Origin: a virus
Lineage: Duplodnaviria; Heunggongvirae; Uroviricota; Caudoviricetes
Length of the DNA stretch: 6,373 bases
IMG/VR virus record: IMGVR_UViG_2619619132_000003
Location: 1 to 6,373 of that record
Direction: 5' to 3' (one strand)
Part shown: one piece after another, positions 1-6,373 of the stretch
How positions within the stretch are numbered: the first letter of the stretch is position 1
How the letters are laid out: each line of letters opens with the position of its first letter
Translations under genes and position numbers: made by a program
The notes under the pieces: generated by a model
Told to the model about the DNA's origin: nothing
The model's input: only the letters and a program-made list of their open reading frames with translations
The model's database searches: none

Positions 1-20
1 CCCGCCGTAGCGAGTTCAGA

Positions 21-48
21 TAAAAGAAATCCCCGCGAGTGCGAGGAT
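21..48 (-). terminator. Probable Rho-independent terminator ending the minus-strand operon
   Basis: On the minus-strand RNA, 29-48 folds as AUCCUCGC-ACUC-GCGGGGAU: an 8-bp GC-rich stem with one G-U wobble and a 4-nt loop, followed directly by a U-rich run UUCUUUUAUC (plus 19-28). It lies about 20 nt downstream of the stop of the last gene (67-69). Confidence 0.5.
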
Positions 49-66
49 AGTTACTTGTTCATATTA

Positions 67-348
67 TTAATCGTCAATGTATTTTGAGCATTGTGGGCAA
101 TCATCAATCCCACAATACGATTCATATGCATCCTTTATTGCGTCGCGGGCTTCAGTAAGAGTATTGAATAAGTTGCAGCTATTATCTTTTTGATATAGGT
201 AAGTTCCTAATTTATAAGCAGAAGAAGCATCACTTCCGCTGTCTAAAATTACATCGTTATGGATTCTGCACCTTGCAAGAATTCCTGATCCCATAAGGGT
301 CTGCATAGCCCATTGCTCTTGATCTTCACACAAATCATGAATGCTCAT
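67..348 (-). CDS. Hypothetical small protein (93 aa) with C-terminal C-x4-C-x2-C motif
   Basis: The track ORF 67..366 begins with GTG at 366. The in-frame ATG at 348-346 is preceded by GAGAGGTG (Shine-Dalgarno-like) with about 5 nt spacing. The C-terminus contains CGIDDCPQC, with additional Cys at track-ORF residues 13, 32 and 63. No family recognised. Confidence 0.5.
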   Translation of the reverse strand: MSIHDLCEDQEQWAMQTLMGSGILARCRIHNDVILDSGSDASSAYKLGTYLYQKDNSCNLFNTLTEARDAIKDAYESYCGIDDCPQCSKYIDD

Positions 349-447
349 TTCAACACCTCTCTTCACGTTTCACACACGTTAAGATTAACAGTGTTTTTAC
401 ATGCTTTGGAAGATTTATTTTATAAAAACTCTTTTAATACAAATAGA

Positions 448-467
448 TATAATAGTTCACTATTATA
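448..467. promoter_or_regulatory. 20-bp AT-rich dyad TATAATAG-TTCA-CTATTATA in the intergenic region
   Basis: Perfect 8-bp inverted repeat arms (448-455 and 460-467) around a 4-bp spacer, overlapping the stop codon of the 463..1698 gene. On the minus strand this reads CTATAAT, a -10-like hexamer, about 100 bp upstream of the 67..348 gene. No convincing -35 was found. Confidence 0.25.
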
Positions 468-1698
468 GCTCCTTTAATCGAGGCGGTTCTGGTAGAGGCA
501 TCCAGTGGGTTACCTCTTTGAGATACAGGTCTTCGCCATCACCGTCATCCCAAGTTGGATTGCCATCATTAAACCAGTCGCCATATACGCCGACCTGAGT
601 GTTGGGGATGTTTGGTGGGTAGTTGTTTTTAAAGTCAGCTGCTAACACATAGCATTGTCGCTCTCCCATTTCTGGCATTCGCTCACTACAGCTTATCCAA
701 CCATCCGGAGTTACCGGAGAGTTGCCATTTACCAAGTCAGCTCGAACATATAGCGTGTCATCATGGTGCTGATTGTGGCTGCACCACGTTAATTCGCTTA
801 ACTCGCCATCTTCTGGCCATACTCCAGCTGTTTGCAGCCAGATATGGGCTGGCGCATCTTGGCAAGGTGTATTAACTGGCAACTTGTAAGTTTGGCTTAC
901 AGGTTGGCTACCCTGAAGCATGGCAGCGTGGCAGGCATCCTCTACGCCCTTAACTGCATCTGCGCAGTAGTTATAGCGATTGCATTCCACTAACTTCTGC
1001 TTGAGATTTTCAATTGCTTGCGCGACATCAGCCTGTATTGGCGGAACGGCTGTCTGCTGCTCTCGAACGTCATTAGTCGCTATCGGTTCTGCTGCCAACT
1101 GACTGGCATATTTGTTAATGGTAACGATAAGCTCTTGCTCAGCCTCATCCAGACAATCACCAATACCTCGCCTGTCACCGTCAAAATCATCGAAATCTGC
1201 ACGAATCCTGGCAACCTTCAGGATTGCGGACAACACCTCACTAGGAATTACCGGATAGTTGGTTGACGTTTCCGCGATTTCCCGAAAATTATTGGTTGAC
1301 GAATTCTTATTTTCCCGAAAGTTTCCGGACTGAAGCATGGCGGCGCGGCAGGCGTTCCAGCCAGCTGTTCGCCCAAGCGCGTAAACTTCAGATGGCTCAA
1401 GATAATCAATGTCATGCCCGTCCTCATCGTTGTTCTCAGGTAATGCAGCAGGTACTACCGGTACTGGCGGAGCGGCGTAGACTTCAATAATCCCATTATC
1501 AATAGGCCATTCTCCATCCTTGAGATAGTCACTTGTGCCGTCAACTTGCTGTTCAGCAATGTGGAATGCACCAACTGGCTCTGCCTCAAGCGAGGCCAGT
1601 GCAATCCGTGCCAGTTCCATTTGTTCGCCACGGGTAAGCCCGTTTTCAAGCGGATTTTTAATGAACAATTCAATACGTTCTTTGGTAATAGTGGTCAT
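463..1698 (-). CDS. DUF551-type prophage protein (411 aa) with internal repeats
   Basis: ATG at 1698-1696 preceded by AAGGAG with 6 nt spacing. The C-terminus (DGWISCSERMPE ... THWMPLPEPP) matches the DUF551 pattern as I remember it. Contains a repeated AC(R/H)AAMLQ motif and a tandem 11-aa repeat NFRENKNSSTN / NFREIAETSTN. Confidence 0.75.
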   Translation of the reverse strand: MTTITKERIELFIKNPLENGLTRGEQMELARIALASLEAEPVGAFHIAEQQVDGTSDYLKDGEWPIDNGIIEVYAAPPVPVVPAALPENNDEDGHDIDYLEPSEVYALGRTAGWNACRAAMLQSGNFRENKNSSTNNFREIAETSTNYPVIPSEVLSAILKVARIRADFDDFDGDRRGIGDCLDEAEQELIVTINKYASQLAAEPIATNDVREQQTAVPPIQADVAQAIENLKQKLVECNRYNYCADAVKGVEDACHAAMLQGSQPVSQTYKLPVNTPCQDAPAHIWLQTAGVWPEDGELSELTWCSHNQHHDDTLYVRADLVNGNSPVTPDGWISCSERMPEMGERQCYVLAADFKNNYPPNIPNTQVGVYGDWFNDGNPTWDDGDGEDLYLKEVTHWMPLPEPPRLKEL

Positions 1699-1708
1699 GT
1701 GTTACTCC

Positions 1709-1972
1709 TTAACCCGCAGTGCTTTCAACTGATGAGGGGAACAAAATCTTTTCATCAAACCCTGCATTCATATCATGAACAGCAACACACCAATCCATTG
1801 ACGAACGATTATCAAGAGCCTCCATGATTTCATCCATGCGGCGTAGGTCATACAGGTAAATGCTTTTATCGCCAATGGTGTAAAAACCAATTTTTTTCGG
1901 TGACGGGCAGCGATCAAGAACGTTCTGTAATTCGCTCAACCATGCTTGTTCTTTTTTTGTCAAAGTTGCCAT
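1709..1972 (-). CDS. Hypothetical protein (87 aa)
   Basis: The track ORF 1709..2014 starts at an ATG that overlaps the upstream gene by 41 nt. The internal ATG at 1972-1970 is preceded by AAAGGAGAG with 6 nt spacing and sits 1 nt after the upstream stop (1976-1974), so I prefer it. No family recognised. Confidence 0.55.
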   Translation of the reverse strand: MATLTKKEQAWLSELQNVLDRCPSPKKIGFYTIGDKSIYLYDLRRMDEIMEALDNRSSMDWCVAVHDMNAGFDEKILFPSSVESTAG

Positions 1973-1973
1973 A

Positions 1974-2564
1974 TCACTCTCCTTTGATGCGAATGCCAGC
2001 GGCGCGGGAATCATTCCATCGCTTTACTTCTTCACGAATTACGTCAATGCATTCTTTCGAATCCATTAGGTAATCTTCATCAAAAAGACGTTCCTGTTCG
2101 TTTTCTATCGCAACAATGATTGCTTCAACTAACTTTTGTGCCTGAGAACCACTTTCTAACTCTGCAATGCGCTTCTCTGCGGCCTCTGCCCTGCATTGTT
2201 CCCGTTGGAACATTTTGTGGGTGCGGTCGAGCGCCTCAAGTCTGGCTGCTGATGTTTTCTGTTCTGCTTCAAGCTCAACGCGCAGCTTCCCTACCGTTAG
2301 CGCAATATCCTCGTTCTCCTGGTCACGGCGTTTGATGTATTGCTGGTTTCTTTCCCGTTCATCCAGCAGCGCCAAGACGGTAGCCGGATTGGCTGCGGCG
2401 ATGAATTCAGCATCACGAGATTCGTTTTCACTTAACACCATAGCTATTTGCTCATGGTTTATGCCGTCAGTGGAGTAAATCTCATCGTCGAATTCAACAG
2501 CCCACTTACCTTTCGTAGCCTTCTCCGCCGCCTCACGCAGTGCATGGTAATCAATCTTGCTCAC
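1974..2564 (-). CDS. Ead/Ea22-like family protein (196 aa)
   Basis: GTG start at 2564-2562 preceded by AAGGAGG with 6 nt spacing. The N-terminus MSKIDYHALREAAEKATKGKWAVE resembles the conserved N-terminal region of lambda Ea22-like prophage proteins as I remember it. The central region is coiled-coil-like (LEAEQKTSAARLEALDRTHKMFQREQCRAEAAEKRIAELES). Overlaps the upstream gene by 14 nt. Confidence 0.6.
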   Translation of the reverse strand: MSKIDYHALREAAEKATKGKWAVEFDDEIYSTDGINHEQIAMVLSENESRDAEFIAAANPATVLALLDERERNQQYIKRRDQENEDIALTVGKLRVELEAEQKTSAARLEALDRTHKMFQREQCRAEAAEKRIAELESGSQAQKLVEAIIVAIENEQERLFDEDYLMDSKECIDVIREEVKRWNDSRAAGIRIKGE

Positions 2565-2868
2565 TGGTTGCCTCCTTTGCTGGGCCTTCTAACTTCTGAG
2601 TGGTTGTATCAAACTCAAACAACTTAACCACGTCATCAAACAGGACATAATCGCCATCAGAATCTTCAGTCATGTCAGCGCCACAATCCTGACCGCACGA
2701 GTCGCAACCTCCCATATCAAGCTCGTATCGCTTCAGGTTTGCGATATTTGATAAATTCAGCGCCAGTACAGCCAGGTCATAAACCTCTTCGGCGGTATAC
2801 CCTGCACCATGCCCATACATTTCAATGCGGGATATGATTTCTTCTACCCGTTGTTTTGTGATCGTCAT
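2551..2868 (-). CDS. Hypothetical acidic protein (105 aa) with Cys cluster CDSCGQDC
   Basis: ATG at 2868-2866 preceded by GGGAGGTGA, in an ATGA overlap with the upstream stop (2867-2865). By my count about 23 Asp/Glu against 8 Lys/Arg, with the acidic residues concentrated in the C-terminal half. No family recognised. Confidence 0.6.
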   Translation of the reverse strand: MTITKQRVEEIISRIEMYGHGAGYTAEEVYDLAVLALNLSNIANLKRYELDMGGCDSCGQDCGADMTEDSDGDYVLFDDVVKLFEFDTTTQKLEGPAKEATSEQD

Positions 2869-3326
2869 TTTTGCTCACCTCCCTGTTCTTCCAGAAAAAT
2901 ACGCATAGCCTCAAGCATCTCTTCGGTGTCATACGGAGACAGCTTGTCACGCAGGATGTGTTCAATGCTGTTAATGAACTTTCGGATTGCTTTGCGTTCA
3001 ATTTCGGTCAGGAAAGCATCGGTGGCTGGGGTGTCTGATTGCAGAGACTTTGCGCGATAGTCATTCCACCCTCTTGCATACATGGGATTAACTTGCACTC
3101 CATCTTTTACGCAATATGCCTGACCTCCACGGTTGATAACCTTGATTTCGTCCATTGCGCCAGACTTCAGCCCCGCATTCTCCGCCGCCAGCTCCGCGCA
3201 CTTGGCCTCCGCTTCAGCAAATTTACGCACCAGATATTCAGCGTTTGTTTCGTTAACCTTTAGATCTCGTGGGATGCATTTACCTTTCAGAAAACCATCC
3301 ATCTCAATTAGTGACATTTGTTTCAT
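2865..3326 (-). CDS. Hypothetical protein (153 aa)
   Basis: The track ORF 2865..3344 starts with GTG. The in-frame ATG at 3326-3324 forms an ATGA overlap with the stop of the upstream small ORF (3325-3323) and is preceded by GGAG about 9 nt upstream. No family recognised. Confidence 0.5.
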
Positions 3327-3487
3327 TTCTTGCCACTCCGCCACATCGCATTCAGATATTTGTTTTGATTCACTGAAGGAAAAGAATTTCTCTTAAGCAA
3401 TTCCTCTCTCGATGGCATTGGCTTTACGCGTTGGCGAATAATCATTTCTGCCGGAAGAATGCCGGGATTGTATGCAAGTCCTCTCAT
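3323..3487 (-). CDS. Hypothetical small basic protein (54 aa)
   Basis: The track ORF 3323..3640 starts with TTG and overlaps the upstream gene extensively. The internal ATG at 3487-3485 is preceded by GAGGAA with about 7 nt spacing, and the upstream stop (3500-3498) lies inside that Shine-Dalgarno. The ATG at 3505 is an alternative but has no Shine-Dalgarno. Confidence 0.4.
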
Positions 3488-3497
3488 GGTAAATTCC

Positions 3498-3794
3498 TCA
3501 GTCATTACTGATAGCGCCATAGCGTGAGCGGTAATTACGCAGGCGCGGGTCGATATATTCAGGGAAGTGGGTATATGTGGCTTTGCGGAATGGTCGGATT
3601 GATGTCTGGTAAATTCGCTCGCGTTCTTCTTTCTCTGCAAGCCATATACAGTGGCGAAATTCCTTTTCCTCTTTCGTTTCCTGCGGTAGCGACATTATCC
3701 GATCGTAGTTTTTTCTGAATTTATCCAGCACCTCCGATACGGAATTGCCGGAACAGCGGCGCGCGTCATCCGCACCATACAGAGGCGCTGGCAT
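3498..3794 (-). CDS. Hypothetical protein (98 aa), basic and aromatic-rich, immediately downstream of erf-ssb
   Basis: ATG at 3794-3792 preceded by AAGGA with about 8 nt spacing. Size and position are reminiscent of P22 abc2 (anti-RecBCD), but I do not recognise the sequence, so this is positional inference only. Confidence 0.55.
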
Positions 3795-3817
3795 AATGGA
3801 ATCCTTATTTTGCTAAT

Positions 3818-4201
3818 CTAGAAGGGAATTGAATCGTCGTATTCAGGATGATTTTGATGATTGCTACTTTGTTGCTGTTGGCTGTTTCCTGAAGTTGCAA
3901 ATCCAATCTTTGCATTCAGTAATTCAAGAGTGATTGATTGACCATTTTGCCCCTGATAAACATCAACCATGATGTTTTCTCCGGTAATTTCTACAATGCC
4001 ACCTTCAACAAGAACACTACGGTAGTAATCCGCTTGCGCTCCCGGCTTGGCAAATACAACGGCGCTGTAGTTTGTCCATTCTTTCTTTTTTGTCTGGCGA
4101 TCGTAATACTGAACGCCAGCACGGATGTTGAATCCGATATTTTCCCCGGCCTGAAACTCTCTTGCGGGCTTGTTTAGTCTTACAGTAATCGAATGTGCCA
4201 T
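3818..4201 (-). CDS. ssb: Single-stranded DNA-binding protein, short phage type (127 aa)
   Basis: ATG at 4201-4199 overlaps the Erf stop by 1 nt (TAATG), with AGGAG upstream. The core WTNYSAVVFAK...YYRSVLVEGGIVEITGENI parallels the E. coli SSB OB-fold segment WHRVVLFGKLAE...YLRKGSQVYIEGQL. A Gln-rich linker leads to the acidic tail YDDSIPF, compared with DDDIPF in E. coli SSB. Confidence 0.8.
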   Translation of the reverse strand: MAHSITVRLNKPAREFQAGENIGFNIRAGVQYYDRQTKKKEWTNYSAVVFAKPGAQADYYRSVLVEGGIVEITGENIMVDVYQGQNGQSITLELLNAKIGFATSGNSQQQQSSNHQNHPEYDDSIPF

Positions 4202-4806
4202 TAAGCAGCAGCTCCTTCTAATTCGTCTCGTCTGATGTTGTAAACGTCCTGCGCTTTGTGCTGCTCAGGTGTGCCTTCGAGCATCTTCCACGCTTTGGCG
4301 AACGCCTGTTTAAGCTCTTCTACGGTGTTTTTCTGCATTGCTGCGTCAGTGAATGCTTTTAGAACCTGTTCAGGTGTAGGTGATGGTTTTGATTGCTTTG
4401 CTGCTGCGTTCTGCTGATGTTTATGCTCGTCTGTATCTGCATCTTTCGCATCATCAATGCCGAACAAACCATTGAGGCAATACTTGCGTGCATAAGAGCT
4501 TGTAGCTCCCGTAACTTGTGCAGAATCCATTCCTTTCTTGCTTTCTTCCTCTCGTGCAAGAGCGGTTGCCGTATGGCTGTTTTCGCCATCGGTAATAGTT
4601 GCCGTGGCTTTCACGTAATACCGATCACCAATCAACACAACTTCATCGCTGATTGATAAAAACAGACCATTCAGTAACGGCTTAACGCCTTCAAGAATAT
4701 CTTCGCAGCTTCTGTATTTATATTTACCGAATGAGTTGTACTGATTCTTTGGCGCGTTCAGATTCTCCTGAATAGCTGCCAGTCTTGCGTAAAATTCTTT
4801 GCTCAT
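4201..4806 (-). CDS. erf: Erf-family single-strand annealing (recombination) protein (201 aa)
   Basis: The track ORF begins with TTG at 4836; the first ATG is at 4806-4804 and gives MSKEFYARLAAIQENLNAPKNQYNSFGKYKYRSCEDILEGVKPLL. Size, the kil-proximal position, coupling to ssb and my recollection of the P22 Erf N-terminus support the call; it was not verified by search. Confidence 0.6.
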   Translation of the reverse strand: MSKEFYARLAAIQENLNAPKNQYNSFGKYKYRSCEDILEGVKPLLNGLFLSISDEVVLIGDRYYVKATATITDGENSHTATALAREEESKKGMDSAQVTGATSSYARKYCLNGLFGIDDAKDADTDEHKHQQNAAAKQSKPSPTPEQVLKAFTDAAMQKNTVEELKQAFAKAWKMLEGTPEQHKAQDVYNIRRDELEGAAA

Positions 4807-4895
4807 ATGATTGTTCTCAGAATGGACACGGCCCAAGGAAATAACGCTGATTTAATACTTCGACTCGGGACAAATTAAGGCATACCCGCATTCCT

Positions 4896-5066
4896 TCACG
4901 ATCTCCATTCTGGCGATACATTAACGCCTGCTGCGTGTACATGCGTCTCTGTAACTTGCTCTCCTTCACTGTGGTTGCAAGTGACATGAATATCTCCTTC
5001 GTTACCGATTAATTCTTTCATCTGACGAATGAATTCTTCGTCTGACCAGTTATCTGTAAAACTCAT
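4896..5066 (-). CDS. Hypothetical small protein (56 aa) in the position of P22 arf
   Basis: The track ORF 4896..5081 starts with GTG. The in-frame ATG at 5066-5064 forms an ATGA overlap with the kil stop (5065-5063). Product MSFTDNWSDEEFIRQMKELIGNEGDIHVTCNHSEGEQVTETHVHAAGVNVSPEWRS. No sequence recognition. Confidence 0.4.
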   Translation of the reverse strand: MSFTDNWSDEEFIRQMKELIGNEGDIHVTCNHSEGEQVTETHVHAAGVNVSPEWRS

Positions 5067-5215
5067 TTCCTGCGATACCACGGAAGGTTGATAGCTGATT
5101 TCATCGCTTTATTTGCTTCAAGCCACATTTTTGAATCACCAATAAATCTGGCTATTACTGCTTTGTTCTGTGCAGCACGAAGCATCTGGTGATTGATGGC
5201 TATTTCATTGCGCAT
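5063..5215 (-). CDS. kil: Kil-like host cell-division inhibitor (50 aa)
   Basis: Hand-translated; not in the ORF track. ATG at 5215-5213 preceded by GAGG with about 7 nt spacing. Product MRNEIAINHQMLRAAQNKAVIARFIGDSKMWLEANKAMKSAIQLPWYRRK. The segment IARFIGDSKMW resembles lambda Kil (IATFIGDEKMF, as remembered). Overlaps the 3' end of cIII by 16 nt, as kil does in lambda. Confidence 0.6.
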   Translation of the reverse strand: MRNEIAINHQMLRAAQNKAVIARFIGDSKMWLEANKAMKSAINLPWYRRK

Positions 5216-5331
5216 AATAAGACCTCAACTCTTTTCCATCCGTCACGTAATTTACGGGTGATTCGTTCAAGTAAAGATTCATTTAATTGGAAGGCACCCA
5301 TGCGAGCGCCTCCCGCGATTGCGTAAATCAT
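5200..5331 (-). CDS. cIII: CIII-like protein (FtsH protease inhibitor, 43 aa)
   Basis: Hand-translated; not in the ORF track. ATG at 5331-5329 preceded by AAGGA with about 8 nt spacing. Product MIYAIAGGARMGAFQLNESLLERITRKLRDGWKRSEVLLCAMK. The core ESLLERITRKLRDGWKR and the N-terminal M-YAIAG match lambda CIII (MQYAIAG...ESLLERITRKLRDGWKR) as I remember it. Confidence 0.8.
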   Translation of the reverse strand: MIYAIAGGARMGAFQLNESLLERITRKLRDGWKRVEVLLCAMK

Positions 5332-5355
5332 GGGTGGTTCCTTATGTTGGTTTTA

Positions 5356-6231
5356 TTAGTAGGTTATTTTTGTTGCGAATACTTCGCCTTTTACGATGGC
5401 TGTTATGATATTTTTAGCAACATCTTCTGATGCACCAACCTTGATAAGGTCAGCAAGTATTTTGTTATTTACTTCTTTCCGGTGAGCTTTATCCTTTGCT
5501 CTACGCTCTTCTTCGTCCTTGATTCTTTTTTCTTCTGCTATTCTGGCTTGCTCTTTTGCTTCAGCTTCGCGCCGGATTCGTTCAGCCTCCTCCTGTGCTT
5601 TTCGGCGTTCTGCTTCAATTGCCGCCTGCTTTTCTCTTTCAGCTCGTTCTGCTGCCTCTTTTGCTTCGCGCTGTGCTCGTTGCTCGGCTTCAATGCGTTC
5701 ACGCTCTGCACGTTCCGCTGCGGCCTTAGCTTCTGCTTCTCGCCTTGCTGCTGCTTCAATTTCGGCTTTTGCCTTTGCTTCGGCTTCTGCTCTGGCTTTC
5801 TCTTCAGCTTCTCTTTTTAAGCGTTCTTCATGCTCTCGCTTTTCCTGCTCCGCTTTGAGTCTTGCCTCTTCTCTTTTGCGGTCAAATTCGCGATCCATCA
5901 AAATCGCTATTTCATGGTCAGACTCAATTTGCTTTGCGAGAGCTTCAGCTGCTGCCTTAGCTTCTTCTTCGGCTTTAATCCGTGCCTGTTCCTCCTCATA
6001 ATCAGTAAGAGGCTGGCGTGCCTTGGCTTTCAGTTCATCAAGGCGATCGCGCACTGTCTTGCGGTTGGCATCAATTAGCTTTGGAATTTCCTTCAGTTCA
6101 GCAACAAGGTCTTTGCCAAGACCATCGAGATATGTTTTCGTCTGCGCAACTTTATACGCCAGAGAAGCGATCTGAACCGCCCCGGGTTTCCTGGAGAGTG
6201 TTTTATCTGTGAACTCAGGCTGCCAGATCAT
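5356..6231 (-). CDS. E/A/K/R-rich coiled-coil protein, apparently interrupted at its 5' end by the IS; native portion 5356..6172
   Basis: The track ORF 5356..6357 starts with GTG inside the transposase coding region, in another frame. Sequence right of 6172 is IS-derived. The first in-frame ATGs (6249, 6231) lie inside the IS and have weak or no Shine-Dalgarno. The native part has no start codon of its own, so this is most likely the 3' fragment of a disrupted gene, possibly expressed as a fusion. About 170 aa are low-complexity, e.g. EAEAKAKAEIEAAARREAEAKAAAERAERERIEAEQRAQREAKEAAERAEREKQAAIEAERRKAQEEAERIRREAEAKEQARIAEEKRIKDEEERRAKDKA. Confidence 0.45.
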   Translation of the reverse strand: MIWQPEFTDKTLSRKPGAVQIASLAYKVAQTKTYLDGLGKDLVAELKEIPKLIDANRKTVRDRLDELKAKARQPLTDYEEEQARIKAEEEAKAAAEALAKQIESDHEIAILMDREFDRKREEARLKAEQEKREHEERLKREAEEKARAEAEAKAKAEIEAAARREAEAKAAAERAERERIEAEQRAQREAKEAAERAEREKQAAIEAERRKAQEEAERIRREAEAKEQARIAEEKRIKDEEERRAKDKAHRKEVNNKILADLIKVGASEDVAKNIITAIVKGEVFATKITY

Positions 6232-6373
6232 CGTTTCCGATGGAAGCATAATAAGCTTTTTCTGCTTCTGCCGGAGGAGTATGGCCCAGCCTTTCCAGCA
6301 ATCGTCGATTGTTATACCAGTCCACCCACGTGAGTGTGGCCAGTTCCACTTCTGCACGGTTTTTCCAGCTCTT
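6173..6373 (-). mobile_element. IS3-family insertion sequence (IS629/IS1203-like), terminal ~200 bp; continues beyond the window
   Basis: The plus strand from 6173 reads TGAACCGCCCCGGGTTTCCTGGAGAGTG, a TG-initiated terminal inverted repeat that I recognise as IS629-group. It sits 42 bp beyond the stop of a transposase-like reading frame on the minus strand. Confidence 0.7.
6215..6373 (-). CDS. IS3-family transposase OrfB, 3' end (partial; 5' end outside window)
   Basis: Hand-translated minus-strand frame open to the window edge: KSWKNRAEVELATLTWVDWYNNRRLLERLGHTPPAEAEKAYYASIGNDDLAA, stop at 6217-6215. WYNNRRL...PPAE...YY is the characteristic C-terminus of the IS3-family integrase-core (rve) domain. 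It is absent from the ORF track because no start lies in the window. Confidence 0.75.
   Translation of the reverse strand, partial: KSWKNRAEVELATLTWVDWYNNRRLLERLGHTPPAEAEKAYYASIGNDDLAA

What the first reader, a model, noticed from the sequence alone, without database searches (positions are those of the whole stretch)
2551..2868. Strongly acidic 105-aa protein with a Cys cluster: possible DNA-mimic or metal-binding anti-defence candidate
By my count it has about 23 acidic against 8 basic residues, with an Asp/Glu-rich C-terminal half (DMGGCDSCGQDCGADMTEDSDGDYVLFDD...) and a CxxC-x3-C cluster. Small, highly acidic phage proteins in early operons include DNA mimics that block restriction or other DNA-binding defence proteins (Ocr and ArdA are the established examples). 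No family was recognised, so this is a hypothesis from composition and context only.
Basis: inference. Interest (0 to 1): 0.55.

Follow-up and report, generated by a model that had tools for sequence, protein, structure and literature searches.

The report
Small acidic two-module phage accessory protein
This is a real, conserved 105-residue acidic protein from the early accessory operon of a P22/lambda-like E. coli prophage, built from two portable modules of unknown function; nothing tested here supports the idea that it mimics DNA, though an anti-defence role remains plausible from its neighbours.

Summary
Window 2551-2868 (minus strand) encodes a 105-aa protein with 23 Asp/Glu, 8 Lys/Arg, pI 4.1, and Cys at 55, 58 and 62. 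It has a strong ribosome-binding site, overlaps both neighbouring genes, and shows dN/dS of about 0.15.

- **Family:** it matches PHROG 3126 (function unknown) over its full length. It has no Pfam, NCBIfam, PADLOC or PDB relative.
- **Structure:** the AlphaFold model (pLDDT 71) shows an N-terminal helical hairpin, a roughly 43-residue beta-hairpin-plus-helix mini-domain carrying the Cys loop, and a disordered tail. It does not show an Ocr/ArdA-like shape.
- **Modularity:** an exhaustive profile search shows the two halves are independent mobile modules. The Cys-loop module also occurs at the C-terminus of Ead/Ea22-like coiled-coil proteins, in EaA/DUF551-type mosaic proteins and in ASCH-domain proteins.
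- **Cysteines:** only Cys55 and Cys62 are essentially invariant. Cys58 is Phe in about a third of relatives.
- **Acidity:** strong acidity is common among genes of this operon.
- **Context:** the upstream neighbour is a homologue of Oad2, a recently described inhibitor of the OLD defence nuclease. The family also occurs in phages with no annotated integrase.

My best reading is an early host- or defence-protein-binding accessory factor, possibly metal-stabilised. The mechanism is unproven. Interest is modest.

The parts
2551..2868 (-). Coding sequence of the 105-aa acidic protein (g105), a member of PHROG 3126
   Evidence: ORF; composition; PHROG 3126 E 2e-67 over 1-105; dN/dS 0.15
2876..2882 (-). 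Shine-Dalgarno-like GGAGGTG, 7 nt upstream of the ATG. It lies inside the 3' end of the upstream gene, whose stop overlaps the start (ATGA).
   Evidence: Read directly from the sequence
2743..2868 (-). Module A, residues 1-42: N-terminal helical hairpin 'leader' ([37 protein letters not shown]...). It is also found alone at the N-terminus of many EaA/DUF551-type mosaic proteins.
   Evidence: Helices 5-18 and 26-43, pLDDT about 75. Independent occurrences: P0181, P0188, P0193-P0197, P0202-P0204. Weak match to phrog_3323, which also matches the N-terminus of g411.
2614..2742 (-). Module B, residues 43-85: acidic Cys-loop mini-domain. Motif: R-[YF]-[DE]-L-D-x2-3-C-D-S-[CF]-G-Q-D-C-G-A-[DE]-M-x-E-[DE]-x-[DE]-G-[DE]-[YF]-V-L-x-x-[DE]-V.
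   Evidence: Strands 48-51 and 65-68, helix 77-84, pLDDT 81-87 outside the loop. Occurs independently in 68 cluster-50 representatives, with the column conservation listed. Partner domains.
2683..2706 (-). Cys loop, residues 55-62 (CDSCGQDC). Cys55 and Cys62 are near-invariant; Cys58 varies between Cys and Phe.
   Evidence: Loop pLDDT about 66.
2551..2613 (-). Variable, predicted-disordered acidic tail (residues 86-105 plus the stop codon). The last 14 nt overlap the GTG start of the downstream Ead/Ea22-like gene. In relatives this tail is the junction to other C-terminal modules.
   Evidence: pLDDT below 50 for residues 87-105. Variable and extended C-termini in alignment A1. In-frame fusions with Ead: P0121, P0136.
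2865..3344 (-). Upstream neighbour g159: a member of the EaE/Oad2 family, the usual upstream partner of g105 homologues
   Evidence: 42% identity, E 1.5e-37 to HK446 gp27 (Oad2); 33% to P22 EaE. Oad2 described in bioRxiv 10.64898/2026.07.10.737580. An EaE/Oad2-like gene lies upstream in 58/80 loci.
1974..2564 (-). Downstream neighbour g196: an Ead/Ea22-like coiled-coil protein, the usual downstream partner
   Evidence: PF13935 E 1.4e-30. An Ead/Ea22-like gene lies downstream in 41/80 loci. The same order is seen in EDL933 and PhiR12_2.

Best explanation
**Shown.** g105 is a genuine, translated early accessory gene of the mosaic 'Ea' gene set (EaA / EaE / Ead-Ea22 / DUF551) of P22-like and lambdoid phages. 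The protein is a minimal two-module construct:
- a helical-hairpin leader (residues 1-42);
- a roughly 43-residue acidic mini-domain (residues 43-85), in which a loop closed by two near-invariant cysteines connects the strands of a small beta-sheet packed against a short helix;
- a disordered acidic tail.

The Cys-loop mini-domain is the functional unit. It is reused as a portable 'head' on Ead/Ea22 coiled-coil stalks and on other accessory scaffolds.

**Inferred.** It acts early in infection by binding a host protein, most likely a defence or DNA-metabolism factor. This fits the Oad2-like, Abc2 and gp33-like genes in the same operon. The Cys loop is probably stabilised by a metal ion held by two or three Cys/His ligands plus Asp or a second protomer. 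It is not an Ocr/ArdA-type DNA mimic.
For: **Real gene under purifying selection.** RBS and coupled overlaps; dN/dS 0.15; 285 close homologues; present in 533/5426 E. coli genomes.

**Two independent modules.** Profile search of 1.84 billion representatives, sequences and domain envelopes.

**Fold.** AlphaFold model at pLDDT 71, with module B at 81-87 outside the loop and the tail below 50.

**Module B conservation over distant relatives.** C62 and G72 68/68; R47, C55, D56, A64 and M66 at least 65/68. This includes relatives in T4-like and other phage early-gene arrays.

**Ligand pattern.** 60/68 representatives keep three Cys/His in the loop. All 13 sequences with His54 lack Cys58.

**Association with Ead/Ea22.**
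- Module B is fused C-terminally to PF13935 coiled coils (P0149, P0160).
- In-frame g105::Ead fusions exist (P0121, P0136).
- An Ead/Ea22-like gene lies immediately downstream in 41/80 loci.
- The block g105-Ead-x-DUF551 is also found in the early-right region of an EDL933 prophage.

**Anti-defence neighbourhood.** Abc2; g159 is an Oad2 homologue and g61 is 95% identical to the OLD trigger gp33.

**Not lysogeny-specific.** The gene pair EaE-like + g105 is present in siphophages of the genera Macdonaldcampvirus and Buchananvirus and in BASEL phage Bas80, which has no annotated integrase or repressor.
Against: - No binding partner, phenotype or metal content is known for any member of the family. 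Every database name is 'hypothetical protein'.
- The functional steps rest on guilt by association in a region that is highly mosaic, where adjacency is weak evidence.
- The third Cys is dispensable. Eight of 68 representatives, and many close relatives (CDSFGQDC without His), have only two Cys/His ligands, so a classical mononuclear site within one chain is doubtful.
- The model has only moderate confidence (pTM 0.42). The loop has pLDDT about 66, and I could not inspect coordinates.
- The extreme sequence identity of the DCDSCGQDCGADM core across mosaic contexts may partly reflect recent recombination rather than functional constraint.
Confidence: 0.4

Rival explanations
1. DNA mimic. The acidic surface of a g105 oligomer imitates the phosphate backbone and titrates a DNA-binding defence protein such as a type I restriction enzyme, as Ocr and ArdA do.
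For: - Net charge is -15 over 105 residues, pI 4.1. That places it in the top ~5% most acidic per residue against a P22 proteome.
- Many acidic positions in module B are conserved: D56, [DE]65, E68, [DE]69, [DE]71, [DE]73, [DE]79.
- It sits in an early operon with other counter-defence genes.
Against: - No sequence or fold similarity to Ocr, ArdA or any solved protein.
- The ordered part is two small modules with uncertain mutual orientation (pTM 0.42), and 19 residues have pLDDT below 50, nearly all in the tail. This is not the long rigid array typical of known mimics.
- Acidity is shared by most neighbouring accessory proteins of unrelated sequence.
- Module B is used as a head on coiled-coil stalks and next to enzymatic domains. 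That pattern fits a protein-recognition module better.
Confidence: 0.1
2. Lysis-lysogeny modulator. g105 works with the adjacent Ead/Ea22-like protein to bias the developmental decision, as reported for lambda Ea22.
For: - Tight linkage and occasional fusion with Ead/Ea22-like genes.
- Lambda Ea22 is reported to favour lysogeny and is thought to bind an unknown host protein (PMC7093339 and PMC10834534 abstracts).
Against: - The family, together with its EaE-like upstream partner, is also carried by siphophages with no annotated integrase or repressor.
- Distant relatives occur in large lytic-type phage genomes.
- No member has been tested.
Confidence: 0.1
3. Cofactor-dependent or redox-active protein. 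The Cys loop binds an Fe-S cluster or acts as a thiol/disulfide switch that senses or alters host redox or metal status.
For: - C-x2-C-x3-C in the window protein, with a very weak similarity to a ferredoxin Cys motif (E = 9).
- Three Cys/His ligands are retained in 60/68 representatives.
Against: - The ferredoxin hit is at noise level.
- There is no fourth conserved ligand.
- Cys58 is replaced by Phe in about a third of relatives.
- There are no Pfam hits to any Fe-S or redox family.
Confidence: 0.07
4. No autonomous function. The ORF is a by-product of module shuffling: a leader and a linker kept because they provide homology for recombination between Ea genes or translational coupling to the downstream gene.
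For: - The modules sit at mosaic junctions.
- The tail overlaps the Ead start and the 5' end overlaps the upstream stop.
- There are many truncated or frameshifted variants in databases.
- The core is near-identical across contexts.
Against: - dN/dS is 0.10-0.25 in both modules.
- The protein-level motif is preserved in relatives with only ~30-40% identity and in different phage types.
- The model gives a consistent fold for module B.
Confidence: 0.08

Closest known systems
PHROG 3126 (phage protein family of unknown function)
   Same: Full-length match, residues 1-105 to profile 1-105, E 2.4e-67. Distant module-B proteins also hit this profile over positions ~40-85.
   Different: Nothing differs: this is the family. 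It has no annotated function, so membership explains nothing mechanistically.
Ocr (T7 gp0.3) and ArdA, the DNA-mimic anti-restriction proteins
   Same: Small, early-expressed and strongly acidic (pI about 4). Encoded among counter-defence genes.
   Different: No sequence or fold similarity. The predicted architecture is hairpin + mini-domain + disordered tail rather than an elongated rigid acidic dimer. It contains a conserved Cys loop, which those proteins, to my knowledge, lack.
Ead/Ea22-like proteins (PF13935; lambda Ea22, P22 EaD)
   Same: Same accessory region. The two genes are adjacent and sometimes fused. Module B can replace the C-terminal head of an Ead/Ea22-type coiled coil.
   Different: g105 itself has no PF13935 match and no coiled coil. 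No PDB chain, and so no solved Ea22 structure, is detectably similar to it in sequence.
Oad2 (HK446 gp27) / P22 EaE family, inhibitor of the OLD tRNase defence
   Same: Encoded immediately upstream (g159 is 42% identical to Oad2). Both are small acidic proteins of the recombination-linked hotspot. The EaE-like + g105 pair is conserved from lambdoid prophages to phages with no annotated integrase.
   Different: g105 has no detectable similarity to Oad2 or EaE. Per the preprint, a 54%-identical Oad2 homologue did not inhibit OLD, so even the neighbour's activity cannot be assumed.
Ral / Lar restriction-alleviation proteins
   Same: Small phage early proteins. By eye, Ral has a superficially similar 'C-x2-C ... 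C ... E-D-G-x-[IY]-V' string.
   Different: Profile comparison gives probability 0.05. The spacing from the last Cys to the DG turn differs (14 versus 8 residues). No Ral-family Pfam hit for any of 32 family members.

Membership tests
PHROG 3126 | Significant full-length match to the family profile | tested here: met
   E 2.4e-67, residues 1-105 to profile 1-105/105
Ocr-type DNA mimic (T7 gp0.3) | Sequence homology to the Ocr family | tested here: not met
   No Pfam family at E <= 1 or at E <= 5 across 32 relatives. No PDB sequence hit.
Ocr-type DNA mimic (T7 gp0.3) | Elongated helical dimer whose acidic side chains follow the phosphate pattern of bent B-DNA | tested here: inconclusive
Ocr-type DNA mimic (T7 gp0.3) | Binds and inhibits type I restriction-modification enzymes | not testable with these tools
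   Needs plaque or transformation assays and binding assays
ArdA anti-restriction | Sequence or fold homology to ArdA | tested here: not met
   No Pfam hit. No PDB sequence or fold hit.
Cys-rich metal-binding site (zinc knuckle/ribbon or Fe-S type) | Three to four metal ligands conserved across the family | tested here: inconclusive
   C62 68/68 and C55 66/68, but C58 only 43/68. 60/68 keep three Cys/His in the loop; all 13 sequences with His54 lack Cys58; 8/68 have only two ligands. No fourth conserved Cys/His.
Cys-rich metal-binding site (zinc knuckle/ribbon or Fe-S type) | Bound metal demonstrated | not testable with these tools
   Needs ICP-MS or a colorimetric assay on purified protein
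Ead/Ea22-like (PF13935) | Match to PF13935, i.e. N-terminal region plus coiled coil | tested here: not met
   No hit for g105. The neighbour g196 hits at E 1.4e-30.
EaE / Oad2 (OLD anti-defence 2) | Sequence homology to HK446 gp27 or P22 EaE | tested here: not met
   BLASTP of Oad2 and EaE against the window proteins hits g159 only, not g105
Ral restriction alleviation | Profile-level homology to Ral | tested here: not met
   hhalign probability 0.05. No Pfam Ral hit.

The most novel reading that the evidence does not exclude
The ~43-residue Cys-loop module (R-Y-D-L ... C-x6-C-G-A-D-M-x-E-D-x-D-G-E-Y-V ... D-V) is an undescribed, metal-stabilised 'warhead' domain. Phages would display it either as a free small protein (g105) or on Ead/Ea22 coiled-coil stalks, to inhibit a specific host immune or DNA-repair protein. 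On this reading, g105 and its Oad2-like and Ead-like neighbours form a modular anti-defence cassette that moves between temperate phages and phages lacking an integrase.
Probability: 0.2. Interest if true: 0.6.

Novelty: new member of a known kind. Interest (0 to 1): 0.3.

Why it matters
The 'Ea' region between the recombination genes and int/xis is one of the least understood parts of lambdoid and P22-like phages. It has just begun to yield anti-defence proteins such as Abc2, Oad2 and the OLD trigger gp33.

g105 homologues are carried by about 10% of complete E. coli genomes, including O157:H7 EDL933, and by Salmonella and Shigella phages. A function for this family would therefore annotate thousands of 'hypothetical' genes.

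The practical gain from this work is a cleaner target. The unit to test is the 43-residue Cys-loop module and its two invariant cysteines, not bulk acidity. Its recurrent pairing with Ead/Ea22 and EaE/Oad2-type genes points to the partners and defence systems to try first. As it stands this is an ordinary uncharacterised accessory gene, not evidence of a new mechanism.

Tried and rejected
1. **Family libraries.** Pfam, NCBIfam and PADLOC gave nothing for g105. The only hit was McsA at E 0.041 against a cutoff of 210 bits, which is noise. Scanning 32 relatives at E <= 5 gave only scattered noise.
2. **PDB by sequence.** The single sequence gave neoculin at E 1.8 and ferredoxin at E 9. The profile gave a sugar-binding protein at E 1.2. 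All rejected as chance.
3. **First AlphaFold run.** Using close homologues only, pLDDT was 52 and the model was unusable. The second run, with distant module-B relatives, reached pLDDT 71.
5. **Ral.** A resemblance noticed by eye was tested with hhalign and rejected.
6. **EF-hand or dockerin-type Ca loop in 'EDSDGDYVLFDD'.** Rejected on inspection, because the invariant Gly is at the wrong position for the canonical D-x-D-x-D-G pattern.
7. **Literature.** No paper mentions PHROG 3126 or 614. Peptide strings from g105 were absent from the supplements of the accessory-gene screen paper PMC12373910. The earlier preprint from that screening platform does not mention Ea22 or DUF551.
8. **RNA and signals.** No Rfam family in the window, and no excess of promoter- or terminator-like sites.
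9. **Plasmids.** Only module A-like fragments were found in roughly 90-100 kb plasmids, plus a few full-length copies. This was not informative.

Full report
**1. The observation**

Window 2551-2868 on the minus strand is an ATG-initiated ORF of 105 codons. It encodes 23 Asp/Glu, 8 Lys/Arg and one His, giving pI 4.10 and net charge -15. Cys lie at residues 55, 58 and 62.

The gene has a GGAGGTG Shine-Dalgarno sequence 7 nt upstream. Its ATG overlaps the stop of the upstream gene (ATGA). Its last 14 nt overlap the GTG start of the downstream gene. Across 38 distinct alleles from 80 viral contigs plus two phage records, dN/dS is 0.15: 0.10 in the first 42 codons and 0.25 in codons 43-85. It is a real protein-coding gene.

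**2. Where it sits**

All genes in the window run on the minus strand and form the early-left accessory operon of a P22-like/lambdoid prophage. From upstream to downstream they are:

| Gene | Coordinates | Identity |
|---|---|---|
| g333 | 5356-6357 | Glu/Lys/Ala-rich coiled-coil protein |
| small genes | ~4817-5331 | kil/cIII region |
| g211 | 4201-4836 | Erf |
| g127 | 3818-4201 | SSB-like protein |
| g98 | 3498-3794 | Abc2 (PF11043, E 4e-61) |
| g159 | 2865-3344 | EaE/Oad2 family (section 6) |
| g105 | 2551-2868 | the target |
| g196 | 1974-2564 | Ead/Ea22-like protein (PF13935, E 1e-30) |
| g101 | 1709-2014 | PHROG 1714, function unknown |
| g411 | 463-1698 | DUF551 protein |
| g99 | 67-366 | lambda Ea8.5-like protein |

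No complete phage or E. coli genome carries this exact gene order over 80% or more of the window, which is typical of this mosaic region. The gene itself is in 533 of 5426 complete E. coli genomes, including O157:H7 EDL933. Every database name for it is 'hypothetical protein'.

**3. Family**

g105 matches PHROG 3126 (unknown function) end to end (E 2.4e-67). It has no Pfam, NCBIfam or PADLOC family and no relative in the PDB, whether searched by single sequence or by profile.

A word-indexed search found 285 relatives, and the 120 listed are at least 79% identical. They come from E. coli, Salmonella and Shigella prophages. They also come from ~45-48 kb non-lambdoid siphophages of the genera Macdonaldcampvirus and Buchananvirus and from BASEL phage Bas80. 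The Bas80 record has no annotated integrase or repressor among its 90 features.

**4. Two portable modules**

A profile search of 1.84 billion representative proteins returned 117 hits that split cleanly.

- **Module A (positions ~1-40).** The sequence [33 protein letters not shown] occurs alone as the N-terminal leader of many EaA/DUF551-type proteins.
- **Module B (positions ~43-85).** This occurs alone in the middle or at the C-terminus of other proteins:
  - after Ead/Ea22 coiled coils (P0149, P0160; PF13935);
  - in EaA-like proteins ending in DUF551 or a dATP/dGTP pyrophosphohydrolase domain (P0165);
  - after DUF3850/ASCH domains (P0211).

Very distant copies (30-40% identity) lie in arrays of small early genes in other phages. 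One sits near RecA-like, GIY-YIG and PhoH genes; another sits next to a DNA methylase in a 66-kb contig.

Over 68 cluster-50 representatives the motif is R47 (66/68), [YF]48, L50, C55 (66), D56 (65), C62 (68), A64 (66), [DE]65, M66 (67), [DE]69, [DE]71, G72 (68), [DE]73, [YF]74 (68), V75, L76, [DE]79 and V80.

**5. Structure**

With close homologues only, AlphaFold gave pLDDT 52. With a 32-sequence alignment that included distant module-B relatives it gave pLDDT 71 and pTM 0.42. The model contains:
- helices 5-18 and 26-43 (module A);
- strands 48-51 and 65-68, a bridge at residue 74, and helix 77-84 (module B, pLDDT 81-87 outside the loop);
- the Cys loop at pLDDT about 66;
- residues 87-105 below 50, i.e. 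a disordered tail.

**6. The cysteines**

- Cys62 is invariant and Cys55 nearly so. Cys58 is present in only 43 of 68 representatives and is Phe in 19.
- Among the 120 close cluster representatives, CDSFGQDC is almost as common as CDSCGQDC. A few have CDPFSPNCC or FDPFSPNC.
The conserved feature is a loop closed by two cysteines, usually C-x6-C.
- Even so, 60 of 68 representatives retain three Cys/His in the loop. In a distant clade every sequence with His at position 54 lacks Cys58 (12 Phe, 1 Ser). This looks like a ligand swap.
- That keeps a metal site plausible: two or three protein ligands, completed by Asp56/Asp61 or by a second chain. Eight representatives and many close relatives manage with two cysteines only, so this stays an inference.

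**7. Neighbours and association**

*Upstream gene.* g159 is 42% identical (E 1.5e-37) to HK446 gp27 and 33% identical to P22 EaE. A July 2026 preprint names gp27 Oad2. It reports that Oad2 binds and inhibits the P2 OLD tRNase defence protein and is related to EaE. It also reports that a 54%-identical homologue did not inhibit OLD, so g159's activity cannot be assumed.

*Elsewhere in the operon.* g61 (4896-5081) is 95% identical to HK446 gp33, reported there as an OLD trigger.

*Neighbourhood counts.* In 80 viral contigs, an EaE/Oad2-like gene precedes the g105 homologue in 58 and an Ead/Ea22-like gene follows it in 41.

*Other arrangements.*
- The pair 'EaE-like + g105' is also present in Bas80 and Sa179lw.
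- In EDL933 the block g105-Ead-x-DUF551 lies in the early-right region, downstream of the replication genes.
- Database entries P0121 and P0136 are in-frame g105::Ead fusions.

Together with module B capping Ead/Ea22 coiled coils, this is the strongest functional link I found. It ties the module to Ead/Ea22-type proteins. The lambda member of that family is reported to favour lysogeny and is thought to bind an unknown host protein (abstracts).

**8. Interpretation**

Acidity alone does not discriminate. In P22, 4 of 66 proteins are as acidic per residue or nearly so, and most early-left accessory proteins are acidic. The same holds for g411, g99 and g61 in this window.

The evidence best fits a small early accessory protein whose working part is the Cys-loop mini-domain. 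That module is used across phages as a recognition 'head', either free or mounted on coiled-coil and other scaffolds. The most likely target class is a host defence or DNA-metabolism protein, given the hotspot. The occurrence in phages with no annotated integrase argues against a purely lysogeny-related role.

I put 0.4 on this reading. Its anatomical part is well supported; its functional part is inferred. The rivals are:

| Rival | Confidence |
|---|---|
| DNA mimicry | 0.1 |
| Ea22-type developmental modulation | 0.1 |
| Recombination/coupling by-product with no function of its own | ~0.08 |
| Fe-S or redox role | ~0.07 |

**9. Novelty and score**

The gene belongs to a catalogued but uncharacterised family in a well-known accessory region. 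It is a new member of a known kind (small early phage accessory proteins), not a new kind of system.

What is modestly new is the delineation of the 43-residue Cys-loop module and its recurrent association with Ead/Ea22 and EaE/Oad2-type genes. Interest is 0.3. The most novel reading not excluded is that module B is an undescribed metal-stabilised anti-defence warhead in a mobile cassette. I give that about 0.2 probability and 0.6 interest if true.

Noticed in passing
window 2865-3344 (-): The upstream gene g159 is a full-length homologue (42% identity, E 1.5e-37) of HK446 gp27. A July 2026 preprint names gp27 Oad2, an inhibitor of the P2 OLD defence tRNase. g159 is also 33% identical to P22 EaE. 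Whether g159 inhibits OLD is unknown; the preprint says a 54%-identical homologue did not.
   Followed up: partly
window 4896-5081 (-): The 61-aa acidic ORF (pI 4.5) is 95% identical to HK446 gp33, reported in the same preprint as a new trigger of OLD encoded next to Erf. It overlaps another candidate ORF (4817-4987) in a different frame.
   Followed up: partly
window ~6174-6373: The right end of the window is the end of an IS3-family element. It encodes the C-terminus of a transposase on the minus strand (...WVDWYNNRRLLERLGHTPPAEAEKAYYA...) and is multi-copy in E. coli. Most of the listed phage matches stop at 6173. The IS sits upstream of, or within the 5' end of, the coiled-coil gene g333. 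The listed GTG start at 6357 is therefore probably artefactual, and the operon may be cut off from its PL promoter.
   Followed up: partly
window 2865-3344 (-), residues ~105-115 of g159; also P0011, P0021, P0037, HK446 gp27, P22 EaE: A short motif, (T)PATDAFL[AT]E[VI], recurs at module junctions in EaE/Oad2-like proteins. It also marks the point where C-terminally extended g105 variants switch to other modules. It looks like a recombination linker for module shuffling.
   Followed up: no
L001 (PhiR12_2) 3891-4004: A 37-aa ORF annotated 'EaE protein' directly upstream of the g105 homologue keeps only the last 29 codons of a g159-type gene (...[27 protein letters not shown]). About half of the 80 viral loci keep this same C-terminal sequence in front of g105. 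The 3' end of the upstream gene and g105 seem to move together.
   Followed up: partly
window 463-1698 (-): g411 shares its first 42 residues (90% identity) with P22 EaA and ends in DUF551. Its N-terminal leader (MTTITKERIELFIKN...) resembles module A of g105: both hit phrog_3323, g105 only weakly. A common helical-hairpin leader seems to head many Ea proteins.
   Followed up: partly
L085 (E. coli O157:H7 EDL933, record 1636922-1638446): In EDL933 the block g105 homologue / Ead-Ea22-like / small ORF / DUF551 lies in the early-right region of a prophage. It comes after the replication genes and DUF4406/DUF4752, and before hokD, RusA and the antiterminator. It is not in the early-left operon, so the block is a mobile cassette.
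   Followed up: no
P0184, P0189, P0192, P0205-P0217 (distant module-B clade): In this clade the loop reads GGHCDSFGQDC. All 13 sequences with His at position 54 lack Cys58, a pattern expected if His replaces Cys as a metal ligand. Two of these proteins (P0211 and P0214) start with an N-terminal DUF3850/ASCH-type region, confirmed by Pfam for P0211.
   Followed up: partly
window 67-366 (-): g99 is a lambda Ea8.5-related protein (PF20735, E 2e-15) with six cysteines. A terminator-like hairpin on the minus strand at 48-29 follows it and may mark the end of the operon.
   Followed up: no

Follow-up and report, generated by a model that had tools for sequence, protein, structure and literature searches.

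Two adjacent genes on the minus strand of a 6,373-nt stretch of viral DNA (hereafter, the window) are genuine, if unremarkable, early genes of a lambda-like prophage, and both come from known families. We interpret them as two separate accessory genes, located in the early-left (PL) operon of a lambdoid prophage of the HK620/HK446 type; by its homology and common position with Oad2, which is reported to inhibit the P2 OLD nuclease, the 153-aa allele most likely serves in counter-defence, a reading to which we assign somewhat better than even confidence.

Family assignment of the two products

The first gene (3323..3487, minus strand) encodes a 54-aa DUF2737 protein of 6 kDa that matches the Pfam profile PF10930 with 107.7 bits against a Pfam cut-off of 25 (protein residues 1-52, profile positions 1-52 of 53), as well as phrog_1117 over its whole length (1-54/54). 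It corresponds to HK620 hkaI, P22 ORF56, HK97 gp38 and HK446 gp28. With a pI of 11.0 and a net charge of ~ +7.5, it is indeed basic, as the first-pass annotation had described; the accompanying statement that neither product matches a family did not survive these searches, in which the second product was likewise assigned. The 153-aa gene (2865..3326, minus strand) matches phrog_614 (E 4e-53) and aligns over its full length with HK446 gp27/Oad2, which occupies the same slot (BLASTP, 42% identity, E 1e-38, residues 1-152 versus 1-175). A weaker match to P22 EaE covers 82 residues (33% identity, E 2e-7), and the NCBI protein P0121 is 100% identical. The alignments place the 153-aa gene in the EaE/Oad2 family, under which it can be filed.

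Searches of Pfam and NCBIfam returned no family matched by the 153-aa protein, and the PADLOC defence-system models matched none of the 54-aa, 153-aa, 105-aa, gp33-like and gp31-like proteins of the window. AlphaFold2 (AF2) modelling of the single 153-aa sequence was unusable (pLDDT 42), while 150 diverse homologues yielded an all-helical model of medium confidence (pLDDT 68). Foldseek comparison of this model with PDB and BFVD gave no match below E 0.5, and a profile search of PDB sequences returned coiled-coil noise only.

PGAP, the NCBI annotation pipeline, names the protein 'hNH endonuclease', and identical and near-identical NCBI proteins carry this name. An HNH nuclease was rejected as its identity and is scarcely credible: Pfam and NCBIfam yielded no HNH domain and PDB no sequence or fold match, the AF2 model is all-helical, and the sequence has neither a His/Asn/His nor a Cys-pair motif. 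The name most likely stems from EaE/HNH chimeras such as epsilon34 gene 31, in which the EaE N-terminus is fused to an HNH homing endonuclease (PMC2629481; bioRxiv 10.64898/2026.07.10.737580), and on thousands of E. coli proteins it appears wrong.

Start sites, coding status and coupling within the operon

The best-supported true starts are ATG 3487 for the DUF2737 gene and ATG 3326 for the 153-aa gene, as judged from sequence. The first lies 7 nt from a GAGGA Shine-Dalgarno sequence (3495..3499, minus strand) which, as had been noted earlier, overlaps the stop codon of the upstream gene, abc2 (TGA 3500-3498, minus strand, by sequence reading). Almost all of 85 related loci keep the TGAGGAATTTACC-ATG context ahead of the DUF2737 gene, and the P22-type clade has TGAGGA(A/G)TTTACG at this place. 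The stop codon of the 165-nt ORF (54 codons and stop), TGA 3325-3323, forms an ATGA overlap with ATG 3326-3324 of the following gene; a GGAG Shine-Dalgarno sequence for the latter (3336..3339, minus strand) lies within the DUF2737 coding sequence, 9 nt 5' of ATG 3326. The 462-nt ORF of the 153-aa gene (153 codons plus stop) ends in the same manner, with TGA 2867-2865 overlapping ATG 2868-2866 of a 105-aa gene, the GGAGG Shine-Dalgarno sequence of which (2878..2882, minus strand) is encoded by Gly-Gly in the C-terminal tail of the 153-aa protein. This tail (...QLRKGGNQ) is conserved across alleles. Thus, the ATGA overlaps proposed at both ends of the 153-aa gene are present, and at each of them (3326-3323 and 2868-2865) the pattern expected for translational coupling was found, that is, a stop/start overlap with the downstream Shine-Dalgarno sequence inside the upstream coding sequence. 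Both the overlaps and the internal Shine-Dalgarno sites are conserved, and in 80 of the 85 loci the ATGA that links DUF2737 to its neighbour is kept together with a complete downstream ORF.

The ORF track lists non-ATG starts for both genes, which the first-pass annotation had suspected to be wrong; they are mechanical longest ORFs. The form beginning at TTG 3640 is 105 aa long and runs 143 nt into abc2, and the form beginning at GTG 3344 has 159 aa. Profile PF10930 covers residues 1-52 of the 54-aa form, supporting ATG 3487, and the in-frame extension 5' of this codon is open for 1 to 69 codons depending on the locus, which shows that the TTG start is not conserved. The Met-Trp codons of DUF2737 give rise to GTG 3344, which P22-type phages lack; their eaE also begins at ATG. 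In near-identical prophages, PGAP annotates genes of 165 and 462 nt with 4-nt overlaps.

Another question is whether one or both ORFs are untranslated and owe their conservation to a DNA or RNA element, such as the tL3 terminator. A 'tL3' terminator is annotated inside hkaI in HK620, and the DNA block 3201-3800 shows 94-99% identity. Polymorphism is, however, biased by codon position (8/13/32), dN/dS is ~ 0.1-0.2, and the protein profile matches span the full length. A terminator or other RNA element within the DUF2737 gene found no support, as positions 2500-3900 contain no terminator-like site and no Rfam match, and we regard this explanation as very improbable. Both ORFs are under purifying selection, in line with their first-pass reading as genes: dN/dS of DUF2737 versus P22-type genes is ~ 0.10, an approximate between-clade value given a saturated dS of ~ 2, and pN/pS of the 153-aa type is 0.19 (0.15 for the head portion described below). 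The within-clade pN/pS of DUF2737 is biased, since the loci were chosen by protein identity.

The surrounding genes are packed with similar density. Directly upstream lies abc2, encoding the P22-type anti-RecBCD protein 2 (3498..3794, minus strand; PF11043 1-97/97, E 4e-61; phrog_656; 98% identical to HK446 gp30). It is preceded by the recombination module (3818..4806, minus strand), which comprises a gp31-like SSB-type gene (3818-4201, 98% identical to HK446 gp31) and erf (4201-4806, minus strand; PF04404; 100% identical to HK446 gp32). A homologue of HK446/HK75 Gp33 is located at 4896..5066 on the minus strand and is 94.6% identical to HK446 gp33; a 56-aa ORF at 4817-4987 was rejected as the Gp33 homologue in favour of this one. 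Overall, kil, gp33, erf, gp31 and abc2 of the window show 95-100% identity to HK446. On the other side, the ATGA-coupled 105-aa acidic gene (2551..2868, minus strand; phrog_3126 1-105/105) follows the identical 153-aa gene in 6/6 independent contexts, and genes for an Ead/Ea22 protein (1974-2564) and a homologue of Ea8.5 (67-348) are also present. The 13 junctions of the operon have gaps of 24, -16, -4, -92 (a doubtful ORF), 10, -1, 23, 10, -4, -4, -14, 1, 10 and 114 nt, and ATGA overlaps occur three times. The overlap arrangement is no chance feature, yet since tight coupling extends throughout the operon, it is not special to the DUF2737/153-aa pair.

This bears on the earlier proposal that obligate coupling ensures stoichiometric co-expression of the two products, according to which DUF2737 and the 153-aa protein would form an obligate complex with the ATGA serving a fixed ratio. 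Several features fit such a complex. Adjacency and the stop/start overlap are conserved in 80/85 E. coli-type loci, and the P22 clade keeps an overlap in another geometry (13 nt); the charges are complementary (pI 11.0 for the 54-aa protein and 5.4 for the 153-aa protein); DUF2737 and the head of the protein encoded after it lie together in one conserved DNA block; and ~ 223 phage records with full-length DUF2737 stand against 233 with EaE-like matches, roughly 1:1. The proposal was nevertheless not borne out. In addition to the operon-wide coupling, the inspected genomes of Jerseyvirus and Kagunavirus-like virulent phages carry DUF2737 without an EaE-like gene, and gp27/Oad2 alone on a plasmid is reported to suffice for OLD inhibition in vivo, with the purified protein acting in vitro (bioRxiv 10.64898/2026.07.10.737580). 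Moreover, DUF2737 is nearly invariant whereas the V1 and V2 segments of its partner vary, and any contact would be confined to the constant head. An obligate complex is thus unlikely.

Instead, we infer that DUF2737 is a stand-alone early host-directed factor that travels with the recombination module and not a subunit of the downstream protein. The protein is almost unchanged among lambdoid phages, and its gene stands directly after the recombination/anti-RecBCD module. In the window the gene begins 10 nt after abc2, and the same is seen in P22, HK620, HK75 and Sf101; it was also found after a RecT-type module without abc2. DUF2737 is an abundant, strongly conserved phage protein common to temperate and virulent enterobacterial phages, on which a literature search returned one incidental mention and no functional work.

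Cassette architecture and the putative counter-defence role

The 153-aa gene is composed of segments with contrasting conservation, all given here on the minus strand. Codons 1-36 (3219..3326) form a conserved N-terminal 'head', which is present in 80/85 loci whatever the remaining protein. A conserved coiled-coil linker (codons 40-50, 3177..3209) is recognizable in both family alignments, A1 and A2, and served as the anchor for parsing the alleles. It is followed by a variable cassette, V1 (codons 51-98, 3033..3176), that is unlike V1 of Oad2; by the hinge motif TPATDAFL (codons 99-106, 3009..3032), invariant in alignment A1 and present in the consensus of A2; and by a second variable cassette, V2, with the C-terminal tail (codons 107-153, 2868..3008), a distant relative of the Oad2 module. 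On our own count from the BLASTP alignment, residues 99-153 share ~ 43% identity with the C-terminal module of Oad2 when TPATDAFL is included and ~ 33% without it. Both V1 and V2 of the window fall in clusters other than those of Oad2, V2 at a 60% threshold and with distant similarity only.

The 85 related loci, of which a scan of genome contigs contributed only 7, encode a near-identical DUF2737 followed by 72 distinct downstream proteins of 92-301 aa with 38 tail clusters. A DNA block at ~ 3201-3800, comprising abc2, DUF2737 and the beginning (~ 40 codons) of the following gene, is common to 84 of these loci at 94-99% identity, and its breakpoint lies near codon 40. The 43 parsed alleles represent 28 combinations of 12 V1 with 16 V2 types, and the V1 type of the window occurs with 4 different V2 types. 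At 50% identity, 554 clusters were obtained, which match query segments 1-50, 34-120 and 92-153 separately. Variation in the slot arises from the reassortment of two cassettes, each flanked by conserved linkers. The slot is a hotspot, with a constant head followed by two shuffled cassettes, and its allele diversity is consistent with an arms race.

What the cassettes might be directed against is suggested by a single unreviewed preprint of July 2026 (bioRxiv 10.64898/2026.07.10.737580), the functional anchor for the Oad2 reading. In it, HK446 gp27 is described as Oad2 (OLD anti-defence 2), a relative of P22 EaE that binds directly to the P2 OLD nuclease and inhibits it, and Gp33 is described as the OLD trigger. 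The activity is reported to be allele-specific, with an HK75 homologue 54% identical to Oad2 inactive against P2 OLD; the identity between HK446 gp27 and HK75_28 is 54%, the preprint's figure, which confirms gp27 as Oad2. By extension from these data, the phage proteins that manipulate RecBCD (Gp33 and Abc2) would set off sentinels of the OLD type, with ABC-ATPase and TOPRIM domains, and an EaE/Oad2 protein would hold such a sentinel inactive by binding to it directly, with V1 and V2 setting target specificity. The members of this family are helical coiled-coil proteins made up of the constant 36-aa head, an EAKCA..AEN linker, V1, the TPATDAFL hinge, V2 and a GG tail that encodes the ribosome-binding site of the next gene; in the window, the DUF2737 and EaE/Oad2 genes are packed head-to-tail like the remaining PL operon. 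Both the anti-defence role of the 153-aa allele and its target are inferred from homology and position; with 42% identity to Oad2 and a different V1, it may not act on OLD.

A more far-reaching version of this scheme can be offered tentatively, and we consider it rather less probable than its failure. Here, abc2, DUF2737 and the head would constitute a fixed, translationally coupled 'socket', downstream of which lambdoid phages would swap the independently reassorting V1 and V2 by recombination at the conserved linkers. The outcome would be a natural combinatorial inhibitor library. Each combination would neutralise another variant of the sentinels, of the OLD type or otherwise, that are triggered once the phage recombination module disables RecBCD, and DUF2737 could be a shared cofactor contacting the head. 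The allele survey provides a concrete set for mapping anti-OLD or other anti-defence specificity.

The 153-aa protein might instead modulate the lysis-lysogeny decision, like the lambda exo-xis genes (Ea22, Orf60a/61/63). Its gene lies in the equivalent interval between xis and the recombination genes, its coiled-coil architecture resembles that of Ea22 (PMC10834534), and it has a weak partial match to phrog_368, which is also matched by the Ead/Ea22 protein of the window. This alternative is kept because some alleles of the same slot contain the central segment of lambda Ea22 or a DUF551 domain. The closest characterised relative is, however, Oad2 and not Ea22, and a lysis-lysogeny role appears doubtful. 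Direct membership in the Ead/Ea22 family (PF13935) was rejected, as there is no PF13935 match at E <= 0.1; BLASTP against the window's own Ead/Ea22 protein found nothing significant (E 12), and hhalign of alignment A2 with the Ead/Ea22 alignment A3 gave a probability of 2.5%.

Comparison with known phages

The lambda exo-xis region (orf60a, orf63, orf61, ea22 and ea8.5) occupies the same interval between the recombination genes and xis/int, and, as in the window, it shows early transcription from PL and tightly overlapped small ORFs. Neither DUF2737 nor the 153-aa protein has sequence similarity to lambda Orf60a, Orf61, Orf63 or Ea22, or to Ea8.5. The 54-aa protein is a full-length member of the DUF2737 family, encoded in the same position after abc2 and with no distinguishing feature: it is 100% identical to HK620 hkaI, 96% to HK446 gp28 and ~ 75% to P22 ORF56, and Sf6 and Sf101 homologues also belong to the family. 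With the Jerseyvirus/Kagunavirus-type proteins, the similarity is confined to the conserved C-terminal half and its core, P-x-P-[ST]-REEL-x-KRNSFP...NKYLN-x-MW, and their genes have other neighbours.

P22 EaE, HK620 hkaH and HK97 gp37 are positional orthologues of the 153-aa gene, each following the DUF2737 gene, and their products share the coiled-coil linker and TPATDAFL with the 153-aa protein, although the V1/V2 cassettes differ and identity is 33-41% over partial alignments. The head of HK620 hkaH is nearly exactly that of the 153-aa protein, while that of P22 EaE differs at the N-terminus, and the overlap with ORF56 measures 13 nt in P22, compared to 4 nt in the window.

HK446 provides the closest parallel. 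Its gp27/Oad2 gene fills the corresponding slot, where it overlaps the immediately preceding DUF2737 gene by 4 nt and lies downstream of gp33-erf-gp31-abc2; gp29 is the only neighbouring gene of HK446 that is missing from the window. The two proteins have in common the head, the EAKC..AEN linker, the TPATDAFL hinge and the GG tail, whereas the 21-aa GELESKLETALRECRSAGITIDNL insert of Oad2 is missing from the window protein and the V1 cassettes are unrelated. The window thus mirrors the HK446 arrangement, in which a single operon carries both a homologue of Gp33, the reported OLD trigger, and, in the window, a divergent Oad2-like gene.

Operon layout and translation starts

Every gene of the window lies on the minus strand and belongs to the PL (early-left) operon of a prophage of the lambdoid type. 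Both the 54-aa and the 153-aa gene are of an ordinary kind, catalogued before among the accessory genes of such operons. In transcription order, the operon comprises a gene truncated by the end of an IS3-family element (5356 to about 6240), cIII (5200-5331), kil (5063-5215; 100% against HK446), a 56-aa Gp33 homologue (4896-5066; 94.6% identical to HK446 gp33), erf (4201-4806; 100% against HK446), a 127-aa SSB-like gene (3818-4201; 98% against HK446 gp31), abc2 (3498-3794; 98% against HK446), the 54-aa gene (3323-3487; 96% against HK446), the 153-aa gene (2865-3326; only 42% against HK446 gp27), a 105-aa gene (2551-2868), an Ead/Ea22 gene (1974-2564), an 87-aa gene (1709-1972), the gene of a 411-aa DUF551 protein (463-1698) and, last, a gene (67-348) whose product is a homologue of lambda Ea8.5 (PF20735, E 1.5e-15) and carries the C-terminal CPxC...IDD motif. 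The first gene encodes a coiled-coil protein rich in glutamate, alanine, lysine and arginine, which is 322 aa long in related prophages and is matched here only from residue ~35; it adjoins the C-terminal end of an IS3-family transposase (6215-6373, minus strand; weak rve_2/rve_3 matches), and its N-terminus appears to have been cut off by this insertion. A doubtful 56-aa ATG ORF (4817-4987, minus strand) ends 10 nt short of erf and shares 92 nt, in another frame, with the 3' end of the gp33-like gene. It had no Pfam match and was rejected as the Gp33 homologue, which is 4896-5066; at this spot, the Sf101 annotation has two overlapping 'recombinase' ORFs and that of HK446 has none.

The first-pass annotation described the two genes as an ATGA-coupled pair starting at 3487 and 3326, and on re-reading all of its stops, starts, Shine-Dalgarno sites and overlaps proved correct. 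The abc2 stop (TGA, 3500-3498) is overlapped by GAGGA (3499-3495), with ATG 3487 following 7 nt on; ATG 3326-3324 is overlapped by TGA 3325-3323 and has GGAG 9 nt upstream; and ATG 2868-2866 is overlapped by TGA 2867-2865, with GGAGG upstream. Such tight coupling is operon-wide and not peculiar to this pair: successive junction gaps are 24, -16, -4, -92 (the doubtful ORF), 10, -1, 23, 10, -4, -4, -14, 1, 10 and 114 nt.

Comparison of homologues and annotations supports both ATG codons best as the translation starts, although short of proof, while the TTG 3640 and GTG 3344 forms are merely maximal ORFs. The Pfam DUF2737 profile matches residues 1-52 of the 54-aa form and residues 52-103 of the 105-aa form beginning at TTG. 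Genes of 165 and 462 nt with 4-nt overlaps are annotated by PGAP in 97-98% identical E. coli prophages, and HK620, HK446, HK75 and Huey are annotated likewise. Across 164 loci, ATG-Arg-Gly and the upstream TGAGGA context are conserved, and the in-frame stretch that is open 5' of the DUF2737 ATG can be as short as 1 codon or as long as 69. GTG 3344 is created where the DUF2737 frame encodes Met-Trp; P22-type phages, in which eaE also starts with ATG, lack it.

The DUF2737 gene

The 54-aa product, previously described as matching no recognised family, is a basic (pI 11.0), full-length DUF2737 protein (PF10930, 107.7 bits; phrog_1117). It is 100% identical to HK620 hkaI, which the HK620 annotation likens to HK97 gp38, and P22 ORF56, in the same position, is a homologue with about 75% identity. 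Purifying selection acts on the gene. The E. coli-type and P22-type clades differ by a dN of ~0.21 and a dS of ~2.1, and the resulting dN/dS of ~0.10 is approximate because dS is saturated; among E. coli-type genes, polymorphic sites are distributed 8/13/32 over the codon positions (pN/pS 0.14, biased by locus selection).

Matches to the protein were found in 702 phage records, 223 of which cover at least 80% of it; among the matches listed, the partial ones span residues ~23-54 only. In the two partial-match genomes inspected, one Jerseyvirus and one Kagunavirus-like phage, the DUF2737 gene is one of several small genes that separate the lysis genes from those for terminase, and neither abc2 nor an EaE-like gene is present. 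A literature search returned one passing mention of the family and no functional work; we rate DUF2737 as a candidate independent early factor, host-directed. A DUF2737 gene of the Jersey type, flanked by its usual phage neighbours, also occurs in a Bacteroidota assembly (L096, Taishania pollutisoli contig, 2501-2590); a contaminating enterobacterial phage, rather than a true host range, is the probable explanation.

The HK620 GenBank record places a terminator, 'tL3', inside hkaI (3594-3606 of that locus, L005). The window equivalent (~3382-3394) showed no hairpin followed by a T-run of the terminator kind. An RNA or terminator element was rejected as a reading of the region, since 2500-3900 gave neither a terminator-like site nor an Rfam match.

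A shuffled slot behind a constant block

The 153-aa protein, also reported initially without a family, had no match in Pfam or NCBIfam but matches phrog_614 (E 4e-53) and, in part, several further phrogs, and aligns along its length with HK446 gp27. NCBI holds an identical protein (P0121) and thousands of family members, named 'Phage eae protein' in some records and, by PGAP, 'hNH endonuclease' in many. The latter name is unsupported: Pfam and NCBIfam revealed no HNH domain or motif, PDB searches by sequence and by fold gave no match, and the AF2 model (pLDDT 68) is all-helical, with predicted helices at 6-13, 26-68, 81-94, 100-128 and 131-149. According to the epsilon34 genome paper (PMC2629481), the gene in this slot has an EaE N-terminal part that continues into an HNH homing endonuclease, and the name probably stems from there. 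Ead/Ea22 membership was rejected by sequence and profile comparison, any relation to the small ORFs of the lambda exo-xis region by sequence comparison, and a defence-system component by the lack of a PADLOC match.

We compared 85 loci chosen solely for a DUF2737 at least 94% identical. In 80, the ATGA overlap is retained and the ORF beyond it is complete, always with the same 36-aa head and with total lengths of 92 to 301 aa; the downstream proteins of the 85 loci comprise 72 distinct sequences in 38 tail clusters. DNA at ~3201-3800, a block that runs through abc2 and DUF2737 and ~40 codons into the gene that follows, is common to 84 of the 85 loci at 94-99% identity, whereas the remainder of the 153-aa gene is common to only 12-31. 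When alleles were cut at conserved linkers into the variable cassettes V1 and V2 around the TPATDAFL hinge, the 43 that could be parsed yielded 12 V1 types, 16 V2 types and 28 combinations, most V1 types pairing with several V2 types and vice versa. Among 1.84 billion representative proteins, 554 clusters were retrieved, with query segments 1-50, 34-120 and 92-153 matched separately. The pN/pS ratio is 0.15 for the head and 0.19 for the 153-aa type. An identical 153-aa protein is encoded downstream of three different recombination modules (Erf/gp31/Abc2; Rad52/SSB/exonuclease/Abc2; RecT/Gp157 without Abc2), and behind each the trio of DUF2737, 153-aa and 105-aa genes is intact.

Other occupants of the slot were also observed. 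Chimeric alleles (loci L017, L012, L046, L050 and others) join the EaE head to the lambda Ea22 central segment (KLNEQREYYEGVISDGSKRIAELE), followed in some by a DUF551-like C-terminus (PDGWISCSERMP...HWMPLPEPP); in L071, an MTTITKER... protein lies directly 3' of DUF2737. In L021 (IMG/VR), the first 15 codons of the head are in frame with an integrase-like C-terminal part (…FRFHDLRHTWASW…), a sequence arrangement indicating that a deletion in this prophage brought head and int together. Elsewhere in the operon, the acidic 105-aa protein (2551-2868) and the 411-aa DUF551 protein (463-1698; head MTTITKERIELF) have similar heads and both match phrog_3323, and therefore may represent a second mosaic of constant head and variable body.

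The starts and coupling in the first-pass annotation stand, and its interpretation is supported in part: an obligate, stoichiometrically co-expressed pair is a weak inference because coupling is operon-wide, DUF2737 also occurs without an EaE-like partner, DUF2737 is constant while its partner varies, and Oad2 (HK446 gp27) is reported to act alone. DUF2737 may still contact the 153-aa protein, but then within the constant head. The most useful outcomes are the assignment to Oad2, a correction to the product name 'hNH endonuclease' and an account of the slot as a constant head with two cassettes.

Comparison with Oad2

According to a July 2026 preprint (bioRxiv 10.64898/2026.07.10.737580), Oad2 suffices to block the P2 OLD ABC-ATPase/TOPRIM tRNase, binds OLD directly and is related to P22 EaE, with fusions to HNH or Ead/Ea22 modules in some phages; Gp33 triggers OLD in both HK75 and HK446, and HK446 gp33 is enough to trigger P2 OLD; and an HK75 homologue of Oad2, 54% identical, does not inhibit OLD. 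We found the same 54% identity between HK446 gp27 and HK75_28, which confirms the proteins meant. In the window, the Gp33 homologue (4896-5066) and the Oad2-like gene share one operon.

Homology, position and the pattern of diversification make Oad2-like counter-defence the best-supported candidate mechanism for the 153-aa protein. On this reading, Gp33 and Abc2 of the phage itself would manipulate RecBCD, sentinels would sense that manipulation, and the 153-aa protein would oppose those sentinels. In HK446, DUF2737 is likewise followed directly by gp27 with a 4-nt overlap, and an end-to-end alignment of the 153-aa protein to gp27 gives 42% identity (E 1e-38). The two proteins share the head, the EAKC..AEN linker, the TPATDAFL hinge and the GG tail, and their C-terminal cassettes are distantly related; however, the 153-aa protein lacks the 21-aa insert of Oad2 and differs from it in the middle cassette.

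Follow-up and report, generated by a model that had tools for sequence, protein, structure and literature searches.

A 98-residue gene downstream of erf in a lambdoid prophage is, judged from its sequence, very probably an orthologue of P22 Abc2

The window, meaning the whole stretch of 6,373 nucleotides that we analysed, carries a row of phage genes on its minus strand (Table 1). An earlier reading, made from the letters without database searches (hereafter the sequence-only reading), had singled out one of them, a 98-aa gene said to stand immediately after erf and ssb, and had proposed from this position, where P22 encodes the RecBCD-reprogramming Abc1 and Abc2, that its product may modulate a host nuclease or defence. 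The mechanical list of open reading frames contains this gene with exact coordinates, as 98 codons from an ATG start to a TGA stop, and adds the minus strand, which had been left unstated. Its description as basic and aromatic-rich holds only mildly, as the protein has a pI of 8.9 and a net positive charge with 19 K+R versus 16 D+E, and as 12 of its 98 residues are aromatic (F/W/Y). Similarly, the strong Shine-Dalgarno that had been attributed to the gene does exist as an AAGGA sequence, but it is a good rather than a perfect site; AAGGA is kept in Sf101, while P22 has GGAG at the same place.

Table 1. Features of the window, with positions counted from its first letter.
Feature	Position	Strand	Basis and remarks
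ea8.5-like gene	67..366		Pfam/PHROG
DUF551 protein, 411 aa	463..1698		Pfam/PHROG
Ead/Ea22-like gene	1974..2564		Pfam/PHROG
DUF2737 gene, 54 aa	3323..3487	-	PF10930, E=1.5e-30; 75% identical to P22 orf56
abc2 coding sequence	3498..3794	-	98 aa including Met; TGA stop at 3498-3500; ORF list and Pfam/PHROG/PDB matches
Shine-Dalgarno AAGGA	3802..3806	-	7-nt spacer to the abc2 ATG; read from the sequence
SSB-like gene, 127 aa	3818..4201	-	PHROG 44 "single strand DNA binding protein", E=2.1e-27; in place of P22 abc1
erf, single-strand annealing protein	4201..4806	-	Pfam ERF, E=2.4e-44; 75% identical to P22 Erf
Gp33 homologue, 56 aa	4896..5066	-	55/56 identical (98%) to HK75 Gp33; between kil and erf
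kil	5063..5215	-	PHROG 2055 Kil, E=1.2e-35; early-left operon
cIII	5200..5331	-	Pfam Lambda_CIII, E=4e-15; early-left operon
IS3-family insertion sequence end	6174..6373	-	terminal TGAACCGCCCCGGG... and transposase C-terminus; in the coiled-coil "TolA-like" gene upstream of cIII

The gene order cIII-kil-X-erf-Y-abc2-DUF2737 is common to the window, P22, Sf101 and HK75, and kil and cIII follow each other in the same way in all four. The P22 record reads c3-kil-arf-erf-abc1-abc2-orf56-eaE on one strand, so that abc1 and abc2 follow erf in P22, as the sequence-only reading had stated. The abc2 locus of P22 is therefore placed like that of the window, with erf upstream and the orf56/DUF2737 gene downstream, whereas the gene that precedes abc2 is abc1 in P22 and an SSB-like gene in the window. 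For erf itself, the mechanical ORF extends to 4836, and homology supports the ATG at 4806: the alignment with P22 begins at residue 11 of the ORF, and the Sf101 annotation is 606 nt long.

The SSB-like gene abuts erf and its stop codon lies 23 nt upstream of abc2, which places abc2 where the sequence-only reading had put it. A Pfam search with the 127-aa SSB-like protein gave no match. Since the protein matches PHROG 44 and since its C-terminus, DDSIPF, resembles an SSB tail, reading this pair as erf-ssb was nevertheless reasonable. The protein is 100% identical to its Sf101 counterpart, and other relatives are annotated as SSB or OB-fold proteins; its closest non-enterobacterial relatives are found in Vibrio phages, at about 50% identity. 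We considered whether it could be a divergent Abc1, and rejected this as it does not align to P22 Abc1 at E<=100. It is not the same SSB as HK75 gp31 either, the alignment between the two being limited to the C-terminal tail. Replacement of abc1 by a phage SSB has been described for HK620 (PMC5928155), an SSB-like gene is also annotated in place of abc1 in Sf101, and HK75 likewise carries an SSB there, although a different one. Given these precedents, the context of abc2 in the window is also a known one.

On its other side, abc2 is followed by the DUF2737 gene. The abc2 stop codon falls within the GAGGA ribosome-binding site of that gene, whose ATG comes 10 nt after the stop, and the junction sequence TGAGGAATTTACCATG is conserved in P22 and Sf101. 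The two genes are also neighbours in P22, Sf101, HK75 and E. coli 6817. This suggests that abc2 and the DUF2737 gene form a coupled pair, the second member of which has never been characterised.

Several comparisons bear on the identity of the 98-aa protein. It matches Pfam PF11043 (Anti-RecBCD_p2, described as "Bacteriophage P22, anti-RecBCD protein 2") with E=4.1e-61 and 203.6 bits, far beyond the curated cut-off of 25 bits, and its residues 1-98 cover positions 1-97 of the 97-position profile. It also matches PHROG 656 "abc2 anti-RecBCD" (E=2.3e-56), and a comparison with all PDB chains returned a single sequence, chain A of 8B1T/8B1U, "Anti-RecBCD protein 2" (E=1.8e-55). Finally, the blastp comparison with P22 Abc2 that the sequence-only reading had proposed gave 90/98 identical residues (92%) against the RefSeq protein NP_059594, with one single-residue gap and E=6e-67; the sizes, 98 aa versus 97 aa in P22, are as similar as that reading had said. 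An NCBIfam search returned nothing for Abc2 or for any of its neighbours, and no model reached threshold, so that this search is no argument against membership. Every membership test that a sequence allows thus points to the Abc2 family. The homology leads to the very family that had been suspected from position, and not to an unrelated characterised family of the kind that had been named as evidence against the guess, which means that a modulator proposed to be abc2-like appears to be Abc2 itself. The fallback proposal of an uncharacterised small protein is refuted by the PF11043, PDB and P22 Abc2 matches. Altogether, we consider with a probability of roughly 0.93 that the gene encodes an orthologue of P22 Abc2 and belongs to the early-left recombination module of a lambdoid prophage of P22/HK type, whose host is E. 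coli/Shigella-like.

Two other identities can be weighed against the same evidence. One is that an uncharacterised protein unrelated to Abc2 merely fills the abc2 slot of a mosaic genome. Nothing counts directly for this, even if slot replacement does occur next door, where the SSB-like gene stands for abc1, and the 92% identity to P22 Abc2 over the full length makes it a negligible prospect. The other is complete inhibition of RecBCD in the manner of Gam and gp5.9, with the protein mimicking DNA, blocking the site where DNA ends bind and thereby protecting linear DNA. Lambda Gam and T7 gp5.9 do share the RecBCD target and are also phage early-operon genes, and the operon position is equivalent to that of lambda gam, a general argument of the sequence-only reading with no tool result behind it. 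However, PF11043 is the only Pfam match and Abc2 the only PDB match of the protein, and neither similarity to Gam nor an acidic DNA-mimic character was found with Pfam, the PDB or the charge composition: Gam and gp5.9 mimic DNA and are highly acidic (PMC9836394), switch RecBCD off and have no sequence relation to Abc2, whereas Abc2 is basic (pI 8.9 in the window), binds RecC and leaves the enzyme active. In the homologous structure, Abc2 occupies a part of RecC distant from the site of DNA entry, and the complex keeps its helicase activity (PMC9836394). A Gam-type inhibitor is therefore highly improbable, and the Abc2 identity is kept in what follows.

The distribution of the gene gives a similar picture. 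A tblastn search of 50,697 phage records found abc2 in 226 of them, full-length in 225, and most of the matching records label it "abc2 anti-RecBCD". Its DNA is also present in 1101/5426 complete E. coli genomes, about a fifth, where PGAP names the product "phage anti-RecBCD protein". The window protein is matched at 100% identity by the Abc2 of ECP1 and HZ41, and at 98-99% identity by those of Sf101, mEp235, HK542, CUS-3, HK75 and HK022; at 98-100% identity, ECP1, HZ41, Sf101, mEp235, HK542, HK75 and HK022 carry the same gene as the window. In Sf101 the genes flanking abc2 are the same as well, and the HK75 and HK022 proteins lack an extra tyrosine found at position 80 in the window and otherwise show nothing notable. 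At the codon level, the window and P22 genes share 75 identical codons and have 15 synonymous and 7 nonsynonymous differences and one codon indel, a pattern that reads as that of a gene under purifying selection. Because of this codon pattern and because the gene is full-length in 225 phage records, the abc2 ORF is not a chance reading frame. The gene is already known and routinely annotated, and there is no novelty in it: all comparisons depict an ordinary, already annotated copy of Abc2 rather than a new kind of protein. It carries little weight as a discovery, a near-identical protein having already been solved in complex with RecBCD. Its use lies in annotation, where it assigns the window to the early-left recombination module of a lambdoid prophage of P22/HK type, and it shows that the positional reasoning of the sequence-only reading worked.

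The solved complexes make it possible to compare the window protein with P22 Abc2 residue by residue. RecBCD-Abc2 and RecBCD-Abc2-PpiB structures were determined by cryo-EM with E. coli RecBCD (PDB 8B1T/8B1U; Wilkinson et al. 2022, PMC9836394); since E. coli RecBCD was used, the host target is compatible with the window Abc2. In these structures, the ordered part of P22 Abc2 ends at residue 52 without PpiB and at residue 66 with it, Pro68 was modelled in the PpiB active site, and the P68A substitution abolishes PpiB co-purification (PMC9836394). As RecC contacts, we took the 15 Abc2 residues with hydrogen bonds or salt bridges that are given in Figure 4-source data 1 of PMC9836394. All 15 are unchanged in the window protein (A3, R13, C14, S15, G16, Y30, I33, M34, L36, E39, K41, K44, E45, R47 and H48), and Pro68, the proposed PpiB site, is kept within a conserved 10-residue motif. 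Near-identity to the solved complex thus shows, as far as a sequence can, that the window Abc2 would have the RecC-binding surface and the PpiB-engaging proline of Abc2. The window protein differs from that of P22 by P11A, L32R, A65S, K76H, I78P, an extra Tyr at 80, D87N and N98D (numbered past the insertion as in the window). The hosts differ too, Salmonella for P22 and an E. coli/Shigella-like host for the window prophage. Six of these eight differences, including the one-residue insertion Y80, come after residue 64, in the C-terminal third that is disordered in the structure.

The action of Abc2 on RecBCD is described in the literature on P22. Abc2 binds RecC (PMC9836394), and RecBCD with Abc2 has an essentially unchanged helicase and retains its exonuclease, loses RecBCD-dependent recombination and the Chi response, and resembles a constitutively Chi-activated form of the enzyme (PMC9836394, PMC5928155). 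The combination of RecC binding with loss of the Chi response while the exonuclease is retained is known for P22 Abc2 only (PMC9836394), and loading of Erf in place of RecA by the modified RecBCD is a published hypothesis rather than a demonstrated step (PMC9836394, PMC5928155). Transposed to the window, this would mean that the N-terminal helical part of Abc2 (about residues 3-52) lies on the Chi-recognition ("inactivated helicase") domains of RecC and that the segment around Pro68 is engaged by the host prolyl isomerase PpiB. By analogy with the P22 literature, the helicase and the exonuclease would be left running while the Chi response would be abolished, and the ssDNA product would go to Erf, whose gene lies two genes upstream, instead of entering the RecA-dependent recombination of the host. 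Erf would probably be helped by the phage SSB-like protein, which we infer to be a likely accessory in the stead of Abc1.

Against this transposition stand the eight differences from P22 Abc2 and two further observations. P22 Abc1 was reported to be needed for full activity in P22 (PMC9836394), and its absence from the window locus counts against full equivalence with the P22 system. Furthermore, in HK620 the neighbouring recombinase gained nothing from abc2 in oligonucleotide recombineering (PMC5928155), a result that carries little weight because the assay does not need RecBCD. Redirection of RecBCD products to Erf and the roles of PpiB and of the C-terminal tail are questions on the Abc2 family and not on the window copy.

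One idea on the tail is that it may recruit the phage's own recombination partners, so that its variation would follow the exchange of Abc1 for an SSB of the phage. The E. coli-type allele, with the tail variants H76, P78, an extra Y80, N87 and D98, does travel with the SSB-like gene and without abc1. However, few Abc2 alleles were seen and they give no clear signal of co-variation between the tail and the accessory gene, HK75 combining another SSB with an almost unchanged tail. We consider this idea very unlikely; if it were true, comparing alleles would help to address the "Erf-loading" step of the Abc2 model, which is still unproven.

Whether this particular prophage expresses its abc2 is a separate matter. 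Homology to intact phages ends at window position 6173, and from 6174 onward the sequence shares 94% identity with the terminal part of an IS3-family element carried by E. coli 6817, with weak rve_3/rve_2 matches in Pfam; the rest of the element lies beyond the window. IS600, an identity suggested by the annotation of a related E. coli prophage, was rejected by alignment, and another IS3-family element matches. The coiled-coil "TolA-like" protein has lost about 50 N-terminal residues, which are replaced through the insertion, and a 333-aa chimeric ORF (5356..6357) results. A search of the GTDB species-representative genomes for the 32-nt IS junction gave no match. Since the IS3-family element lies between the module and the expected site of the early-left promoter, abc2 expression in this prophage is uncertain, and expression of the module from that promoter may be impaired.

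Taken to its end, this would make abc2 an intact but functionally silent passenger of a decaying prophage, in which the insertion cuts the module from the early-left promoter and from N antitermination so that no Abc2 is made on induction. Besides the end of phage homology at the IS and the loss of about 50 N-terminal codons from the gene upstream of cIII, the related prophage in E. coli 6817, where the same module is surrounded by many IS elements and pseudogenes, is in line with such decay. However, abc2 and all its neighbours from cIII to the DUF2737 gene are intact and 97-100% identical to genes of viable phages, and the module could still be expressed through N-modified transcription or from an outward-reading promoter of the IS. 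We therefore judge silence to be possible yet rather doubtful. It would concern expression in one strain, with the rest of the prophage outside the window, and not the identity of the protein as Abc2.

Downstream of the DUF2737 gene, the window continues with ea-region genes identified with Pfam (Ead/Ea22, DUF551 and ea8.5-like) and with several members of PHROG families that have no assigned function. The part of the window that holds the ea region (1..3344) is a mosaic, and the best coverage of the window by a single place in any phage record or complete E. coli genome is <=73%. A 105-aa ORF at 2551..2868 was considered as a counterpart of HK75 gp27 (an Oad2 homologue) and rejected, as the two show no similarity.

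A second small gene of this locus deserves mention. The Gp33 homologue is acidic, is contained in a 61-aa ORF (4896..5081) and occupies the arf position; P22 Arf shares only a short SDEEFI motif with it. HK75 Gp33 alone is reported to be sufficient to trigger toxicity of the P2 OLD abortive system (2026 bioRxiv preprint 10.64898/2026.07.10.737580), and the authors hypothesised that it may inhibit or manipulate RecBCD in a new way (preprint 10.64898/2026.07.10.737580). Encoded two genes upstream of abc2, the Gp33 homologue is a small, still uncharacterised protein of the kind that the sequence-only reading had hoped to find in the 98-aa gene. Another 56-aa ORF (4817..4987) had been tried as the Gp33 homologue and has no similarity to HK75 Gp33, the overlapping ORF listed in Table 1 being the match. 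These two conserved small ORFs, both on the minus strand, have about 92 nt in common, which they read in different frames. The counterpart of the ORF at 4817..4987 (56 aa, PHROG 1723) has no annotation in HK75; its frame and stop are kept in the window, Sf101 and HK75 despite an indel-free patch of substitutions.

What the first reader, a model, noticed from the sequence alone, without database searches (positions are those of the whole stretch)
3818..5066. P22-type recombination module: arf-position ORF, Erf annealase and SSB instead of lambda Red
Downstream of kil the operon carries a 56-aa ORF coupled to kil by ATGA, then an Erf-like protein, then a short SSB whose start overlaps the Erf stop (TAATG). 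The order cIII-kil-small ORF-erf mirrors the P22 order c3-kil-arf-erf. The SSB carries a YDDSIPF tail, the motif that in E. coli SSB recruits host replication and repair proteins, so the phage SSB may compete for those partners.
Basis: partly seen in the sequence, partly recalled or inferred. Interest (0 to 1): 0.5.

Follow-up and report, generated by a model that had tools for sequence, protein, structure and literature searches.

The report
HK97-type phage recombination module
This stretch is the well-known recombination gene block of HK97/HK022-like lambdoid phages: two small overlapping genes, an Erf strand-annealing protein, a divergent single-strand-DNA-binding protein and the anti-RecBCD protein Abc2.

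Summary
On the minus strand the order is cIII, kil, a 56-aa ORF coupled to kil by ATGA, a 201-aa Erf, and a 127-aa protein whose start overlaps the Erf stop (TAATG) and which ends in DDSIPF.

- **Erf:** it is a true ERF-family annealase (Pfam 2e-44; 74.6% identical to P22 Erf).
- **The 127-aa protein:** it has no Pfam SSB hit. It does fold as an OB domain whose best structural neighbours are bacterial SSB and PriB, followed by a disordered linker and a host-like acidic tip. It is HK97 gp40, named "SSB-1b" in a 2025 Genome Research survey.

- **Abc2:** the anti-RecBCD gene lies directly downstream and completes the module.
- **A second small ORF:** a 56-aa ORF (4817-4987, the HK97 gp42 type) overlaps the first, has its own strong ribosome-binding site, and is the constrained frame in the overlap.
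- **Gp33:** the ATGA-coupled ORF is the HK75/HK446 Gp33 protein. A 2026 preprint reports that it triggers the P2 OLD defence.

The region is 97-98% identical to Sf101, HK633, HK97 and HK022, so it is already known. It is HK97-type rather than strictly P22-type, because P22 has the unrelated Abc1 where the SSB sits. Interest is low.

The parts
5200..5331 (-). cIII. Context: marks the upstream edge of the block in the early-left operon.
   Evidence: Pfam Lambda_CIII 4e-15; phrog_550.
5063..5215 (-). kil. Context: it overlaps cIII, and its stop codon is coupled to ORF A.
   Evidence: Pfam Lambda_Kil 1.7e-20; phrog_2055 1.2e-35.
4896..5066 (-). ORF A, 56 aa, coupled to kil by ATGA. It is the same protein as HK75_33 / HK446_033 ('Gp33'). 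It sits at the arf position and has an Arf-like N-terminal motif, WSDEEFI.
   Evidence: phrog_2123 4e-40. 55/56 identical to HK75_33 and 94.6% to HK446. In codons 2-26, 15 of 23 distinct substitutions fall at codon position 3. The preprint 10.64898/2026.07.10.737580 reports that Gp33 alone triggers P2 OLD.
4817..4987 (-). ORF B, 56 aa, of the HK97 gp42 type. It overlaps ORF A in the +1 frame and ends 10 nt before the erf start.
   Evidence: phrog_1723 4e-35. AAGGAG at 4994-4999 lies 6 nt upstream of the ATG. In the overlap, 13 of 20 substitutions fall at frame-B position 3. It is conserved in nearly all of the 63 distinct upstream variants.
4201..4806 (-). erf, a 201-aa ERF-family single-strand annealing protein. 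The annealing domain is roughly residues 1-139.
   Evidence: Pfam ERF 2.1e-44; phrog_155 2e-57. 74.6% identical to P22 Erf overall, with 91% in the N-terminal domain. 100% identical to HK446 Erf.
4204..4389 (-). Erf C-terminal domain (residues 140-201), a predicted three-helix bundle. I infer that it is a partner-interaction domain.
   Evidence: AlphaFold2 pLDDT 92.5 with three helices. Only 39% identical to the P22 Erf C-terminal domain, although the N-terminal domains are 91% identical. 52% identical to the C-terminus of an AAA_24 (Sak4-like) annealase and 36% to that of a Rad52-type annealase. Also found on a RecT fragment.
3818..4201 (-). SSB-like gene (HK97 gp40 type, 'SSB-1b'), 127 aa. 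The OB domain is residues 1-105 and a disordered Q-rich linker is residues 106-118.
3821..3847 (-). C-terminal tip PEYDDSIPF, which resembles the E. coli SSB tip DFDDDIPF.
   Evidence: A [DE]DSIPF ending is present in 78 of 83 sequences carrying this erf, the window included. The family consensus is D-D-x-I-P-F after a linker of variable length. Yersinia and Leminorella members end PPMDFDDDIPF.
3498..3794 (-). abc2, the anti-RecBCD protein. It lies outside the finding's coordinates but is part of the module.
   Evidence: Pfam Anti-RecBCD_p2 4.1e-61 over its full length; phrog_656 2.3e-56.

Best explanation
This is the homologous-recombination (Rec) module of an HK97/HK022-like lambdoid prophage, transcribed leftward in the early-left operon after cIII and kil. 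I propose the following division of labour.

- **Abc2** binds host RecC and converts RecBCD from a destructive nuclease into an end-resecting machine. This is established for P22 Abc2 and inferred here from homology.
- **The 127-aa OB-fold protein (SSB-1b)** coats the resulting single strands. Its DDSIPF tip, which copies the host SSB tip, either recruits the annealase or displaces the host SSB interactome. This is inferred from fold, architecture and analogy.
- **Erf** anneals the coated strand to a complementary strand, for example at the lagging strand or at another resected end. This is established for P22 Erf, which is 91% identical in the annealing domain. The Erf three-helix C-terminal domain is the likely docking site for an SSB tip, by analogy with the Redbeta C-terminal domain. 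This step is inferred.
- **The two small overlapping ORFs upstream** are accessory. ORF A is the Gp33 protein that a preprint reports as a trigger of P2 OLD and proposes as a RecBCD manipulator. ORF B has no known function.

The genes are chained by overlapping or closely spaced stop and start codons, which suggests coupled translation.
For: - **Gene identities:** (Pfam and PHROG; 74.6% identity to P22 Erf).
- **Same block in sequenced phages:** 97-98% nucleotide identity over 2 kb to Sf101, HF4s, HK633, mEp213 and mEp043, and 97.1% to HK97 and HK022. The HK97 and HK446 annotations agree.
- **Published status:** gp40 is called SSB-1b and placed in the Rec module in PMC12315714.
- **Position next to annealases:** in species-level genomes the family sits directly after an annealase of three different core folds, ERF, Rad52/22 and AAA_24.
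- **Precedents for a tail-to-annealase hand-off:** the HK620 SSB stimulates Sak4; a tail-deletion construct (SSB delta-6) was part of that assay, though I did not read its result (PMC5928155). The Redbeta C-terminal domain binds the last ~9 residues of host SSB (PMC11611040).
- **ORF A:** Gp33 identity; OLD-trigger phenotype.
Against: - No biochemical data exist for SSB-1b. Pfam SSB (PF00436) and NCBIfam do not recognise it.
- The hhalign matches are short, 57 and 21 columns, and disagree on whether W42 or Y45 corresponds to E. coli W54.
- The C-terminal domain is not specific to SSB-1b-containing modules, because P22 Erf has a version of it.
- An IS3-family fragment at the window's right end shows the prophage has suffered at least one insertion, so the module may not be expressed in its present host.
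Confidence: 0.85

Rival explanations
1. The 127-aa OB-fold protein is not a working SSB. It is a tail-bearing decoy or adaptor, PriB-like, whose main role is to titrate host proteins that bind the SSB C-terminus (ExoI, RecQ, RecO, PriA and others) or to interfere with defences that sense SSB.
For: PriB is among the top structural neighbours. The tip is the most strictly conserved short segment outside the OB core. Some members carry a tip identical to the host's, PPMDFDDDIPF. No Pfam SSB hit.
Against: - Aromatic residues are conserved at or next to the positions that stack on ssDNA in E. coli SSB: Y32, W42 or Y45, F50 and Y/F82.
- The gene sits immediately after annealases of three different folds. 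That is the position of the HK620 SSB, which was shown to bind ssDNA and to stimulate its annealase.
- HK75 carries a canonical PF00436 SSB at the same position.
Confidence: 0.1
2. The ATGA-coupled 56-aa ORF highlighted by the reader is not a real gene, or ORF A and ORF B are two halves of one protein joined by a programmed frameshift, as the single 83-aa gp42.1 in the HK97 record would suggest.
For: - HK97 annotates one continuous 83-aa ORF.
- In the overlap, substitutions follow frame B rather than frame A.
- The C-terminal residues of ORF A differ between relatives (HAAGVNVSPEGRS against HAESSLVSP) and its stop codon moves.
Against: - The fused ORF exists only in the HK97 record, which has two extra bases relative to every other relative.
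- ORF B has its own AAGGAG-N6-ATG start.
- The first 26 codons of ORF A show a third-position substitution bias, 15 of 23, p = 0.002.
- Expression of the annotated Gp33 CDS alone gives a phenotype.
- I saw no slippery heptamer or prfB-like site near either ORF A stop, but this was by eye only.
Confidence: 0.1
3. The block is a decaying remnant in a defective prophage and does nothing in its present host.
For: An IS3-family transposase fragment at 6215-6349 replaces the N-terminus of the upstream coiled-coil gene. Frameshifted SSB-1b alleles exist in relatives, namely HF4s and L076.
Against: All seven ORFs from cIII to abc2 are intact. They are 95-100% identical at the protein level to those of plaque-forming phages such as HK446, HK75 and HK633.
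Confidence: 0.15

Closest known systems
HK97 / HK022 Rec module (gp42.1/gp42, Erf, gp40 'SSB-1b', Abc2), as classified by Zheng, Casjens, Davidson, Amundsen & Smith 2025 (PMC12315714)
   Same: Same genes in the same order with the same junctions. Nucleotide identity is 97.1% over the block. Erf is 100% identical to those of HK446 and other phages of this group.
   Different: The HK97 database record has three extra bases. Two fuse ORF A and ORF B into an 83-aa gp42.1. One changes the gp40 ending from DDSIPF* to DDSNPILI*. The window, like 78 of 83 sequences with this erf, has the two-ORF layout and the IPF tip.
P22 recombination module (arf, erf, abc1, abc2)
   Same: Same position after c3 and kil. 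Erf is 74.6% identical overall and 91% in the N-terminal domain. Abc2 is homologous over its full length.
   Different: - P22 has the HTH-like Abc1 (94 aa, phrog_323) where this module has an OB-fold SSB. The two are unrelated.
- P22 Arf (47 aa, phrog_2445) shares only a 7-residue motif with ORF A.
- The Erf C-terminal domains are only 39% identical.
HK620 Sak4 + SSB(HK620) + Abc2 module (Hutinet et al. 2018, PMC5928155)
   Same: An annealase is followed by a phage SSB that carries an acidic C-terminal tail, then Abc2. The SSB stimulates the annealase in vivo.
   Different: The annealase there is a RecA-like Sak4, not Erf. The HK620 SSB is a different sequence type ('SSB-2'). Zheng et al. say it is not a homologue of bacterial SSB.
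Lambda Red (Exo, Beta, Gam)
   Same: Same genomic slot between cIII/kil and the ea genes. Same overall logic: a single-strand annealase plus neutralisation of RecBCD.
   Different: There is no exonuclease and no Gam. RecBCD is re-tooled by Abc2 rather than blocked. A phage SSB is added. No sequence similarity was detected.
Bacterial SSB (PF00436; E. coli SSB)
   Same: OB fold, disordered linker and an acidic tip ending in IPF. Aromatic residues lie at or next to the W40, W54, F60 and W88 positions.
   Different: The protein is below Pfam detection and about 15% identical to bacterial SSBs. The linker is much shorter (127 aa in total). The tip is DDSIPF rather than DDDIPF.

Membership tests
ERF superfamily annealases (PF04404; prototype P22 Erf) | Match to the ERF domain model above the curated threshold | tested here: met
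   151.6 bits against a cutoff of 25, E = 2.1e-44, residues 5-143.
ERF superfamily annealases (PF04404; prototype P22 Erf) | Close similarity to the experimentally characterised prototype | tested here: met
   74.6% identity over residues 1-200 to P22 Erf. The N-terminal domain is 91% identical.
ERF superfamily annealases (PF04404; prototype P22 Erf) | Ring-shaped oligomer with ssDNA-annealing activity | not testable with these tools
   Needs biochemistry or electron microscopy.
Bacterial-type SSB (PF00436) | Match to the Pfam SSB model | tested here: not met
   No Pfam family at E <= 0.1. No NCBIfam hit. A canonical phage SSB at the same position in HK75 scores 1.6e-36.
Bacterial-type SSB (PF00436) | Profile-level homology to canonical SSBs | tested here: met
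   phrog_44 (SSB) 2.1e-27. The aligned stretches are short.
Bacterial-type SSB (PF00436) | OB fold of the SSB/PriB type | tested here: met
Bacterial-type SSB (PF00436) | Disordered linker followed by an acidic tip ending in I-P-F | tested here: met
   Residues 107-127 have pLDDT below 50. The tip DDSIPF is conserved across the family while the linker varies from about 15 to more than 100 residues.
Bacterial-type SSB (PF00436) | ssDNA binding and homotetramer formation | not testable with these tools
   Only indirect evidence: conserved aromatics Y32, W42, Y45, F50 and Y/F82.
HK97-type lambdoid Rec module (SAP-Erf + SSB-1b + Abc2) | Contiguous erf, gp40-like SSB-1b and abc2 between kil/cIII and the ea genes | tested here: met
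   classification in PMC12315714.
P22-type module (arf-erf-abc1-abc2) | Arf homologue upstream of erf | tested here: inconclusive
   ORF A against P22 Arf gives only WSDEEFI/FSDEEFI, pairwise E = 0.01. The fused HK97 protein against the Arf PHROG gives E = 0.069. ORF B shows no similarity. A true P22-type Arf does occur upstream of erf + SSB-1b in Intestinirhabdus (L087).
P22-type module (arf-erf-abc1-abc2) | Abc1 downstream of erf | tested here: not met
   P22 Abc1 is an HTH-like 94-aa protein (phrog_323). By eye its sequence shows no resemblance to the 127-aa protein, and the two hit different PHROG families (phrog_323 against phrog_44); no pairwise alignment was run.
P22-type module (arf-erf-abc1-abc2) | Abc2 anti-RecBCD protein | tested here: met
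   Pfam Anti-RecBCD_p2 4.1e-61, residues 1-98 against model positions 1-97 of 97.
Lambda Red | Exo, Beta and Gam homologues | tested here: not met
   No such Pfam or PHROG hit for any ORF in the window.

The most novel reading that the evidence does not exclude
The roughly 60-residue three-helix domain at the Erf C-terminus is a portable receptor for SSB tips. It has been shuffled onto at least four unrelated annealase cores: ERF, Rad52/22, the Sak4-like AAA_24, and RecT. The phage SSB-1b, with its host-mimicking DDSIPF tip, forms with it a self-contained SSB-annealase hand-off pair, which would make recombination independent of host SSB. Separately, the conserved overlapping pair ORF A (Gp33, an OLD trigger) and ORF B, which travels with kil regardless of annealase type, could be a two-protein RecBCD-modulating unit that is functionally analogous to Arf.
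Probability: 0.3. Interest if true: 0.4.

Novelty: already known. Interest (0 to 1): 0.15.

Why it matters
There is little here for discovery. The block is a 97-98% copy of a module sequenced in 2000 (HK97, HK022). It was classified in 2025, and one of its small ORFs was probed experimentally in a 2026 preprint.

Three practical points remain.

1. The Erf + SSB-1b pair is a compact candidate for recombineering tools, in the same way as Sak4 + SSB of HK620.
2. The HK97 reference sequence, which serves as the SSB-1b prototype, hides the IPF tip behind a one-base difference. Anyone modelling partner binding should use another allele.
3. Annotations of this region usually miss ORF B. That matters for interpreting 'gp33' constructs in defence-trigger experiments, because the annotated gp33 CDS also contains the start and first ~30 codons of ORF B.

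Tried and rejected
- **SSB gene against curated libraries.** Pfam, NCBIfam and PADLOC gave nothing. Plain sequence searches of the PDB gave only borderline SSB hits, E = 0.058 and 0.66.
- **Is P22 Abc1 a truncated relative of the 127-aa protein?** HF4s annotates a 94-aa 'ssb', the same length as Abc1. Rejected: the sequences are unrelated, and the HF4s gene is simply frameshifted.
- **Programmed frameshift joining ORF A to ORF B.** Rejected as the main reading. ORF B has its own Shine-Dalgarno sequence and ATG, and the fusion is seen only in the HK97 record.
- **Does the Erf C-terminal-domain allele co-vary with the presence of SSB-1b?** No discrimination. The P22 domain (no SSB-1b) is 39% identical to the window's, inside the 34-52% range of SSB-1b-linked annealases.
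- **Census of the C-terminal domain.** The word-indexed search returned only fragments. The exhaustive search returned 20 hits, mostly ERF plus one RecT fragment, too few for a census.
- **More distant SSB-1b contexts.** The viral-contig scan with the SSB-1b profile returned only near-identical loci. The genome scan gave 11 useful loci.
Full report
**What is in the sequence**

All genes of interest lie on the minus strand.
- Reading 5' to 3', the order is cIII (5200-5331), kil (5063-5215), a 56-aa ORF (ORF A, 4896-5066), a second 56-aa ORF (ORF B, 4817-4987), a 201-aa ORF (4201-4806), a 127-aa ORF (3818-4201) and a 98-aa ORF (3498-3794).
- The ORF A start overlaps the kil stop as ATGA. ORF B is in the +1 frame relative to ORF A. 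The start of the 127-aa ORF overlaps the stop of the 201-aa ORF as TAATG.

**Gene identities**

- Pfam and PHROG searches give Lambda_CIII, Lambda_Kil, ERF (2.1e-44) for the 201-aa protein, and Anti-RecBCD_p2 (Abc2, 4.1e-61, full length) for the 98-aa protein.
- The Erf protein is 74.6% identical to P22 Erf and 100% identical to the Erf of HK446.
- No ORF in the window resembles lambda Exo, Beta or Gam. The remaining ORFs are ea8.5, DUF551, Ead/Ea22 and DUF2737 types.

**Is the 127-aa protein an SSB?**

Curated sequence models do not recognise it.
- Pfam, NCBIfam and PADLOC give no hit.
- PDB sequence searches give only borderline SSB matches.
- The large PHROG SSB family does match, at 2.1e-27.

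The family architecture is SSB-like. An alignment of 31 family members shows a conserved ~105-residue N-terminal domain. After it come a Q/P-rich linker of very variable length and a conserved D-D-x-I-P-F end.

Structure prediction agrees.
- AlphaFold2 on that alignment gives an OB barrel (five main strands with one helix) at pLDDT above 90, and a disordered residue 107-127 tail.
- The 50 best Foldseek matches in the PDB are all bacterial or mitochondrial SSBs or PriB (best E = 3.3e-5, TM 0.45-0.55).

Profile-profile comparison also supports homology, with caveats.
- Y32 aligns with the DNA-stacking residue W40 in both alignments.
- The longer alignment also pairs W42 with W54, F50 with F60 and Y82 with W88. 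The shorter alignment pairs Y45 with W54 instead.

I conclude that this is a divergent member of the SSB/PriB OB-fold lineage with the full SSB domain plan. ssDNA binding itself is inferred, not shown.

**It is already described**

- The 2-kb block is 97.1-98.3% identical to Sf101, HF4s, HK633, mEp213, mEp043, HK544, CUS-3, HK97 and HK022.
- HK97 annotates the same genes as gp42.1/gp42, erf, gp40 and abc2.
- Zheng, Casjens, Davidson, Amundsen and Smith (Genome Res 2025, PMC12315714) list HK97 gp40 as "SSB-1b". They describe it as a Rec-module protein with a predicted SSB-like fold and almost no sequence similarity to known SSBs. They note that such SSBs have not been studied experimentally.
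- The module is therefore the HK97 type: Erf + SSB-1b + Abc2.
- It differs from P22 at one position. After erf, P22 has Abc1, an HTH-like protein unrelated to the OB-fold protein.

**The 'arf-position' ORF**

There are two overlapping ORFs, and both look real.
- Among 63 distinct versions of the kil-erf interval taken from 80 viral contigs with an identical Erf, essentially all keep ORF A (52 or 56 aa) plus ORF B (56 aa).
- Only the HK97 record has a single 83-aa ORF, because of two extra bases.
- In the ORF-A-only part, 15 of 23 distinct substitutions fall on frame-A third positions (binomial p = 0.002).
- In the overlap, 13 of 20 fall on frame-B third positions (p = 0.004).
- In the ORF-B-only part the figure is 19 of 36 (p = 0.012).
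- So frame A is constrained for its first ~26 codons, and frame B from its ATG onward.
- ORF B has a strong AAGGAG Shine-Dalgarno sequence 6 nt upstream of its ATG.

Similarity of ORF A to P22 Arf is limited to WSDEEFI against FSDEEFI, so homology is unproven.

ORF A has a reported phenotype.
- It is 55/56 identical to HK75_33 and 94.6% identical to HK446_033.
- A July 2026 bioRxiv preprint (10.64898/2026.07.10.737580) reports that this 'Gp33' alone triggers the P2 OLD abortive-infection tRNase. It proposes that Gp33 is a new RecBCD inhibitor or manipulator.
- The annotated gp33 CDS also contains the start and first ~30 codons of ORF B, which is not annotated in HK75 or HK446.
- In HK75 the ORF A / ORF B pair precedes a Rad52-type annealase and a canonical PF00436 SSB. 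The pair therefore travels with kil rather than with a particular annealase.

**Context of SSB-1b elsewhere**

- In 11 species-level genome loci the family lies directly after an annealase.
  - The annealase is ERF in E. coli, Intestinirhabdus, Serratia and Rahnella.
  - It is Rad52/22 in two Yersinia species and a Sak4-like AAA_24 protein in Leminorella.
  - In two distant MAGs an Erf gene lies one or more genes upstream.
- The Intestinirhabdus locus combines a true P22-type Arf with Erf, SSB-1b and Abc2.
- The Yersinia and Leminorella proteins end ...PPMDFDDDIPF, the same ending as the canonical SSB of HK75 and, from memory, of E. coli SSB.
- Among 83 sequences with this erf, the window included, 78 keep an intact 126-127-aa protein ending [DE]DSIPF, while the linker varies.

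**How it most likely works**

*Established for homologues (from the cited papers).*
- Abc2 binds RecC and alters RecBCD.
- P22 Erf anneals complementary single strands.
- The Redbeta C-terminal domain binds the last ~9 residues of host SSB, and this contact is required in vivo (PMC11611040).
- The HK620 SSB stimulates its annealase Sak4; the assay included a tail-deletion construct (SSB delta-6) whose result I did not read (PMC5928155).

*Inferred here.*
- SSB-1b coats strands produced by Abc2-modified RecBCD or at forks.
- Its tip hands them to Erf.
- Erf residues 140-201 form a confident three-helix bundle (pLDDT 92.5), which I propose as the docking site.
  - This domain is only 39% identical between the window's Erf and P22 Erf, although the annealing domains are 91% identical.
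  - It recurs at 52% identity on the AAA_24 annealase, at 34-36% on the Rad52-type annealases, and on a RecT fragment.
  - It therefore behaves as a shuffled partner-interaction module, something Zheng et al. anticipated but did not analyse.

**Verdict**

- It needs three corrections: the module is HK97-type, Abc2 is part of it, and there are two small ORFs.
- The feature is already known and ordinary for lambdoid prophages.
- Modest by-products of the check:
  - The HK97 reference record hides the IPF tip of the SSB-1b prototype behind one extra base.
  - ORF B is widely unannotated.
  - The annealase C-terminal domain is shared across annealase folds.

Noticed in passing
window 6174-6373 (ORF fragment 6215-6349, minus strand) and window 5356-6357: The right end of the window carries the C-terminal end of an IS3-family transposase (IS600-like in the E. 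coli matches). The 333-aa coiled-coil 'TolA-like' gene upstream of cIII has lost its native N-terminus. Its first ~57 residues have no counterpart in the family profiles or in the Rahnella homologue, and alignments to other genomes stop at 6173. The prophage has therefore taken an IS insertion.
   Followed up: partly
window 2865-3344 (minus strand): This 159-aa ORF is 42% identical (E = 1e-38) to HK446 gp27. A 2026 preprint names that protein Oad2, an inhibitor of the P2 OLD defence. The same preprint says a 54%-identical homologue in HK75 does not inhibit OLD, so function cannot be inferred.
   Followed up: partly
L001 (HK97, AF069529.1) 1652-1903 and 2880-2908, compared with window 4817-5066 and 3818-3850: The HK97 reference record has three extra bases relative to the window and to all other relatives examined. 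Two of them fuse ORF A and ORF B into the 83-aa gp42.1. One extra C turns the SSB ending DDSIPF* into DDSNPILI*. These are likely sequencing errors in the 2000 deposit, or strain-specific mutations.
   Followed up: yes
window 4204-4389; L094 696-1559; L092 2246-3001; L178 2459-3166; P0149: The ~55-residue C-terminal three-helix domain of Erf recurs on annealases with unrelated cores: AAA_24 (Sak4-like), Rad52/22 and RecT. P22 Erf carries a divergent allele (39% identity) despite a 91%-identical annealing domain, so a mosaic joint lies inside erf.
   Followed up: partly
L092 and L093 3001-3471; L094 1559-1975: SSB-1b family members in Yersinia and Leminorella prophages end with PPMDFDDDIPF. This is identical to the tip of the canonical PF00436 SSB of HK75 and, from memory, of E. 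coli SSB. Their OB domains are of the divergent SSB-1b type.
   Followed up: no
L002 (HF4s) 2700-3095; L076; L084; protein P0060: Some relatives have damaged SSB-1b genes. HF4s and L076 are frameshifted, and the HF4s record annotates a 94-aa 'ssb' plus a 36-aa ORF. In L084 and P0060 the 5' part of the gene runs into unrelated sequence; in P0060 that sequence carries a precomputed DAHP-synthase Pfam domain (not checked for L084). That suggests a deletion at a prophage boundary.
   Followed up: no
window 5004-5066 (N-terminal 21 codons of ORF A): The first 21 residues of ORF A (MSFTDNWSDEEFIRQMKELIG) occur at 76-81% identity joined to other sequences in SEN22, HK140, Gally and other phages. They also match the N-terminus of a different PHROG family (phrog_17766). 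A recombination joint therefore lies just where ORF B's ribosome-binding site begins.
   Followed up: no
window 3323-3640 (minus strand): This is a DUF2737 gene of the HK97 gp38 type. The real product is probably the ~65-aa protein starting [10 protein letters not shown]..., as in L086 and L088. Its start overlaps the 3' end of abc2, continuing the chain of coupled genes beyond the Rec module.
   Followed up: no

Follow-up and report, generated by a model that had tools for sequence, protein, structure and literature searches.

The analysed window, a stretch of 6,373 nucleotides of Caudoviricetes DNA taken as a whole, very probably holds the cIII-kil gene pair of the early-left operon of a lambdoid or P22-like (Lederbergvirus-type) prophage. 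The two overlapping minus-strand genes mark the window as the early-left region of such a prophage, the part concerned with recombination and host takeover. Judging from the matching sequences, the pair is already known and widely annotated in phage and E. coli records, and brings no new biology; it matters mainly for annotation, where an ORF cut-off of 60 aa hides two functionally important phage genes. Moreover, the short CIII is a clear case of a mosaic junction within a coding sequence, and with an insertion sequence, IS629, lying upstream, it may be asked whether this host still allows expression of the toxic kil. The comparisons reported here bear directly on ORF integrity, family membership, identity to annotated proteins, synteny and the mosaic junction, as well as on the conserved essential residues of CIII and the predicted fold of Kil; the biochemical activities of the two proteins are attributed by homology, and their expression in this host is something we infer.

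Both ORFs had been obtained in the preliminary description by hand translation and reported there as missing from the ORF track. They reappear with the same coordinates, lengths and frames in an ORF list with a minimum of 25 aa (Table 1), and their absence from the track is real, since both are shorter than the usual listing threshold of 60 aa and surface once it drops to 25 aa. The hand translation contained no frame error, and the identical annotated proteins present in independent phage genomes exclude a frame artefact. The overlap of kil with the 3' end of cIII, which had been likened to that of lambda, is indeed present and spans 16 nt, where lambda has 32 nt and P22 has 20 nt, with the cIII stop codon TAG at 5202-5200 and the kil ATG at 5215-5213. 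In a four-way DNA alignment of the window with HK97, lambda and P22, the ATAAGGA motif and the cIII ATG are invariant. The segment ESLLERITRKLRDGWKR corresponds to residues 18-34 of the 43-aa ORF and IARFIGDSKM to residues 21-30 of the 50-aa ORF.

Table 1. Features of the cIII-kil region and its surroundings, in window coordinates.
Feature	Position	Strand	Description	Basis
erf	4201..4806	-	Erf-family single-strand annealing recombinase	phrog_155, E = 5.7e-58
HK97 gp42-like ORF	4817..4987	-	56 aa; homologue is Sf6 gp29	phrog_1723, E = 4e-35
HK97 gp42.1-like ORF	4896..5066	-	56 aa; homologue is Sf6 gp30	phrog_2123, E = 5.4e-40
kil	5063..5215	-	50 aa, MRNEIAINHQMLRAAQNKAVIARFIGDSKMWLEANKAMKSAINLPWYRRK	ORF list (minimum 25 aa), PF06301, phrog_2055, identity to annotated Kil
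cIII/kil overlap	5200..5215	-	16 nt; the cIII tail LCAMK comes from the leader/start of the HK97-type kil module	
Shine-Dalgarno of kil	5223..5226	-	GAGG, within the cIII coding sequence, 7 nt 5' of the kil ATG	read from sequence
cIII core	5233..5280	-	codons 18-33, ESLLERITRKLRDGWK; 48/48 nt identical to lambda cIII	blastn
cIII	5200..5331	-	43 aa, MIYAIAGGARMGAFQLNESLLERITRKLRDGWKRVEVLLCAMK	ORF list (minimum 25 aa), PF02061, phrog_550, identity to annotated CIII
Shine-Dalgarno of cIII	5339..5343	-	AAGGA, 7 nt 5' of the cIII ATG	read from sequence
gp33-like gene, 3' part	5356..6173	-	Sf6 gp33-like (TolA-like, coiled-coil); directly upstream of cIII; 5' end cut off	phrog_1376/21365
IS629 (IS3 family), right end	6174..6373	-	terminal inverted repeat TGAACCGCCCC... 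plus the C-terminus of its transposase; oriented like the operon	

The 43-aa protein is a homologue of CIII, as had been proposed. It scores 56 bits with the Pfam family Lambda_CIII (PF02061), whose gathering cut-off is 25.7, aligning to the first 33 of the 42 profile positions (E = 4e-15), and matches the CIII family phrog_550 in the PHROG search (E = 1.6e-20), while BLASTP aligns it both with lambda CIII (24 of 35 positions identical, the 69% referring to lambda residues 1-33, E = 1e-13) and with P22 C3 (28 of 39, or 72%, E = 9e-19). It shares with lambda CIII (NP_040620.1, 54 aa) and P22 C3 (52 aa) the N-terminal MxYAIAG/G12 motif, the core and the amphipathic helix. According to PMC1838920, which cites Kornitzer et al. 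1991, the 24 residues 14-37 of lambda CIII are both essential and sufficient for activity, and the substitutions S17A, R24A, L26A, R27A and R32A each abolish it (PMC1838920). That span aligns with residues 16-39 of the window protein, with 18 of the 24 residues identical, and all five essential positions are kept, as S19, R26, L28, R29 and R34, respectively. The amphipathic character ascribed to the core was borne out by calculation: the helical hydrophobic moment of the 24-mer (residues 16-39) is 0.55 against a shuffle mean of 0.25, with 1.6% of shuffles reaching 0.55, and the peak 18-mer has a calculated moment of 0.78, in comparison to 0.83 in lambda.

The 50-aa protein, described as Kil-like on account of an IxxFIGDxKM segment, matches Lambda_Kil (PF06301) along the full 31-position profile with 72.6 bits against a cut-off of 27.6 (E = 1.7e-20) and phrog_2055 (Kil) over positions 1-50 of 50 (E = 1.2e-35), with weaker matches to PHROG families 3924 and 2461. 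With such Pfam and PHROG values for both proteins, the homology of the cIII-kil pair to the lambda families is not attributable to chance. The core of lambda Kil (NP_040619.1, 47 aa) is 57% identical in BLASTP (17 of 30 residues, lambda residues 3-32, E = 3e-9), and the two proteins have in common the PF06301 domain, the IAxFIGDxKM motif, the G-D turn and a predicted two-helix hairpin; the lambda gene also sits between cIII and the recombination genes. The window protein is seven residues longer at its N-terminus, and its 11 C-terminal residues, with WYRRK instead of RSSK, are unrelated; it also falls in another PHROG subfamily (2055) than lambda Kil. Lambda Kil needs a helix-turn-helix core with a G19-D20 turn, either terminus alone being dispensable (PMC11762379). 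G26-D27 of the window protein aligns with this turn, and its single-sequence AF2 model predicts a helix at residues 2-25, a turn at G26-D27 and a second helix at 28-42 (mean pLDDT 86.3). A C-terminal RSK/RSSK motif occurs in nearly all close homologues of lambda Kil, where it raises the activity of the lambda protein but is not strictly required, as Kil-deltaC11 is still active (PMC11762379). The motif is absent here and the C-terminus is basic (...SAINLPWYRRK); in terms of sequence relationships, this absence marks a subfamily and does not exclude membership in the lambda Kil family.

Copies of both genes are present in well-described phages. A 701-nt query around cIII-kil matched 320 phage records, 28 of them with at least 80% query coverage and, among the matches listed, 96.6-97.7% identity. 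The CIII is 100% identical to the annotated CIII of Sf6 (gp32, NP_958208.1) and CUS-3 (ABQ88430.1) and occurs at 99% identity or more in 30 phage records, whereas the Kil is 100% identical to the Kil of HK97 (gp43, NP_037729.1), HK022, H-19B, Sf6 (gp31) and CUS-3, with no protein difference in any of the five. In Sf6 and CUS-3, too, the gene of the 43-aa CIII overlaps kil by 16 nt and has the neighbours seen in the window; their cIII differs by one silent nucleotide change, at L16, and their kil by one or two silent changes. The Sf6 record carries the notes 'putative host FtsH protease inhibitor' and 'putative host cell division inhibitor'. In RefSeq/PGAP, two E. coli prophages carry WP_000638547.1 ('protease FtsH-inhibitory lysogeny factor CIII') as the annotated protein at this position, and WP_001243354.1 ('host cell division inhibitory peptide Kil') of E. 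coli 6817 is a related protein which differs by W46C. Over the 269 nt of cIII-kil, CUS-3, Sf6 and E. coli 6817 each differ from the window at two to three positions, which makes five distinct sites; the changes are all synonymous except for W46C in kil of E. coli 6817. No NCBIfam HMM matched either peptide, nor lambda's own CIII and Kil, so that this library is uninformative here.

The preliminary description had taken the two genes to anchor a PL-type early-left operon, a claim that holds for its synteny. The minus-strand order of a gp33-like gene, cIII, kil, two small ORFs, erf, an SSB-like gene, abc2 (anti-RecBCD) and Ea22-like genes agrees with the annotated early-left regions of Sf6, CUS-3 and HK97, in all three of which erf is annotated at the matching position. 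Furthermore, cIII (c3 in P22) lies upstream of kil and overlaps it in lambda, P22, HK97, Sf6 and CUS-3, as it does in the window. The early-left assignment is therefore one of synteny only; the window includes neither PL nor nutL nor N, and the PL part of the claim is unproven. Downstream, the stop codon of kil and the start of the HK97 gp42.1-like ORF share an ATGA at 5066-5063, which suggests translational coupling of the two genes. This small ORF takes the place of P22 arf and has a weak match to the Arf family phrog_2445 (E = 0.05). Further along the same strand, a 105-aa ORF starting with TTG (3323-3640, minus strand) overlaps abc2 (3498-3794, minus strand). Its last 54 residues alone match a phage family, phrog_1117 (DUF2737-like in relatives), and the real gene is therefore probably a short 3' part, below the threshold of the ORF track.

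The observation that this CIII is shorter than the 54-aa lambda protein and diverges at its C-terminus proved correct, and the mosaic structure of the gene accounts for it. Lambda CIII and P22 C3 are 9-11 aa longer than the 43-aa window protein, and past residue 35 the likeness ends, with VLLCAMK in the window as opposed to ...DILNQPGVP... in the other two. In the four-way DNA alignment the leader and the first 17 cIII codons are nearest to P22 c3. They are followed by the core identical to lambda (Table 1), in which the residues corresponding to lambda S17, R24, L26 and R27 are found; R34, which corresponds to lambda R32, is encoded one codon past it, at 5230-5232. This 48-nt lambda-identical stretch is set in diverged sequence, P22-like upstream and HK97-like downstream. 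From TTATGCGCAATGAAATAG on, the window and HK97 are identical, and from codon 38 the DNA matches the HK97 kil module through the end of kil. It is the leader and the beginning of this HK97-type module that encode the last CIII residues, LCAMK. The CIII of HK97, HK022 and H-19B (HK022 class, 44 aa) has the same five final residues and the same kil junction, but is otherwise a very different protein of another CIII class (MMHFQLAGSGVMSAFYPHESELSRRVKQLIRAAKKQLEA...), and tblastn with the window CIII did not detect it in HK022. The alignment places a recombination junction around cIII codons 34-37, in a gene which, as read from its sequence, is not decayed. Phage mosaicism having put this junction inside cIII, the protein is short and has a divergent C-terminus; modular recombination would have joined a 5' end resembling P22 to a core identical to lambda, with the tail contributed by the HK97-type kil module.

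By homology, the amphipathic helix of CIII (residues 16-39) would act as a competitive inhibitor of the membrane protease FtsH-HflKC. Such inhibition would stabilise CII (and sigma-32) and direct the phage towards lysogeny. In turn, Kil, as a 50-aa helix-turn-helix peptide, would impose a ZipA-dependent block on the assembly of the FtsZ ring, and is expected from its homologues to turn cells filamentous when the phage grows lytically or is induced. The 16-nt overlap between cIII and kil and the ATGA link between kil and the next ORF make it probable that the cluster forms one compact polycistronic unit of translation.

Upstream of cIII, the region is interrupted. Sf6, CUS-3 and E. coli prophages are homologous to the window as far as 6173 and no further, which leaves about 151 nt of the 5' end of Sf6 gp33 without counterpart, and the gp33-like gene, unlike that of Sf6 and CUS-3, is cut by IS629. 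Positions 6174-6373 are 100% identical to IS629 copies in Stx2a phages and correspond to the annotated IS629 right inverted repeat in VT1-Sakai. The ORF of 333 aa at 5356-6357 is consequently a chimera, its first ~61 codons being IS sequence. The window ends inside IS629, the end of which lies 840 bp upstream of cIII, and ral, N, nutL and PL are not within it. An independent IS629 insertion in the gp33-like gene, in the same orientation and 67 bp from the site in the window, was found in E. coli UTME-12 (NZ_CP157095.1), where the junction at 7127/7128 of the compared locus corresponds to window position 6106. In that strain IS629 is followed by immI and tailspike remnants and not by N-PL-cI, in a rearranged defective prophage. 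The two insertions may reflect an insertion hot-spot or IS-mediated prophage rearrangement. The exact junction of the gp33-like gene with IS629 was not found in an exact-match scan of species-representative genomes, nor was an identical one found by megablast of complete E. coli genomes and phages, where UTME-12 was the nearest.

Several other readings of the pair were weighed. With 92 ORFs of 25 aa or more in the 6.4-kb window, short ORFs are plentiful and the two could in principle be chance open frames in non-coding or other-frame sequence, but this is hardly credible given curated Pfam matches 30-45 bits over their cut-offs, identical annotated proteins in dozens of genomes, correct Shine-Dalgarno spacing for both genes and synonymous substitutions with respect to relatives. 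That the 43-aa CIII is a truncated, non-functional protein without the last ~17 residues of lambda CIII is suggested by its being 11 aa shorter and by the loss of similarity after residue 35; it is nonetheless very unlikely, as the span equivalent to lambda 14-37, sufficient on its own in lambda (PMC1838920), is retained whole, the protein recurs without change in 30 or more phage records, the viable phages Sf6, CUS-3 and HK544 among them, the 44-aa CIII of the HK97/HK022 class also ends in LCAMK, and the differences from other cIII copies are synonymous. For kil, the preliminary description had named lambda CIII and Kil together with P22 C3 and Kil as comparators. The first two and P22 C3 turned out to be relatives, whereas P22 Kil (62 aa) is unrelated, with no significant BLASTP similarity (E = 0.22, 13 bits). 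A Kil of P22 type, which that choice of comparators implied and which would fit the position between c3/cIII and erf, is thus next to impossible, the more so as the P22 DNA diverges completely after c3 in the four-way alignment; P22 Kil and the 50-aa Kil share position and name, with no ancestry detectable here. As regards activity, it is improbable, though conceivable from the sequences, that an HK97/Sf6-type Kil, with its 7-residue N-terminal extension and WYRRK tail, departs from the lambda scheme in its partner dependence, for example by acting independently of ZipA, and that the chimeric CIII, a lambda core with an HK022-class tail, has altered oligomerisation or turnover by FtsH; no experimental test of an HK97/Sf6-type Kil or of exactly this CIII was found in the searchable literature.

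A further alternative accepts the cIII-kil pair as such and concerns expression only, leaving the gene identities unchanged. It holds that both genes are intact but silent relics in a defective prophage, cut off from PL and N by IS629, possibly together with a deletion or rearrangement. Transcription of cIII-kil from PL is unproven here because PL, N and nutL are outside the window and IS629 cuts the upstream gene; the end of prophage homology at 6173, where the IS629 end begins, agrees with silence, as do the rearranged defective prophage bordered by IS629 in the same gene of UTME-12 and the lack of any promoter-like site on the minus strand between the IS end and cIII. More broadly, a scan for promoters and terminators in 4700-6373 gave nothing above shuffle expectation. 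On the other hand, neither ORF is damaged and viable phages carry identical ones, and IS629 is co-oriented with the operon, so that N-antiterminated or IS-derived read-through is possible. Silencing is a tentative reading, plausible but somewhat doubtful.

The RNA level offers a few minor observations. An Rfam scan of the window returned no match. When the lambda cIII leader was folded as a control, its Shine-Dalgarno region was paired; in the window leader, the MFE structure did not show the lambda-type fold that sequesters the ribosome-binding site of cIII. Only two Shine-Dalgarno bases pair there, within a weak local stem of 2 bp, and in the centroid the Shine-Dalgarno sequence is unpaired. 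The dominant feature of the fold is a stable local hairpin, GGAGGCGCUCGCAUGGGUGCCUUCC, at 5270-5310 on the minus strand, within cIII codons 7-15.

Follow-up and report, generated by a model that had tools for sequence, protein, structure and literature searches.

An IS629 end within a gene 33-type accessory gene upstream of cIII in a P22-like prophage of Escherichia coli

What has interrupted the gene upstream of cIII in this prophage, and what does the interruption mean for the genes that lie downstream of it? The window, which here means the whole stretch of 6,373 nucleotides that was analysed, is identical, as the reverse complement, to the whole of contig JHDL01000007.1 in an E. coli draft genome (GCA_000601335.1), and it ends 201 nt into a copy of the insertion sequence IS629. 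The initial annotation, made from the sequence alone, had proposed that an IS629-like element ending at 6173 cuts cIII and its neighbours off from their promoter, PL, leaving the prophage either defective for early-left expression or dependent on transcription from the IS.

The features at the IS end are the following.

6173-6373, minus strand: right-hand 201 nt of IS629 (element positions 1110-1310), 100% identical to annotated IS629 in LC567824.1 and in many Stx phages
6173-6197, no strand: right terminal inverted repeat of IS629, TGAACCGCCCCGGGTTTCCTGGAGA, matching the left end, TGAACCGCCCCGGGAATCCTGGAGA, at 23 of 25 positions
6215-6373, minus strand: C-terminal 52 codons of OrfB plus stop, cut by the contig end (from the ORF list and translation; under OrfB of LC567824.1)
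6170-6172, no strand: ATC, candidate 3-bp target-site duplication (from the sequence; the other IS end is outside the contig)

The 201-nt segment opens with TGAACCGCCCCGGG. In 172 phage records at least 80% of its length is matched, in many of them at 100% identity. The Stx2a phage Stx2_499 (LC567824.1) has a 1310-bp minus-strand element, with a CCAG target duplication, that is annotated as 'insertion sequence: IS3 family IS629'; the match starts at the first base of this element and takes in the 3' end of its 'IS629 transposase OrfB'. Position 6173 is thus the terminal base of IS629. All 201 nt are identical to this annotated IS3-family element, so the assignment to an IS629-like element is borne out, for a window that contains only the last 15% of it. 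As expected of an IS3-family end, the terminal repeats start with TG and the element ends exactly at the repeat. Both the terminal repeat and the C-terminus of the transposase had been said to end at 6173; this is correct for the IS end but not for OrfB, whose stop codon is at 6215-6217, 42 nt inside IS629.

The 52 OrfB residues, which are a fragment only, match rve_3 (E=3.5e-4) and rve_2 weakly and below the Pfam cut-offs, while the IS on a second contig with the same junction, JHDL01000095.1, encodes both orfA (HTH_Tnp_1) and orfB (rve, rve_3). When the 52-aa fragment was looked up, the only matches were IS629 copies in unrelated contexts. Like the early-left genes, the transposase genes read along the minus strand. 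IS629 is among the commonest ISs in EHEC-type E. coli, and the copy described here shares with the element (synonyms or iso-forms IS1203v and IS3411) its terminal repeat and OrfB C-terminus, as well as the prophage location of most copies; in O157, 62% of IS629 sites are in prophages (PMC3271280).

The sequence on the other side of the junction belongs to a gene that is intact in many phages.

5356-6172, minus strand: 3' 817 nt (nt 153-969 of a 969-nt gene) of a homologue of Sf6 gene 33 and N7 ORF34, with 99.6% identity to N7 and 98.9% to Sf6

Intact 969-nt copies are found in Sf6 (gene 33), N7 (ORF34, with 3 mismatches in the 817 nt), mEp213, mEp043, HK544, CUS-3 and many other phages. The alignments to these copies all end exactly at 6172 and the 5' 152 nt are missing. 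The proposed interruption at 6172/6173 therefore holds, and no single intact homologous gene continues across 6173. Because its first 152 nt are absent, the truncated homologue is a pseudogene. The full-length N7 protein is a charged coiled-coil protein that matches phrog_1376 (function unknown; E=9e-110), and a Pfam scan of the interrupted protein found no family. Several different ISs were found in the 5' region of gene 33 across strains, and the gene is dispensable and repeatedly hit by ISs, by an IS21-family element in CP121157.1 and by IS629 in strain UTME-12. The homologue is carried by 530 of 5,426 complete E. coli genomes (about 10%); 496 of these 530 have at least 80% of it in one piece, and the idea that it is a marked IS hot spot was rejected for this reason.

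The native part of the gene was said to have no start codon of its own. This is essentially right, as the native ATG and 50 codons are gone; an in-frame GTG (6054) and TTG/ATG (5901/5898) are present in the native part, with no recognisable Shine-Dalgarno sequences. The long minus-strand frame (5356-6357) runs open from the native part into IS629, which offers two further starts.

5356-6249 (or from a start at 6231), minus strand: chimeric ORF, with 26 IS residues and 297 aa from the IS ATG at 6249, or 20 IS residues and 291 aa from the ATG at 6231

Both the 291- and the 297-aa fusion ORFs have been called as genes in public assemblies, the 291-aa version on JHDL01000007.1 itself. Given that the chimeric ORF overlaps the end of orfB in another frame, and that neither IS-borne ATG is preceded by a good Shine-Dalgarno sequence, it is probably an annotation artefact and not a protein that is made. 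In UTME-12, PGAP labels the equivalent chimera, which likewise starts at an IS-borne ATG, a 'cell envelope biogenesis protein TolA'. This label, which is widespread among homologues of the phage protein, appears to stem from the Glu/Ala/Lys/Arg-rich composition of the coiled coil, and since no Pfam family is found, the resemblance is compositional only. The 291-297-aa 'TolA' or 'hypothetical' ORF, here as in UTME-12, is an IS629/prophage-gene chimera that merits a pseudogene flag.

Downstream of the interrupted gene, the minus strand carries a series of early genes.

5200-5331, minus strand: cIII (phrog_550, E=1.6e-20)
5063-5215, minus strand: kil (phrog_2055, E=1.2e-35)
4201-4836, minus strand: erf, Erf-type single-strand annealing protein (phrog_155, E=5.7e-58)
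3818-4201, minus strand: SSB-like short protein ending in DDSIPF (phrog_44, E=2.1e-27; translation)
3498-3794, minus strand: abc2, anti-RecBCD protein (phrog_656, E=2.3e-56)

The co-directional order of cIII, kil, erf, ssb and the anti-RecBCD gene is that of Sf6 and N7. Judged by gene content and order, the minus-strand block is the early-left arm of a P22-like or lambdoid phage. The PHROG matches agree with the initial placing of cIII-kil-erf-ssb downstream of the interrupted gene, and the IS does lie between this block and wherever PL would be. The SSB-like protein (127 aa) matches only the C-terminal half of the phrog_44 profile and keeps the SSB-type acidic tip DDSIPF; its RefSeq counterpart is labelled 'hypothetical protein'.

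A junction at the end of a draft contig might owe its existence to the assembly. The IS629/gene 33 junction is identical in three contigs of GCA_000601335.1 (JHDL01000007.1, JHDL01000020.1 and JHDL01000095.1) and is also present in the sister assemblies GCA_000601155.1 and GCA_000601175.1, and for this reason it is not a one-off assembly artefact; it is real, and common to a small lineage. All three contigs are identical over a segment of 2,842 nt that starts at IS position 1110 and reaches into abc2 (window positions 3532-6373). On JHDL01000095.1 the IS is complete (1310 bp, with orfA and orfB), and the shared sequence continues for 2,641 bp after it. Beyond the shared 2,842 nt, the two long contigs, JHDL01000007.1 and JHDL01000020.1, diverge as mosaic relatives; on the latter (61 kb), the same junction leads into another, related left arm, which runs as far as an integrase beside ybhC.

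The points at which the contigs begin are also informative. JHDL01000095.1 begins exactly at the left terminus of the IS, while JHDL01000007.1 and JHDL01000020.1 begin 16 nt past position 1094, where IS copies differ. Starts of this kind are typical of assembly graphs that break where repeats begin or end, and the contig break was caused by the multicopy IS. Compared with an O157-type IS629 reference, the full copy on JHDL01000095.1 (1-1310) has 26 differences, all before position 1095, whereas the sister assemblies, which contain the last 367-388 nt of the IS, show no difference from the reference there. The copy on JHDL01000095.1 may belong to another IS629 subtype, or the assembly path may have mixed several IS copies. 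For the identical junction in two contig arms there are likewise two accounts: either two resident prophages share the module by recombination, or a collapsed repeat node was duplicated by the assembler.

What distinguishes this copy from IS629 copies elsewhere is its site, nt 152/153 of the gene 33 homologue, a site found in none of 5,426 complete E. coli genomes and in none of 50,697 phage records. The exact right junction had no single-piece match in either set, and no match in one-genome-per-species contigs. The same prophage was not found among complete genomes when these were queried with the window or a sister contig; the best coverage was 75-79%, from mosaic relatives.

Related events at the same gene are found in three other E. 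coli strains. In UTME-12 (NZ_CP157095.1; extracted locus 3457-5517), an independent IS629 (99.7% identical) has its junction at nt 218/219. The element, its orientation, the gene and the reading phase are the same as in the window, and so is the ORF that starts at an IS-borne ATG, but the junction is 66 nt further into the gene. On the far side of the UTME-12 element there is unrelated prophage DNA (ClpP, Arc, Ant and a partial tailspike) and there is no target duplication, which makes this a deletion or rearrangement. In PK5074 (NZ_CP072802.1; extracted locus 4555-5864), the gene 33 homologue is intact and has an IS629-like copy (98.2% identical) 130 nt upstream of it. This copy, too, lacks a target duplication; it adjoins Arc and a partial tailspike gene, and an IS1 lies close by. 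The locus is another truncated P22-like prophage remnant. In CP121157.1 (extracted locus 5001-7928), the istA and istB genes of an IS21-family element are located in the 5' part of the gene 33 homologue, and the order is N, ral, a 49-aa 5' fragment, istA, istB, the 3' part, cIII and kil, then Rad52-SSB-abc2. As in the window, an IS occupies the 5' part of the gene, between the positions of N/ral and cIII/kil. In contrast to the window, the IS is of another family and both halves of the gene are visible, in a simple insertion within an otherwise intact early-left arm.

The best overall explanation, with a probability of roughly 85%, is that IS629 sits in a gene 33-type gene as a selectively near-neutral hit on a dispensable prophage gene, and that expression of the downstream block is conditional on whether PL and N still lie upstream. 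The element (IS3 family, 1310 bp) abuts nt 152/153 of the accessory gene in the same orientation as the operon. In the lysogen, PL would be repressed and the cIII-kil-erf-ssb-abc2 block silent with or without the IS. After induction, if PL and N are still upstream, N-modified polymerase should pass IS629 as it passes a terminator. In Sf6, the intact gene 33 is immediately preceded by an annotated terminator, tL2A, and nutL, N and PL come before that terminator; because of this position of tL2A, transcription of the gene 33 block already needs a terminator-resistant, N-modified polymerase.

Polar IS insertions in lambda operons are classically relieved by N, and it is by analogy with this genetics that N-dependent read-through of IS629 should be expected. 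In both situations the IS is inside an N-antiterminated early operon, but in the present one the contig ends inside the IS, before any N or PL. The downstream genes are all accessory in lambda and P22 genetics, and lytic growth would not be lost through this insertion alone. The initial choice between a defective and an IS-driven prophage is thus incomplete, in that it leaves out PL transcripts that, antiterminated by N, read through the IS. It also leaves out the risk of a deletion, to which the elements without target duplication in UTME-12 and PK5074 draw attention. If the IS marks such a deletion, the block would get at most weak read-through from the transposase transcript; this is possible because no terminator-like site was found on the minus strand between the OrfB stop (6215) and the junction (6173).

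What lies beyond the left end of the IS can be pictured in two ways. There is about an even chance that IS629 transposed simply into an otherwise intact prophage, in which case the left end of the IS would be directly followed by the 5' 152 nt of the gene and a duplicate of 3-4 bp (GAT or GATC on the coding strand), and then by the genes that normally lie upstream, N, nutL and PL. IS3-family elements transpose in this way by default, IS629 makes duplications of 3-4 bp, and the IS21-family element in the same gene of CP121157.1 shows just such a clean layout. Against it, the contig ends inside the IS and leaves the left flank outside, and JHDL01000095.1 breaks off precisely at the left terminus of the IS, a hint that there is more than one left flank. 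The left junction predicted for a simple insertion (...GGGCAGAAAGGAGAT(C)/TGAACCGCCCCGGGAATCC...) was not found as a DNA pattern in genome_contigs. The predicted 5' fragments of 52 and 67 aa had no exact or homology match, a result that carries almost no weight given that control look-ups of the fusion ORFs also failed.

It is also quite possible that the IS is the border of a rearrangement. An adjacent deletion or inversion mediated by IS629, for example one promoted by the IS-excision enhancer (IEE), would have removed or displaced N, PL and the 5' part of the gene, perhaps along with much of the prophage, and the early-left block would be an orphan. The IS here may then mark a deletion, by analogy with the complete genomes: in UTME-12 an IS629 in the same gene has unrelated DNA beyond it, and in PK5074 an IS629-like copy near the gene borders Arc and a partial tailspike gene, in both cases without a duplication. 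Furthermore, although IS629 duplicates 3-4 bp of its target, matching duplications were present at only 21 of 47 O157 sites (PMC3271280), and IEE-dependent deletions that leave IS629 intact have been documented (PMC9330008). However, nothing direct comes from this strain, and the analogues are independent events in unrelated strains.

The presence of two prophage left arms with the same junction in one genome invites a more adaptive account. If it is not an effect of the assembly graph, the IS-disrupted early-left module would have been copied between resident prophages by recombination and, together with the independent IS hits elsewhere, this could be a sign of selection, as prophages become domesticated, for arms in which kil and the recombination genes are no longer coupled to PL. 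Such a scenario is unlikely.

A last alternative takes up the initial suggestion of an outward promoter at the IS end. The right end of IS629 would provide an outward or hybrid promoter, and possibly the ATG at 6231 or 6249, so that a truncated coiled-coil protein and cIII-kil-erf-ssb are expressed constitutively in the lysogen. The orientation of IS629 sends its own transcription into the operon, no terminator-like site on the minus strand separates the OrfB stop from the junction, and IS-borne ATGs are in frame both here and at the independent UTME-12 junction, although a shared reading frame is a 1-in-3 coincidence. An outward promoter has been reported for IS3, a relative of IS629 (PMC8860574); a literature search found no such report for IS629. 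A consensus scan, a crude method that weak or hybrid promoters would escape, found no sigma-70-like site with at least 9 of 12 matches in the terminal 201 nt, across the junction or in the full IS629 copy of the same assembly, and so does not support the suggestion. By eye, the best -10-like hexamer is TATAAA, 17 nt past the junction, which pairs only with GGTTCA (2/6) as a -35. With no Shine-Dalgarno sequence before the IS-borne ATGs and with the established toxicity that constitutive kil expression would bring, IS-driven expression is very unlikely.

The IS629 end in this prophage gene is a real and ordinary event of an already known kind, and the finding matters little beyond annotation; the absence of the exact site from the genomes searched is a trivial novelty. 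It is well documented that IS629 insertions and adjacent deletions in prophages diversify strains of EHEC-type E. coli, and for this reason the junction site could at most mark the lineage of the three assemblies in which it occurs. The two prophage arms with an identical junction in one assembly, whether they result from inter-prophage recombination or from an assembly-graph effect, are the only mildly interesting loose end.

A separate observation concerns the 5' end of gene 33 in other strains. In three database fragments the gene 33 sequence is cut short, after residues 40, 32 and 29, and gives way to a common foreign tail, VTNGAIV[L/I]HTQRLKSDPGGNLLS; one contig with this tail that was examined ends at that point (extracted locus 5001-5192). 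The shared tail suggests, from these protein sequences, repeated insertions of one further mobile element at different 5' points of the gene.
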